DNA from: Eledone cirrhosa | Taxonomy: Eukaryota | DNA length: 64,000 nucleotides | Assembly (NCBI GenBank): GCA_964016885.1 | Contig: OZ024746.1 | Location: forward strand, 46,190,001 to 46,254,000 | Reading direction: 5' to 3' | In this document: positions 1 to 64,000 of the stretch, piece by piece | Position numbering within the stretch: the stretch's first letter is position 1 | How the letters are laid out: the number at the start of each line of letters is the position of its first letter | The notes under the pieces: model-generated | What the model saw: only the letters and a program-made list of their open reading frames with translations | Database searches by the model: none | What the model was told of the DNA's origin: nothing | Translations under genes and position numbers: made by a program

Positions 1-164
1 TCTTCTTTCACAAAGTACACGTCTCCAAAATAAAGCAGTTATGTCTACATTATATATATATATATGTTTATCATTATAAATTTCCTTTTATAATAAAAAA
101 AATTCTCATTTAAATTATTTGCCAGATCCTAGAACAAAAGCTTGAATTCTAATTGTGTAAAATG

Positions 165-550
165 GTGCTGCACATTTTAAACCATTAAAAGCAAACAGAG
201 CTTCTTATATAGTCCTCTTCATCTACTACTCTATTGTCTCTTTTGAAAGTGAAACAGATTAAAGCTTTTCTTTTAATACTGTAGGTACTAAGCAAAATGT
301 GGTTTAGATTATAGTTTTGTCTGTATAAATAACAAGCATTCCATTTCAATGGTTTTTCCCATTTTCAGTTTGAATAGATCGTAATGCTGTTGAAGATGAA
401 GCCATCTCTCTTTTGTTCTTATAATCATCAGCTTGTCTCAAAATGGTTCATAATGTTTCTTCACTTGTTAGAACGAAAAATTATTTTCTTAGACCAATTT
501 TGTATGCTTTAATTATTTCAAAGTTTTGTTCTAAACTAAAAACTTCACCA
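165..550 (-). pseudogene. Degenerate Tigger/pogo-like transposase N-terminus (CENP-B-type HTH region)
   Basis: Minus-strand translation with stops and frameshifts: FSLEQNFEIIKAYKIG...SEETL*TILRQA...IEMECLL...IKRKA...WFK, resembling the psq/CENP-B HTH of Tigger transposases. Boundaries approximate. Confidence 0.45.
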
Positions 551-977
551 TGAGATATTGTGACCTTTTAGTATTTTTCTTATCAAATTGTTATCTAATC
601 GGTGAAAATACTTTAGCTTTAGAAAATCTGAAGATAGGATATGTCATATGTGTGAGGGAAAAATAGTCTGACCTTCTTTCAATTGGTATGAGGCAACTGT
701 TTGGGTGATGTTACACTGTTCAGTCACTCACCAATAGTAACTACTTTAATAAATGCACTGTCTGGTATGATTGTGTTAAGAGAAATTCAACCAATTCTGC
801 TGACATGATAAAATATACCCAATACACAATGTAAGGGGGTTAGCACATATGAGCAAGATTAGGTTGCTCCAAGCCATCTGGTTTGGACCTTGATGACCTG
901 ACCACTATGGAATATGGATGCACAATCATAATGATGAATTTAAAAATCATGTTAATTTGAACAGTAAACCGTGTTTA

Positions 978-1100
978 GTAATATATATATATATATCGAC
1001 AGTTGATTGACAAGATTCTAGACGATTGGGGTGGAGCTCACCAAATCGGACCGAGGAAACAATGTTTCGATTGGTCTTTCCAATTGCTAATACTATCTGT
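978..1100. repeat. Dispersed repeat next to (TA)n; inverted homolog at ~23080-23158
   Basis: caaatcggaccgaggaaacaatgtttcgattggtctttccaattgctaatactat is the near reverse complement of atagtattagcaattggaaagaccaaatgaaacatcgtttcctcggtccgatttg. Confidence 0.7.
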
Positions 1101-1600
1101 CACTCAAACACATAATGCATGCTAGTATTTAGAGTGAGTTGGTGGCTGATTTACAGAGTATGAGTCAGGAAATATGGATAACATCTTAGCTTGAGTATAG
1201 ACATTTAGTTTATAATTAACTTTCTTTTATTGAGTGTAATAGTTATCAGTTTGGCATTCAAAGGTCTCATCCTCTGAGTGTTTTGTTTAATGTAGGCTTT
1301 GTTTTCTGAGTTTATTATTTACATATTGGGACATTTGGTGATTACTTTGTGTTTGTTCTAAATGTATCTACATTGATTTAGGTGTTTGATGGTGCTATTT
1401 GCTTATTTTATATATATATATATATGATCATAAATATTTGGTCGTAATTTTTTAAAACACATTTACCTCTGCATCCACAGACTGATATTTTTCAGTTTCA
1501 GATGATCCTTCTTAGGGTGAAAGCAGAAATTGTTTGCTTAAACTTTTAGTCTGTGCTAATAATAAATATTTGCTTTACATACTCTATATACTTATATATA

Positions 1601-2002
1601 TTTCATTTCATTTCATTTTACGTCCGCCTTTTCCCTGCTTGCAGGGTGGAACGGGAACTGATTCTGGCTTGATTTCTACAGCTGGATGCCCTTCCTAACA
1701 CCAACCTCATTTACAGTGAGTGCTGGGTGCTTTTTTGCCATGGCACCTCCACGACCACTTTGCAGTGGAATGATATGGACCTCAGTCCCTATCATCTCAT
1801 TTCTACAGCTGATTAAACTGGAGCAATGGGAAATAAAGTGGCTTGCTCAAGGAAACAACACATCACCCGGTCTGAGAATTCAACTCACAACCTTTCGATT
1901 GCAAGGCCAATGCTCTAACCACTAAGCCATGTGCCTCCATTATGCTCTAACCACTAAGCCATGTGCTTCCATTATGCTCTAACCACTAAGCCATGTGCCT
2001 CC

Positions 2003-2004
<2 letters not shown>
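1601..2004 (-). mobile_element. tRNA-derived SINE (family B) with triplicated 5' head
   Basis: A-box-like TGGCTTAGTGG, B-box-like GAGTTGAATTC and LINE-type tail ttaggaagggcatccagctgtagaaa...ggacgtaaaatgaaatg. Highly similar to 25995-26359 and 63688-64000. Confidence 0.85.
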
Positions 2005-2035
<31 letters not shown>

Positions 2036-3481
2036 CAACACTTATCGAGGCCTCTCTGGATTTTGGTATTTGTATCCATTATCATTACTACTATATATAT
2101 ATATTATAAGGATTCTTGAGTGGGAACAGTTATATTTTCTTGTTTATATATTGTCCTATTCAAGCTATTGAATATTTAATGTAGTAGCTTAGTTATATTT
2201 CACAAGTTTCATTTTCTACCCAGAAGTCATTGACCATCATTGATTGCTGAAAGTAGTTATAAAAGCTAATTATATTTTTAAACCCCGCTTCTGATTTTGG
2301 AAGTTTTTTATTGGTTGCATTATTTCCATGCTTGAATAAGCAAAACTAATTACTTGCAAGAATAGTAAGCAATGATAGTAAACAAGCAAAGAGAATTCAA
2401 TAATAAAATGTTGAAGCTTGTTCACCTGAAATATTTGCCAAAAGAAAGTTTCTCAATAGCTACTGGTATTGATACATTAACATAAATATATTTATAACAA
2501 GGAAATTCTTTCAACCAACTTAAGTAGATCAATCAATTTCTTTTCTTTTTTTTTTCTTTCTTTTTTTTACATTCTCAAAGCATATTGATAACCTAAAAAT
2601 ATAGATGTGTAAATGATGGATATAGACTAAATTGCTACATATATCTGGCAAGGAATAAAAGACATGCACAAATAGATGCAGATATAATAATATAGAGTTA
2701 ATGATATTGAGTATAGAAATAAGTCAATTTCTCATATCATAGATTGTAGCAATAATAGAGTTTATAGCCTTAAGGTTTCTTTAAAATAATATTGTATATA
2801 TAGGTAACCTATATTATAATGGTTTTGGAGAAGAATAAAAGTTATGATAAAAGTGTATTCTAACAAGCCAATGCATAATTGAATGTTATATATGTATTCT
2901 AAAAGAACCTCAGTGGGCCAAATTGCTTCATCCATTTCAAAGTTTATTTCAAAAGAATAGTGAAGATTACTTAAGAATTAAAAGTTATCATTAGTTTGCA
3001 TACTAGTCACAATACTGTTTTGCATCAATGACAAAAGTGACTTAGCACTCACAGGCTTAGTCTGCATAGATATAATTAAGTAGACACATGAAGCATACTA
3101 ATATCAAAATTTCCAACATTTATAATATACATACAAAAAGACAGTTTTTATTATAAGTGAAATTGGCTATTTTTGTAATAGAATCTTCAAATGTTGGTTT
3201 TTAATTCACTGACACTGATCAGTGATATATACATATATATTAAGTCTGAACATAATGAACTCAAATTCCCATTGTCTCTGCTTCAGTCTCTCTCACCCTT
3301 CCCATCTCTCACTATTATAAACAAATGGGGGCCCATACATACAACAACACCCATACTTGCACACACATACAGACCTACATATATATATTAACTTAATTGA
3401 TGTTGTCTAAATTCCAATGAAAGTCTTGTGTCTATGTTAGAAACTGGCTTTCTTTCCTTCTATTGATGAACATTTATAAAA

Positions 3482-3883
3482 TAATTGTTTCTGATTTAGG
3501 CACAAGGCTAGCAATTTTGGGGGAGGGGAACTCAATTAAATCAAACGAGTGTGTGACTGGTACTTTATTTTATCGATCCAGGAAGGATGAAAGGCAAAGC
3601 TAATCTTGGTGGTATTTGAAATCAGAATGTAAAGGGCCGAAATTCTATGTCGTAAAGCATGTTGTGCAAAGCTCTATCGATACTGCCAATAATTGTTTCT
3701 ACTTTAGGCACAAGGCCAGCAATTACCCAGTGCATTACTGGTACTTTATTTTATCAACCCCATAAGGATGAAAGGCAAAGTCAACCTCGGCGGGATTTGA
3801 ACTCAGATCGTTAAGGGATGTAACTATGCTGGAAAGCATGCCAATCCACTGCCTTTATATACTCTACCGATACTGCCAATAAT
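3482..3883 (-). mobile_element. Two nested tRNA-derived SINEs (family A)
   Basis: Two successive copies of ggtactttattttatc...aggatgaaaggcaaag...gatttgaa; ctcta(t/c)cgatactgccaataat is duplicated at ~3672-3693 and ~3862-3883. Confidence 0.8.
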
Positions 3884-4398
3884 AAAACCAGAATAAAATA
3901 CCTGCTAGCATATATAACATCTTATAAAGACCTTACTTCTTCAGACAGGAGACTATACGTTATAAGATGCTGCTTTCCTGTCAATATTAGCTACATTTCA
4001 AATAGGAATATTTATTCAATATGGATTCTGAAAATCTTCTATTATCATATTTGCATATCCACCTAATGGAAATTTTGTCTTTAAATTTTGTGATATCATA
4101 TAATAATTTTCCTGACCAACAAGCAAATATTTTTCTGACATTTACATTAGCTTATTTTTGTATATTTCTTTTCTTTTCATACCCTGTAAAACTATAAACA
4201 AGTGCACAAAACATGTCAATATAAATTATCAGAGATTGACTATTTAACTTGTCTTTGCTCTTCTGTTATATGAGGTAGATAGCTCAGGAAGATTACAATA
4301 TCTAATTAATTGTATTAGTTTTATAAATCCTATTGCTCCTATATTATTAATTCTAACATTTTAGATTTAAATAATAATCCATTATATTTATTCCTTAT

Positions 4399-4580
4399 GG
4401 TGGATTGGCAGTATCGATAGAGTGTCGGACGCCATGCTTTCCAGCATAGTTACGTCCCTTTACGATCTGAGTTCAAATCCCGCCGAGGTTGACTTTGCCT
4501 TTCATCCTTACGGGGTTGATAAAATAAAGTACCAGTAATGCACTGGGTAATTTGCTGGCCTTGTGCCTAAAGTAGAAACA
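4399..4580 (+). mobile_element. tRNA-derived SINE (family A), essentially full length, 18-bp TSD
   Basis: A box TGGCAGTATCG, B box GAGTTCAAATCC; TSD attatatttattccttat at 4381-4398 and 4581-4598. Confidence 0.92.
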
Positions 4581-6063
4581 ATTATATTTATTCCTTATTG
4601 TCAATTTCCACCTTCAATTCACCCAAAACAGTTGCAATAAATATCCTTAAATTAATATTTTATTTTAAAACTCTCAAAGGTGATGTCACAGAAGACTTGC
4701 TTTTCCATGCATAGAGGAGGAAACAAAGATGGAGAACAGTCTGTACCAATGTCCCTCATAGACTGCCTCCAACTTAATACTCACCCACCCTCCCCTCATT
4801 ATCTAAATACCCCACCTTAGACCTCTTTTACACTCTTCCATCATCCCCACCCAACCTTGCATATCCAACAACTCCCACCATCATAGAATAACATTACAAG
4901 AAAATGTATGAACTAGATATGGTCTCATATCTGGCCTAGTGATAGAGTGTGACAGTCTATCTATCCCAGGCATCCATCGCATTACATGTCTAATGACTAT
5001 GTTTATATACTCTCCACACCCTTGATACATCTTTCCAGTTAAATTCATGTATTCATGCACAGAAAACTGAACATGCTCCACACCTCTTACAGAGTGGTTG
5101 CCAGGGTAAACAAAAACAAAAAAAAAACACCTAGTCCTGTACGATGGTAGTGGTGGTGCCACAATACTTTATATATTATAATAAAAAATGGAGTGAGATA
5201 TGTTTTAACAAACTACACTTGTTTGTAAAGTGGAGAAAAGGTTATTGTGACCCTAGTCAAGCGTGATGATGGAGACCTATATTCAAAGACAATCCTGCCA
5301 TGGTCACACTGTTATTTCTAGGACTACATTATTCAATGTATGTGTTCCTTGTTTGAGATAATAGGGTGTGCTTTGAGAGAGATTTGGCTGCTATTTTTAT
5401 CAGATCAATTGATCACATAGAAGCTCTCTCATTGGTTTGTAGAGAAAGGATGACTTTTCTAGTGATGAACAAGCAAATTTCTTGGTACTAAATATTTCTT
5501 CCATTAATTGAAATAAATAAATAGGAACTTGGTTATCTTATAAAGTATAAACCAACATCAGTATTAAATGTATAGAGATTAGAAACAAATTATTTATAGA
5601 GTTTTACTTTCATTACATTAAGTACATTATGCAAAGCAGAGAAAACACTATTGACTGTAAAAGAATATATATTTATTTACTTCAAATAATCAAACTAATC
5701 AATGTTAATGGTTTAATGGAAAAGAAGTAAACTTCTAATAAAATCATAAATAAAAATAAACTTATCCATTAAAAGGTTCAGTTTAATAGATTTTAACAAG
5801 GCTAAAACAATTAAGAAGGGTCAATTATTCAAGTGGTATGAGTGTACAGATATCTATAAAGTTTTGCATTATACGAATGATTCATTATTGAGATCTACAA
5901 AATAGTCTTAACATGTTCCTCTCTTCCTCTCCTCTGTCTCATAAATATTTTTCCTAATATTTTCACTACTATTAGGCAACTATATGAAGTCTGTCTCTGA
6001 AGGTTTTTTGTGCTTCATCAGCAATTCTCTTACAATAATCTAATCTCAGGTCAGTCTTCAGTA

Positions 6064-6210
6064 CTACTGGTAACATGTAACCCAGTACAGCCTGTCACAT
6101 GGTCAGGTCACCGGTTACTAAACTGACAACTCTTGCTTGGTGAGGAGGGTAATTTTGGACATCCTGCAGGATGAAAAATAAAACCTGACAAAAGATGGAG
6201 AAACAAATGT
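6064..6210. repeat. Dispersed repeat; homolog at ~30699-30840
   Basis: ctactggta(a/c)catgtaacc(c/t)agtaca...ggtgaggagg is shared between the two sites. Confidence 0.6.
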
Positions 6211-7832
6211 GAGTACAGATGTTTATATTGTGTGGATGTTTATATGTTTATTAAAGAGCATGCAGAATTGTAGTAGATTTCAGTGGTTGGCACTGGATGG
6301 TCTTTTGTGGCATCCCAGTGTCTGCTCAACATGCCATTCAGTGTGCTAATGATGTGCAATATATGCTCATTCAAGTTGAAGTTCATTTATAATCTAAATA
6401 GTAACCAGTAACCAGTCTAATTTCACTCAGCTAAAATTATTATCACTTTCCATCGTTAGACATATATCCTATTTGCAAGAATATTATTCCCTTCCATATC
6501 CTACAGGTAAACTGTGGGTAAACTCTACCACTTCCTAACATTATCAAGTTTTCAATGCTAACAACATACAGAGAAAAGCAAAATGAATTATTTCATTCAG
6601 TCAATTCATCATTATAACAATGAATAAAAGACAATAAATCAATAAACCAATACATAAGTTGCACAACAAAAGATACAAATTGATTAGAAATTTCACAGAT
6701 TTTCCTTCACTGATATTGAATATTTGTTTTGCATCAATGTTTTATGTATGTTATGATATATTAGAAGAACTTCAATGTCTGCCAATAAACTTTTCCATAC
6801 ACACCTAACTGATTACAAGTATTCAGAAGTATTACTACAAACTATTAACAAAAAAACAATATGACATTTTAGGGAAAGAGTTTTGAGTTGGGAGAAACAG
6901 TAAAACATAGAATATTTTGCAACATTAAATGTGCCTTACAGTATTTAATTTCAACCCTTACACTTTTGAATTTATATTCCATCAAGACTGATATTGCTTT
7001 CTCCCTTCCAGATTTTATAAAACTAGGATTTTTTCACCACATTGACGCATATATGTATGTGTGTGTGTGTATGTGCATATGCATACATTTATATGCATGA
7101 GTATATAAACATAAATGTGCAAACACAGACAAACTCACAGATATTCACACAAATACACATACATTCACACAAACACAGACATACTCATACACTCACACAC
7201 AGGATAGGAAATGGAATGCCAGCTGCTGTTTTGCTATAGTTTTTTCGCCATCCCCTTCTTTTGTTTTACACACACATACATTCACACAAACACACACACA
7301 TTGTGTGACAGGTGGACAGACGGAAGTCGCTCAAATTTATATATAGGGTAATATTGTAAAGTACTAAGTGTCATACTAAAGAGATACTAGTATACTACTG
7401 AAAGAGATTTCACCTTTTCTCTAAAAGATGTGGTCCTGTGTCAAATGCCAGCAACCCCACAGCCTCCCAAAAAATAAAACTAATATAAAAAAACATTCTT
7501 ATGTCAGATTTGGTCCAATTTTCCATGGATGGGTCAGGTCATCTTCAAAACAGCATCTCAACATTTGTTGCATTCTTTTGTAATTTCATTGTATGAGGTT
7601 CAGTTTTGTGAGATCAATTTCCCTACAGCTCAATATCTTCCTTCCTTGACCTTCCTCTTCTACAATTACTTTTCTTTAGGAACTCCTGGCATATTTTTAC
7701 TCCACTTATATGATACACTATCAACATACATACACATTACAAGTCAATGCCACTGCAGTCTTTTCTCTTGCACACAAATCCAACTCCTCTTATACCCATT
7801 TTTTTTCTTAACTTATCTCTGCTTTGTCATTA

Positions 7833-8886
7833 CCATATATACTCGAATATAAGCCAAAGAATATGTGACCAAAAGATAGATGGTAAAATGGAGGGAGGGG
7901 TCATCTTATATTCAGGGTCAATATTATGATGATTTTCACCCACTTCAAATTCTATGTAAATAAGATGCTAAAATACCTGGGGTGATTATTTCACAATCAA
8001 ACACTGTTTTTCTACATTTAATACAAACATCATTAGTGTTATCTCTGCATTCCCTTGAAAATATTTCCAACAATCTTTTATAATTTGAACTTTTTAATAC
8101 ATATCCCATAGACATACACTCATGCACATGCACACACTCATACATGTTTTTCTCTGACAATATTGTTTCTTTCAATCTTCTGATTTGATTTTATTGCTCT
8201 TTCTTTCTCTCCCTTCTTGCTCTAGCCCTCTCCTTTTCTTCCTCTACCTCTCCTCTCTCTCTTGCAATCTCTCTTTCCTACTCTATGAATCCATATACAA
8301 AGTTGTTTTATTTGATCTCTTGCTTTTGAGTGACCGAAAGTAAATGAAGTTTTGAGAAACTTGTTTAAAATTAACATAATGGAAATGCATTATGTAATAG
8401 AGTTGTAAAATAAAAACTATATTCTAAATGACACTGAAAATGTTTTAAACATCAATATGTTAAAACTTCATAAATATATTTTATACTCATGACAATTTCA
8501 AAACCATGCCGTCTAAATTTGTGTTAATTAGTTGCCACGGCTTATAAATGGGGTTGGGATTTTTGCCCATTTCATTATCATCATCATCACCGTTTTACAT
8601 TCATTCTTCCACGCTAGCATAGGTTAGATAAGTTGTCCTGTAATGGGCAATGCCAGGTCAGGTGACCATGTCTAGCTCCTACAGAACTGATTTTGGCTTG
8701 ATTTCTACAGCTGGATGCCCTTCTTTTCACCAACCTCATTTACAGTGAGTCCTGCATGCTTTTTACCATGGTGCCTACATGTCCACTTTACAGTGTGGAC
8801 TGGATGCTTTTTTGTCATGTCACCTAAACGACAAAAAATAGGGGGTTGGCTTATATTCAGAGTGGCTTCATTTTGAGTATATACAG
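7833..8886. mobile_element. Non-autonomous pogo/Tigger-like DNA element with TA TSD
   Basis: TA-CCATATATACTCGAATATAAGCC ... GGCTTCATTTTGAGTATATACAG-TA imperfect TIRs. The internal sequence recurs at ~38770-39650 and ~51285-51495; the termini recur at 49324-49518. Confidence 0.7.
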
Positions 8887-8889
8887 TAA

Positions 8890-9140
8890 TTATACACCCA
8901 GAAAAGCAGGCATACATTACTCCTTTCCAACTTTTATATATTTCTGCCTTTAATGTCAATGTCTCACTACTATAAGCCATTGCACTGAGAACACAAATGT
9001 CATACAATCTCCCCTTTTCTTGGAGAGAGAATCCCTTTGTTGCCAGGAAAGGTTAGAGCACCACATACAGCTTCCACTCTATTCGTATTCTAGCTACTAT
9101 GCTTTCAGAGCCTCATTTCCCACAACTAATTATACCATCC
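8890..9140 (-). pseudogene. RTE-type LINE ORF fragment
   Basis: ORF track YDICVLSAMAYSSETLTLKAE and upstream RIRIEWKL...FLATKGFSL resemble the post-RT region of RTE LINEs. Confidence 0.55.
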
Positions 9141-10069
9141 AATTAACAGAAATTATCAGTTAGCTTTATATAGCCCCTGTGAATTATAATATCTAGTTTT
9201 TCAGTTAGCCTGCCTGCAATAGCACTATACCTCTCATGTACACATATTTTGCATTTAGTATACTAAATTGAATTCCTTCTTAGACCTTTTCATGTCAAGC
9301 ATGGCCATTTCCCTCATGGTAACAAAGACTTAACTTTTTTCCTACTTACTAGAATTTTAGATATGATATTAGAATCAATAAACATTTCTTTAAGTTCACA
9401 CTGCATTTCAAACTATTTATATTTAACAGAAAGTTAGAGCTAATCTCAAATCGCCAAGACTCACGGATGTGATGATGCAGAACAGATGTGATGATGCAGT
9501 GGAAAGATGCTGTACTGAAAAGGACCCACCCAACCCATGCAAGTGTGCAAAAATGGATGTAAAAATGACAATGTTAATGATGATGATCATTATTTACCTT
9601 GGATTTCTAATACACAACTAAATATTCAGATGTTCACATGAAAGCAATATATTTTATATTTTGTAGGGTGTTCTGCCATAATAAATATATTCCTATCTTA
9701 GATAATCATTTCTTTAATCAAATAGATATCACCCTAAAGATGCACTGAGATGATGTTTCACATATCTACTTTTGTAACTACTTAGCTGAGATATCACGTT
9801 TATCAACTATTTTCTTTATCCATGAATATAGTATCTTCATGGCAATTTAGTGAGTGATAAGTCATCTCATGTGACTACATTAGATATTAGAAAACAACAA
9901 TTTTCTAAAGCTCTACTATCTGGATTTCATTTCTAAGGTATATCAATTTTGGTATGATGCTTTAGGTTACTTTTATTTCCCACTTAGTATGTTCTACTTA
10001 AAAAGTAAATGCACATTGGGCATTGAGTTGACCAATGTCTTGATAGTAGAACTGTGACAACCTGCCCCT

Positions 10070-10077
10070 ATATACAC

Positions 10078-10129
<52 letters not shown>
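10070..10129. repeat. (TA)n/(TG)n microsatellite
   Basis: Seen directly. Confidence 0.95.
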
Positions 10130-10131
<2 letters not shown>

Positions 10132-12015
10132 AGTATTTCCATAGAAAAGGTAAAGGAAAGAAGAGTTCAGGGTCTCTGTCATAAAACTGGTGAATAGATC
10201 TGTATTCTATTATTTTAAAGTTATAAAATATTCTTTTACAGATGACTTTTCTTCTCGAGTCTGGCAACTATTGTCTACACTTAAATATATAGAGTGTGCT
10301 TCACAAATGAATTGATGCAGCTTATATTCTGAGATTCATTGGTATGTCGTATGAACAATAACCAACAATACACAAACATTTAATTTTATCAAACCATAAA
10401 ATTTCAGTCAGCTCACTTGATATGATAATTGTTTTATAAAACCATCTGTCTTAAAACTTGTATCAAAGTACAGTTGCAAAAATCTGTACAGATGTCAAAT
10501 AGAGATGGTTACATTGATCTGGTCAGGTGGCTAAATAGGGTACTAACTTTGAGGTAGAAAGCCCTTGCCTCCTGAGGAAATGGGGTTAGACAACATGAAT
10601 ATCTATTGAAAATATCTCATTAATGATGACAGACTGGTTTGAGCCAAAAATATAAATGACTGAAGCAAGATGAAAATCGATGTCAATGATATACAACCAT
10701 TGTGGTTGATAAACATTAGATGAATCAGCAGCTAGTAGTATATCTAAAGCTTTCCCCAGACACAACATAGTATGTAAGTAGTAGAATTTAACTCACATAA
10801 ATTACTGTCTCCATTCCAAGGTGCATAGACACAAATAGTGATGCCTCCCCTTGGTTATTTAACCTGTTAGAAATAGCAGGAACATCCCCATCAAATTGCA
10901 CCTGAAGAATGTCATCATGAAATGGTTATGACTGGAACACCTTTGATCACAGGCTTGCACAATCGGTGCTGGCTTGCTGTTAAACAACCAACACAACCAT
11001 ATTGAAATACTATCACGATTCTGTATTTTTTATATTGAGTAGCATAAATGGCATTACAATAATATTGAATATTTGAATATTTTTAAAAGACTGAATGCAC
11101 TCAAGACATAAAAATTGCTAACAATTATCCTTGTTGCTTACACTACACCATGAAAATACTAGTAAAACATAATCCAATATATATTGATAGGCGGGAAGTC
11201 TTTTTTATGAAAAGATAGTATAAAAGAAAATATTGTGTTGTGTCATACCTAATTTAAATAAGGACATTAAACTGATGTGAGCAATATATAAAAAATGACT
11301 AAAAATACAATAAAGAAGTGAAGGAGACAATTCGTAAAAGTAAATACATAAAATATGATACAAAAAGATGTGACTATGTAAGTATATGTATAAGACTGTA
11401 ATGTAAGTGAGAATATATGCACAACTCAGAAATATTAACCAATCTGTACACATACATATAAACTCCCAACAGACGAGCACATTATCTATAAATAAAAATA
11501 TTAAAAACAAACTTGTGATGCGAAGCAAATAACCTGATTTACATTTTTAAAAAAAATCATCTTACTCATATAAAGAAAGCAAATTCTCCATACAACATTT
11601 TCATGAACAGTAAAGCATCATCATTATACTTCTAACAAATCCTAGGACTTAAATTCTTGGCTGACTCTTCGTTGTAAACCTAAATGTCTCCCTTAGTGAA
11701 AGCTACATTACAGGTATTGAGTTTCCATTACAGAACCAAGAGATATTAAAGATGTGAATGGAATAACAGCACAATTATCCACTACACCACTGCTTTTATA
11801 GATTTATTTGAGATTAGTGTCATCACCTTTGCTGTAGACGTTATGCCATTGATATAAATATGGTAAAGCCTCACGGCAGAATTTTGATTTATTTTCAGCA
11901 CATCAGTATAATAAGCCCAAATAGTCATATCTTATACTATTCCATAGACAGAGTCAACAACTGATTCCCAAAATTTGCTATCCAATTCATACTACACAGT
12001 AAGTTGTACAAGAAA

Positions 12016-12137
12016 TAATTGTTTCTACTTTTTGGCACAAGGCCAGCAATTATCTCAGTGTATTACTGGTACTTTATTTTATCGACCCCATAAGGATGAA
12101 AGGCAAAGTTAACTTCGGCGGGATTTGAACTCAGACC
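12016..12137 (-). mobile_element. 5'-truncated SINE (family A)
   Basis: Matches the 3' two-thirds of 4399-4580 in reverse; aaataat on both sides. Confidence 0.85.
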
Positions 12138-13616
12138 AAAAAATAATATTTCTTGTTTTACTTGGATGAAGACAACTACTACAAAGCCTTTGTTGATATG
12201 CACTTCTCAGTAGTTTGTCAATGTAAATGCCAAGCCTTTGTGTTTCTAGCCATAATTGTAAGTGCCTCCTATGTGTAAACAAATGTAGATACATTTCACA
12301 TCAACAGGTCCCATTCCTACTTCCAAGCTGAGGAGTGAGCCAAAGTTTGAGTATCTAATTTCATTTTTTAATGTAATGGTTTGGCCAGAACAGGCAGAAC
12401 TGTCCATGACCATCTTAAAAGCTTCCATGTTTGATGAGAAGAGATAAAGTTTTCCTCACACAAGGCAACTAGCCCAAATATTTTTCATTCAGTAGACTTT
12501 ATTAAAGACACACAAGGGCCAAGTAGTAGTGTTAATTAATTCAAAATGTAGTCATTTAACATTATGAATATTGTTGCATTGATGCTAAAATATTTATGTA
12601 AATAAATAAAAATACATGTGTTAAAATATGCAATGTCAGGCGACAGAAAAAACAACATTGAAAATTAACTTACAATACATGCTTCAAACTTTGTTAATTG
12701 GAGCAACAAACAATTTCTGCTTCAGACATTATTAAGACAATCTAATAAGATATTCTAAGCATCAAGTACAGCAATATAACTTATTTAATACTTTATTTGA
12801 TATTTTGAGTTTATCCTTGGGTCACCTCTTCTCATTAGTTTCCCAGAAATAATGTCATTAATTTCAATTATGTTGATATGGACAGGAATTGCATTCAAAA
12901 TAACTTTCCTCCAATTTTTCCTAACCTATGTCATATCAACAGGCAGGCCTAAATAATAATGAAATTATCAAAATCATCTTAGCTATTTTTCTTGCCTACT
13001 AATTAAGTAAAACAAAAATGGAAAACATTCTTGTAAAAGCCAAATAACTTGAAAGACAGGTGACCTTTAGTAGTTACAATGAAATGTTCTACCTTCTGCT
13101 GTATCTTCTAATCTTTTGCAATCTACCTGATGTTTTTCATTGATAGCTTTGTATGTATCTTACATTCAGCCATATACACATACAACTGTATATATAGAGA
13201 GAAACAAAAGCTAGAATGTTATAATTATATTTACACAGAACTCTATGTTGTTCCTCTAAGCAAGTTACTTCTGCTTGCCTCAATTTGTCTAACAGATTCT
13301 ACTCTAACTTTTTGACTGAATAGGAAGTGATAAGAAGTGATTATTGGTAAAATATGATTAGTCACATGAGGGAAATTCAATTGTAAAAAATTGCTTAATC
13401 TCGGCCACATTAGTATTTGAGAAGTAAAATGTTGGTCTACCATGAGAATAAAAATTTAATAAAATGTTACATATTCCACTCCCTCTTCACACACCAGTAT
13501 ACCTCCACTTATTAATGTTTCCATTTGATTGGTCCTTGCCAATGCAAACTTACCAACATGAATTCACGTGGATTATCATTGTTTAAAAACATTTTTAATA
13601 AACAAACATTTCTTAC

Positions 13617-14285
13617 CTGAATCTATACAGTTCTCTTTTGTTTTGAAACAAGGATCTGGGTAAATTTTTAATCCATTTGGCCAGAATATTCCTTGGATAA
13701 CATTCAGTACCAGTTTATATTTTGTGCCATAAGGGCTCAACTGTAGAACAAGTTCAAATTCTTGTGATGAAGGATTAAAATCATATAATTTGTATTCAAA
13801 GTGTACTAGATTTTCTTTACCCAGTAATATCCAGCCAGCAGGTGATCGGAATGCTATCTGTTGTAGAGATTTTTTCAATGTCTCTGTGCTGGGACAAGAG
13901 AAACTGTTGTTATTTGTGTAAAGCAACATTTGAAGCACATCCCTGATAATGGAAGTATAATGTAAATTGTGTGTGACTTGTTTATTTTCTACAAAATACC
14001 TACTGACATTCAAATCAACAACAGAACTTGTATAGTTAAATGGAAGTTCTGAAAGGAATGAAACTTGTAAAACAAAAGCATGTTCAAGTACTTTGTGAAT
14101 GGTTGCCATGTGCTGTGGTTGGCCTTTTGAAGTCTGATGTATAATTCTTTCTACATATTCTTGAACTGTCTGGTACGGAGATGGATTGAACATGATTACT
14201 GCATGGTGTTTCTCAATAATCCCAATATTTTGGTTTTGAAAAAGCAAATGATGGCTGTCTTCTTCTCCCATGCAGAGTAAAATTC
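13617..14285 (-). CDS. Internal exon of a probable receptor (membrane) guanylyl cyclase or NPR-like protein: C-terminal part of the ANF-receptor ectodomain up to the juxtamembrane Cys pair
   Basis: Acceptor ctctcttctttctttctttacttttAG|GA at 14285; donor TCAG|GTAAGA at 13617. The 669 nt are stop-free, phase 1/1: (G/R)ILLCMGEEDSHHLL...IAFRSPAGWILLG...EYKLYDFNPSSQEFELV...IFWPNGLKIYPDPCFKTKENCIDS. The Y-x-L-x-D and I-x-WP-x-G...P-C-F...C pattern fits receptor GC ectodomain ends. Flanking exons were not identified. Confidence 0.72.
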
Positions 14286-14580
14286 CTAAAAGTAAAGAAA
14301 GAAAGAAGAGAGAGACAGATCAGAAATCAATTACAAAGTGTCTCAAGGCATTTTAGTCAATAATTTAAAACTTGAAATGATGTAATCATTGATGGAATCT
14401 AATATTGACTTTAGTGTAATGATTAGCAAGATAACATGTAGCCATGGTAATTAGCATTACTCAATACTGTTAAGTAGTTGTTCCAATGATTTTTAATTAT
14501 ATTCGCATACAAAATGTCATCATACAATTCAAACCTGGTATTAAATATTATATATACCAGTTCTCTACACAGTATCTACA

Positions 14581-14761
14581 TAATTGTTTCCACTTTTGGC
14601 ACAAGGCCATCAATTACCCAGTACATTACTGGTACTTTATTTTATAGACCCTGTAAGGATGAAAGGCAAAGTTAACCTCGGCGGGATTTGAACTCAGACC
14701 GTAAAGAGACGTATCTATGCTGGAAAGCATGGCGTCCGACCCTCTACCAATACTGCCAATC
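14581..14761 (-). mobile_element. tRNA-derived SINE (family A), 11-bp TSD
   Basis: Reverse match to 4399-4580; TSD atctacataat at 14574-14584 and 14762-14772. Confidence 0.9.
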
Positions 14762-14950
14762 ATCTACATAATAAAACTTATTTTATAAATACTTAACTTA
14801 TCTTAGAACTTAATAAAATAACTATGAGACAACTTATTAAAGCAAATGTTACCTAATGTTAATGCTTTTATAGATTTCATACACACTTCTCCCACAATGG
14901 GATAATGCATCTGTTGCACATCAGAACTTGAATCCTAAAAAAAAGTTTAA

Positions 14951-15131
14951 CCCTTTAACATTTACATTACTCTATATTTACTATTGTATTTTTATGGTAA
15001 ACACTTTACCTCACATAATATCGATTCTATCAGATTTTGATATTATTTATTTTGGGAACAATAACTTAACATCAGTTATGGCCAGTTTGAACAGAAAGAG
15101 GTGAGATACAGCTGGTTTAAATGCTAAAGGG
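14951..15131. mobile_element. piggyBac-type MITE
   Basis: TTAA TSD at 14947-14950 and 15132-15135; TIRs CCCTTTAACATTTA / TAAATGCTAAAGGG (13/14 match). Confidence 0.8.
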
Positions 15132-15259
15132 TTAAAGATGATCATGAATGAGATTTTGGAGTCCTTTAGTCTATGTGGAAAAGTGCCTGATGTTGAAAAG
15201 CTTTCCAGAGGAGTGATACCTAATGAAGTTCCCTTCCTAACAGTCCCTAACAGTCCCTA

Positions 15260-15550
15260 AAGGCATCAATGAAAACCACAGAGAAATATAGAGAGAAAAG
15301 AGTAGGGACCATGAGATCACCCTTCTCAACACTATTTTTAACATTCACTAGCTCTGAAATAATACCATTAATATTTGCCTAAGCCTCCATGACAACATGA
15401 AAGGATTTCATTATTTTAACAAAATGTTCTGGGTATCCTAACCTGACAAGGATCTCCTACAGAGCAACTCCATACACTGACCAAAGGCTTCTATTAAATC
15501 CATAAATACCGGATACAAGTTTTATTGTTGTTCATAACGCTTTCACAGAA
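15260..15550 (-). pseudogene. Degenerate non-LTR (RTE-like) reverse transcriptase fragment
   Basis: YPVFMDLIEAF...ILVRLGYPEHFVKIMKSFH...VKNSVEKGDLMVPTLFSLYF, i.e. decayed D-x-x-KAFD and GV-x-QG...P-x-LF motifs. Confidence 0.65.
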
Positions 15551-17819
15551 TACTGATCGAATGAAATTTCCATTTATAATATATCATAGTATATTCCCAT
15601 GAGTAGCTGTATGAATTTTATCTATCATTTCAAAAGGAAAGACAATTGCTATGTTAAGATGATCATGAAATAAGAATATACTGTTCTTTCCCCTTCAAAT
15701 CATTAATTGTAAAATAAGCACATGAACCCATCTATTCTAATAACTACACAATAATTCTACATAACTGCATGATTAATTCCGATATAAATATAGATTTATA
15801 CATTATCTATGGAAAGAATGCATGGTTCTGTTTGGATAAGTCCCAAATAGATTGAAATCACATTACTTGTCAAACCTAACTACTTTCTGTAGGAGTTTTA
15901 TCTCTGAAATTATTATTAAGCAAGACTACATGCATATTCTTATATGAAATTTGTTACAGAATTTTGTTTTTCTAAATACATAAAAGATGTCAATGGGCAC
16001 ATAAAATGCTCAATAATATGAGAAATTAATTCACAGTTTATGAGTTATGTGTCATAAGATGAAAGGAAAGTTCATTAAAAGAGGACGGATATTACTACTT
16101 TCTAACACTAAGGGAGATGTTATATAGTCACATGGGCATACACAATTCTTAGCTTACTGGGAATACATAATTCCATCTGATTTAAGGTCTGTGCAAGCGT
16201 AATACAATATGATTTAAGCCTTAAATATTAAGATATATTCCACAACAATGACAAAATATACACAGTAAGAAACATAATAAAATATTCAATTAACTACTTC
16301 TGTGGTATACGTCTCAGTAAGATACATTTAAGTTCTGTTCCTATGTATGGAGTGGTGATGGTATTACATAGACAAATTTCATAGATTGCATAAAAAAAAC
16401 ATTTGATTGGTTGCTAATGATCCATTCTCCAGCATACTAGGCTTGTTAGTTTATAGACAAACACTTTCTTTTCTTCTTTCATTTCTACTATGGCATCTGC
16501 TTTCCTGTTATTTCCACTATTTTTCATGCCCCAGATCCTGCACTATAAATTTTGCTCACTATCCTCTGCAGGACTGCAACTCTCAGAAATTTCTTTTTTT
16601 ACTTCACCTTTCCAGCAAACATTGACTGACAAATGTTCAAGCTGAACATCAGCCATATCAATCTCTCTAGTTTGGAAGGACATGAAAAATCATGGAGACT
16701 AACTCTTCTTCATTTGACTAACTTGGGAAAAAGAAACAACACTAAACATATCCTTATTATTTTAACTGACTTAGAAACCTGCAAGAAATATAAAACAGAA
16801 ATATTGTAGGTGATTTTTATTCCTTCTATGTTTTTCTTTTCAGAAGAATTACATTTTATAATCAGCCAATAGTTTCCTGATCTTTAATCATGCATAGAAA
16901 TATTATACCACAGATTAGATAGAAACTTGAGCAAATTATCTTTCACAAGCAACTATATAATTGAAGAAAACAATCTCTGTATGAATTAAACTAACACACC
17001 ATGAATAAAATCAGTATTGCATGAACTAAACCAGATAGAACGAACATATTAGTAGTCAATTTCTATGAAACATATTAAGCGAGCCTTGAATCCAAACATA
17101 ATGTGACACAATATTGCTAATGTTTATACTGTCCATCTTATTTTGAAGAGTAATTTATAAATTTCTATTGACTTTAGAGTGATTCAGAACACTCTAATTG
17201 TCAAAAGATAATTCCTTCTGCTTGGGGAATTTATTAATCAGAGCTGCAATTGTACAAAAAGTGCTTTTTGTTTTAACTGGTGAAATTTCAACCTTTTTTA
17301 TATAGATTTTTAAACCTGCCTTTTTCCTGATTATATAGATTAAAGAATTCTTCTGAATTTTAACACCATACTGGAATTTACAGGATTTTAATAGATTAAT
17401 TGGGCTACAGAATGTGGTAACAAAAAAAACAAAAAAAAAAATCAACAAGGCATAAAAGTTTTAAATTAGTGAATATTTCTTAAAAGTCATTGTGAAGAGA
17501 GTGGCTGTTAAAATGCTTAGTAGTATTTTGTAAGAATCTGTATGATCTGAGCTCAAATCCTGCCATAATTGAATTTGAATCTTTTAGGGTTGATCAAGTC
17601 AAGATAAGTATTAGAATCATTTGAATTGACTTGATCTGACCTCCATGATGTGTAGCTATGTTCCCATTTATAAAATTATTATTGGACTGTTTATCATGAC
17701 CAGCTTTGATGTTGCTTTTGGCTAGATATTTTATAAATACTGGGCTACAACTAGTAGCCTAGGGTAACTCAAACTTTTCATATGCTTCCTTATCATTTAT
17801 CTTCTGCTGTTAATCCAGA

Positions 17820-18340
17820 ACCTTGTTCAATATTCAAGCTGTTCCCAGTAGGCATGTTTCTGGAACGCTTCAATCCCTGGTGCAAAGTCTATCATCGACT
17901 AGTAGTTCTCAAGCTTCTTTGACACCATGCCAAGAGCACCAATCGCCACAGTGATAATGATGATTATCTTCACTTCATTACTCCAGCATTTCAAGAACTC
18001 ATATTTTAGGTATGTATAAGACCCTACTTCCATATATTTTTTATTCAATTCTGGTGTTAAAAGGACACACTACATCTATGAGGGTACAGTTTCTATCCTT
18101 TTTCTCAATTATGACAATATCTTGTTTGTTGTCTTCAATCTTTATCATGGTCTGAATTGGGATATCACATAAGAGCTTTAACTCAGCATTCTCTAACACT
18201 TTTATTTCATTTGTGATACCATGTGCACAGCTTTTGTCTGCACATGGAAATCCATAATTTTTACACTAGCTCCAGTGCAAGATGGTAGCCACCTTATGTC
18301 AGCCATCTTATCTTGAGTTAACTAGTTACACTCTGAAACA
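17820..18340 (-). pseudogene. C-terminal restriction-like endonuclease region of an R4/Dong-like non-LTR element
   Basis: KVATILHW...DIPIQT...NKQDIVIIEKKDRNCTLIDV...LKYEFLKCWS...ITVAIGALGMVSKKLE, with stops and frameshifts. Confidence 0.6.
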
Positions 18341-18762
18341 GTATGATTAACTGTTTGAGCTTTCTCTTTATAAAGTTTGCATTCAGCTTGAACATCTTTC
18401 ATGTCTGTTTTCACAGTTCTTTCATTTCATTCATAAGGTTGTCTTTCTTTAACCATAATCAAGTATTTTTGTCATCGCAGGTTTCTTGTTTCATTAAGGA
18501 ATGCTTGAATGAAGGGGTATTTCATCCGATACTTCTTTACACTCTTCAGCAATCTCAGTCTTTGTGTTTTCTGGGTTTCCATTTTTCTCAAATAAGCCTT
18601 CTCTGACAACCTCAAATTTTGTCATGAGAAAGAGATATTGAGGAAGGAACAACCCCAGTACAGGACCTCTGAACTCAAAAGGATGAAAGCAAAGACTACC
18701 TTGGTAGATTTGAACTCAAGAGTACAAGAAGCTGGTATGAAATCTGCAAAGCATTATGACAG

Positions 18763-18946
18763 GGCGGTGGATTGGCAGTATCGGTAGAGGGTCGGACGCC
18801 ATGCTTTCCAGCATAGTTACGTCCCTTTATGATCTGAGTTCAAATCCCGCCGAGGTTGACTTTGCCTTTCATCCTTACGGGGTCGATAAAATAAAGTACC
18901 AGTAATGCACTGGATAATTGCTGGCCTTGTGCCTAAAGTAGAAACA
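18763..18946 (+). mobile_element. tRNA-derived SINE (family A), full length, 10-bp TSD, inserted into an older SINE
   Basis: GGCGGTGGATTGGCAGTATCGGTAGA...GAGTTCAAATCC; TSD attatgacag at 18753-18762 and 18947-18956. Confidence 0.92.
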
Positions 18947-19064
18947 ATTATGACAGCTTTGCTAATTTACCACCTGACTGTAAATTAAGTACAAGAAAGT
19001 AATGAGGTAGATAATGTCAACTTCATTCTCCCCCTAAATTTGTGGGCTTGGGTTTATTTTGAAA

Positions 19065-19110
19065 TTGTTTATATGCATTCTATTATAAATAATAGAATGC
19101 ATATAAACAA
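19065..19110. repeat. Perfect inverted repeat (22-bp arms, 2-nt spacer)
   Basis: ttgtttatatgcattctattat-aa-ataatagaatgcatataaacaa. Confidence 0.9.
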
Positions 19111-21334
19111 AGAAATATATACATTAGCCTATCCAAAATGATTGTCGGAAACTTCCTTTATTTTGGATAAAAAATACATATATTAACGTTAACAGACATT
19201 TAATGTATAAGATATAATGGTTAGTGTTATGTGAATCTTACTTAAATATAAATTGAATATGTCAACAATCACTGAAGGACAATTTAGCGATGTAAGAAAC
19301 TCTCTCAGTTCCTTCTAAATATTTTAAACTCTTTACAAGATCTTTGGAGTTTGGTTAAACACAATGTTTTAGTAAGAAAAGAAAATGTTAATAAGGTAGG
19401 AAAAAGAAATCCTAACAATTGTCTAAATACAAGCTATTTAGGAAAAGAATATTTGTACAAGAAGTGAAATCAATATTGGTATATTACCATCTATTTAGAT
19501 CAGTTAAAGATTTATCCGATTAATGATTGCTTTAAGCTACTTCTAGAAATTGCGATGCACTGAATTTAGGAACATAAATATTGAATTTCTAGCTTCTAAC
19601 TTGGACATATACTATGTTGAATTATAGATTCATATCTATACACACATGTAAAATATTCACACAGTGTGTTATATATTGGAGCTTACAGTGGAAAGTCAAA
19701 CATACAATAATACATGAAATTTTACATCATTCACCTTTAACTGAAATTGGATATTAAAGGCTGTAAAATATGGTTTAGTTAAAGAACAGCCTACCAACAG
19801 ATAAAGAATAGATGTTTGACTAATATGGACACAAATAATGAGTTAGATGGAGTTCAAAAGTCAAAGAATAGCATACATTCAATCTGCATGAGAGTTTAAT
19901 TATACTATCAATAATAATTGGTTTGAGACTATTGGAATTTCCAATTTGATGTTACAGCTTGCAATAAGTGAATTAGTTTAGAGATAGTACACATACACTA
20001 GCTCACCCACAAACAGTTATCTAGAAACACCTACATGGACTATTACACCCACACACATGTATATATATGTTAAAAAATGGAATGATTAATAAAAATAATT
20101 TTCATAACATCCTTTAAGCTCCTTTCATTAATTAATAGTTTAATCTGAACATTTTATGTTACTGTAAATTAATATAAATGATCATGAGATAGTAATATTC
20201 ATGACGATCAGTATTGATGATGACAATGGCTATGATGGTAATGATGATGGTGGAGATGGTGAACGTAGTAATGATGCCAATTCTGATAATATTATGTTGA
20301 CAACAATGACAATGAAAGATTCCTATAAAGGCAACCATATCACGAAAGGAAATATAAATATATCTAAAAAAAAGTTAATTGCATCAAAAGTAAAAATAAT
20401 TTAACATAAAAGTATGAATGGATGTGCATGTGTCTTCATGTGTGTGATTAACTTTCATAAAAAAAACATTATTCTTAAAGAAAAATCCCACTTGTTAATT
20501 TTCAATACAAACGCCGACATTTTATTTTGAATGCTAAATTTAGGCTGATAAGTCTTTGGAAATCTGCCAAAATAAGTTTGCTTTAACATGAGTCATAGCT
20601 TTATAAATAGATTTCTACATTTAAGCATACTCGATAAAGATTATAGTTTATACCCTAGGTAGATGGCACTTCAAACACATGTATTTCTAAAAAGAAAAAA
20701 GAAAAAAAAAGGAGAACAGAAAATAATATTGATTTCTACAACAGTTACAAGACCAGACATTATAGTTGATAAAATCGCCTCCACTACTTGAATGATACTT
20801 TATTTTGCTGAACTAAAATGAAGGGAAGCATGGTTGAACTCAGCAGGATTTGTACTCAGAATCTAAAGGGATGTAACTAAATACTTCCAGGCATTATCTT
20901 TGTCTGTCTACTAATTCTGCAATCAAATAATATAATACACTTCCATGCTTCCCGATATTCCCCTTCCATACGCATGTGTGTGTGTCTGTGTGTATATCAT
21001 GGCACATACACTGTTCACTTTCCTGACATTTGTACATTATTCTATGTACTATACATGCACACTTGATGAGTTGTAACATACCTAAGCACTGTATACAATA
21101 ATTTTATTTACTATTCTGATATTCTAAACAAAACTACATTCATGCATGTAAACATGCATGCACACATACACATAAGCACACATGTACACATGAATGAACA
21201 GAGACACGTGTGGTCATGTTGTTAAGAAGTTTGCACCAAAAACAGATAGTTTCATATTCAATCACTTAGTTGGGCAAGTGTCTTCAAATATAGTTGGGAC
21301 AAATGAAACTTTGTGAGTGAAATTTAGGAGAGAG

Positions 21335-22087
21335 AAACTCAGACTAGAGAGGAACGAAGCTTGCATGCTCCGCTGGATGTGTAATAGTAATATACGTGAA
21401 TGGCAAAGCATAAATGAACTAAAGAAAAAATTAGAAATAAGAGGGATCAGATGTTGTTTACTCGAGAGAAGGCTACGTTGGTATGGACACGTGATGCGCA
21501 TGAAAGTCGATAGCTGTATAACAAAGTGCAGGGCAATAAAGATAGACGGTAGCCACGGAATAGGCAGACCTAGAAAAACCTGGGACGAGCTGATAAACTC
21601 CGACCTCACACACTTACACCTCTCCAAGACAATGTCACTGGACCGAGACCTTTGGTGGTACTCAGTAATAGAGAAGACCCGCCTTACCTAAATACATAGT
21701 AAAACCTACTACAGTCAGTAGGCATCCCTAACAAAATACACCCCCGTCCCACCACCCCCACCCCATCCACACCGCCCCCTTCTATGTAAAGTTATGTTGG
21801 TGCCACACCATCCAGGCTGAAACAAATGAGATCGTGTAGGTGTCACGACAAAAAAAACACACAGTCCACGCTGTAATGTGGCCATGTCGGCAACACGGTA
21901 AAAACCTCCCAGACCCACATTGTAAATGTGGTTGGTGTTAGGAAGGGCATCCAACTGTAGTAAACCTGCCAGACAGTCCTATGCGAGCAAGACAATCACT
22001 CTTGCCTCAAGTGGGAAAACCCCCGTCCAAACCCATGCAAGCGTGGAACACGGACGTTTAAACATTGATGATGATGATGATGATGAT
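21335..22087 (+). mobile_element. 5'-truncated RTE-clade LINE (ORF C-terminus, 3' UTR, (GAT)n tail)
   Basis: RLERNEACMLRWMC...RRLRWYGHVMRM...GRPRKTWDELINSDL (to 21691); 3' UTR ends ggacgtttaaacattgatgatgatg. Confidence 0.85.
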
Positions 22088-23600
22088 AGGACCGTTTCTG
22101 GCTGGTTTTCTACGTTAGGAAGGGCATACAAATGGGACAAACCTGTCTAACCCATTCTAGCACGGAAGATAGACGTTAAATGATGATGATGATGATGATA
22201 TATATTGATGATTTCTAAAGAATGAAACAGTTCTAGTCCTGTAGAATCTCATCTATATTAAAACTATATATATATAGAGAGAGAGATAGTAATAAGGTAA
22301 AGTATAATATAGTTAGGAGATTATATATATAGCATCATCATTATTTTTACCACTCCAGTTCTGGAGTTGCTTTTCTGTCATCCCCGCATCTCTCCTCCTC
22401 TATGGTTAAGTCAGACTTAGAGAATGTTGTTAGGGCATCAGACTTATTAGTGGTATTCCTTCCAATTCTTGAAACTCAAATTCTGCTGAGGTCACCATTG
22501 ATTTTCATCCTTTTGGGATGGATAAATAAAATTCCAATCATCTACTAGACTATTTTATTTTTTTGTATCCATGTCTATTATTCTCTCTTTATCTCTTTCT
22601 TCTATTTCTTTCTTCTAAGCTGTGCTTAGACATGTTAGATTATCAGAATTCTTTGTAGTATTCCTTCCAATTCTTGAAAATCAAATTCTGTTGAGATCAA
22701 TATTGACTTCCATCCTTTTAGGGTTAATAAATAAAGTACCAATATAGTACTAGCTGTCCAACATATGTGATCATGGAAAGCAGGCATAAAAAGATATTGA
22801 TATCCTTCTAGAAAGGAGAGTTGTTTGGGTCATCAAGTAGAAAGTCTGTACTTAATCAATGCTATAAATCTTACATCTGTCAAGAGTTGCATCCTGCTTA
22901 CATTTAGTGAGTGTAGTACATGCATGTTATCATGGCACCAGCTCGCGGCTGAGCAGTTAGAGAATTGGATTTACAATCGTGAGGTTGTGAATTCGATTCC
23001 TGGACCTGGTCATGCATTATGTCCTTGGGCAAGACACTTTATTTCACGTTGCTCCTTCTACCTGGAGTTGCAACCGATAAATAGTATTAGCAATTGGAAA
23101 GACCAAATGAAACATCGTTTCCTCGGTCCGATTTGACGAAAAGTTGATCGACTGTCGATATATATAAAGATAAAGAGAGAAAAAGAAAGATAAAATGAAA
23201 GAAAGAAAGGACAAATGATACATTGATAGAGAAACAACTAGAAATAACATGATAAGACTGAAAGAGGAGTGAAAGAAAGAATAATTGCTTTAATATTTGT
23301 GTGTTTAACCTTTCTAGTTACTTTTTATGTCTCAAGCTTAACATTTTAATATATTTTGGGGAACTTTCCCTTGAGTTTATCATCTAAATATATATATTTA
23401 ACTCGATGAATATAAAACCACTAGTATATGAAATGCTGCACACGTTTTTAAATACATTGTTTTATCACTAGCAAACATTCAGTTTGAATTCAATTATAAT
23501 TCACTGGAACGCATGTCATATACCAATTATAATCATATATTGAATTATTTCCACTTTTCTCTGAGCTTATGTAACATATACATATGTACATATACATATG

Positions 23601-23639
<39 letters not shown>

Positions 23640-23645
<6 letters not shown>

Positions 23646-24300
23646 GAAACAAAGCTTGCATGCTCTGATGAATGTGTAATAGTAATATATGTTAACAGCA
23701 AAGCATAAACGAATTGAGAGAGAGACTGAGCACAAGAGGAATCAGATGCTGTGTGCAGGAGAGGGGGTTGCATTGGTATGGACATGTGATGCGTATGAAG
23801 GATGACAGCTGCATAAAAAGGTGCAGAGCACTAGAAGTCGAAGGAAGCCGTGGAGTGAGAAGACCCAAGAAGACCTGGGATGACGTGATAAAAGACGACC
23901 TTACCCAATTACACCTCTCTAGGGCGATGACACACGACATGATTTCTGTCATCACGCAGTAATACAGAAGACCTGACTTCCCACGAGTACAAGCCGAAGC
24001 TGAAGCATATAGACAATATGCCCCCACCCCTCCCACTGCAAAATGGTCATAGAAGTGCCACGGCAAAAAAGCACCCAGCCCACACTAAAGTGGTCGTGTA
24101 GGTGCCACGGAAAAAAAAAGCATGCAGCAATGACTGTAAATGAGGTTGGTATTAGGAAGGGCATCCAGCGGTAGAGATCAAGCCACAATCAGTTCCTGTA
24201 TGAGCAAGACAAGGTCAGCCGACTGGACACTGCTCACAACAGGACAACCCGTCTAACCCATGCTAGCGTGGAAGAATGGACGTAAAACGCTGATGATGAT
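23640..24300 (+). mobile_element. 5'-truncated RTE-clade LINE, same family as 21335-22087
   Basis: GLHWYGHVMRMKDDSCIKRC...RPKKTWDDVIKDDL; same 3' tail; starts in (TA)n. Confidence 0.85.
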
Positions 24301-24316
24301 ATTGGTGATATCATAC

Positions 24317-24357
<41 letters not shown>

Positions 24358-24373
24358 CATGTGTATATATATA

Positions 24374-24407
<34 letters not shown>

Positions 24408-24689
24408 TAAATCATGTCTTTAGAATCATCAGATATTAAAATATATACTATTTCTTCTTCTAATTAGCATAATTAACCATATACAAAATCAATCCTAGCA
24501 AGCTATAAGAATAAATTCTCTTATGGGGAAATCTCAGACAAATAACTGAACGTAGCCTCTTCGCGGCGGCCCCGTTCTAGTATTTATCCAACATTTCGAC
24601 AGCATGTAGAAACTGACGAAACATACCATCAACCATACACAATTAGTTGTAAAATTAAACTTAGAAGAAATGTGCACATACCGTAATTA

Positions 24690-24767
24690 TATCTCTACCA
24701 TGGTTTCTTCCTTATTTTGGACATCCAAATAATAGGAATGTCCTGAGCTAGGATTCATCAGGAGACA
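24690..24767 (-). ncRNA. Type I hammerhead ribozyme motif (minimal palindromic stem III, long stem II)
   Basis: UGUCUC-CUGAUGA-AUCCU...GGACAU..AUGUCC...AGGAA-GAAA-CCAUGG-UA-GAGAUA. Stem I 6 bp, intact CUGANGA/GAAA core, GUA triplet, predicted cleavage 3' of 24696. Confidence 0.7.
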
Positions 24768-25410
24768 AACTCAAAATCAGACATCTAGTTTTTCAATCCG
24801 ATCCCGCCAAAATTAGATTCAAAAATGGCTAGAAATCGCTATGTAGCTGTGTTCCAGCCAGAGAGAAAGAATGTGATTGGTTGCTTACGGCGGGTAGGCT
24901 TGCTGCTAGAAAGCGCAGTCAAATATCGCCAAATTTAATCTCAACCTATTGGGAGATTATTTGTTCGGTTATTTGTCTGAGATTTCCCCATGAGAGAATT
25001 TATTCTTATAGCTTGCTAGGATTGATTTTGTATATGGTTAATTATGCTAATTAGAAGAAGAAATAGTATATATTTTAATATCTGATGATTCTAAAGACAT
25101 GATTTATGATATAATGCTCTGATTTTTTGATTTTAATTTATTAATTCTTCATAGAGCTTAAAAGTGAACAGTTGCAACATATATATATCTTTATGTATAT
25201 GATAACCTTTATATTTAATAATCTCCCAATAGGTTGAGATTAAATTTGGCCATATTTGGCTGCGCTTTCTAGCAGCAAGCCTACCTGCCGTAAGCAATCA
25301 ATCACATTCTTTCTCTCTGGCTGGAACACAGCTACATAGCGATTTTTAGCCATTTTTTAATCTAATTTTGGCGGGATCGGATTGAAAAACTAGATGTCTG
25401 ATTTTGAGTT

Positions 25411-25488
25411 TGTCTCCTGATGAATCCTAGCTCAGGACATTCCTATTATTTGGATGTCCAAAATAAGGAAGAAACCATGGCAGAGATA
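25411..25488 (+). ncRNA. Second copy of the hammerhead motif, with a U16.1-to-C substitution
   Basis: tgtctc-ctgatga-atcct...aggaa-gaaa-ccatgg-Ca-gagata; C at 25481 replaces the invariant U. Confidence 0.6.
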
Positions 25489-25876
25489 TAATTACGCTAT
25501 GTGCGCATTTCTTCTAAGTTTAATTTTACAACTAATTGTGTATGGTTGATGGTATATTTGGTCAGTTTCTACATGCTGTCGAAATGTTGGATAAATACTA
25601 GAACGGGGCCGCCGCGAGGAGGCTACGTTCGGTTATTTATCTGAGATTTCCCCATAAGAGAATTTATTCTTATAGCTTGCTAGGTTTGATTTTGTATATG
25701 GTTAATTATGCTAATTAGGAGAAGAAATAGTATATATTTTAATATCTGATGATTCTAAAGACATGATTTATGATATAATGCTCTGATTTTTTGATTTTAA
25801 TTTATTAATTATTCATAGAGCTTAAAAGTGAACAGTTGCAACATATATATATCTTTAACTTTATGTATATGATAAC

Positions 25877-25880
<4 letters not shown>

Positions 25881-25943
<63 letters not shown>

Positions 25944-25994
25944 CATACATATGTGTATATATACATATATTTATACACGTATGTATGTATATAT
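25881..25994. repeat. (TA)n/(TACA)n microsatellite
   Basis: Seen directly. Confidence 0.95.
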
Positions 25995-26359
25995 GGAGGC
26001 ACATGACTTAGTGGTATGTATGTATGTATATATGGAGGCATTGGCCTTGCAATCGAAAGGTTGTGAGTTCAATTATCAGACCGGGTGATGTGTTGTTTCC
26101 TTGAGCAAAACACTTTATTTCACATTGCTCCAGTTTACTCAGCTGTAGAAATGAGATGATAGGGACTGGGGTCCATATCATTCCACTGCAAAGTGGTCGT
26201 GCAGGTACCACGGCAAAAAAGCACCCAGCACTCACTGTAAATGAGATTGGTGTTAGGAAGGGCATCCAGCTGTAGAAGTCAAGCCAGAATCAGTTCCCGT
26301 CCCACCCTTGCAAGCAGGGAAAAAGTGGACGTAAAATGAAATGATGATGATGATGATGA
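25995..26359 (+). mobile_element. tRNA-derived SINE (family B) with rearranged head and (GAT)n tail
   Basis: Highly similar to the reverse complement of 1601-1940. Confidence 0.88.
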
Positions 26360-27919
26360 CACATACATATACACAAAAATATACACATGATTTAGGTACA
26401 AGGCAAGCAATTTTGGTATAGGGTAAAGTCGATTAAATCAACCCCAATGTGTTAATGGTTCTTTAGGTATTTTATTTTAGTAACCCAATAAGGATGAAAG
26501 GCATGCTAACCTTAGCGAGATTTGAACTCAGAATATAAGGGGGGTGTAACTATATACTGCAAGCATATTGTCTGACACTCTCCTGATGCTGCCAATCAGC
26601 TGCACTTTGATATCATAATAATCATCATTAGTTGTTGTTGTTCACCTACAGCTTATCTCACAATGAGCAGTCGTTGATCAAATGCACTTCAGCCTTTTTC
26701 ACATGCCCAATATACCAAAGACCATATTATCCAATGTATTTTTTTAACAAAAATTCTAGAGTGTGACTTATTTTTAGAAGGTCACATGAACACTTTGAAG
26801 CTTCCATATTGGCTCATTAATTGTAGTTGGCAGACAAAATAGATGTGAAAAATAAAAGAATGATGTAGCAGATGGAAGAAAGAGTAAATAAAAAATATGC
26901 GTGGAGAGTAATATACAGTTGCATTTCACATCACAGGAAGGTTATCAATTACTAATTAGCTTGATATGTTATTAATGATATTGATTACTATTGATATGAT
27001 ATTGATTACTATTGATAAGATATTAATTCTATTTATAGAAATATTTTAAAAGAATTCAGTGCATATCAATTCCATGTGTATATTTTTAATGCAAGTGTAT
27101 AGTTTGGCAAAACTGATGTACACTGTCAAACTTTATATATAACTATTGTAGATATTTAAAGAATCTAGAAAGCATGGGTTAAATTTCTTTTATTTAAAGC
27201 AACTTATCTAAATATTGATTCTTTTCTTTATTTTTCTTTCTCAATAAATGTCAACTTTAGAAGAAATAATTAATTTACAAAGGCAGTATGTTTTCTTTGG
27301 TTTGTTTTTTGTTTTTGTTCTTTTTTTTTGTTTTCTACTATCAAATGAAATATAAAATTTTAATGAGATAACTGTCATTAATTGTGACAACAGCAAGAAA
27401 AAGTTCCAGACTTATTGCTGGTAATTTCTGAACCAACAAAGCAATCAAGCCATCTTTGATTCATGGACGGTGGTAGCAGTGAGGTTAAACTGCTGAACTA
27501 ATGAACATAGTCATTAGTTTGAAACATACAATTCAATTATGACTCTAAGCAACACATATAACTGTGATTGTATCAATTAATTTCACTAAAATAAAAACCA
27601 AATGACACAATAGTAAGGTTTGCAATGAAAACGTTATCTAGATGCAGAAGTGTAATAGCTTAAACACGAACTACTATAACTATTCCAGCATGATAAAACT
27701 GTATATAAAATAATTGGCAAAATAAAATCTGAAACCGTTTATCTTTTATCTCTAGTGGTGTATGAGAATGGATGAATGCTACAACCTTTAGTTTTTCCAT
27801 ACATTTGTATACAAGGCGATGTATAGAATAATTAATACTAATGTTATTTGAATTACACTGCCAATGGCCTTTGATTCATGAGAAGAAAGAGTGAAAAGAT
27901 TTATTCAATCTTTCCTTAC

Positions 27920-27982
27920 CTTTCTCTGCCATCAGGTCATAGATTATGTCTGGGCAATTTCTTGACAAGTACTATGTAACAT
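27920..27982 (-). other. Candidate 63-nt exon (probably UTR or non-coding; could contain a start ATG GCA GAG AAA G)
   Basis: Acceptor gctaattttgtattttcccatAG|, donor AAG|GTAAGG; stops in all three frames. Confidence 0.35.
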
Positions 27983-29210
27983 CTATGGGAAAATACAAAA
28001 TTAGCTTCCTGTTGCCTTCCTCTTGATTTATGTGACAAGACACCAGCTTTTTAGCTAAGTATATATAAGTTTATAGCATTTGACTAGGTACTCAGAATGT
28101 AAAGAGCCAGTGGGAAGAAATTCTCAAGAGAGTTTACAGCAAAAGGTCTTCAGAGAAGAAACCCACCTCAAGCAAGTGTTTTGGCCCTTAACTTTTGAAA
28201 CATTTCTAGCATCTGACAAGGTACTCAGAATGTAAAGACAAATGCAATAAAAAAGTGTGTTCAATGTATTAACAACTCTGCCAATCCTTGACCCAGACTG
28301 GTACATTATTGACTGACCCTGGGAGGATGAAAGGCAAAGTCGACCTTGTGACTCAGTGCATAAAGAGCCTGAACAAATACCACAAGGCATTACGTCCAAA
28401 GCTCCGATAATCCTGCAAATTCACCACCACCTATCCAATGAATAGATTTCAAATAAAAGTACTAGAACTGAAATGCATATGAGTATGTAAATTATCATGA
28501 TAGCTGGTTGAATTGGTTCTACTCAATATTACACACAAGCTTGCTTAACCACTAGAACATTTACAAGGTTTGGAGATAAGTGAATTATATCTCATGCAAA
28601 GAATGGTTATGAAGCTGCTGATGCAGTTCATTATCTTCATTAATATGAAGTGCTCAATCAGCAGAATAAATCTTATCCTGTGAGAAAGGAAAGAAGTTTA
28701 ATGTTGCAGCCATAATTATTTTGGCTGAAACATTAAATATATCTTTTTCCTGGCAGCCTAAAATGTAGTTCACATCATTTACACCTTCCATTGCAATGTT
28801 TTTAATATAATACACTGTATTTAAATTGATCACTGACGAATTTGGAGGGATTATGTCATTATTAAGATGGTATTTTCAACATAACATATAGTTCTTATAT
28901 AGAATTATGTTGGAAAATTTTAATTTATGTTAGAACACTTTGAATTGGATGGTTTTGTTCTATAGTACCAGAGGTACTTTAGGGCATTAATGGAAGGAAG
29001 GAAAGGCTATACTCAACAATAATATCCTTGTATGAAAAGAAGAGATTAGAGCCATTCAGCTGACTCTAAAACTGATATCTATTTGTTTACCACCTACCAA
29101 GGGAGCTATGACACATGGTCACTCAACCTGCTAGAAATAGAAACCAAATCATCCAAAAATCAGAGAATATATTTTTAGATATAGACTAAAAAGAGATGGA
29201 ATAGTTACTA

Positions 29211-29648
29211 GACCTGAAAAATGCGCAAGCTCAAAAGAGCCACAGAATGTTTTAATAAACCTTCAAAAGTGTGGGACTAGAGTTGTTGCTCAAAAATATT
29301 GTAATCATTATCTATCGTACACTCTGTGGCATCCTTTTATAAAAAAAGAGACTCATAACGAACTCAAGACGAGACAGTAATTATTTAAGCTAATGTTCAA
29401 TATCTCATATTAGATGTTAAGTAATGATTAATACGAAATGCACTTAAACCGAATTGTATATTATAAATTCACTTAAATAATTATCGTGTCGTCTTGAGTT
29501 CGTTATGAGTCTCTTGTTTATAAAAGGATGCCACAGAGTGTATGATAGATAATGATTGCAATATTTTTGAGCAACAACTCTAGCCCACACTTTTTAAGTT
29601 TTATTATAACATTCTGTGGCTCTTTTGAGCTTGCACATTTTTCAGGTC
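29211..29648. mobile_element. Foldback MITE with ~178-bp TIRs and TA TSD
   Basis: TA-GACCTGAAAAATG...CATTTTTCAGGTC-TA; arms ~29211-29389 and ~29472-29648; ~82-bp spacer. Confidence 0.88.
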
Positions 29649-29865
29649 TAATTTAATATTTTTTTAAGGCAACACTTGTAATAACTCTAGTTAAACATGA
29701 TATATATTAATAATAAATTATTGTTGTAATGTAATTAGATTATATAATTGTTATTTTATAAATGATCTTATAAATATTATTGTAAGATGTATAAAAATAT
29801 TTTCAGACTTTTAATAGTTAATATAAATTTTAAAAAATCATATATAAATTAACAATATAACTTAC

Positions 29866-30060
29866 CAAAACGAGAAAAATATTTTGATGATAAACGACGA
29901 AATACTGGAGGAAGATTCGAAAGTGAAACGATAAATAAACATGCAAACAAAGTGGCGGATGCTTTTGAGCAACAATTACTCTCGTTGGTTGATTAGCCAA
30001 TAAGACGATACATTACAAAAGATGTTTGGGAGGAATCACCATGGCCAGCGATACCCCTTG
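29866..30060 (-). promoter_or_regulatory. Candidate promoter and first exon of a minus-strand transcript
   Basis: Locally CpG-retaining, apparently unique sequence; consensus donor TTG|GTAAGT at 29866/29865; CCAAT at 29997-30001. Confidence 0.35.
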
Positions 30061-31402
30061 AATTTTTTATTTACAAGCTACGCATGTATGTCAGACACGC
30101 AGACTTAAAATATTCTGTTGTTAGTCACTGCGTGTCTAACAGATAACTAAAATCCTATTAACCATACTAAAGTAAATAGCAAGAACCTTTCAGTATTTCA
30201 TGGCTTGTATTGTATGTAAATTTCATGATTCCCAAACTGTTTTCAGACTACTGGCTCCTTGTCTTTACATCTTTTCTCCTATACCTGATACTCTAGAGAT
30301 TTTCTAAAAAGAACAAGTCACACCACTCAATAGAATCTTAAACAAAGAAAGATTTCAACAAAATAGCATTAAACCCAATGTACCCATTAAGTCAACACAA
30401 CAACACCAGAAAACATTATTTTAAATAGTGGTCAGATTGTAGTTTGATCAAAAATAACAAATATACTTTGAGTAATGAATATGGCAACATCACATCGATT
30501 CTAACATAGAACACACAAAATAATTAAGTAGTGACAGTGATAGTCTAACTCATGCTAGCGTGGAAGATGGACGTTAAACGAAGATGATGATGATGATACT
30601 TCTTAGCTTAAATCATTTGTTCAGTTTGTCGGCATGTTTATGTCTGTATGTTTGTAAGCCATTTCTGGTAATTATTGAGTAGCCTTAGAGAATCTGCTGC
30701 TACTGGTACCATGTAACCTAGTACAATCTGCTTCATAGTTAAGTGGTCAACAGATAAACCGGCTCCTTAACCAGACTCTGGTGAGGAGGTTAAGTGGAAC
30801 CCCATCAGCACAAAAAACAAGAGCTGTTAAAAGAGTCAACAACCATCCACTGCAACTATGGGTTAAATAGCTTCACCAACCTGCAATTGGCTAAGCGTGG
30901 CGTGTACAGCTGACATTACCAAAACTAAAAAGAAAGTGGTGGAGGCCAACCTGGATCAGAGTACTGCCAACAGGAGTGAGAAGGCATTGGATTTGATTGG
31001 ATAGAGAATCAATGTGAACCAGGTGTATGATGGCCTTGAAAATGATGAGGTGTTGCTGATTTTAGATAAATATCAAGCATAACAACTTTCACTATAGGAA
31101 ATCACTTTAAACTAACTGTATGGCTCCTGATAACACTAGCATGCATACAGAAGTAGTAGTGCTATTAGAGGTGTCAACATAGCAGAGCAATTCAATGAAG
31201 AGGTTTCAACACACTAAAGTAGAAACTTGCTAAACAGAAACCTTCTTATCTTTCATATTGTTTTTATCTATGCCTATAACAAAGACAAATAATCCTAGAT
31301 AAATAATCAAATAATCATTTGATTAATTAAAGTTGGCAATGATATTCTCATGTAAAATAAATGACAGCTACACAACAAAAAACTTAGTCAATATGATGCT
31401 AC

Positions 31403-32620
31403 CATCATCATTTAACGTTTGCTTTCCCTGCTAGTAAAGGTTTAACAGTAAGTCAGTACTAAAGCGGATCTACTGGACTCACAGATAGGCTATGAGTTTG
31501 CATCTCATTTATAGATAGTTGCATACTCTACTAAGTGCATTTATCATGTCACCAGTACTAGGGAGGTTGTCATGTCTTTTACATAACTGAAGGGTCCTCT
31601 CAACCCTCTTTGGAAAGCTTTCTATGGTTGGATACGCTAACTAGCACCAACCCCTTTATAGTGTCATGGTTTTCACAATGAGTTGCGTTCCTATTACTAA
31701 CCACCTTACAGGGTGTACTGAGTGCAATTTCGTGGCACCAACTCTGCTCTGTGGGTGGGGAAAGGGAAAGGGAGATAAGTATGAGGTTATGGATGTATGA
31801 TAAGTGAGATATGATTTGACAGGGTGAGGAGTGGAGGGAAGGGGTGACCTCTGATAGCATAAGGGATGTAACGAAGATGAGAATACCTAAGCAGTGATAA
31901 TGGGAGGGAGCATTCACCAGAGTGTTGGAGCATTGGTGGGGGTACTGTCATGAAGAGAATAGCTAAGAAGCAGTGGTGGAGGGGGTATGGGAGAAGCTAC
32001 TCGGGTATGATAGAGCAGATACCTAAGGACTTTATGTGGGGGGATAGCTCAATATTGATAGTGGAAGGGTATAAGCAGGGTGCATAGGATTGTGAGAGTA
32101 GTTACTGGAGTACAATAGAGAAGGTATATAAAGACTTTTGAGGGGTGGAAGTGATATTGGGGGAGGGGCATGCAGTGATTGTAAGAATAGCTACTAGGGA
32201 TAGTGAATGGTGGGAGTCAAATTACATTTATGTTGGTGGCTAAGTTTTCACCAGCACACATAGTGCCAAGCCCTTGCGGCTTTGTTATTTCTATTGTAAA
32301 GGTTTAGGTTCTGATGATCAGTCTTCACTACTTCATCCAGAATCTTCCTAAGTCTGCCTCCTTCATGCATCCCAGTCACTGGGATTTCTCTGAATTTCTT
32401 TATACAGCTGCCATCTTCCATATGCATCACATGTCCATACCAGTGCAATCTTCTCTCTAGAATGCTACATCCAATTTCTCTTATGCCAAGTTTTTCTCTC
32501 AATTCGTTTATGCTACATCATTCATGCACACTAACATTACACATCCATTAGAGCATACTAGCTTTATCTATTTCTAGGCTTTGCAGGTATTCTGCAGTCA
32601 AGGCCCATGTCTCAATGCCA
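31403..32620 (-). mobile_element. 5'-truncated RTE-clade LINE with long 3' UTR
   Basis: ERRLHWYGHVMHMEDGSCIKK...GRLRKILDEVVKTD (32248-32502); tail catcatcatttaacg at ~31403. Confidence 0.75.
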
Positions 32621-33400
32621 TTGCTATCAGTCAGATAATAGCTGTTATTGTGTATATAGAATATTCTATGTATATTTTATCCAAATTCTGGCAGTAAATT
32701 CTTCCAGTTCTATCTTTTCCTCTTACTTAAGATACATTCAAAAAATCATAACTATTTTTTAGCAAATTAAATATTAATATATTTTTTGAGTGATACTTAT
32801 TCCTTTTTGATTTCATTTCTCAGAATTGCTTCACAAAAATAAATTACAATGTTATTATTCATGTGGTGTATTTATGTATTAACACTTATATCATATTTGC
32901 TTTTAAATTTATTTTGTTTGTCATATATCATATTCAAAACCAGACATAAATATTTTTCTAGACGAACCAGAAATACAGTAATGACATTTTAGAAAAAAAT
33001 AAAACATGGGTGAAAATGGTCAGAGTAATAAACTAAGAAATATAAACAATGTATAAGAAAGATGTAAAGTGCAAGAAAAAGTATATATTACATTATACAC
33101 ACACATACATATATGTTTAGATATGGAAGGTGATTAAATCTTTATTGCTGATCTCACTGTATTTTTTATATCTCGATAGTTAATTTATTTGGCAATCAAT
33201 GTTTATCATTGATTGACCAACAGTTAAAAATACAGATATAAATATATATATATATAGTCTATCAAAGTTCTTTAATCACTCATCAGCAACATCATCAGTG
33301 GTACTATTATGTTTTCTCCCATTATATTGTAAATCAAGGGAAAGCAAATAAAGAAACATTTTTAAATAAATTTAAAAAAATTCACTGTACTTACTACATG

Positions 33401-33484
33401 TGCCTTTACCGCGGTTTCAAATCGCAAAATGAATAGATAATCCAGGCGGATTTCCATTGAGAAAGAGATTATCGTCAGAAGGCA
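33401..33484 (-). ncRNA. Type I hammerhead ribozyme motif at the 3' end (pLTR) of a Penelope-like element
   Basis: UGCCUU-CUGACGA-UAAUC...GAUUU-GAAA-CCGCGG-UA-AAGGCA. Perfect 6-bp stem I, palindromic stem III, GUA triplet, predicted cleavage 3' of 33407; ~280 bp downstream of the GIY-YIG stop on the same strand. Confidence 0.68.
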
Positions 33485-33764
33485 TTTCTCTCTCAGAGAA
33501 TATAAAATTCCCGAGTTAAAAATTTCAAACTGGCGCCATTCCAAACTGACTCAAAATGAGAGTAAATTAATTAATTTATTTCTTCTTGTCTCTGTCTCCG
33601 CGCATGTATTTGCGTGTGTGTATAATGTTTGGTGTGTGTGTTCGCGTTAGAGTGTATGTGGTTTTGTTTTTCTATTCTATCTTTGTTCACTAGTGTGTGT
33701 TTATATGTGTTTGTTGTTATTGTATTTGTGTATATATATATTTATTTATTTATTTATATTTCCC

Positions 33765-34064
33765 TCAAGTCAGTATTGTTGTTTGGGTATGGTTGTTGTT
33801 GTTATTCCATTCACTCTTTTTATTCAACTTTGGTCGTCTTAGTTCTATCTCAGTTGCTTCCCTGATTTGCCTACCTGTTGAGTCATTTCTATGCTTAGAT
33901 ATTATTTTAATTTCTATGTTGCCTATATTGCCATCATGTGTTTGTCTGCCATATAGTACTGAACCATGTTTTTGTCCTTTTAGTTCACCCCAGTGTTGGT
34001 CTGTTCTTTCTTCTATGCTTCAAGCTGTCTCACCTACGTATGTTGTCATGTTTCTGCAAGTACC
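33765..34064 (-). pseudogene. GIY-YIG endonuclease C-terminus of a Penelope-like retroelement
   Basis: GTCRNMTTYVGETA*SIEERTDQHWGEL...SVLY...H...RQIREATEIELRRPKLNKKSEW...*, showing the YVGET...ER..xH and EA..I...LN motifs; one internal TGA at 34020-34022. Confidence 0.75.
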
Positions 34065-34115
34065 CTATATATATGTGTGTATATATATATATATACACAC
34101 ATATATATAGGGTAC
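34060..34115. repeat. Perfect 56-bp palindrome
   Basis: gtaccc-tatatatat-gtgtgt-(at)7-acacac-atatatata-gggtac is its own reverse complement. Confidence 0.92.
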
Positions 34116-34299
34116 ATAAGATCTTTATAACTTTATTCCATTCACATCAGCAGAATCAAAGCTATTATTTTAGAGAGCACTCTTCCAAATTAGTTCATGC
34201 TTATTTTTGTGAGCTAAGTAAATTCATCTGTTACATTGCTCTGGAGGAGGATGTAATTCAATTCTTTTAGTGGAATACAAACTAAATATTTAATTAATA

Positions 34300-34600
34300 G
34301 ATTGTCTTTGGGTCCCCATCTCAACGGACATAAGGACAATCGGAGATGATTGGAGAATAAGCTATTCTATACAATAGATAGGTTTAATTACCAAGAATAT
34401 TGAAACTACCCTAGCAGTAACAGATCTGAAAAATATAGACATACAATTACTATTTCTGCCCTTTTGCAAAAATATAGATTATACCAGATCTGTTACTTGA
34501 AAAGCCAGAAATACACAAGAATTGTTGAATTGTACAAAAAGGCAAATTTGCAACAATGCTTTAGATACCAACTTCACTTGGACATTGTTCCAACAAAGGT
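34300..34600 (+). pseudogene. Degenerate Jockey/I-like ORF1 (gag-like, pre-zinc-knuckle) fragment
   Basis: VPISTDIRTIGDD...RIVELYKKANLQQCFRYQ...GHCSNK resembles the VE-x-Y...QC-x-x-CQ-x-x-GH knuckle; heavily decayed. Confidence 0.4.
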
Positions 34601-35109
34601 TAGATATTGACTAATTAGATTTAGACATTTTATAGAAGACATTTTAGATCTTTTGTTTAATCAGATTTTTGGTTAAAGATAAAGTGATTCATTGGATATA
34701 TAGAATGAATTTGAGTTAGCAATTTCAAAGGAGTGTACAATACATCAAGATATTAATGGTAGAAGATAATACTATTAATAGATAACACAAAGGCACTATC
34801 AACATGAAAAGCAATAGTCAAATTAGTGTTAGCATATATAATGCAGCAAGCATTTCAATGAAGTCTGTCATTCCTTAAGAAGATTATAAGACCAAAAACC
34901 TGACTAGAGTTGTCTCCCATACTTGCCAATATTTTAATATTAAAATATCAGTTTGACTAATATAATTTTTCTTCACTGAATTATTTCTAGTTGGCCTACT
35001 GAATATGAAAACATAAGTAAAATGCAACTAGTGAGATTTTGTTTCTTATACAAAACATAAGAGTATAAAATATGTAAGTAAAACGAGAGATGTATAAAAA
35101 AATATTCTG

Positions 35110-35649
35110 AACACATACAGTGAATGGAACCTATGGAAGGAAACCAAGGAAGACATGAAATGACATTGTGAGGTATCACCTCAAAATAGCTGAACAACGT
35201 GAAAAAAATGAATCAAGACTGAGTGGACAGGGGATATGCCATAATACAAAAGACCCATCTATCACTACAAGCATTACAACATTAAAAGTAGATATGGTGA
35301 AAGACTGTTTGGCAATTGAATAGAGATAGTCTGAACGATCCTCTAGTACTAGTGCCATGATAAAACAGACCCAGTCCACTCTGTAGATAGTTAGTGCTGC
35401 TACTTCTATGATTGAATGCATCCAATTTACTCTGTAAAGTGGCAGTACTGCCACAAACAAATGCAATCAATACATGCTGTAAGGTGGTTGGTGTTTGGAA
35501 GGGCATCTGGTCATAAAAATCATGCCAAATATGGAATGTGTCTGCAGAATGTGGTCACCTGACTGTTCTAGACACAGGACATGATAGCCTATCCAACCCA
35601 TACCAGCATAGAAAGTTGACATAAAAATGCAGATGATGATGATGATGAT
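35110..35649 (+). mobile_element. Diverged RTE-type LINE 3' end
   Basis: GRKPRKT-like remnant, gaagggcatc motif and (GAT)n tail. Confidence 0.6.
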
Positions 35650-38600
35650 TAAATGCCATTTTGAACACTATAACAAATCTTTTTGATGTAAACTTTTGTC
35701 TTCAGGTTATCTTTAAATTTAATCCAGATTCTTTACAAACATTACAATTGCCTTTGTTGTTTTAAAATTGCTATTTGTTTTTATCTGATGCTGATGGTTA
35801 CTATGTTGAATAAACAAATATTTATGTAAACATATGACAGATTAGCTATGCCAAAATGGTGAGGGGGGGTGGAACATAGGTAGCTGTTTCTTTAATAACA
35901 ATAAATAGGATTAATTTTGTTCATATTTATTCATTCAAAACAAGTTCTAGCTGTCTGTAGTTAAAAATTGAAGCTTAAAATGTATAGACTACAATTCTGT
36001 CAAATGTACTTTTGCAGAAAGTGGGTGAAATCTGACATAGAATTCAAATAAAAAGTTTGTAGTTGTGCTAGTGAAAGTTTCATTAAAGACTAGTAATATG
36101 TACAGCAGGCTTTTAAAAATAAATTTGATTTACAGCTTATTTTAAAGTTGTTCTTATAGTTTGATAGTCAAAAAGTCTATTGTTTTTCTTTTTATTACAG
36201 AACCATACCATTGTTAACATTGTTTACTTTGACATGTTTTGTTTCAAGAAGATGAATGTCATATCTTTCAGTGTAATACTATTTTTTTTTTAGTCCAACT
36301 TGCTTTTTTTTATAAAGTTAAACAATATCTTGGAATTTGATATGATGTCATTTCAAAGACATTTCATCTTCTCTTATCTTCTATCAGCTACTATAAGATA
36401 AAAATTTATAACAAAATTGAAAATAAATTATAATAAAAAATCCTTTTTTTTATAGGAAAATATCATTTTCTGACATCTACAATGTTTCTATGATTTCATA
36501 TCTCTTAATAATAATATAAATTTCATACATTTTACGTATATAAAACCATGCATGTATAAATATATATAAAATATGTTAATTACTAAATCAATAAATGTTC
36601 ATGTTGATTAGTCTTCAAAGACCAAGGCTAGCTTTTGTAAAAGAGATGATATAGTTGATTAAATTGACCTCTGTATAATCAATATCCTGGGAGGACCAAA
36701 ACAAAGTACGCTTCATACTGCAGAACAATGTTGGACATTAAACTAAGCACTTTATTATTTCTACTAACTCACCATCAATATACATTTTGATATTAATTTC
36801 TCAAATATATACTGAATTGGTTCAGTCAACTGAAGTATTTGTCTAACACGTATTTATAGATAATAGAAGAATGAAAGTTAACCTCAATATGAGTTGAGCT
36901 CAGGATGTAGAAGGAATTAACACAATATTCTTAGGTGTTTAGACCTACACTCTCTATTGTTGCCTGTTAGGATGCTTTAATATAAGAAAAACCATCAAAG
37001 ATTATATATAAAAATTATATATTAAACCAGATATCATTCACCATTAAATATACTGATACATCTTTGCAGAGAGAACTCTTCAAGTGGGACAATAACCAAC
37101 AGCCTCTCTAGTGTTGGTGCTATGAAAATCACCCCAGTACACACTCTAAGGGCCGCCTGCCATAGAAAACATGCGAAAAGGATTGAGAGGACCTTCCAGT
37201 TACATCAATGTCATGACAACCTCTCTAGAGTGTGGTGATCTACATGATAAATGCACCTAGTACAGAGTGCAAAGTGGTTGGTGACAGGAAGGGCATCCAG
37301 CTGTCTGGGAAATCAATAGACCTGCTTCAATACTTACTGGGTCTGTGAAGACCCATCCAACCCTTGCTAGCTGAGTAAGCAAATGATGATGAGGTGGACA
37401 GTATGGTAACACTGAAGTTGAGGTTTCTGCAGATATCTGAAGTCAGTTTATTTTCAAAATGGATGAATCATTCTGTGTACATATTTGTATTAGTGTAGGC
37501 TGTCTCTGTACACAGGTTTGCCCTATGTTTTACATGTAGCAAATTTATTTACAAATTTCAATTTTATGAAAATTACCAAAACTAGAAATAGGATTTAAAA
37601 AATTAAATGAAAAAAAAGAAAAGAAATTCTAATTTGGACTCAATTAAACTATAACTATAAAACAATATATAAAATTTCAATATTCATAATCAGTCTCACA
37701 TAAGGAAATATATGGCAGCACATTTCCAATAATTGCAAAATTATCAAGCTTTGCAAACACAAGATCATTCTAAGTGGCTTATTATTACATCACATTGAAG
37801 ATATTGTTTCTACATGGGCATTCAGATGAAAACATGCAGCTGTATAAATATTTCGGTGTAAATTCCCTATGTACTATAGAAATCTGATAGAATAAGTAAA
37901 ATGTATTCATATTTATTTTACAATGTTTATTCCTCTCAATGGGCAGTACTTCAGATATTCCACACATCATTGTCTGATTAACCCTTCGATGTCAATATTT
38001 TATCTAACTGTAACCAAGAGAAATTCATTTTCCTTTCCATCTCACATTTTATATTTATTTATGATGTTTGTTTATTATTTAGATTATATTATTTGTGGTG
38101 TTTTTTGTTTAGCCCACAGCCAGCCCCCACTCTTATTGATGATGAAATATTCTTAAATCCAATTAAATAAACAAGTATTCCAATAATCGTATTTCACAAA
38201 GTACAATGTATATTATCATCATCACCAGTTAACATCCATTTTTCCATGTTAGTAAAGTGAGACGAGTTGTCCTGAAGTGAAACAAGCCAGATCAGATGAC
38301 TGTATCTTGCTCACAAAGAACTGCTTCTGGCTAGATTTCTATGGCTGGATGCCCTTCCTAACGCCAACCTCATTTACAATGTGGACTGGGTGTTTTTCTA
38401 TTGTGGCAACAAATTGACCATTTTACAGTATAGACAGGGCACTTTTTGTCATACCATCAACACAATCAGTTTACAGAGTGGACTGGGGGGCTGGGGTGAG
38501 GGAGGTGCATGTATGTCAGGTGGGTATTGGAGAGGTATGTCTAGGGTGGGGCACTTAGCTGGTGAAGGCTAGGGTGTTAGGACGTGGCTGAAGGGTAGAG

Positions 38601-38769
38601 TAATATGACATAGGTGGGTGGTGAAGTGTTAGAATGTGTGCAGTGTATGAAAGGGGGAGGAGGGGCCATACTAGAGATCACTAGAGGTATGCTTCAGTCT
38701 GTGCACACGGGAAGGTGTCTTTGGTATAAGGAAGAAATAGGTGACAAAAATTTGATGGTAAAATGATTT

Positions 38770-39650
38770 TGCTGATTTTCACCAACTTCAAATTCTGCAT
38801 AAATAAGGTGTTAAAATACCAGGAGTGATTACTTTACAAATGTTTTTCTACATTCACTATATCGTCTTTAGTTTTATTTATGCATTTCCTTGAAAATTTT
38901 CTAACAAATTTTCATAATTTGAACTTTTTAATACATAACTATCCCATATGCATACATGCTTGCATAGACGCACACATACATATTGCATGCACACATGCAC
39001 ACACACATACATGTTTTTCTCTAACTTAATACTTTTTCTTTCAATCTTACTTCTTACTTTATTTTATTTCTCTTGATCTCACCCTCTCTTTTTCTTGCTT
39101 TGCTTCTCCTCTCTCTCGCTTGCTATCTCTCCCTTCCTCGTCTACTCTGTAAATCCCTATACAATCTTCTCTTATTCGATCTCTTCGTTTCAAAATACTC
39201 ACAGCATGTGAGGAACTTGTTGAACCTGAACATAATGGAGACTCATTATGTAATGGAGTTGTGAAACAAAAACTATATTCAAAACAGCACTTAAAACATT
39301 TTAAATATCAAAATATTAAAACTTCATAAATATTTTAGCCTGATAGTGGGATTTAGAACACTGTAAAATATGGAAAAGATGAGTATTGACGTACATGGGA
39401 GTCAAACCAACATCTTTAGTTATGCTACCATGAAACCAACATGGCGAATGCTTCTATTTCTAATTTCAAACTCCCTCGCTGTTTCAAAACATCCTTACTT
39501 CATAAATATATTTTATACTCATGAAAATTTCAAAATGGCACCATTTAAACACAATGTGTTGATTAACTGCCTCAGCCTATAAATGGAGTTTGGAATTATG
39601 CTCATTTCTCAGACATAAAATAGTGGGGTGACTTATATTGAAGTAAATAC
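38770..39650. repeat. Homolog of the interior of the pogo-like element at 7833-8886
   Basis: cttcaaattct...aaataag...aaaatacc...gtgatta through ataaatgg...ttg shared with ~7930-8570. Confidence 0.7.
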
Positions 39651-40222
39651 TATATGTGAAAAGTAATTTTCTCTGATGGGTGAAAAAGCAAAGTTTATAA
39701 TAAATTATTAATCAATATAAAGAATGTTATAAGAAACAGTATGGTCTGATTTGAGAAAATCTAACTGCAGTTTCTAATAATTTAAGCAACCATACATAGA
39801 CTCATTGTTTAATTCTCACTGTGATGGTAAAGCTATCTCAAATGAAAATTGTTTTTATTAAATGTTACATAATGATTTATAGGCATAGTAGTAAGTTTAG
39901 TAGTAGACGCAAAAATGGATAAATGTTGAAATTGTGGAGGGTATTTTTGATTAACAATGACTTTTATCAATATATTTTAGGAAGTTCTAGAAATGCAAAT
40001 ACATCAAAATAGAATTACTAAAGCTGTTGCTTAAATTTCTCTTTAAATATACACTAATGTACATTTTTCACTAATGTACAACAGTAAAGCAATCTATATA
40101 TTATTCTTAACAAACCTGATTTTTATGTGTGAAAATGTGTTTTAGCATTCGTTTTATTTCCAGTGTAAGAGTAGCCTTTTGAATTCATGCAAACTAATGC
40201 AGAAAACATTTTGCTCTAATAG

Positions 40223-40282
40223 ACACTGGATGCATATGAATCTTTGCCAGATCCTGAAAGCACCATTTCCTGTCACAAGGAG
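40223..40282 (+). CDS. Candidate 60-nt phase 0/0 exon (TLDAYESLPDPESTISCHKE), unknown gene
   Basis: ttttgctctaatAG| acceptor, GAG|GTCAGT donor, open frame; no family recognised. Confidence 0.25.
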
Positions 40283-41735
40283 GTCAGTGATATTAATATT
40301 ATAAAATATTAATGAGACACTGGTCTTGATAATGTGTTAGAAGTCTTTTTAGTTTGTATGTACTGTTAATATTTACTATCTTCCAAACAGATGAAAAAAA
40401 ACATGTTATCAAGATCCACTTTGTTTTTCATTCTTCTTTGGTGATAAAATAAGTAACAATTAAGTAGTGGAGTTTATGTAATTAACAGTTCTTTGCTCAG
40501 AACGCCTATGGCTTTGTAGCTAAGATAAAAATGAATATTAAAAGAACAGATAGATAATACACTTTTTTACTATAATGTTACATAATCGTCATCCTCGACA
40601 TTTTTACATCTCTTTTTTGTCTTTCATTTTTAATGGTGATATTATTTATATGAATTTTCAAGATAGCCAGACTTCTACATATCACAATTCCTAATTTATG
40701 AAATACCAGCACATACTTTGATGGCTTGTAAAAATAGATTTGGTGTTTAATTCTGAATGGTTGTTTTCTTTTGGTTTTTATTAGTATGGACATCCAATTA
40801 TAACATTTTTCTTATCACACCCAGTAAAAGCTATTATAAAGTTTTAGTTGATTTCAAACTGCAAAAACAAATTTAAAACTATTCCCTTTGCACATGCAAA
40901 CCATGTTTTTCTAAAGTTAAAATGTTTTCTTTCTCTATTATTGGCCAGCATTAGTATGATTATTTTAGTATGCATGACAGAGCAATAGCTGTACATATAC
41001 CATCATCATTGTTGCTGTCATCATCATCATCAACAGTATCATTAAAATAAACAACAGAAACCCTATTATTTCTATTGAAAATTACTTCTTTTTCACATTC
41101 AAAACATAAATATAATTGCCAAAGCCATTCCCATTCAAAAAGAGTGTTTTATTTTCTGCATTCAAATTTATTAAATTTCACTCTAATTCAAAAAGAAAAA
41201 TGTGCCTCCAAATCTGTGTGTACCTCTATAAATAAATTTGTATCTATGCTATAGTTTTTATTTATAAAATAACTACAAAAATGATTTATTTCTAAAAATA
41301 TAAACATTTATTTAGAAATGAAATATATAGGAAAATGGTTTTGTACATGCATGCAGAGAAAATATATTTTCTTTGTAATCAAATAAATAAACAAAGCAAT
41401 GCATCTTATTGTTAATAACTATTTTAAATTGGCATATGAAAGTATATGTATGTGTTATATACAAATATTTTCAGAATAACATCTATAGACACCCTGGAAA
41501 TAAATTTATTTATACATTTATGTGCAGGCATGTCAGTTTGGTTTAAAAGTTTCCTTCACAACCATGTAATTATGCTGTGTGGAACCTTGAGCCAAGTCTT
41601 TATCTATAGCTCCAGGCTGACCAATGCTTTAGCAATTACAGAATATATTCAAATACTTTAGTGCTCCTAGGTTGGGATATATTTAAGTCGTCGTATACTG
41701 CTGCATGGTATGATGTCATCCTTTGGATCACTGCA

Positions 41736-41880
41736 TGTAGATAGCACGATAGAGATAGCACGTCTATTATCCCCGAGGAGATCATCGTTTAATAAATATT
41801 GTTTCAGTTACTGACGTCAGAACTAAGAGCAGTTAATCGACTGCCTTCACAGTCGACGCTAGATGGCGTGATCTTCTACA
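41736..41880 (-). repeat. 3' LTR (~145 bp) of the Gypsy element
   Basis: Terminal inverted hexamers TGTAGA/TCTACA and adjacent PPT; the left boundary is inferred from the terminal IR only. Confidence 0.65.
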
Positions 41881-42115
41881 TGCCCTCCCACCAGATTTTT
41901 AGAAAATTAAATGAAAATCGGTTCATCGAATCATGTATGTAGAAAAACCGATTAGCAACCAGCAAAAATCCCAAACCAAGGAGCAATCAGCCCAACCGAG
42001 TGTGAAGGGCACAACAAATTTCAAAAATACATATTAAAAAAGCATGCAAGAACGTGAAAGGAAAAAATAAATATAATAAAATGTAAATACAATTTCCTAA
42101 AAGTTCCAAAAGTCA

Positions 42116-44453
42116 CTACATGATTAAAGCACCGCACAATAGCAGTTTAAAAATATACCATGCTACACAGTTTTTTTGGCCAATGAACCCTCCGACCGGA
42201 ACGGGTCGTAGTCTTATATCTTGGTGATGGGGGGGGGGGGGGGGCAAAGACACAGGTGTGTGTGCAAAAGAGAAAGATGGGGGTGTATGTGGCTCAGGTG
42301 TGTGAGCATCTGTGTGGGCCCGTTTAAGTCTATCAACCGCAATGGTCTCTTTGGATTCCTTAATGTCTACAGTGAAATGTTTATCAGAACGAGCCAACAC
42401 ACAGTAGGGTCCAGAGTATGGTTGTTTGAGAGGTGGTCTCACAGCATCGTTTCTTATGAACACATGGGTCCACGAGGCAATATCCCTCGAGACTGCAGAT
42501 TTTACAGTTTGTTTCCTCGTATCCATCGGCGGCAGGTCCTGAAAATAAGAATGCAAACGGGATACGTAGGAAAGCGGATCTTGTGCAGCAAGATCGATAG
42601 GGGCAAGCATTTTCCCAGGCAACGCTAGAGGAGCACCATACAATAATTCGGCCGGGGAGAACCCAAGGTCCTCCTTTATTGATGACCGAATCCCCAACAA
42701 CGCAATAGGGAGGTACTCGCTCCAACACGTAGAGTCAGGAGAAGTTCGTAGAGCGGCTTTTAGTTGTCGGTGGAAAGGCTCCACCATTCCATTAGAAGCA
42801 GGATGATATGCAGTCGTTCGGATGCATTTAGCGCCGATGATTTTCGTTAATTCATGGAATAGATTCGATTCAAACTGTCTTCCATGGTCCGTTGTAATCG
42901 TGGTTGGCACTCCAAAGCGGGCAATCCATCCTGATACTAGGGCAGGCGCTATCGTTCCAGCAGTGATGTCTATCAAGGGGATGGCTTCAGGCCATCGCGA
43001 AAAACGATCAATAACAGTCAATAGATAAGTATGACCACCACTGACTGGTCAAGGTCCCACGATGTCCACATGATTGTGCCGGAAACAGGCGTCCGGTGTA
43101 CTGAACGTACCGAGCGGAGCCTTAACGTGTTTATGCATTTTCGATTTCTGGCAAGCAATGCAGAAACGGCACCAAGCAGTAATATCACGCCTCATATTTG
43201 GCCAGAAGAATCTGGCTGTTATAAGCTTTACTGTGGCAGAAGATCCTGGGTGGGAAATGCTGTGTAAAGCAAGAAACACAATACGACGATGGTTTAGCGG
43301 GACGAATGGTCTCGGTGAATCCACGGAACAACGCAGAGAATCTGTCCGTCTGCCGTGAACAATGGCAGGTATTTCAAATTACTCGTCACAAATTCGGCTG
43401 ATATAATATCCAACGATTCCAGTGCAGGTTGGTCTGCTGCCAAGTGATTTAAATCGATGTTGTGGGATGACGCAATTGAACTGATCGGCAATCGAGACAC
43501 GGCGTCAGCCGCTGTGTTCCATGAGCCTGGAATGTGTTGGATGTCATTTGTGAATTGCGAGATAAAGTAGAGATGCCTTGTTTCTCTGCGCGAGTACTTG
43601 TCGGACTTTGCCCTTAAAGCGAAGGTCAAAGGTTTATGGTCAGTATAGATTGTAAAACACCTTCCTTCGAGCATATGTGAAAAATTTTTCACGGAAAGGT
43701 AGATGGATAACAGCTCCCGGCCAAAGGTGCTGTAGCGAGTTTCTGCAGGCTTCAACTTCCTGGAGAAAAATTCCAATGGTTGTTGGTGATCGTCACTACT
43801 CTGTTATAAGACTGCACCTACTGCAGTATCCGACGCATCAACACAAAGCGAAAGCTTGGCATTGGACATTGGGTGGGCCAGCAAAGATACACTAGCCAAT
43901 GCTGATTTGGCTTTTGAAAATCCTTGAGCTGAGTCTGAGTCAAAGAGATGTCCTTATTTTTCTTGCGGCAATTTTTCAGAATCTCAGTAAGATATAAGAG
44001 TAGATTAGCACAATGCGGAACAAAACGTCTATAGAAATTTATCAGTCCTAGGAATTGTCGCAACTGACGAAGTGAGGTCGGCGGAGGCAAATCCTCTATA
44101 GCCTGAACTCGTTGAGGGAGGGGTCGAATACCCTCGGAGTCAATGACATGACCTAAAAAATTCAGTGATTCCGCACCGAAAACACATTTTGTGGTATTTA
44201 TTTGAACACTGTAATCCTTGAGTCGACAAAACAAAAGATTCAAATGACATATGTGTTCTTCTCTGGAGGAACTAGCAATAAGTAAATCATCAATATAAGT
44301 GTAGACGATGTCTAAACCACGAGTGATCTCATCCATGAACCGTTGAAAGGTGCTAGCAGCATTCCTAAGTCCGAAAGGCATGGTAAGAAATTCGAATGAT
44401 CCAAATGGAGTCGTAATGGCCGTTTTCGGAATATCTTCTTTCTTGACAGGAAT
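42116..44453 (-). pseudogene. pol: Gypsy pol (RT-RNase H-integrase), frameshifted
   Basis: RT: TAITTPFG, MPFGLRNA, YIDD. RNase H: DAS, FFSRKL, TDHKPL, ADAVSR. Integrase: HSISH...[28 protein letters not shown]. The RT-RH-IN order is Gypsy-type; split over four frames. Confidence 0.95.
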
Positions 44454-44522
44454 CAGTCGACGCTAGATGGCGTGATCTTCTACAATGCCTTTTGAGAAAA
44501 ACTTAGGTAGAGACAATCACCC

Positions 44523-44553
<31 letters not shown>

Positions 44554-47500
44554 ATATTTATCAACATTATTTTATGTTTACTTTTCATGCTGCTATGAAT
44601 TAGATAGTGCATCACAGTTTGAAACCAAAGTTTGAAGAATCGTGTTGCAGTGGTAAATGCCAATTTTGGCATGTTTTCTCTAGCTAGACTCCCATCCTAA
44701 TGCTAACCACTATACTAGATGTTGCTTTTTATCATGCCATTAATGCTAGAGAAGTTTTTTTTTATGTCCAGCAAGTCTAAAGCATTCCTGCAAACCTATA
44801 TTGATGCTACTTTACAGACTATATTACATGTATTTTATCATTGCACCAGTATAGTGATTTTGCATTGGGGCTTTCAAGATTAAAGAGTACACACTCCCTA
44901 TGTTAGTGTCCATGCATATGTGTTAGTCACTGCATGAGTCTCTATATCAACTCCATTTTCCTGGCATAGGAATAACTGCCACAAAAGTGTCTCATTAAAC
45001 CCATCATGGAAGAATGAAGGTAAATATAATGATAATGATGATGAATTTTGTCACAAGTTGAAAATTTACTCATCCTTTTTTCTTTAAATTACTTTTAACT
45101 TAGTCAACTTTACATATGAATAAATAAATTAATTAATTTGTATCTAATTATTTCATATGATGTTTTAATATACTCAAAAATTGAATCCTGAATAAGGCAT
45201 GATAAATTATTAATTAACAATATCTATTATAGTTTTAGAGAGTAAATTACTTCAGATGAAAGGTAATAGCTAATTTAGATTCAACATTTTTAATGTAATT
45301 AGCATTAAATTACTGATTTAATAACCATTTTCAATTTATTTCTAGATGAAGCCTCAGGAACTATATTAGTTTCAGGCCTACCTGCCTATGATGTCCAAGG
45401 ATGAAATTGGAACTAAAAATGCAACTATCTGGAAAAAAAAATTGCAAAGAATTTCATTTGACTCTCTGGCAGTTCCACCAATCCATTGCCGTCAATTGTT
45501 ACTTTATTTATTGAACCCAAAAAGATGAAAGACAAAGATGATATCAATGAAATTTAACCTTGGGAGTGGAGAGAAGCTGAATAAATACTGCTTTAATAAC
45601 TCTGCTATTTTGCTGCTTATTGATATATATTAATAATATTTGAATTTAGAAATTTTATTCCATTTTGTGCATATAAACCCAATTTATATAAAATATATAT
45701 AATGAATATGAACTATTCAAAAGAAACAAATCAATAGAAATCAATTAAGGAAAAAGAAAGTAGCATTGTAAAAGACTATGAGAGGAAAAGGATTATTAAG
45801 CAATGAAAGAAAGGAGGAAGGGGAGAGGGTGATAGACACAACACATAAGTTAGTGAGGTGTTCTGGTTGCATCCTGCAGATAAAATAGCAAAGGCATTGC
45901 TGCAGACAATGGCTAACAACACCCACTGCAACAACCACCCCACCTCATAGGGCTTCTTCCTCAAACAGGCTGCTATAACTCTGAATTTACAGGGAAAGTC
46001 AGCTGTATGGGGTCTGAGGATGCCTGAGATCTTGACAGTGACAGGTGCAAAGAAGAAGCAGTCAGAGAAGCCCTAGTATTTGCTTATTTACCTATCCTCT
46101 GCATTGCCGGAATCAGTACTGGGGTGTTAGGAAGGGCATCCAGCCATAAAAACCTTGGCCAAGTTTACAGTCCCGTCAGAGCAAGGTACAGTGTAGGTAA
46201 TCCTGGCCAGATGTGTCTCTCAACATGTATAATTCATCTGACCCATGCAAGCATGGAAAAATGGATGATGATGATGATGAATGTAGGATGACAAAACTCT
46301 TTCCCATGCACTTGTCCACTGTCCATGCAAAGATGATTTGAGTGTTTATGTCAAATAAATATTATTACAGTACATGACACATCTGTTTGTTAGTTGAGGC
46401 TGTGAGGAGGAGTGGGCGGTCTTCCTCTGTCTGAATGCTATGGCAAGGAAAGTGATATGGTTGTGCATTTGAAAGTCATGAAACCAGACCTTTTCCTCTC
46501 AGGAGAAGCAATCATCAGCTATTTCAAATACCACTTGAGGAAGATAGTGAGGATAGGAAGAGAACCTCTACCCTAGTAAATTTTATAAAAGGTGTGTGAA
46601 AGTAACAAAATTTACATCAGATTAAATATGTGACTGCAAGAACTGGGAGAAAGCTTTGTATTTGGTGTGTCAAGGTAATCTGGTGTTGTGTTTGAGGTAG
46701 CCCAAATCACAGTGTGGTCTCTCTCTACCATTTTGTGAATTTTTTCTTGTTTCATAATTTCCTCAGCACTGTTTGTTATATTTATTGGTATTTACTCAAT
46801 TGAACATCCACAATTGAGTCTTGCTTATTGCTTTCCTATGTATTTCACTTTCACTCTGTGCCCAACGTCTTTGGCACTTGTGTGTAACAAAATAAATTTC
46901 TACTTCAATAACCACCACTACTACTATTACCATTGATTTCAGTGAGTATTCAATTTATATCATTTTTTAACGTGTTTACATTATTTTATTCTCTGACTCG
47001 TATTTCTAAATATTGGAAACAGATGTCAGGCTAATGAAGCAAATTCCATGTTGTAAAATTCAATATTTACACGTGAATTTATAATCTGCATTAGTAACAT
47101 CTGGAAGCCAAATAGAGCTGAGACAGAGAAAATTTCCAGTATCAAAAGGTCTTTAAAAATCATGGGTCAATGTTGAGGAGGGTTCTGCAGGAGTATGGGA
47201 TTAATGGACAGCTTCTTGTTGCCTTGATGTCTCTATATGAACGCCCTAATATTTGTGTTTGAGTAAAGTCGAAACCATTCCATGTGGGTGTCAGGCTGTC
47301 ACCTCTCTTATTCATAATCTTCATGGACATGATTGACATGCACAGCTGGGAAAGCAGTCATTGAATAATTATGACATATGTGAAGTAAATGATACAATAA
47401 ATATGCTGGTGTTGGGAACAGTGATTGCCATTAATGACATTATAATAGATATTATCAAATCTTTATGCTATAAGCAAATGTTAATTTGGTAATAATTGTT

Positions 47501-48714
47501 TCCTTCAACTATTTTGGACCTATTATGTTAAATGTTCGCAAAGTAATTATTTCATTCCATTCTGACTTCTATATTTATCTGAAAAATAGTGCTAAACTTC
47601 TGGAAAGCTCCCAAAAGACATAATTGCTCAATTTCCTGTTGAGCAACTTCTCTTAACTTGCTCATTTTATTGTCCTCTCTGGTTTAGCAGAAAATAAGCT
47701 TTATGTGTCTGTAGTTACAGCTGTTGTTTCAATAGAGGAAAATGTAGTAGAAAAGACTCTTAAAATCGATTAATGTCCTTTCAGAAACTTAAGCAAGCAA
47801 AACAAAAACTCTAGTCTTTGTTAACATAAAATGTTTCATTCTTCATTTACTCTCTTGTACCTTGTACAAGTAAATTTCTATTGGCAACACTGACACTATT
47901 ACGAGAGTTTCTTGGTTTATTTTCTGTTACACAAAGTACCTTCTACCTGTACTGTAGAATTTCTTTGTAGCAGTATTTTCATCATCCTGAAATTTTTCAA
48001 TAATTATTAAGACCTCGCAATATTAATTGGCATGCCCTTCACAAGGTCTAACAGTTTTAATCATTTTAGACACACTCTTTACATGTTACTTCAATATTCA
48101 AGTTAACATGGTAGTTGCTTTAAGGTATTTAAAATATTAATTCCTATGACATCATACACTCATACATACAATCAAACAAAGAAACAGAATTATTATGGAT
48201 AAATGAAAGAACTTCTGTGTAATAGTTTGACATGATAATGAGTCAAATCTTTCTCAAAGCACTTCTTACAATTCAATTTTAAATAACACATACAATGGAG
48301 ATAAAATAATAAAGAAAATATCTAAAAAGTAATAATTCCCCACTCAAACAACTTAAAAATTGTTATTAATAAATATTCAAGGAAGTAATTTATTGAAAAT
48401 GAAATGTTTTCATAATTATGATGTTTAGTTCAGATTTTCTGATAAAATCACAATAGGACTTAATTGTAATGCTTCAATCTCAATAATATTAATATCTGCT
48501 ATTATATCTGTATTAAGTAAGAGAAATACATGACAATTTCTACTTCTTAGTATTTGACTGCTGGACATAAAGTCTTAAGATAACAATTACAAATTTAATG
48601 ATATCCAAATATAATACATTAGTAATAATTGTATTTAGCACAGCTCTAAAACTAAATGACACTTTGAAATATATTTTAGAATTATATAATTAATCATCTA
48701 TGAAGATAGAACTT

Positions 48715-49070
48715 TCTTCTTTTTCACCTACTTATTCCTGAGAGAGTCGTGGGGGCATAATCCTCAAACACTCCTTCCAATGGGTCCTGTCAGAAGCAAC
48801 CGTTTCAAACTGAATCCCAAGCGAGACCAGCCAAGCTCATGGATGTTATCCAACCATCTTGCTTGGGTTCTACTTCTGGGTTGACTGCTGGTTGGTTTTG
48901 CCCATAAAATCTGTCCAGCGATTCTTTCCTGAAATATTCTAACCCCATGCCCATAGTATCAGACCTGTGATCTCTCAATTTGGAGAAGTAGCGGCTCTAC
49001 CTGGAGTAACTGATTCGGAAGAATCCCATTTCAGCCGCTTGTATTTGTGATCATATTCTTTTGGTCATTA
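48715..49070 (-). mobile_element. 3' end of a second RTE-like LINE family; homologs at ~54270-54725 (+) and ~49845-49930 (+)
   Basis: RYYGHGVRIFQERIAGQILWAKP...RWLDNIHEL; 3' end caggaataagt(a/g)ggtgaa..aagaag shared with the 54270 copy. Confidence 0.7.
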
Positions 49071-49323
49071 GCAATGAACCTATTTCCTGAAATTTGGATC
49101 ATAAATTGAATATTTATTCTTTATGTTACTTTATTGTTTTACATATTGATGACACACCAGCAATAGTTTGTGAGTTGTCAGCCTAGATCTCATTTCTGAT
49201 GATGTGCTTCAAATTCAACCTTTTCTTACTTATCTAAATCCAGGAAAAAGATAACGAATGGATTTAAAAAAAGTATTTTCATATTCCTGAAACTTTGAAA
49301 AACTACTTTTACAGTTGGATATA

Positions 49324-49518
49324 CCGTATATACTCAAATATAAGCTGATCCAAATATAAGCTAAGCTGACCCCCACCTATTTTATGCCTATTTTATGTTG
49401 ATTAGCTGATGCAGCAAATCAACACATAGTTTAGATGATGTAGATAAGACCCCTTCCCATTTTTTGCCATCAATTTTTTGGGGTCACATATTCTTCAGCT
49501 TATATTTGAGTATATACA
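49324..49518. mobile_element. Short pogo/Tigger-like MITE, deletion derivative of the 7833-8886 family (opposite orientation)
   Basis: TA-CCGTATATACTCAAATATAAGCTG ... CAGCTTATATTTGAGTATATAC; subterminal sequence matches 7833-7910. Confidence 0.8.
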
Positions 49519-50362
49519 TACTTCCAAAAATAAGTAGTTAGACAAGATGATGTATATCATAGACATAGCTATAAAGCCTGAGAGATGTACATTATCAATC
49601 GAGCAGTATTTCAGAGAATATACTATACCCCAATAGCTGCAAAGTTGACTGAAATAAAAGATAGTACTGGTAGTAGAATAACTGAGATACATTATAGGAC
49701 AATTCTATTCATCATATAGGAACTTACACCTCAGCTGATATAATTCTTTGACTAAGAGACTAGTTATTTAAGTAAACTAATTCAAAACCTGTAATTACTT
49801 ATATTAAAAAGATAAATTAATTTACCAATAACTATATTAATCAATTGGAGACGGTTGCTTCTGACAGGACCCACTGGAAGGCGTGTTTGAGGACTCTGCC
49901 CCCCCCCCCCCCAAACCCTCTTAGGAATAACTGAACTGGACAAAAATAATAATAATAACTATTGGCACAGTATTTAAATACTTCCACTACATAACTTGTT
50001 ATACAATTTGTCAAAACATAACAAATAAATATTCCTCAAACAACAAAGTTGTATCGCAGGCATTCATTCAATCTACTAACAAGTTGGCTAAATATTAAAT
50101 TTGGGTTATAAGGTGTTGAGTAACAAGCTGATTGAAAAGCAAGAAATTCAATGGTGAAAACTATTGCAGTCTAGTAGAACACATTTGTTAAATTTCGTTA
50201 ATTCCAAAATCATTAAGATTACATGAATCTTTAAATATTTATGAATAAATGAATTAAGGTCCAACAAAGTACTTTCGTAAAAAATTTATTCATGACCATA
50301 TCTGGAGTGAATCATCGCAGTTATCTATCTTTGAGCTAAAAATGGACTAAGGAATCATAATA

Positions 50363-50549
50363 TGAGAGTTGGCTGAAAGGTTCATAGGCTGACCAAGATA
50401 CTCTCACATGGGATTTATTTTGCAACATAGTCCCTTGAAAGAAACAATGCTGTTATTAATAAGAAGAGTTGAAATTAATGCATGCAAGATTTCATAACTC
50501 TAGTATCAATCCTTCACAGTCAGCCGATGAACTTTTCAATCGCTCCTCA
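50363..50549. mobile_element. mariner-like MITE
   Basis: TA-TGAGAGTTGGCTGAAAGGTTCATAGGCTGAC ... GTCAGCCGATGAACTTTTCAATCGCTCCTCA-TA imperfect TIRs. Confidence 0.7.
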
Positions 50550-52578
50550 TACTTATGTTTAAATATCTCTAAGTGTACTAGGCTTATTTATTTTCCAGAA
50601 TCCACTTCCAGAATGATATGGATATAGTCTAGAGGAGTAATCATTAACAATTAGATGAAAAAGTGAACTTTATATATTGCTCTCAGTTTGCCTCATGTAT
50701 ACGGTATCCTCATTATCATAATCATCATCATTTTGATCTCAACTTTCTCTGCTAGCAAAGATTGGATGGGTCTACATAGTTCAAGTCAGTATAGAAGACA
50801 GGCTACTAATCTCCCAGACAGGCCAGAGATTTGCATATCACTTACATAGTCTCATATTCTACTGAGTGCACAGGAGAGGTTGTCATCTCTTTGACACAAC
50901 TGAAGGGTCTTATACAATTTCATAATCTGCAAATGAAATCTATAAACATATATCATATAGCACTCAATCATGTCAAATCTTTACGTCTGTGTCCAATATT
51001 GCATACCATTCAAAAATTTATTTCTTATAAGAAAAAATTCACAGATTAAAGGAATTTCCATCAATAACAATAAAAAATGTTTGAAATACTATTAAACGTA
51101 GTTCTTAACATTGATATATAAAATACTTAGATATGCAAAACTACCTTGCAAACTACAATTGGTTCCTATATTTTCTATAATCGATCTATCTATCATCATC
51201 ATCAATCTCTTATATATACATATATATAATCATTTTATTTAGACTAAATACTGAGTACATTTTTCTCTCAGCTGTCATATATAAGGAGGTGCTAAAATAT
51301 CTGGAGTTATTATTTCACAATGAAATACTGTTTTTCTACATTCACTATATCATCATAAGTTTTATTTATGCATTGCCTTAAGAAGATTTGCAACAAATTT
51401 CTTTTATTTGAACTTTTTAATACATAAATATTCTCTACACATACACGCACGTCAACTGTTTTTCTCTGTGATTTAGTTATACTTTTTCTTTCAATTTGGA
51501 GTGAGCTGTGTAGATGTTGTCATTTTCGATGGTATAGTTAATGATGGTCATCCATTTGAGTAGGTAAACAGTTGCTGTAGAAATTCTATTTTAATTGTAG
51601 TAGCTATATTCACTTGAATACTTACACATATAATAAACTTCATGAATGTAGAAGTATCATATATATCTTAATCTTTTACCTGATGCTCCTGAATTAATCA
51701 GTGAAATGACAATAAAATTGATTAAACTGTCACCACGAGAGGCTTCCAACTAACCAATTGAATATGAATACTCAGAGCAACATGCTTCTCAGCTCTGTAT
51801 TATCATCAAAACAAGTGTTTAATAGTTTTATACATTCAAATATGTCTAGCTTGAGAGATGAGCTGGTATAGACATTTTTTTTTTTTACTATAGTTATTTT
51901 CCTAAATTATAAACACAAACAAGAATATATTAGTAAATATATAACAAATATAAATACAGAAACATGTTCTTAATGTTGATTAATAGATCTTCAGAATCCT
52001 AAACATTTTGAAGTTTTCATGTGAGTTATTATTGCTGTATTATGTAGCTATTTAAAAACAACAACAGCAATAACAATAAAATGATAAGTATGAAAATAAT
52101 TTAGCAAATATCATAATGGCTCTATTTTCAATTTCTCATGAATTATTTATATATTTCAGTTGAAAAATTATTTGTAGTAACATCAGCCTGAATGTCTTTA
52201 GTACCAAACAATATTTATATTCAGTCTCCTAATGGCTTTTATAATTAAAACAACAAATCATATAAATATAATATAAATAATAATTTCTTAATTAAACATG
52301 AATTTTTAGTAATACAATGAAGTGAAAATTTCTAAGAACTGTGCCATTCTTTAAAAAGTAATTAGTGCAATGAAGATATTCAAGAAGGAACCTATTGACT
52401 GAGCATGTCGCCTGCAACCAAGGTTGTAAATGAATAACAATTATAGTTTCTTACTAAAGAAGGTATTTAGTGTTAACTGTTTTACCCCAGGAAAATGATT
52501 ATTGCTTATTCTCTATTAACTCTAGATTCATACTATTATTCTGTTAATACACCCAATGACAAGAGGTGGTAACTAGAT

Positions 52579-52758
52579 AATTTTTTCTACTATTGGCACA
52601 AGGCCAGAAATTACCCAGTACGTTACTGGTACTTTATTTTATCGACCCCGTAAGGATGAAAGGCAAAGTTAACCTCGGCGGGATTTGAACTCAGAATAGC
52701 AAGGGCCGTATCTCTATGCATCAAAGCATGGCGTCCAACCCTCTACCGATACTGCCAA
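52579..52758 (-). mobile_element. tRNA-derived SINE (family A)
   Basis: Reverse match to 18763-18946. Confidence 0.88.
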
Positions 52759-52949
52759 TGTCTGTTAAATATTTATAGAATATATTATTTAAATTTCCAA
52801 GCATAAATGACTTCTGAAATGTAGATTTTATTGAGCTACATGAGTTACTAAAACATTTATCATACCTACCATGATTACCATTAAAAAATCTCTACATATT
52901 TACTCAACCTGTTGGAAATGGCTTCCAAATCTCCTTCAAACCACAATGT

Positions 52950-53570
52950 ATCATCATTGTTTTTATGTCTGATTTTTCACGCTAGCATGGGTTGGATGGG
53001 TCCTTTGCAGCACAGCATCTGCGCTCCTTCTTCATCTCCTCTGAGTTTCAGTGATTTGAGACCTGCTCTCACCACATCTGCCCAGGTCTTCTTTGGCCTT
53101 TGTCTACTGCAGCTTTCTTCCACTGGGATTTCTTGGCTCTTTTCCACCCAGTGGAGACCATCCATGTCCATACCAATGCAGTCTTCTCTATTGCACACTA
53201 CTTCTGATGATTCCTCTTATACTCAGTTGTTTTTTTCACAGTTCATCGAAGCTCTCTCACTCTCTGACATGAACACTGGACATCCATTGAAGCATGCTTG
53301 ATTTATTTCTCTCCAGCCTTCACATACCCTCTGCAGTCACTGCCCAGGTTTCAAAGCCTTGCAGCATAGCATTTTGCTCATAGGCAACGTACAGTCAGCC
53401 TTTCATTCAGAGTGAGAAATATTTTGTTATCAACAGAAGTAATAGTTTCCTAAACTTCTTCTATCCTGCCCTTGTTCTAGCTACTCTGCTTTCAGAGTAC
53501 CCTCTTCCACTGCTAATTGAATCACCTAGATAGCAGAAGTTATCAAGCACTTCTATGGATCCTACTTGGA
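52950..53570 (-). mobile_element. Decayed RTE-clade LINE 3' portion
   Basis: EVLDNFCYLGD (~53520-53550) and QRPKKTWADVVRAGL; tail remnant at ~52950. Confidence 0.75.
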
Positions 53571-54269
53571 AAAGATTTATATCAATTAACCCTGAACATC
53601 TTTTAAAAAAAAAAAGATACATTGACTAAATTAGTTTTATTACCAAAGGGTTATATTTAAAATTCAGTTTTTCAAGAACGTCTCTTGCAGTTGTCTCACT
53701 ATTTTTGGTGAGAAATATGCAGGTTAGGAGATTAAACAGTGGTACACTATTAAATAACTTAGTAAAATACAACCTAACTATAAACAGGAGTCACTGAAGT
53801 TATTAAACTGTTTTTGAAATCATTTTGTTATTAAAAACTGACAAGTGATTGAGTCTTGTTCCATGAATTATACTCAATTATTATCAAAGATCAGATGCGT
53901 ATTAGATCAATTCAACTAAGTTAAAGTCACTTGAGATGCAGAAACTGTTGTTGTTGAATGGATCACTAAGTAAACATATAATATTATACATGTATTGGCA
54001 TAGAAAAATAGAATTGTTTAGAGATTAGTTGACTCAGAAACACAATCTCCATGAAAAACTGTGGTGAAGTTAGTGTTTATATATCTAACACATCAAGCAT
54101 TAAAAGCCTAATAAGAATTATACAGGGACACTAGCTGCATGAAAAAATACTAGTTAAGTTAGGGTTGACATATTTAATGCAGTGTGCATTAAAAGATAAC
54201 TATAAAACACATGCAGTGCAATAAAAAGGCTATTAGTCAATAGCATACTTTTTCCATTGTTTGGCATGT

Positions 54270-54725
54270 AGAAGGTCAGAATTTGGTATTCATGCACACC
54301 CTTACCTAGAGTTATGAATCATGGGTAGTGACCAAAGGAACATGATCATGAATACAAGCAGCCAAAATGGGGTTCCTCTAGGGGTCTTTGGAGTAACATT
54401 ACTTAATAGAGTGCATAGCTCAGGGATTAGAAAGAAAGTAACGTCTGGTAGATCTGCTACTCTGAATTGAAAGATCACAGCTCTGATATTACGAGCATGT
54501 GGTTATAATGTCTCAGGAAAGAAATGCTGGATAGATTTTACAAGAAAAAACCAACTGGCAGGAAACCCAAAGGTAGACCTCAAGCAAAATTGTTGGATAA
54601 CATCCATAAGCCCAACTGGTTTGCTTGGGGATTTAGTCAGATCAATTGGAGATAGTTGCTTCTTACAGGACACTATCCCCATGACTCTTTCAGGAATAAG
54701 TGGGTGAAGAACAAGAAAAGAAGAA
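54270..54725 (+). mobile_element. Decayed RTE-like LINE 3' end (family of 48715-49070)
   Basis: IQAAKMGFL...IERSQL...GRPQAKLLDNIHK; shared 3' terminus. Confidence 0.65.
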
Positions 54726-57700
54726 GAGGCTTGAATGAAAATGAAACATCAAATGTTGCTTAAATCCAGGTGATCCATGAGTGACCAGATCAAAGTCACT
54801 CCAGGTATAATAATCCCATCTTCTATTAGCCATTTTATCACATTATTCAATTTACTCTTCTATTTTTTAAAGACATACTTTGATTTAAGAGAGAGATACC
54901 TGCTTATTTCTAGTAGTTAAAGTAACCACATAGAAATTGTCTCATATATGGAGGGGGTCTCCTGTACTTGCAGAAAAATACAAATAATATTAATTATTAT
55001 TGAATAATACTATTTTTTTTCCCCTATAACAGTTATTTCTAGTTTTACCGCTTCCTGCGTTAAATATGTTAACACTAATTTAACTATCGATTTTCATGCA
55101 GATGACATATCTGAATTATTTAATCTTTCAGCTATGTCAAATATTTAGAAATGAACTGCAGAAACCTAATAAAAAGTTATTTGTTAAATATGTGTACAAG
55201 AGCTATGACGTTAAAGTAATATTCTCTTAATTAGAAATTTGAATCCTATTTTAAACATTTCCTTCTTCTACTGAGTCAAAGAAAACCATACTTTTCGCCT
55301 TAGTTTACACTGTTGAAAATAGTTACATCCTTGATTTAATGATGCAAGAGCTTGTGAAAACAACGAAATACTTCCTTCAACAAGATATAGGGTATGGTTA
55401 AGACATTTGCTTTATAACCACATACTTCTGTTTGATTCTACTGCTTGGCACCTTAGGCGAGTTTCCTGTATCATGGTCTTGTATTAACCATTACCTTCTA
55501 AGTGAAATTTAAGAGATGGTAACTGTGCAGACAGCCATACTATTTATATAATGATTTCTGATTTAGGCACAAGGCCAACAGGGGATGGTCGATTAAATCA
55601 ACCCGTGTGTTACTGGTACTTTATTTTAATGACCCCATATGGTGGAAGGGAAAGCTAACCTTGATGTGATTTGAACTCAGAATGTATAATAATAAATGTG
55701 TTTATATCTGTTGTCAATGTATATTGGAAAAATCTATGAACAGCAATGAGAAAACGGTGTTTTATGAATGAAGTCCCTTGAGATGTTTATTTTGCATCAG
55801 GTGAGATACTCCCTTACTACTATCACCATCAAAAGTACAGTGAATCATTGACAAGTCTATTAATGATATAAAATAAAAATGAATAAATAACCTAACCCCC
55901 CTGCCCCCATATCAAATAAATGTAAAACTGCTTTGGAAAAGAATCCATCATCATAATCCTCATCTTCACCAACATCATTTCAAATTTGTCTTTCAAGGCT
56001 TGAATGGTTTGTCATGGTCATGAGCCCAGGCAGGTTAAATAACCAAGTTGTGCTTATACATTCCATATTTAAGCATGGTTTTTATGTCTTGATGCCCTCC
56101 TTAACCCCAAGCACTTAGCAGAGTGTATCAAGTGCATTTCGTTATGGCAGCAGTACTAGAAAAATCCTTAAGTTCTCAACAAGACCAATGAACCCTCCCC
56201 ACCAAATGCTGTCTCGGCACATTCGTCAATCACAATACAGTGAGTACATTGAATCATGCCACCTACACTAATAAAGATGCTCCATGTACTGCAGGTTAAA
56301 AGGATAAATCGCCTTCACTTCTCCATGCTTTCTCCTACCAAAAAAGCTAACTGTAATGTAGAGAGAAACTGTACAATGCTAGATATAAAAATAGTACATT
56401 ATGAAGTAACTTATTGAACTCTTCAAAAACAATTCTTTTGGCAGCATTAGAGAAGAGTAAAAAGAAATGTATAGATGCATTCAAAGAATTATTAATGATA
56501 AATTAGATGTGAGCTGTATGTGAAATATCTATGACAATGTATATTATGATTTAACACTATCTGGATGTAGATGTTTTTAATGGAGTACATCCTATTACAT
56601 GTGTTGTAACCAAGGATAACTTTTTTTTCCATCAGTTTTGGGTGTAAAAGATCACAGGTATTACTCAAGGGATGTTAAAAGTAATTTGTTCTTTGAAAGA
56701 TTTCAATATTTTCACTCTGTAATTCAACAAACTATTCAATGGTTTCCAGTTAGTTCAGTTAATTATAGTTAATCCATGTTGTTTCTTAGTTAGTTCAGTT
56801 AATCCATGTTGTTTCTTATTTATTTTGCTTTTATATAAATGGGACAGCAAAGATTTAGACTTTTGGCTAAAACAGAGAAAAGTGTGTCAATTATGGAATG
56901 TTACTCTAAATATCCCCAGGAGTATGATGGGTTCATAACGATAAATGCTTTGCTTCATTTTCCTGGTGTTAAATGAATTTCAGATATATCTCACATCTGG
57001 ATATATCAATATCTATTTCTAGAAGGTGTGATATCTGCTGCTAAAAAGTTGGTTAACATCTTAATATTTAATGAAATCCTGGAAGTAGAATTTAGTGAAG
57101 GAATACATACATGGATACTGTACGTTGTGAATAAAACTATGGTAACACCTCAAAATGTAAATAATTTGAACAAAAAAAGATATAGAAATTCTGTTCATAG
57201 TAAATAATGTATATCGTAATATATTTAGATGAAATGAAAAGGCTTCAGGTGAATAAAAATATTAGGTTATTTTGAAAAGAGTGAAGAATTTGGTAAGGAG
57301 AATAACTTTCAACTATTCAGAAATGAACTTTTAACATCCTGTAATGACTTAACGGGAAATACCTAAAAGTGTTTTTGTTGTTCCAAATATTTACAGGTGG
57401 AGAGATTTTTGTGAAAGCAGTAAACTAAAGTAAAAACTAACATTTTCATGTGATGTAGTCATAGTGTTATTTTGTACTTTGAAGAATGACTTGTTCATGT
57501 GATTTCATGTAGTATATGATGTTAAGAATTAATTAAATGAACTGGAGTTAGGTGGTGAAATATGTCGCAGTTAAAATCTATATAAGAAAACTTCACATGA
57601 ACTAAAACAAGAACTGTAAAATATAGAAGTGTTATAATAATTAGATTAGAAAATTAAATGTTGAAATGAAAATACAAATGAGATTATAATTAATACTGTC

Positions 57701-58109
57701 AGTAGTGTTAATGAGTCAACAGTAATTAGTCTCCTCACAATAAAATAACATTAACCAAAATGATACAAACAATTATAACTGACAAAAAGTTTTATCAACA
57801 CAATATTCTAAGCATCTATATGTTTTCTTAAAATATTATATCAAACTTAAACAAATGATATGCGAACAAATACAATGGTTCAGTGTTTGAACAATAACAT
57901 GGGTTGATTTGAAACTTATCAGCCTATATTTTTATGCTAAATACTGGTAAATGAAAGATTATATATATTTCTATATTTTTAACTGTTGGTCAATCAATGA
58001 TAAACATTGATTACCAGCTGAATTAATTATAGAAATATAGAGTATAAAAAATATAATGAAGCAAAAACCAACCCAACCCAAACAGTAAGTGTGTTTTATT
58101 ATATATTTC

Positions 58110-58277
58110 GGTGGATTGGCAGTATCAGTTGCGGGTCGGATGCCATGCTTTGCAACACAAAGTTACGGCCCTTTATGATGTGAGATCAAATCATCCTTAT
58201 GGGGTCGATAAAATAATGTACCAGACACACACTGGGGTTGATTTAATCGACTTTCCCCTCCTCCAAAATTGCTGGCC
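58110..58277 (+). mobile_element. tRNA-derived SINE (family A variant), 12-bp TSD
   Basis: ggtggattggcagtatc...tgctggccttgtgcct; TSD attatatatttc at 58098-58109 and 58278-58289. Confidence 0.85.
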
Positions 58278-58931
58278 TTGTGCCTATATAAGAAACCATT
58301 ATATATTTCTGGCAATATTATAACAACATGACCCTCCCCAATACTGGTAAATAGTTTCTAAAACAAATAATACAAAACCGCGCAAGACAAATGTGTACGT
58401 GTGCAAGCATATCCCCCCCTCCTCTGTCAGTGTGTATGTATTTAAAAGAATAGGATCTATAAAAATGCATTGAAAAGCATGTTCTCTAGCTTTTTAATGG
58501 TCACTGCATTAAATATGTTAACATATAGCTGGTGTCTGAATAATTTCACCAAATACTTTATTCCACACAATGCAACAATAGTGACCTATGATAAAATTAT
58601 ATATGTTTCTAAGCTTCATATAGAAAGTATTAGTCAAAGAGGAATTATTATAGGTAGATGGCGGGGGAGAGGATATTGTGTCAATGAAATACTGCAGTGA
58701 CCAATATATTGAAAGAGTTATTTAAGTTTAGGAATCTAATTCAACACAGGAAAGAGAAAATCTAATCAATAATATCTGTCCAAAGATGTCATCAATACCA
58801 AATGAATAATATGTTGATTCACTGAAAGAAAGAGACAGAACTTTAATCATATATAACAAGTGATATTCTGAATTAACCAGAATGTTGTAAAACTAAGTAA
58901 ATATTCAGTTTGGAATTTGACAAATGAAGTA

Positions 58932-59253
58932 CATTGAAACCTCGGTTCACAAACTTAATTTATTCCTGAAGTCCGTTTGTTACCCAAAATGTTCGTAAAC
59001 CATAACTATTTTGCCTATATGAAATGTTGAGAGAGAGACTGTGTGTGAAAGACAGAGATATCACCATAGTAACTAACTACACAGCAAGAGACACTTTCCC
59101 ACCAATACTCCAAGCTTGTTCTCAACCAGTGTTGCCGGCTTATGTGTTTGTTACTTGAGACACAATTCATGAACCGAGACATTTTGTTTGGAAAAATTAT
59201 TTGTGAACTAATTTGTTCATGATGAGGGGTGTTTGTGAACTGAGATTTGTCAG
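58932..59253. mobile_element. Tigger-like MITE
   Basis: TA-CATTGAAACCTCGGTTCACAAAC ... GTTTGTGAACTGAGATTTGTCAG-TA degenerate TIRs. Confidence 0.6.
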
Positions 59254-59282
59254 TATATTGTGAATTTTAGGATATATAATTC

Positions 59283-59890
59283 ATTAGCAAGTCAGTCAAA
59301 GATGACCTGAGTGAGGTACTAAGCCCTGTCCAGCTTGGAGTGGGAATCAAGTGTGAATGTCAGGCTGTGGCTCATGCAGCCAGACATTTCATAGAGTGCG
59401 TGCCACCTTTGTCACCCTACCTGCTTGTGAAGCTGGACATGACAAACGCCTTCAACAGTGATAGGCGGGATCACATCCTAGATGAGCCCCCTCCATTTAT
59501 CCAGTCACACCACTTACTCATGGCCACTGACAACAGAGTTACTTCCGCTATGGGTGTCTAGCAAGGAGACCCACTCAGCCCACTCTTCTTTGTGCTGGCA
59601 GTCAATGATGTTGCTCACTTGGTCCAGTCATCTCTCAACATTTGGTACCTCGACAACACAACCCTGGATGGCTCTGCTGAGACGGTAGCTGAGGACCTTG
59701 CTCAAATCATGCCGGCTCTAAAGCTCCTCAGACTTGAGCTCAATCTATCCAAGTCTGAAGTAACAAATGTTAGCTTCGGACAGGCTGAATTCCACAATGC
59801 TGTACTCAGCACCCATCCTGTCCTGTCCAGGGCTTGACTAATACCCAAAGATCCTGCATGCACTCTTGGCTCTCCTATTCTTTTGAAAGA
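59283..59890 (+). pseudogene. Reverse transcriptase fragment of a CRE/SLACS-like early-branching non-LTR element
   Basis: LSPVQLGVG...AVAHAARHF...VKLDMTNAFNSDRRD...GV*QGDPLSPLFF...NIWYLDNTTL...LELNLSKSE. Confidence 0.75.
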
Positions 59891-62800
59891 CGTAAGGGTT
59901 AAGACTGAATTTTAATTGCTGCAAAACTGGGATGGTGACGAAAATAAGGAAAATTTACCTTAAGGGATCCTCTTTGAAAGAAGGTGGGCATGGTTTAAGC
60001 AAAATGTTGAATAACAGATTTGTTTGTGATAGTTATTTTTTTATAGGGTTGTTTAATTCGATTTGATTTCATGCTTGTCTTTGATAAAGCAGTGTACCAA
60101 AAAGATACAACTTAAAAAAAATAAAAAATAGAAATAAAAATAGAGGAAAGGATTAAAAGAAAACCAGAGAAAGAAACAAAATATTTTCTACAGCTTGAAT
60201 TACATAGAAATTCTACAATAACTATTCCATAGTGTTTTATAATGTATTGATCAGGATCAATCATTGATGTTTGTGTTGATTCGAGAGTGTAGGACAACAC
60301 AGAACTATAATAAAATTAAAGGATGTAATACGAAAATACTCCTATCATTATTTGCATTTTAGTAGTATTCAAAGCGACAAACAAAACACAGATATTACTG
60401 CTGCTGTTTATAGAGAGGCTGTTGTTTAAAAACAAATATAAACATATCCCTTACACTGTTTATTTACCTCCAATCAAATAGAGTCATTTTAAAGAAATCC
60501 TGTTCAGGAATTAAAACTGTTCTTAAGATTTATAGGTGACAGGGGATTGTGTATTTATTAAGAAACTTATCTCAGATTCAACGCCATGATAATTGCATAA
60601 ATTCACATGTTACAATTTCAGTGGCAAAAAAGAGCAAAAGAAATTTCATTTACTACTTTACAGACAAAAAGTGATATCGCAATTTCCTATTCAAAAGATT
60701 CCTATAGAATATTAAGACAGGATTCTACTGTTAAAGAATACGTAAACATCGCTAAAATTTCAGGATAAATATTTTGACTTCCAAACTTACCAAGTCCTTG
60801 GTAATATATAAAACATTATGTAAAACATGCCTCCATGTAGTTACTTGATCAGTTAAAAATAGAGATATATTAAAGAAAAGCAAGATACATTAAATACTTT
60901 AATCAAAGCACCCAGTCCATCCTGTAAGGTGATCATGCTGGTGACATAAGAAAAAGCCCCCAGTCTACCCTATAAGGTGGTCATGCTGTTGACATGACAA
61001 AAATCACCCAGTCCACATTGTAATGTGGTTGGCATGAAGAAGGGCATCCAGCTGTAGAAACCAAGTCAAAATACATATCTGTATGAGTATGACGTGTTCT
61101 CTGGACCTGATTTGACTCATAACGTGACATCCTATCTAACCCATGCAAATGTAGAAAATGGACATTAAATGATGATGATGATGACGATACACAGTATATA
61201 TATATAGAAATCCTATTGTCTTTACAGATATATACAGTGAAATTGCATGCAAGTGTTTGTGAAATCATTTTTTAGAATCCAAACAAAAGCAAAGTTAGAG
61301 CAGACTATTCAATCAGATCAAAGACAAAAAAATGTCTAGTGCTGGTGTCATGATAAAATGCACCCAGTACACTCTGCAATGTAAAGAGCATTAAGATGTC
61401 ATTCAGCTGTTGACACCATGCTAAACATACAGAGGACCATTCAGTCAAATCAACTAAGAGACTTCTCTAATTCTGCTACCACAATAAAATGCACCTAGTA
61501 CACCACGCAAAGAGTTTTGATTTAAGAAGGGCATTCAACTTTAGAAACCATGTTAAAATAGAATGTATTTGAGGAACATAAATCTAGAAAGGCAGCAGCT
61601 TCAATGAAATACTGACTGCATCTGTAATAATCTATCCATGCCAGCATGGAAAAAAAGAAGACACAATCTGCAGCATTCAATGTGGCCTGATATCCCTGTG
61701 TCCCCCTACTTCCACTAGCACTCACTAACAGTTATTCTCAACATCACTACCCCACCACAAACACTCATACATAGCCACTGCCCTCTTAAAATTCTCTAGT
61801 CACTAGACACCCACGCTATCATACTCTGGAGGCCACTCTCCACACTCTTATACGAAAAAACGATGATGATGATGATGCACTGGACTTCCTCAAAGTGGGA
61901 TCAAACCCTAAAGGCATGATTGAGAAGCAAACTGCTTAACCACACAGCCTTTTGTGTGTGTGTGCATGCGTGCGTTTGAGCGACATTAATATTCCTTCAC
62001 ATTTATTATTGTTTTTTTCTGAAATACAGAACATACTTTTAGTCTCTTTCTAAGAAGAAGACCAGATATTTATTAGAAAAGTAGAACATTTAAACTGTCT
62101 TTTCCTAAGAGGGTAGAGAAGGAGATAAGAATCTATTCAATCAATGTAGACCAACAACTCTAAAATATTACTATCACCAGACAATTTATCTAACAGCTTC
62201 AATAAAGAGTGAACAATAACAGCTAAATCTATTTTACTTATAAATGAAAACTTCTCTTCATATACTCAATTAATGTTCCTACTTTCAATGGATTAACGAA
62301 AGGTGTTGCCAAAAGATATTTTTTTATCAATGAAGACAAATGTTCATTTCTGCAACAAAGTAGCTGTGATAATACATTTTCCTTGAGCATTATAAGTTAT
62401 TTATTTGTACATTATGATGCACAGCCATGATGAGGACTTATGGGAAAATAAAAGAAGAATGAAAAATCTTTTGATGAATATATTTTACTGATTTGCTATG
62501 CTCTTAGAACTTTTAATTTCAGAGAATAGTTCTTCATGTGTGAACTAGAAGTTGTATATTTCTTCTTCCTGGGAAGGTAGTAGGTAGTATGCAGAGAGTC
62601 CTGAGACACGCATTCCAGATGTGTATATACTTTTGGGGAACACCCTGTATATTTGGTGATGATATATATATTTTATAACACCAATACTACTACTTAGTGC
62701 ATATTATTGTGGCACCAGCAATAGAGAGCTTGTCATATGCTAGACTAGATATTGTCTCTGTTTGATTTTGATTGCCAAACTCTGAAGTCTCTGATCTCTC

Positions 62801-63489
62801 ATCACATTTAATTTTAGTGTCACAGCATTTGTGCTGCTGGACATGTTTGTGCATTATGGCATATTACCACTCAGCTTGGTAAGTAGGATAAAGATGCCTG
62901 CTATATTTACTGAAATAAAGAAATGAGAAATATAAAGCCTTGTCAAACAAATTTACAAAATTATGTTGCCATATCTAAAGCAATAATTTCATCCAGTAGC
63001 AGGATTATGTCTAAATAAAAAGGATTTTCTATAACATATATATGCATAACATTTAGATAAAACATTCTGGTTAGCTATGGATTGAAATTTTAACAAACTC
63101 TACGACATAATGTAATTGATTAAATCTCAAAGTAATGCTACTATCAATTTATTAATGCACTTATCAGAATATTTTACATCAGTTTTGGTGACAATTTCTA
63201 TGTAATTTTTCACTTGCAGATTTTGGAATTTTGCCAGTAAATATCATGAGAATATTTATTTCTGCCAATATAATTCCTACTGAATTTTCTCCCAAGATAT
63301 CACTTTAATTTCTTCTCTTGAAATCTTTGAGACTATAATTTACTAAAGTAAAGAATTTTACATTTGAGTCATGGATATTTTCCAACAACACTTATCTACA
63401 CTCCCGATTTAGCTTATCTTAGATATGGAGACCTTCCAATCCACTGCACCAAGATTTTGAATAACAGACAGCAGACATTGTCTAGTCTG

Positions 63490-63490
63490 T

Positions 63491-63527
<37 letters not shown>

Positions 63528-63563
63528 GGAGAGAATGACAGAATTAATGTTAATGTCTTAAAG

Positions 63564-63637
<74 letters not shown>

Positions 63638-63675
63638 TTTACTTTGTGTGAAGTGTTAATATATATATATATATT
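63490..63675. repeat. (CA)n/(TA)n/(TC)n microsatellite cluster
   Basis: Seen directly. Confidence 0.95.
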
Positions 63676-63687
63676 CATTTTATATAT

Positions 63688-64000
63688 ACATGGCTTAGTG
63701 GTTAGAGCCTTGCAATCGAAAGGTTGTAAGTTCAATTCTCAGACCGGGTGATGTGTTGTTTCCTTGAGCAAGACACTTTATTTCACATTGCTCCAGTTTA
63801 CTCAGCTGTAGAAATGAGATGATAGGGACTGGGGTCCCTATCATTCCACTGCAAAGTGGTTGTGGAGGTGCCACGGCAAAAAAAGCACCCAGTCCACACT
63901 GTAAAGTGGACGTGTAGGTGCCACAGAAAAAAAGCACCCAGCACTCACTGTAAATGAGGTTGGTGTTAGGAAGGGCATCCAGTTGTAGAAATCAAGCCAG
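63688..64000 (+). mobile_element. tRNA-derived SINE (family B), runs off the window end
   Basis: acatggcttagtggttagagc...ttaggaagggcatccag; highly similar to 25995-26359. Confidence 0.88.

Follow-up and report, generated by a model that had tools for sequence, protein, structure and literature searches.

A multi-copy, non-coding hammerhead repeat of ~664-670 nt has, in our judgement, probably been mobilised in trans by a Neptune-type Penelope-like reverse transcriptase (RT)/endonuclease, most likely through twin priming on one uncut multi-unit RNA. The copy on which this reading is based occupies positions 24401-25880 of a 64-kb window (the whole stretch of DNA that was analysed, in which all positions are given) and is a real ORF-less hammerhead repeat insertion with Penelope-type ends. 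The enzyme that moves animal retrozymes, the role of circles as the real template and the origin of Penelope-like inverted insertions are treated as open in the available text of PMC7229834, PMC8557442 and bioRxiv 10.64898/2026.07.22.740005. The value of the locus lies in its single-template geometry and in a shared atypical hammerhead; as the class itself is known, the surprise is moderate.

Architecture of the insertion and its repeat family

Unit positions are numbered from 25217, and circular coordinates comprise 670 nt including a 6-nt joint (Table 1). As a preliminary description of this DNA had proposed, the insertion contains an inverted copy of 561 nt: 24401-24961 is 97% complementary to 25217-25777, with 16 substitutions. 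The direct partial copy begins where it had been placed, at 24963 (unit position 411), 664 nt ahead of its counterpart in the full unit, to which it is 96-97% alike; its end, however, had been set at 25213, and the copy runs to 25216 with the joint included. Similarly, 25217-25880 does correspond to one full turn of the unit, but the view of 25217 as a natural 5' end was not borne out: as contigs and reads run through this position, 25217 is the break of this insertion and no demonstrated unit start. No loose end was found before 25217 among the rows listed, beside which there are at least 312 further loose-end rows. The (TA)n tracts claimed for both flanks are present, and the reported absence of ORFs of 60 aa or more within 24401-25880 holds for ATG-started ORFs, one stop-to-stop frame of 73 aa being found. 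None of the nine frames scanned in 24401-25880 reached a Pfam cut-off or contained an endonuclease remnant; an RT and GIY-YIG ORF between the repeats is absent at this locus, where the units join directly. No further copy of the unit was detected elsewhere in the 64-kb window. An 8-nt word that occurs twice at the inversion junction suggests microhomology joining, and we take this doubled word to be a mark of microhomology repair.

Table 1. Positions of the features of the repeat insertion and of the coding Penelope-like fragment
Feature	Positions	Strand	
Left (TA)n target array	24326-24405	.	
Inverted arm, unit 1-561; its 3' end (561) is the main family end into (TA)n	24401-24961	-	
Predicted rod-like hairpin, unit 270-529, 93 pairs (20 G-U), beginning 4 nt past the predicted cut	24433-24692	-	
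Intact type I hammerhead motif, predicted cut after 24696 (unit 266)	24691-24766	-	
TGGCG...TTGAA motif of the inverted arm	24792-24809	-	
Inversion junction, 8-nt word twice (24957-24964, 24969-24976)	24957-24976	+	
Direct copy lacking its 5' part, unit 411-670; its last 6 nt (25211-25216) are the head-to-tail joint common to the family	24963-25216	+	
One full unit turn; right end at unit 664-668, ambiguous through overlap with the TA target	25217-25880	+	
Putative promoter-like motif (TGGCG...TTGAA), 48 nt ahead of the hammerhead core	25369-25386	+	
Predicted inactive hammerhead motif; private change of U16.1 to C at 25481	25412-25487	+	
Rod-like hairpin region of the full unit	25486-25745	+	
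Right (TA)n target array	25880-25994	.	
5'-truncated Penelope-like (Neptune-type) copy: endonuclease remnant, UTR, hammerhead, 3' end in (TA)n	33257-34060	-	
Second hammerhead: 6-bp helix I, U-U at 10.1/11.1, 53-nt helix II region, 8-nt palindromic helix III, GUA triplet	33401-33484	-	
TGGCG...TTGAA motif of the coding fragment	33524-33538	-	
GIY-YIG endonuclease remnant with one in-frame stop	33807-34058	-	

The unit was aligned with four of seven public sequencing runs, none of which is recorded as RNA: X1, X2, X4 and X5 (three samples from three studies, X1 and X2 being from one sample). It matched 1224, 1184 and 36 contigs and 2868 reads, most of them 90-99% alike and falling into several subfamilies. 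The head-to-tail joint from 25880 to 25217 recurred in all four runs with the 6 letters that it has in the window: firmly in one X4 contig with 89 nt on the short side and a depth of 4.9 and in 5 X5 reads and 6 more with a variant joint (sides of 31-32 nt), and in one contig each of X1 and X2, whose short sides measure only 21 and 25 nt; 31 X5 reads run over the ends. Because the joint recurs in all four runs, ORF-less head-to-tail copies are a trait of the family. The main 3' end of the family lies at unit 561 (25777), where 10 X1 contigs continue into (TA)n and where, at the adjacent 25778, A is replaced by T in 32 of 66 X5 reads; it coincides exactly with the outer end of the inverted arm. 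A second 3' end, at unit 664-668, was seen at this locus only. The unit is thus a diverse, multi-copy, ORF-less head-to-tail family, some copies of which may be linked to an ORF. These data uphold the earlier proposal of a non-autonomous element copied from a template longer than one unit, for which the ORF-less multi-copy family, the joint in four of four runs and the (TA)n ends speak; the objection that the unit might be single-copy fails. Piles of X5 read begins and ends had been considered as RNA ends and were rejected, as they fall on CATG and AATT words and are attributed to restriction cuts.

That the inversion is an assembly artefact, or a DNA-level satellite rearrangement that involved no RNA step, is very improbable: inverted repeats beside microsatellites are hard to assemble (PMC8557442, in the text available) and the read alignment covered the unit rather than the inversion junction, but the arms differ at 16 positions, at 8 of which the inverted arm has the majority letter of the family, the RNA structure is strand-specific and the family has a fixed end into (TA)n.

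Hammerhead motif, RNA fold and upstream motif

The preliminary description mentioned a ribozyme in its title only. A type I hammerhead motif is indeed present in each long arm, with cores at 25417 (+) and 24761 (-), and a type I descriptor, written after the motif had been seen, matched twice in the window, compared with 0.01 matches per window after shuffling (a match in 1 shuffle out of 100). Both long arms have a 5-bp helix I, the CUGAUGA and GAAA boxes and an 8-nt palindromic helix III, with a GUA triplet in the inverted arm. Helix II has 4 bp with an A-A mismatch at its opening and an inner hairpin, for 47 nt between the boxes; A-A occupies 10.1/11.1 in both arms (25424/25470 in the full unit), so that the canonical G10.1-C11.1 pair closing helix II is absent. 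The motif of the full unit, predicted to be inactive, carries C at U16.1, a position that is T in 108 of 109 X5 reads and in all of the covering depth of X1, X2 and X4; only the motif of the inverted arm is therefore intact. Across the family in the public runs, the core boxes and the cleavage triplet are kept, and so is U16.1, which is needed for cleavage.

The 10.1-11.1 pair is described as the most conserved one after 15.1-16.1, with U-U the only natural mismatch reported as tolerated in the available text of PMC3088659. Judged from the sequence, the A-A at this position would therefore count against fast cleavage. The palindromic helix III cannot fold alone, and an 8-bp duplex between two copies is predicted at -11.2 kcal/mol; a dimer-type hammerhead with a short palindromic helix III has been described for Penelope-like elements (PMC4209133; PMC6765202). 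The hammerhead of the unit is predicted to be active only in dimeric form and at a low rate. At 24401-25880 no two successive units both have a complete hammerhead, and no contig in the four runs spans two units; a pair of complete hammerheads in succession would be implied for the RNA template.

Other searches were negative or yielded rejected candidates. Rfam gave no match at gathering over the window and 53 weak matches over 24300-26000, none of them to a hammerhead family, and the folding of the 101-nt hammerhead region did not exceed that of shuffled sequences (z -0.11 and -0.59). Another CTGATGA, near 25746, was dismissed as a second ribozyme because other subfamilies have not retained it. 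A metagenome scan with a 22-nt hammerhead word found no match, and the 9 loci recovered from a viral scan with a gapped core pattern were taken as chance, none being blastn-similar to the unit.

Folded as a circle, the natural 664-nt monomer is 65% paired and gave a z of -5.6 for the hammerhead strand versus -1.1 for the antisense strand (40 shuffles each). Within the predicted rod (Table 1), 16 family variants beyond those present in the folded arm were compared, drawn from 40 of 225 variant rows: 6 keep a pair, 6 are unpaired and 4 break a pair, against 7.9 breaks expected (P 0.018), and no two-sided compensatory change was found among the 16. Another hairpin opens the unit at positions 1-27. 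The TGGCG...TTGAA motif is located 48-60 nt ahead of all three hammerhead cores and nowhere else in the window, a pattern chosen after it had been seen; the copy at 25369-25386 is presumably E2F/CHR-like.

Reads at 25378, 25423-25500 and 25597 belong to other subfamilies that diverge directly past the CUGAUGA box; one subfamily has a different core-like word closer to the upstream motif, and in another the tip of the rod is formed by a different hairpin (141 X5 reads). This divergence suggests sequence turnover with the structure kept.

The coding Penelope-like fragment and its relatives

The fragment at 33257-34060 likely displays the class of the mobiliser. A descriptor match at 33478 (-) lies inside this fragment, 8 kb from the ribozyme repeat. 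The preliminary description mentions neither this fragment with its hammerhead nor the twin-priming register of the insertion. A protein search with the endonuclease remnant retrieved 55 relatives (best E 7e-12), one of them an Octopus bimaculoides protein that is 43% identical. Pfam GIY-YIG was matched in 4 of the 18 relatives scanned, twice above the cut-off, and the longer relatives carry RT motifs, a CX2-5CxxC linker and GIY-YIG. A direct Pfam scan of the remnant gave no family, and a word-index search for longer relatives returned 12 candidates, none of which passed. The CX2-5CxxC linker is assigned to Neptune and Nematis and tied to microsatellite targeting in the available text of PMC8557442. 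The label Neptune for the fragment is taken from the linker and RT of its relatives, the fragment itself being truncated before the linker, and is an assignment by motifs rather than by a tree, with the linker present in Nematis as well.

The fragment and the unit have in common the mismatch at 10.1/11.1, the long helix II region, the 8-nt palindrome, the upstream motif and the TA end; the letters differ in all three hammerhead helices. When the unit was compared with the non-coding part of the fragment, the one candidate partner compared, the similarity was not significant (11 of 200 shuffles scored as high), which counts against the reading we prefer. As nucleotide similarity is not significant, the coding fragment is a relative in design and an unproven partner. 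A perfect TA-rich palindrome of 56 bp (34060-34115) borders the 5' side of the fragment.

Twenty-four metagenome loci of Neptune-like proteins were also inspected. A relaxed descriptor matched in 6, on the sense strand 3' of the endonuclease in 4; these 4 hammerheads have 11-17 nt between the core boxes and lack the upstream motif, unlike the unit with its 47 nt and motif. At one locus, L026 (77-889), a Neptune-like endonuclease fragment on a metagenome contig is bordered by an inverted and a direct terminal repeat; a short canonical hammerhead is present in either repeat, and both arms end at the same site. Since L026 has the inverted-plus-direct layout, this layout is ordinary for the Neptune-like clade. 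An alignment of Neptune-like proteins with viral contigs gave 106 stretches, none confirmed. Another locus, L010 (1-3441), holds an apparently complete Neptune-like element on a contig whose ends overlap by 123 nt, as in a tandem assembled into a circle; a hammerhead follows the protein match at a distance of 79 nt.

Insertion geometry, mechanism and related systems

In circular coordinates the last position of the right arm is 664-668 and the first of the inverted arm is 1, with 669-670 missing. As the inverted arm begins 2 nt past the end of the other arm, the 1.48-kb insert is colinear with one template of ~2.2 units. On the minus strand the target is followed by the inverted piece, which runs backwards from 668 by way of one complete turn to 411, then by piece 1-561 and again by target. 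An independent arm would begin within a 10-nt window of the end of the other with a probability of ~1.5% (10 in 670, calculated by hand and after the fact). In L1, twin priming leaves two fragments of one RNA inverted relative to each other and a small deletion inside the insert (PMC2837659, in the text available), and twin priming on a single RNA is the most likely reading of the insert geometry at this one locus. The breakpoints fall at unit 411, 561, 664-668 and 1; none of them is at the predicted cleavage site (266), which both long arms span, so that the template was either uncut there or had been re-ligated. A linear multimer and a circle both fit as template.

The insertion could have arisen as follows. 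Transcription of tandem source copies, whose joint is known from DNA, would yield a multimer, and the enzyme would cut the two strands of a (TA)n tract, as the flanks suggest. One DNA end would prime on the UAUA word at the main 3' site of the family (unit 561), its cDNA extending back to position 1. The other end would prime internally, on the UAUAU of 664-668 that lies slightly upstream in the same RNA, and its cDNA would cover 1.4 units, back to 411. The two cDNAs would then be joined through microhomology with the loss of 2 nt, leaving the 8-nt duplication; the junction is observed and the repair route is the part we infer. The hammerhead set no end of this insert. The unit itself likely derived from the terminal repeat (pLTR) of a coding element through loss of the ORF. 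In vitro, a Poseidon protein cleaves the two target strands and extends each of them, initiates at internal RNA positions and has unprocessed RNA as its main substrate (PMC11167929, in the text available); by analogy, an uncut template at 24401-25880 would agree with this use.

It is unlikely, although this alternative survives best, that the unit is a true retrozyme, in which dimeric hammerheads cut the multimer at 266, a 670-nt monomer is circularised and the insert results from rolling reverse transcription. The constant joint, the copying of more than one unit, the circular fold (65% paired, z -5.6), the cleavage triplet intact across the family and the predicted dimer duplex would all be accommodated, and circles have been demonstrated for coral, mussel and axolotl repeats (PMC7229834). 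However, the hammerhead is of the Penelope type and mismatched at 10.1/11.1, 8 of 9 predicted Xenopus dimers failed to cleave (bioRxiv 10.64898/2026.07.22.740005, in the text available), Poseidon mainly uses unprocessed RNA (PMC11167929) and a second enzyme on one circle would have to displace the first cDNA.

Dual priming on two RNAs with natural ends at the joint (5' at 1, 3' near 668), the tandem resulting from template jumps, is improbable. It would likewise account for the joint as the site of both breaks, the unit begins with a hairpin (1-27), and the L026 arms have one common 3' end, a fit to priming on two RNAs that also weighs against twin priming. The two arms at 24401-25880 have no common 3' end, though, and the joint letters are identical in all runs, as a templated joint predicts. 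Of the 16 differences between the arms, 10 are peculiar to the full copy and 1 to the inverted arm, the other 5 being unpolarised; this imbalance would suit two RNAs, but the asymmetry of 10 versus up to 6 is not significant, and different templates for the two arms (10 versus 1-6 private changes) were rejected as unsupported.

Quite improbable, too, is that the unit serves chiefly as terminal repeat of a coding element of Neptune type, with the tandem joint a minor ORF-less by-product. The hammerhead design and upstream motif common with 33257-34060 would fit, as would the several diverged subfamilies, the records of 13,978 nt (X1) and 6,503 nt (X4) that touch the unit and the summed contig depth, which is not a copy number, being much higher just before the 561 end. 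Against this stand the ORF-less joint in all four runs, with 11 joint reads in X5 versus 31 reads over the ends, the lack of a loose end before 25217 among the rows listed and the failure of all nine scanned frames to show an endonuclease remnant.

Trans-mobilisation through twin priming on one uncut RNA thus remains the reading we favour, and a search of the openly readable literature listed no report of Penelope twin priming. A broader proposal is tentative and rather doubtful: that Penelope-like machinery twin-primes hammerhead tandem repeats on a single uncut multimer, and that the elements of this lineage have a distinct hammerhead variant (open 10.1/11.1, ~50-nt helix II insert, 8-nt palindrome) which selection maintains as a slow switch, gated by dimer formation or by protein, between retrotransposition and circular RNA. 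If true, twin priming on one multimer would explain the long-unexplained inverted-plus-tandem Penelope-like insertions, and the insertion would be a testable footprint of ribozyme-repeat spread. In a family with many copies, a fixed end and a short unit, the start and end positions of arms could separate twin from dual priming.

The unit is a non-autonomous Penelope-like, retrozyme-like variant that falls short of a proven retrozyme and belongs to a class already known. It was filed as retrozyme-like because the Penelope layout, the TA end and a dimer-type hammerhead are present and the canonical 10.1-11.1 pair is not. As in animal non-LTR retrozymes (Cervera & de la Pena 2020, PMC7229834; Li et al. 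2026, in the text available), the unit is ORF-less, low in GC, head-to-tail, highly self-paired and equipped with one type I hammerhead, and is a proposed non-autonomous Penelope-like derivative; animal retrozymes have been argued to be such derivatives (bioRxiv 10.64898/2026.07.22.740005; Li, Clavereau & Pollet 2026). The preliminary description had considered the length unusual, a point that has to be withdrawn, as ~664-670 nt falls inside the 51-972 bp reported for animal retrozyme families, whose average is 650 bp in ray-finned fish (bioRxiv 10.64898/2026.07.22.740005). Unlike animal retrozymes, as far as these sources describe them, the unit has a Penelope dimer-type hammerhead with the 10.1/11.1 mismatch and a 47-nt helix II region, and the locus ends in (TA)n with an inverted arm and lacks two consecutive intact hammerheads; two consecutive units, each with a complete hammerhead, define an active copy for Li et al. 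Whereas circles have been demonstrated for some retrozymes, the unit is known from DNA, its cleavage is predicted and its circle hypothetical. Cephalopods are not named in the available main text of PMC7229834 and bioRxiv 10.64898/2026.07.22.740005, and in the openly readable literature, outside Repbase and Dfam, only the Craig paper was relevant among reports of Octopus hammerhead ribozymes.

The earlier statement that a partial tandem with inverted ends is typical of Penelope-like insertions agrees with PMC8557442, which describes the partial tandem, inverted and full layout as well as a TA bias of Neptune, Hydra and Naiad. With canonical EN+ Penelope-like elements of the Neptune clade (PMC8557442; PMC4209133; PMC11167929, in the text available), the unit has in common this layout, a pLTR hammerhead with a palindromic helix III, microsatellite targets, two alternative 3' ends and an uncut RNA substrate. 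It differs from them in having no ORF, in its two ends being ~105 nt apart instead of a 30-40 bp tail and in its two arms being colinear on one template. Non-autonomous Chlamys elements such as MRC1 (PMC8557442) are similarly ORF-less with pLTRs and multicopy head-to-tail insertions, but they are green-algal, most are described there as lacking canonical hammerheads, and they target (CA)n or (C)n. L1 twin priming (PMC2837659; PMC2246262) resembles the present case in the two inverted fragments of one RNA, the internal priming by the second end and the small deletion; it involves the poly(A)-primed LINE-1, in contrast to a Penelope-type repeat, TA target priming on UA words and a multimeric template.

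Other elements were observed in the window. A broken Gypsy-type pol remnant at 42116-44462 (-), in which RT, RNase H and the zinc finger and core of the integrase each occupy a stop-to-stop frame of their own, has best relatives that are 60-70% identical. An imperfect palindrome of ~440 bp (87%) at 29209-29650 is a MITE-like fold-back element, and a stop-to-stop frame of 247 aa at 13576-14319 (-), which has no Pfam match and is not of low complexity, is possibly a host exon. A dispersed repeat of ~190 bp is present in at least 5 copies that are 81-97% alike (3689-3880, 4399-4585, 14572-14761, 18765-18952 and 52569-52759).

Follow-up and report, generated by a model that had tools for sequence, protein, structure and literature searches.

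Two Penelope-type insertions in an Eledone cirrhosa contig share type I hammerhead motifs with a branched domain II and a predicted flank-to-loop pseudoknot

Two separate insertions into TA microsatellites lie in the window, by which we mean the whole 64,000-nucleotide stretch of Eledone cirrhosa DNA analysed: the tail of a decayed Penelope-like element (PLE) and an inverted-plus-tandem array of a non-coding unit (Table 1). They contain three type I hammerhead motifs belonging to two sequence families, family 1 in the unit and family 2 in the PLE fragment. Both repeats carry the same unusual addition to the hammerhead, and together they are likely an uncatalogued variant of the known partnership between PLEs and non-coding passengers.

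Table 1. Positions of repeats, hammerhead motifs and associated features in the window.
Feature	Position	Strand	Details
(TA)n microsatellite	24326..24405		left end of unit insertion
Inverted unit copy	24401..24961	-	545/561 identical to direct copy
Family 1 hammerhead, intact core	24690..24773	-	cut predicted between 24696 and 24695
Direct unit copy, 5′-truncated	24963..25213	+	matches 25627-25883, 6-nt deletion
Complete non-coding unit, 670 nt	25214..25883	+	~33% GC; head-to-tail junction 25213/25214
Family 1 hammerhead, direct copy	25405..25488	+	motif body 25411-25488
Second long hairpin in unit	25581..25650	+	z -4.5; 0/200 shuffles as stable
Optional 3′ extension, ~106 nt	25778..25883	+	in direct copies, not in inverted copy
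(TA)n microsatellite	25880..25994		right end of unit insertion
PLE, decayed, 5′-truncated	33257..34064	-	flanked by two TA-rich tracts
Family 2 hammerhead, intact core	33401..33490	-	cut predicted between 33407 and 33406
GIY-YIG endonuclease, C-terminal half	33804..34064	-	one in-frame stop, one Zn-ligand histidine lost

The unit had been annotated at 664 nt, a figure that is 6 nt too small because it came from a spacing running through the upstream partial copy, which lacks those 6 nt. Neither strand holds a coding remnant or a stop-free stretch of more than 50 codons. The 5′ end of the inverted copy matches 25217, only 3 nt from the tandem junction, and its 3′ end corresponds to 25777, directly against (TA)n; position 25777 also runs into (TA)n in ten contigs of set X1. 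The truncated direct copy begins within the 3′ arm of the long hairpin, and the 3′ extension resembles the ‘tail’ of PLEs, although it is longer than the usual 30–40 nt. From 24401 to 25883 the array combines a partial tandem, an inverted 5′ copy, a one-sided tail and a (TA)n target, features published for PLE insertions (PMC8557442), and its unit is a non-coding one that bears a type I hammerhead, as in non-LTR retrozymes. Two consecutive units with complete hammerheads, by which active copies were recognized in 2026 (bioRxiv 10.64898/2026.07.22.740005), are absent at this locus. With one motif per strand and the direct-copy motif mutated, the locus is a dead end for further spread.

The PLE fragment retains about 85 endonuclease codons, and neither RT nor linker is present; the first-pass annotation’s autonomous coding element is not found at this locus. 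The endonuclease matched a GIY-YIG profile at E 1.4e-18, and a full HMMER search returned 67 homologs at E 0.001 or better; a word-indexed protein search and Pfam gave no match with the 90-aa fragment. The homologs are proteins with an RT, a CX4CxxC linker and a GIY-YIG domain, the last recognized by Pfam in 3 of 17, once above cut-off. Octopus is among the named homologs of the endonuclease’s relatives, at about 42% identity. A Neptune label was dropped for a tentative ‘Nematis-like’, based on by-eye comparison with Fig. S2 and on a linker present in the homologs only. None of 68 candidate stretches in viral contigs proved to be a relative, and 4 of 123 metagenomic candidates did, two being too short to include a 3′ end. 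Two relatives with DNA behind the ORF, L001 and L002, carry short-stem hammerhead-like cores, so the long hammerhead form described below is not general in the fragment’s clade.

As first annotated, motifs with different stems follow one design, and the parts of both families could be located letter by letter on the minus strand. Stem I of family 1 pairs 24767–24762 with 24695–24690 (6 bp including one G-U) and is followed by CUGAUGA (24761–24755), an A·A mismatch and a 4-bp stem II. In family 2, the 6 bp of stem I join 33484–33479 to 33406–33401, and CUGACGA (33478–33472) leads into a U·U mismatch and again a 4-bp stem II. The stem II domain, estimated earlier at about 50 nt, spans 47 nt in family 1 (loop strand 24749–24744, distal hairpin 24743–24719) and 53 nt in family 2 (33464–33459 and 33458–33432). 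GAAA-CCAUGG-UA and GAAA-CCGCGG-UA close the respective cores, and the 5′ flanks are 24773–24768 and 33490–33485. The type I order CUGANGA/GAAA/UH is intact from 24761 and from 33478, with three helices around the core in the predicted folds; cleavage is predicted between 24696 and 24695 in family 1 and between 33407 and 33406 in family 2. In the direct copy of the unit a C at 25481 replaces the conserved U16.1 and so breaks the core. This C is private to that copy, T being present in 108 of 109 reads of set X5 and at all contig depth in X1, X2 and X4. The family 2 motif sits in the element’s 3′ terminal region, some 320 nt 3′ of where the endonuclease ends. A 6-bp helix I, a 4-bp helix II and a short palindromic helix III correspond to the canonical metazoan type I form; the min-HHR form (no helix III insert, helix II 7–8 bp, helix I 4–5 bp) is not seen in the window motifs. 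Nor do they have the canonical terminal loop 2 touching the helix I loop, an internal loop and a hairpin standing in its place. Helix III alone is computed to be unstable (+1.9 to +2.9 kcal/mol) and reaches 8 bp in a homodimer.

The argument that the same structure in different sequence is not chance held up: the pattern proposed with it matched twice, against none in 100 dinucleotide shuffles. A general type I descriptor gave 0.007 matches per shuffle (300 shuffles), none of the CCNNGG class. As controls we examined core-only matches, 113 in viral contigs and 119, of about 500 estimated, in prokaryote genomes. A stem I of at least 5 bp together with a stem II of at least 4 bp occurred in 0 of these 232 versus both intact window motifs, and among the control matches examined the descriptor scans yielded no complete motif. 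The window motifs had no Rfam match at gathering score and none to a hammerhead family up to E 10 with covariance models, so existing Rfam hammerhead models do not already cover them; an Rfam check of 16 loci from the descriptor scans likewise returned nothing. As wholes, the isolated motifs fold no more stably than shuffles (z -1.1 to -1.4). It is the core and paired stems, not stability, that support them.

New here is the branched domain II with a predicted flank-to-loop pseudoknot shared by both families. On folding, each domain II comprises 4 bp, a 6×6 internal loop and then a hairpin, and the 5′ strand of the loop is complementary to the 6 nt directly before stem I, with different letters in the two families. 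This complementarity, missed in the first-pass annotation, is the most distinctive feature of the motifs. In exact register, family 1 has five Watson-Crick pairs and one G-U and family 2 six Watson-Crick pairs, from which we predict a 6-bp pseudoknot in both. The pairing was noticed post hoc; background chances are 0.0007 and 0.002 in exact register and 0.038 and 0.071 in loose registers, and the most permissive criterion gives a joint chance of about 0.05 (0.23 × 0.22). Comparable pairing occurs in 4 of the 232 core-only controls. Support for the pseudoknot comes from only two independent sequence families. Other copies of the unit have A at 25430 (all X1, X2 and X4 depth; 122 of 129 X5 reads), which turns the G-U of family 1 into A-U. 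A loose-end variant before 25460, in three X1 contigs, appears to alter the pairing’s last loop base, and no compensating change is visible among the 24 of 345 loose-end rows listed. When flanks are included, nested folding, which is unable to score pseudoknots, assigns the ribozyme stems 20–50% probability in family 1 and 5–9% in family 2. We found no published description of a branched, pseudoknotted PLE architecture, in a search whose scope stopped short of Lunse et al. 2017, Arkhipova et al. 2017 and supplementary files to PMC4209133, PMC3088659 and the 2026 preprint.

The unit belongs to a multi-copy, diverged family, matched by 1220, 1194 and 37 contigs in sets X1, X2 and X4 and by 2941 X5 reads. 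Its head-to-tail junction recurs in two further studies, in one X4 contig, which has 104 letters on its shorter side and carries another organism label, and in 12 X5 reads; 96 X5 reads run over unit ends. Left-end loose letters in X2 and X4 are the unit’s own 3′ end among the rows listed, and 46 unexplained letters precede 25210 in one X1 contig. X1 and X2 derive from a single sample, possibly the source of the window, which leaves X4 and X5 as the independent support. The head-to-tail repetition of a fixed unit that is expected of a retrozyme is represented by the partial tandem in the window and the X4 and X5 joints.

A hammerhead subclass used both by coding PLEs and by non-coding units mobilized in trans had been proposed from the first reading. 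The shared design in PLE fragment and unit bears out one half of this proposal; this PLE family as the mobilizer is not supported. Outside the ribozyme core, unit and fragment have no significant similarity (score 29 versus a shuffled mean of 29). The shared design most likely reflects descent from one PLE lineage. A further proposal, that the palindromes make dimer cleavage family-specific, also divides. Co-folding favours like-with-like helix III dimers over monomers by 11.6 and 8.5 kcal/mol but does not predict cross-family dimers (0.1), and the homodimers fold as textbook double hammerheads. That cleavage needs dimers is unsupported, because invertebrate motifs usually have a helix III of 2 bp plus a tetraloop, and monomers from coral and mussel cleave (PMC7229834). 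Published work already covers the passenger idea (PMC7229834; bioRxiv 10.64898/2026.07.22.740005), the palindrome in helix III, cleavage as dimers and the mismatch beneath stem II.

Overall, we moderately favour a reading in which both insertions carry a pseudoknot-predicted type I hammerhead and the 670-nt unit is a likely retrozyme served in trans by Penelope-type enzymes. A PLE protein studied in purified form nicked AT-rich DNA on both strands, extended both, and began at two sites inside the RNA (PMC11167929). Tandem units would be transcribed first; the pseudoknot would hold stems I and II side by side, replacing the usual loop 1–loop 2 contact, and the palindromic helix III would let neighbouring same-family copies pair and cut. 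A PLE protein might then reverse-transcribe unit-length or multimeric RNA, nick both (TA)n strands and start at two internal sites (25777 and 25883), an outcome of which would be a head-to-head array with a tail at one end.

Alternatively, the unit may be only the pLTR of an unseen autonomous PLE family, or its occasional internally deleted by-product, and no self-propagating passenger. Truncated PLEs show exactly this inverted-plus-partial-tandem layout (PMC8557442), X1 and X2 show no head-to-tail joint among the matches listed (24 of 345 loose-end rows), and most end-crossing reads are unclassified. Against this stand the same junction in two other studies, one under another organism label, the inverted copy starting at most 3 nt from it, the listed left-end letters that are the unit’s own tail, and a unit free of coding remnants; we regard the pLTR explanation as unlikely. 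The partner could also be the very PLE family seen at 33257–34064, as the first-pass annotation held in its strong form. Ribozyme design, (TA)n target and genome are shared, and a weak visual likeness lies some 60 nt before the 3′ ends. That likeness was rejected as insignificant (256 of 2000 shuffles were as good, with the unit end set at 25865), no other sequence is shared, the fragment has a stop and a lost histidine, and Neptune, Hydra and Naiad PLEs alike target (TA)n (PMC8557442), all of which makes this partner quite improbable.

Other doubts concern the ribozyme itself. The flank–loop pairing may be a competing early co-transcriptional fold in which the ribozyme stays inactive until refolded by a protein or a second copy; a 9-bp nested flank-to-loop helix indeed dominates the predicted ensemble of family 2, PLE hammerheads are weak in vitro (PMC4209133), and one of them requires PLE protein (PMC11167929). 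Yet the 6-bp pairing takes only bases left unpaired by stems I and II, at the position of the loop 1–loop 2 contact, such pseudoknots speed other hammerheads, including human C10 (PMC3088659), and they lie beyond what nested folding scores, so that we consider an off-state improbable but worth keeping in view. We give little credence to the suggestion that the motifs are a folded signal for PLE protein, or relics, with cleavage irrelevant to spread. Its grounds are that an anole PLE inserted in vitro without cleavage and no reads ended at the cut site (PMC11167929), and that eight of nine Xenopus retrozyme dimers stayed uncleaved in the 2026 preprint; set against it are perfect cores in two diverged families and the best 40 of 192 differences between copies, which spare the core except for the return to U at 25481.

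If our preferred reading of a retrozyme with PLE partners is extended, a distinct subclass (type I core, branched domain II, flank-to-internal-loop pseudoknot) may run throughout a PLE lineage and its passengers in this animal group, invisible to Rfam and with families insulated from one another, a generalization that we offer tentatively and consider doubtful. Such a subclass would also escape any descriptor with an upper limit on the domain II spacer, and the long form would be present in some PLE families currently scored as hammerhead-free. Helix III palindrome and pseudoknot letters would be particular to each family, restricting pairing to like with like. Standard searches miss the long form, whether by Rfam or by the core descriptor of PMC8557442, which permits a 7–17-nt spacer, so invertebrate ribozyme counts may be low. 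Published PLE hammerheads are mostly minimal, slow and said to be without tertiary contacts, and among PLE-linked forms one that conserves a pseudoknot would make a good candidate for a fast hammerhead. The presence in one genome of two families whose palindromes differ opens dimer specificity to direct testing.

Among known systems, non-LTR retrozymes (Cervera and de la Pena 2020, PMC7229834; Li, Clavereau and Pollet 2026, bioRxiv 10.64898/2026.07.22.740005) are the same kind of non-coding head-to-tail unit with one type I hammerhead and are likewise proposed to be mobilized by PLEs. The present unit falls inside the 51–972 bp range given in the 2026 survey, but is longer than the 170–400 nt of invertebrate non-LTR retrozymes and has a long, pseudoknot-predicted domain II. 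The PLE signature is explicit here, in the inverted copy, the tail and the (TA)n flanks, and the locus differs in having no two intact motifs in tandem. Hammerheads in the pLTRs of PLEs (Cervera and de la Pena 2014, PMC4209133; Craig et al. 2021 table S2, PMC8557442) share the position 3′ of the endonuclease, the extra base between A9 and stem II and the small palindromic helix III with predicted dimers; in Hydra-clade motifs each side of a 4-bp stem II has an unpaired base, and helix III of Hydra-1_oBim is similar (PMC8557442). The window motifs are set apart from them by a domain II of 47–53 nt with a 6×6 internal loop and distal hairpin and by the 5′-flank complementarity, no comparable tertiary pairing being described in the consulted portions of those two papers. 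In table S2 a long domain II also occurs in two spike-moss PLE-X motifs, which are marked there as deviating. EN+ PLEs with a CX2-5CxxC linker (Nematis, Neptune; PMC8557442) differ from the window fragment, which is without linker and RT, and L001 and L002 are short-stemmed.

Canonical metazoan type I motifs, including axolotl HHR_Amex2 (PMC7229834), have the same 6-bp helix I, 4-bp helix II and 2-bp helix III with tetraloop, and HHR_Amex2 has a U·U mismatch at the helix II base, as in family 2. The window motifs, by contrast, have an internal loop bearing an added hairpin in place of terminal loop 2, and an internal loop in helix I is not seen. A Watson-Crick pseudoknot joining the stem I and stem II sides is known in all three types from bacterial and phage hammerheads and human C10orf118 (Perreault et al. 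2011, PMC3088659), a study that left highly repetitive type I motifs out of part of its analysis. The window motifs differ from that set in having an internal loop as the partner strand and a retroelement repeat as the host.

The window carries two families of hammerhead motif, family 1 in a 670-nt non-coding unit and family 2 in a fragment of a Penelope-like element (PLE; 33257-34064). Each motif has a stem I of 6 bp and CUGAYGA, after which come a 1x1 mismatch, a stem II of 4 bp and a long domain II (47 nt in family 1, 53 nt in family 2); GAAA, a palindrome of 6 nt and UA follow. The two motifs to which the first-pass annotation ascribed this design are both present, together with one further, mutated copy, whose core is altered at 25481, a change confined to that copy (data set X5 has T in 108 of 109 reads). 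The motifs are real and well above chance: the annotated pattern has two matches in the window and none in 100 dinucleotide-shuffled sequences, matches to a general type I descriptor average 0.007 per shuffle (300 shuffles), and none of 232 core-only matches from viral contigs and prokaryote genomes, fetched as controls, has both stems. The motifs also lie outside existing Rfam hammerhead coverage, with no match even at E 10 for 161-base pieces. Stability of the whole motifs is unremarkable (z about -1.1 to -1.4). In three related viral contigs (L032, L080, L112) the core pattern occurs with a spacer of 52 nt but stem I is absent; these are probably not ribozymes.

Coordinates of features in the window
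Feature	Position	Strand
Family 1 hammerhead	24767-24690	minus
Family 1 hammerhead, third, mutated copy	25411-25488	plus
Family 2 hammerhead	33484-33401	minus
Family 1 flank-loop pairing	25405-25410 with 25429-25434	
Family 2 flank-loop pairing	33490-33485 with 33464-33459	
Inverted copy of unit	24961-24401	
5'-truncated direct copy of unit	24963-25213	
Complete unit, 670 nt	25214-25883	
GIY-YIG endonuclease, C-terminal half, one stop	34064-33804	minus
TA-rich fold-back	34059-34115	
Splice-site-like word, family 1	25496-25502	
Splice-site-like word, family 2	33395-33389	minus
Imperfect palindrome, 440 nt, 87%	29209-29650	
Second, weaker inverted repeat	29747-29856	
Broken frames, Ty3/Gypsy-like by eye	42116-44462	minus
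Reverse transcriptase 3'-end fragments by eye	21317-21691, 23692-24084, 52885-53301	
Open frame, 247 codons	13576-14319	minus

The first-pass annotation missed a branched domain II and its complementarity to the flank. Domain II has the same fold in the two families: a basal stem, a 6x6 internal loop and a distal hairpin. The internal loop's 5' strand is complementary to the hexanucleotide immediately upstream of stem I, with different letters in each family. This pairing was noticed post hoc, with background probabilities in the two families of 0.0007 and 0.002 in the exact register, 0.038 and 0.071 in loose registers, and 0.23 and 0.22 anywhere in domain II; comparable pairing occurs in 4 of the 232 core-only controls. 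Position 25430 is A in other copies (122 of 129 X5 reads and all depth in contig sets X1, X2 and X4), which makes the family 1 pairing wholly Watson-Crick. Against the pairing, a variant found in three contigs appears altered at the last loop base. Separately, 12 X5 reads match through the end of CUGAUGA (25423), carry other letters and resume past stem I (25499/25500), possibly representing a subfamily whose domain II differs.

By analogy with the hammerheads in PMC3088659, the flank-loop pairing would form a pseudoknot standing in for the loop 1-loop 2 contact. Also against it, nested folding with the flanks gives ribozyme stem probabilities of only 20-50% (family 1) and 5-9% (family 2), and these modeled values leave room for the pairing being part of a switch. 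Beyond the putative pseudoknot, helix III is computed to be unstable as a lone helix and may instead form an 8-bp helix between neighbouring copies. The predicted co-fold gain is 11.6 and 8.5 kcal/mol for like with like in the two families and 0.1 across families; the bare mixed 8-mer duplex still reaches -6.8, versus -11.2 and -14.1 for like pairs. Since retrozyme monomers of invertebrates cleave (PMC7229834), cleavage may not depend on the dimer.

The region 24401-25883 is a single insertion flanked by two (TA)n tracts. The 3' ends of its inverted and direct copies face outward into (TA)n, and one of them carries an extra ~106 nt. The annotated unit length of 664 nt reflects spacing via a copy with a 6-nt deletion; the true length is 670 nt, and the longest open frame is at most 50 codons. 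Searches with 25202-25865 in four of the seven listed runs recovered 1220, 1194 and 37 contigs (X1, X2, X4) and 2941 X5 reads, mostly <95% alike, which makes this a large and diverged family. One X4 contig, under another organism label, repeats the head-to-tail junction, as do 12 X5 reads; the six linker letters of the X4 contig equal 25866-25871, giving a period of 670. No such joint occurs among the rows listed for X1 and X2. In two X2 contigs the loose letters ahead of 25204 are those of the unit's tail, and 10 X1 contigs show the second 3' end, with 25777 running into TA repeats. Because the loose-end and difference rows listed are a minority, an ORF-bearing parent may lie behind the unit.

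The unit has no significant sequence similarity to the PLE fragment outside the ribozyme core. Rather than the autonomous copy initially proposed, the PLE locus holds a dead stump, running from a TA-rich fold-back (34064) to (TA)n (33257), with half an endonuclease; no second PLE endonuclease fragment lies within the window. The endonuclease (profile match E 1.4e-18) has 67 homologs in a full HMMER search, and 3 of 17 homologs match Pfam GIY-YIG. Two named relatives come from octopus. In the longer homologs the endonuclease is joined by a CX4CxxC linker and motifs of reverse transcriptase, and the spacing looks Nematis-like by eye against Fig. S2 of PMC8557442. The family 2 hammerhead lies ~320 nt beyond the endonuclease end. 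Short-stem hammerhead-like cores in two full-length or near full-length metagenome relatives (L001, L002) indicate that the long form is not clade-wide. In L002 (1-3441, near-complete), the terminal repeat is 124 nt and the ORF starts within it, just 3' of a minimal hammerhead. The fold-back at the 5' break of the window fragment is near-perfect, with the element's first bases mirrored beyond.

Introns are known in PLE ends. Each family has a word resembling a 5' splice site 6-8 nt downstream of stem I; the inverted copy has it intact at the corresponding place, as do nearly all reads, with G at 25497 in reads. Elsewhere, two inverted repeats without a hammerhead core look like a miniature DNA transposon. 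By eye, the broken frames resemble a Ty3/Gypsy retrotransposon's reverse transcriptase, RNase H and integrase, and three fragments resemble 3' ends of reverse transcriptases from RTE-type LINEs. The 247-codon frame has one homolog at 85% identity and is possibly a host gene exon.

A PLE protein would nick both strands at (TA)n and, starting at two internal sites, copy the RNA there; PMC11167929 shows such copying in vitro for an anole PLE. Earlier work, including PMC4209133, PMC8557442 and PMC7229834, covers hammerheads at PLE ends, dimer cleavage with a palindromic helix III, and a mismatch below stem II; PMC3088659 describes pseudoknotted type I hammerheads, and PMC7229834 and bioRxiv 10.64898/2026.07.22.740005, among others, describe retrozymes as non-autonomous PLE derivatives. 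The combination of features seen here was not found in the parts of the literature covered, which also included PMC10085705, PMC6765202 and PMC6155905. Two spike-moss PLE-X entries in table S2 of PMC8557442 likewise have long domain II motifs. One, PLE-X1_sMoe, has an inner hairpin and five loop bases complementary to the 5' flank, both by eye, the latter weak on its own. The structural variant is likely new, and the surrounding system is known.

Follow-up and report, generated by a model that had tools for sequence, protein, structure and literature searches.

Hammerhead ribozymes of animal Penelope-type elements are described as minimal, slow and lacking tertiary contacts, and what they do for these elements is unclear according to Craig et al. 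2021. A hammerhead with an unusually long stem II, encountered in the 64,000-nt stretch of Eledone cirrhosa DNA analyzed here (the window), raises the question of what kind of ribozyme this is, what element carries it, and whether it cuts in the living animal. The sections below take up these points in turn, from the motif and its relatives to the mobile unit around it and the marks that cleavage may have left in the genome.

A Type I Hammerhead with a Long Stem II

Re-reading of the sequence recovered, letter for letter, the hammerhead that an initial annotation had placed on the minus strand at 24767-24690. Its stem I has the six base pairs given there, one of them U-G; the CUGAUGA and GAAA boxes and the GUA triplet are correctly assigned and intact; and 47 nt separate the two boxes as the stem II domain. 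The parts of this copy and of a second one nearby are as follows.

24690..24767, minus strand: hammerhead copy 1, type I, core intact, read from the sequence
24767-24762 with 24695-24690, minus strand: stem I of copy 1, read from the sequence
24761-24755, minus strand: CUGAUGA box of copy 1
24754-24708, minus strand: stem II domain of copy 1, 47 nt
24707-24704, minus strand: GAAA box of copy 1
24704-24697, minus strand: stem III palindrome ACCAUGGU of copy 1
between 24696 and 24695, minus strand: predicted cut of copy 1
24768..24773, minus strand: 5' flank strand UGAGUU, abutting stem I; predicted from covariation to be the pseudoknot partner of the stem II internal loop
24744..24749, minus strand: AGCUCA, 5' strand of the stem II internal loop; predicted pseudoknot strand
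25411-25488, plus strand: hammerhead copy 2, matching copy 1 except for U16.1 to C
25405-25410, plus strand: pseudoknot flank of copy 2

The core is that of a type I hammerhead, with CUGANGA, GAAA and NUH arranged round a three-way junction and stem I open, while the R10.1-Y11.1 pair at the base of stem II is absent in the window clade, which has A-A instead. Copy 2 is probably inactive because its U16.1 has become C (25481, plus strand).

A search of the region against Rfam gave no hammerhead match, either at the gathering score or up to an E of 10, and the long stem II is the likely reason. The descriptor for minimal hammerheads (PMC4209133 supplement) allows a stem II of 3–7 bp with a loop of 3–10 nt, i.e., at most about 24 nt for stem and loop together, as against 47 nt in the window copy and 41–65 nt across its group; hence, the earlier suggestion that standard searches would miss this motif holds.

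The 101-nt hammerhead region folds no better than its shuffles (z −0.11), and the active core is not formed in its local minimum free energy structure. The palindrome ACCAUGGU pairs with itself at −11.2 kcal/mol, and a monomer stem III of 2 bp adds nothing (−15.6 versus −15.8 with the stem open), so that cleavage as a dimer, the mode described in PMC4209133 and PMC7229834, is the one to be expected. This supports the original assignment to type I, with a palindromic, dimer-type stem III in a Penelope- or retrozyme-like repeat.

A Genome-Wide Radiation of Long-Stem-II Motifs

The initial annotation took the motif for an atypical variant and proposed a search that allows 30–60 nt for stem II. 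Run across the 3.0-Gb assembly, the pattern CTGANGAN{30,60}GAAACCRYGGTA gave 3,040 matches versus 4 for the reversed control. A second class of palindromes, overlapping the first, gave 694 versus 6, and a third (CAAUUG, CAUAUG or CGAUUG) 4,661 versus 225. With thousands of related motifs in the genome, the motif is neither a one-off nor "minimal."

Helices outside the pattern, namely the first three base pairs of stem I and pairs 2–5 of stem II, are present in 21 of 30 genome matches and in none of the 197 matches to a near-identical pattern in metagenomes and viruses; the latter look like chance occurrences and served as a null. When the search used the stem letters without those of the core, it returned 1,147 matches versus 0 in the control. 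Among the matches listed, GAAA is intact in 97 out of 100 (counted by eye), and of the 30 that were fetched, 27 have an unaltered CUGANGA and all keep U16.1, with N7 varying freely. Copies chosen without regard to the core thus preferentially keep the core boxes, as the initial annotation would have it. This conservation, taken with the excess over the control, indicates that the motif is not a product of chance, and the window hammerhead is, as judged from these matches, one member of a genome-wide radiation. The stem III hexamer is palindromic in most of the motifs (CCAUGG, CCGCGG, CUGCAG, CAAUUG, CAUAUG), the search patterns having favored palindromes. Since several thousand motifs in one genome escape both Rfam and the standard descriptor, the published counts of animal hammerheads are probably underestimates.

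The A-A mismatch at the base of stem II, which had been singled out earlier, is indeed present in the window clade but is not a defining trait: its relatives have A-U, G-C, A-C or U-A at this position, and the unrelated family B of the window (see below) has U-U. With A-U or G-C in 12 of the 24 aligned relatives, the mismatch is, on this distribution, a derived state of a young clade. The R10.1-Y11.1 pair is itself usual rather than obligatory (PMC3088659), U-U in its place has been published (PMC3088659, PMC7229834), and the descriptor of the PMC4209133 supplement already permits one extra base on each side.

A Predicted Pseudoknot between the 5' Flank and Stem II

In the first two palindrome classes, stem II is made up of a lower helix of 4–7 bp and an upper hairpin, separated by an internal loop with about 5–7 nt per side. 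The 5' strand of this loop has its complement in the segment directly 5' of stem I: in the window copy this is UGAGUU/AGCUCA, a duplex of −4.7 kcal/mol, with AACUCA replacing AGCUCA in many close copies. Thus, the long stem II reported earlier is real, but its informative part is the overlooked pairing of its internal loop with the 5' flank.

Covariation across copies, a check that the initial annotation had suggested, supports this pairing. From 154 distinct motifs, 110 were kept (first two palindrome classes, UA at the cut, at least 4 of 6 stem I pairs), those left out being 25 of the third class and 19 dropped. In 24 clusters, loops pair with their own flanks at −4.36 kcal/mol versus −2.70 with swapped flanks, at a permutation p of 5e-5 that is the floor of the test and, as the clusters are related, overstates their independence. 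In a fixed register, there are 4.58 versus 3.32 Watson–Crick pairs, with four or more in 17 of the 24 clusters, and this result persists with 14 clusters at 70% identity; the other seven clusters average fewer than four, several of them being single decayed copies. The 3' side of stem II, tested as a control, gave p 0.47, so that a candidate pairing between the UUUU flank and the AAAA strand of the loop found no support across families.

The helices seen are GAGUU/AACUC, GAGCG/CGCUC, GAGAAG/CUUCUC, ACAGAA/UUCUGU, UGAAAA/UUUUCA and UCAGAA/UUCUGA. In the 24 aligned relatives, 99% of the 4-bp core of the pseudoknot helix is paired, as are 88% of the cells of the lower stem II, where 4 of 5 pairs show two-sided change, and 63% of the poorly aligned upper stem. 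Pair 4 of the pseudoknot is C-G in 11 relatives, U-A in 11 and U-G in 2. On a tree built from sequence outside the ribozyme, it switches between U-A and C-G once, while pair 5 takes the forms U-A, A-U, G-C and U-G but is U-U in two clades. Because the pairing lies where stems I and II normally touch, it is read as a tertiary contact, i.e., a Watson–Crick pseudoknot of the strand 5' of stem I with the internal loop of the long stem II, which likely holds the two stems together.

The third palindrome class, with 25 motifs, lacks the pseudoknot signal (p 0.33) and was, therefore, treated as a different architecture. Its roughly 4,400 matches above control (L149-L178; G000:C1) have a conserved GAGUC...CUCGAGC internal loop, and in two of them (L151, L152), the flank reads CUC and the loop GAG, the reverse of the arrangement in the window.

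The flank in the window family can lengthen its pairing to 9 bp, in competition with the upper stem, into which this extension reaches. It may be asked, then, whether the pairing is rather a brake or a folding switch (e.g., for the monomer or a circle) than an activating contact. Tertiary structure attenuates the hammerhead of the barley yellow dwarf virus satellite, which would be a precedent, and the templates of the insertions discussed below were mostly uncut or re-ligated. However, the core of 5–6 bp uses only bases that are unpaired in the hammerhead fold, its register is fixed at the place of normal contact, and pseudoknots at a comparable place are activating (PMC3088659). A brake or switch thus appears quite unlikely, and the pairing is treated in the following as an activating contact.

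The Repeat Unit and Its Insertion

The surrounding repeat, noted earlier without further definition, turns out to be a 664-bp non-coding mobile unit. The insertion in the window spans 24401 to about 25880, is flanked by (TA)n runs, and has three parts.

24401..24961, minus strand: inverted arm, 561 nt, 5'-truncated at unit position 255
24963..25626, plus strand: full 664-nt non-coding unit
25627..25880, plus strand: partial second unit, with the long 3' end (unit position about 252-258) in (TA)n

The inverted arm crosses the cut site, and its short 3' end (unit position 151) meets (TA)n; the direct arm, at about 915 nt, exceeds one unit. The element holds no ORF above 57 aa. A DNA search found 1,699 candidate close copies, and 40 of these were scored, the matches being 97–100% identical. 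In subfamilies that are 65–100% alike, the unit closes on itself (664 to 1), and it also forms tandem arrays: the units of a 9-unit array of the A-A type differ at 6–42 of 664 sites and keep the core intact in 7 of 8 full units, and an array of about 45 units extends over about 30 kb (G000:C1:92.985-93.016 Mb; L297, L298). The latter starts with an inverted arm and finishes at the short 3' end, and so resembles a single insertion expanded in place.

Fixed 3' ends recur across the genome. A 27-mer near the 3' end served to select 53 loci, and of the 78 arms surveyed in them, 44 end at unit position 145–152 and 24 at about 223–255, mostly into (TA)n. The 23 insertions with two orientations pair one short with one long end in 17 cases and have one unclassified end in the other 6, and none has two ends of the same kind only; three single copies may be duplicates of one. 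The partial tandem, the inverted 5'-truncated arm, the tail at one end and the (TA)n target together make up a Penelope-like insertion. An inverted structure with a tail at one end has been described for Penelope-like elements (PMC8557442), and for an Anolis element two internal start sites with extension on both strands (PMC11167929), which one short and one long end per insertion would fit. At the same time, tandem non-coding units that each carry a type I hammerhead are the makeup of a non-LTR retrozyme. Folded as a circle, the ribozyme strand reaches a z at or below −2.6 in five of six units, versus −0.4 to −1.8 for the opposite strand (12 shuffles each).

A further complementarity was observed between TGTCT (25396-25400, plus strand), a conserved string upstream of the pseudoknot flank, and AGACA (25096-25100, plus strand), which immediately precedes the short 3' end. 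A compensatory change is seen once, in a clade that carries TGTCC together with GGACA, and one locus (L090) has T with G. This pairing may tie the ribozyme to the start site of reverse transcription.

Family B and the Coding Penelope-Type Families

The window holds a second family of long-stem-II hammerheads, here called family B, and near it the remnant of a coding element.

33401..33490, minus strand: family B hammerhead and flank, unrelated in sequence but sharing the architecture; motif 33484-33401
33807-34064, minus strand: disrupted remnant of a GIY-YIG endonuclease, with 49% identity to a 791-aa frame of Penelope type

Family B has UGCCUU/AAGGCA as stem I, a 53-nt stem II, the palindrome ACCGCGGU and a predicted pseudoknot of GAGAAA (33490-33485, minus strand) with UUUCUC. 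Its fragment in the window extends over 33331-33571 (minus strand); relatives lie in tandem arrays with a 487-nt unit (L179, L180), and the genome holds about 1,700 candidates. A link to the GIY-YIG remnant upstream was considered and rejected, with a (TA) run lying between the two; family B looks to be nested in the 3' region of the remnant's element. Elsewhere in the window are dispersed short repeats of about 150–300 nt (3480-3880, 12015-12170, 14579-14761, 52576-52766 and others) and a LINE-like fragment near 21345-21643, 23640-23938 and 32330-32514.

The 791-aa frame (G000:C4:241.65 Mb) belongs to a family with 36,065 candidates, which we take from its motifs to be Neptune-like and which carries its own ordinary short hammerhead about 232 nt after the ORF. 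A second coding family, presumably Hydra-like by its motifs, has 37,335 candidates; in the copies studied (L662-L667), no CUGANGA box lies between the end of the ORF and the (TA)n end (6/6), and no likeness to the 664-nt unit was found. These copies end in a short hammerhead-like motif with CAGAAGA for CUGANGA.

Neither of these two coding families shows homology to the 664-nt unit, and no RT or GIY-YIG ORF lies between repeats of the unit. A Pfam scan of 60 of the 198 flanking frames and of two reference frames yielded two RT matches, both downstream of a motif. One 654-aa ORF upstream of a motif, presumably a LINE-type RT, was rejected as a partner, being a separate element.

It might still be held that the 664-nt unit represents no more than a terminal repeat, belonging to an autonomous Penelope-like element with unsampled coding copies. 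Penelope copies are mostly 5'-truncated, and the genome searches gave best or first matches only, both of which speak for such an element. Against it stand the self-closing unit with its subfamilies and its arrays of 9 and about 45 repeats, as well as the upstream neighborhood: in 434 partly overlapping loci with 400 motif instances, wherever a Penelope protein match lies on the same strand up to 2 kb upstream, (TA)n separates it from the motif (10/10 rows). A hidden autonomous element thus seems highly improbable. Mobilization in trans by a Penelope-type protein is the mode proposed here.

Copies That Begin at the Predicted Cut

If RNA cut by the ribozyme is reverse-transcribed, some copies should begin at G1.1. 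Junctions were sought with a pattern in which the post-cut sequence is preceded by foreign letters at −4 and −3, and were classed by eye. In clade 1, the 22 matches resolve into 20 true junctions and two point mutants, and 16 of the junctions begin unambiguously at G1.1. The adjacent control, four bases upstream, has 7 matches with at most 5 junctions, none of them exact, and a control site about 60 nt downstream has 6 matches with uninspected flanks, again none exact. Clade 2 has 13 junctions versus 4 in its control, so that the two clades together have 33 at the predicted cut versus at most 9 in the adjacent control (one-sided binomial p 0.002 for clade 1, 0.025 for clade 2, 1.4e-4 combined). 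Family B shows no excess, with 7 versus 10 in the control. Another downstream control was discarded, as it consisted mostly of native sequence of another subfamily (5 non-A of 42). Copies joined to (TA) are likewise in excess just after the cut (29/941 versus 4/712, p 2.4e-4), which counts as secondary evidence because a longer imperfect TA likeness at the cut site confounds it.

Most copies tell of another template: 912 are intact across the site, about 95% reading through, and where a read-through copy exceeds one unit in length, its template must have been an uncut multimer or a circle. In three loci (L341, L353, L617), short abortive starts at the letters of the cut site precede a full copy, as if the reverse transcriptase had re-primed at the 5' end of the RNA.

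A pile-up of this kind could also come from a transcription start, or from a reverse transcriptase stopping at stem I. Penelope terminal repeats do contain promoters (PMC6765202, review), many families have a splice-donor-like GT 11–14 nt downstream of the cut, and the excess is missing in family B. Yet 16 junctions coincide exactly with the predicted scissile bond, as against no exact junction in the two matched controls, and the excess repeats in a second clade with a different post-cut sequence. Moreover, G at −1 occurs in only 4 of 20 junctions and is not in excess; this absence of a cap signature argues against a capped start site. Such an origin of the junctions appears distinctly improbable, and cleavage remains the preferred source of the excess.

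The splice-donor-like motif (GTATGT, GTAAGT, GTGAGT) is found 11–14 nt after the predicted cut in unrelated families; in the window it lies at 24681-24676 (minus strand), and in one clade, the GT stands at +3, inside stem I. Introns occur in Penelope terminal repeats.

That some copies start exactly at the predicted cut suggests that the ribozymes cut in the living animal. The junctions favor germ-line cleavage for the 660-nt group taken as a whole, weakly for the clade of the window copy, and not for family B. The nearest copies are of the A-A clade, that of the window, for only 3 of the 20 clade 1 junctions. The architecture could, accordingly, be active in the relatives while the A-A clade is weak or dead and spreads all the same, cutting being optional. 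The A-A state is fixed in the young clade (33/59 rows), whereas the relatives pair; exact cut-site junctions mostly lie nearest to A-U or G-C copies (14/20); of the mispairs at the base of stem II, U-U is tolerated best (PMC3088659); and in vitro, the Anolis Penelope hammerhead is dispensable for insertion, its mutants still inserting (PMC11167929). On the other hand, A-A copies do account for those three junctions and are nearest for 8 of 28 assigned (TA)-joined copies, and the A-A array has retained the core in all but one of its eight full units. Loss of activity in the window clade is, thus, unlikely, though it deserves some weight.

A Proposed Cycle

Taken together, these observations make it fairly probable that the element is a 664-nt retrozyme whose pseudoknotted type I hammerhead acts as a dimer and cuts after GUA. 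The proposal starts from what can be read in the DNA, i.e., motif, unit, arrays, (TA)n insertion, two fixed 3' ends, covariation and the junction excess in two clades, and would run as follows. Read-through transcripts of tandem units would fold, with the weak stem III of one copy being completed by a second copy; the hammerheads would pair through their ACCAUGGU palindromes and cut the RNA after GUA. The pseudoknot would stand in for the loop–loop contact at equal height on both stems, namely 6 bp of stem I and 5–7 bp of stem II. Cleavage would free RNA of unit length, and circles may then form by the action of a host ligase. A Penelope-type RT/GIY-YIG protein would, in trans, nick (TA)n, and each strand would be primed from its own internal site, the two sites lying about 100 nt from each other; the outcome would be inverted insertions of which one end is short and the other long. 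Most cDNAs would cross the cut site, having been copied from an uncut multimer or a circle, and a few percent would stop at the cut 5' end.

Comparison with Known Systems

Close parallels are the metazoan non-LTR retrozymes (Cervera and de la Pena 2020, PMC7229834; bioRxiv 10.64898/2026.07.22.740005), which likewise have a non-coding tandem unit with one type I hammerhead each, occur as dispersed monomers and arrays, have a weak stem III and are proposed to depend on Penelope elements; the 664-nt unit falls within the 51–972 bp range of retrozymes given by Li, Clavereau and Pollet 2026 (10.64898/2026.07.22.740005). Their hammerheads have a short helix II and loop–loop contacts, whereas helix II of the window group is 41–65 nt long with an internal loop that could pair with the flank. 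Retrozymes are, moreover, defined by abundant linear and circular monomer RNA. Eight of nine Xenopus retrozyme dimers did not cut (10.64898/2026.07.22.740005), which speaks against the proposed dimer cleavage.

The hammerheads of Penelope terminal repeats (Cervera and de la Pena 2014, PMC4209133) are likewise of type I, with a palindromic stem III and a predicted dimer, and Penelope-like elements share the inverted, partial-tandem insertions with a tail at one end and (TA)n (PMC8557442, PMC11167929). In the published minimal hammerheads helix II has 6–8 bp (PMC4209133), and characteristic tertiary interactions are usually lacking, as reviewed in PMC6155905; by contrast, the window motif combines a stem I of the full 6 bp with a long helix II in two parts and a predicted pseudoknot that covaries. 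The tail is about 100 nt in the window unit as against 30–40 in Penelope-like elements, and the unit has no ORF.

Elements of the predicted fold also have precedents. The hammerheads described in 2021 in PMC7936874, which were shown to cut, share the 5-bp stem, internal loop and extra hairpin, and the 5' strand of their internal loop forms a Watson–Crick pseudoknot with the other arm. They are, however, a mirror image of the present case: in them, a long helix I pairs with loop II in a type III fold, whereas the window motif has a type I fold of the dimer type, its long helix II being predicted to pair with a single-stranded 5' flank. In the pseudoknotted hammerheads of Perreault et al. 2011 (PMC3088659), reported for all three types, a Watson–Crick pseudoknot replaces the loop–loop contact and is needed for fast cleavage; terminal loops or tails are the partners there, for the most part in prokaryotic motifs of type II, and the sections surveyed give no internal loop of a long stem II as a partner. 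The PK hammerhead of PMC11300833 is folded differently: what is replaced there is helix II itself.

Neither a pseudoknot formed by the internal loop of stem II in a dimer-type hammerhead of type I nor a junction pile-up at a Penelope hammerhead was encountered in the text of the literature surveyed (figures aside), although an earlier description in Lunse et al. 2017 or Arkhipova et al. 2017 is possible. The motif is thus seen as a structurally new variant among the type I hammerheads of retrozymes and Penelope-like elements, a known ribozyme in a known kind of element.

General Considerations

A bolder reading, which we put forward tentatively, being slightly readier to doubt than to accept it, is that these motifs constitute a distinct subclass of hammerheads, locked to the dimer, pseudoknotted and cutting in the germ line, whose 5' junctions form a fossil record of cleaved RNA as the template of Penelope-type proteins. 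The pseudoknot with the stem II internal loop, if real, would be a new way of stabilizing the fold that is combined with control by dimerization. Frangieh et al. 2024 did not find RNA-seq reads ending at the cut; the counting of 5' junctions at a predicted cut needs a genome assembly only and can be used for any family. If the reading of these junctions is true, hammerhead-cleaved RNA would serve as a template for Penelope-type retrotransposition, a point that the literature, as far as its text was surveyed, leaves open.
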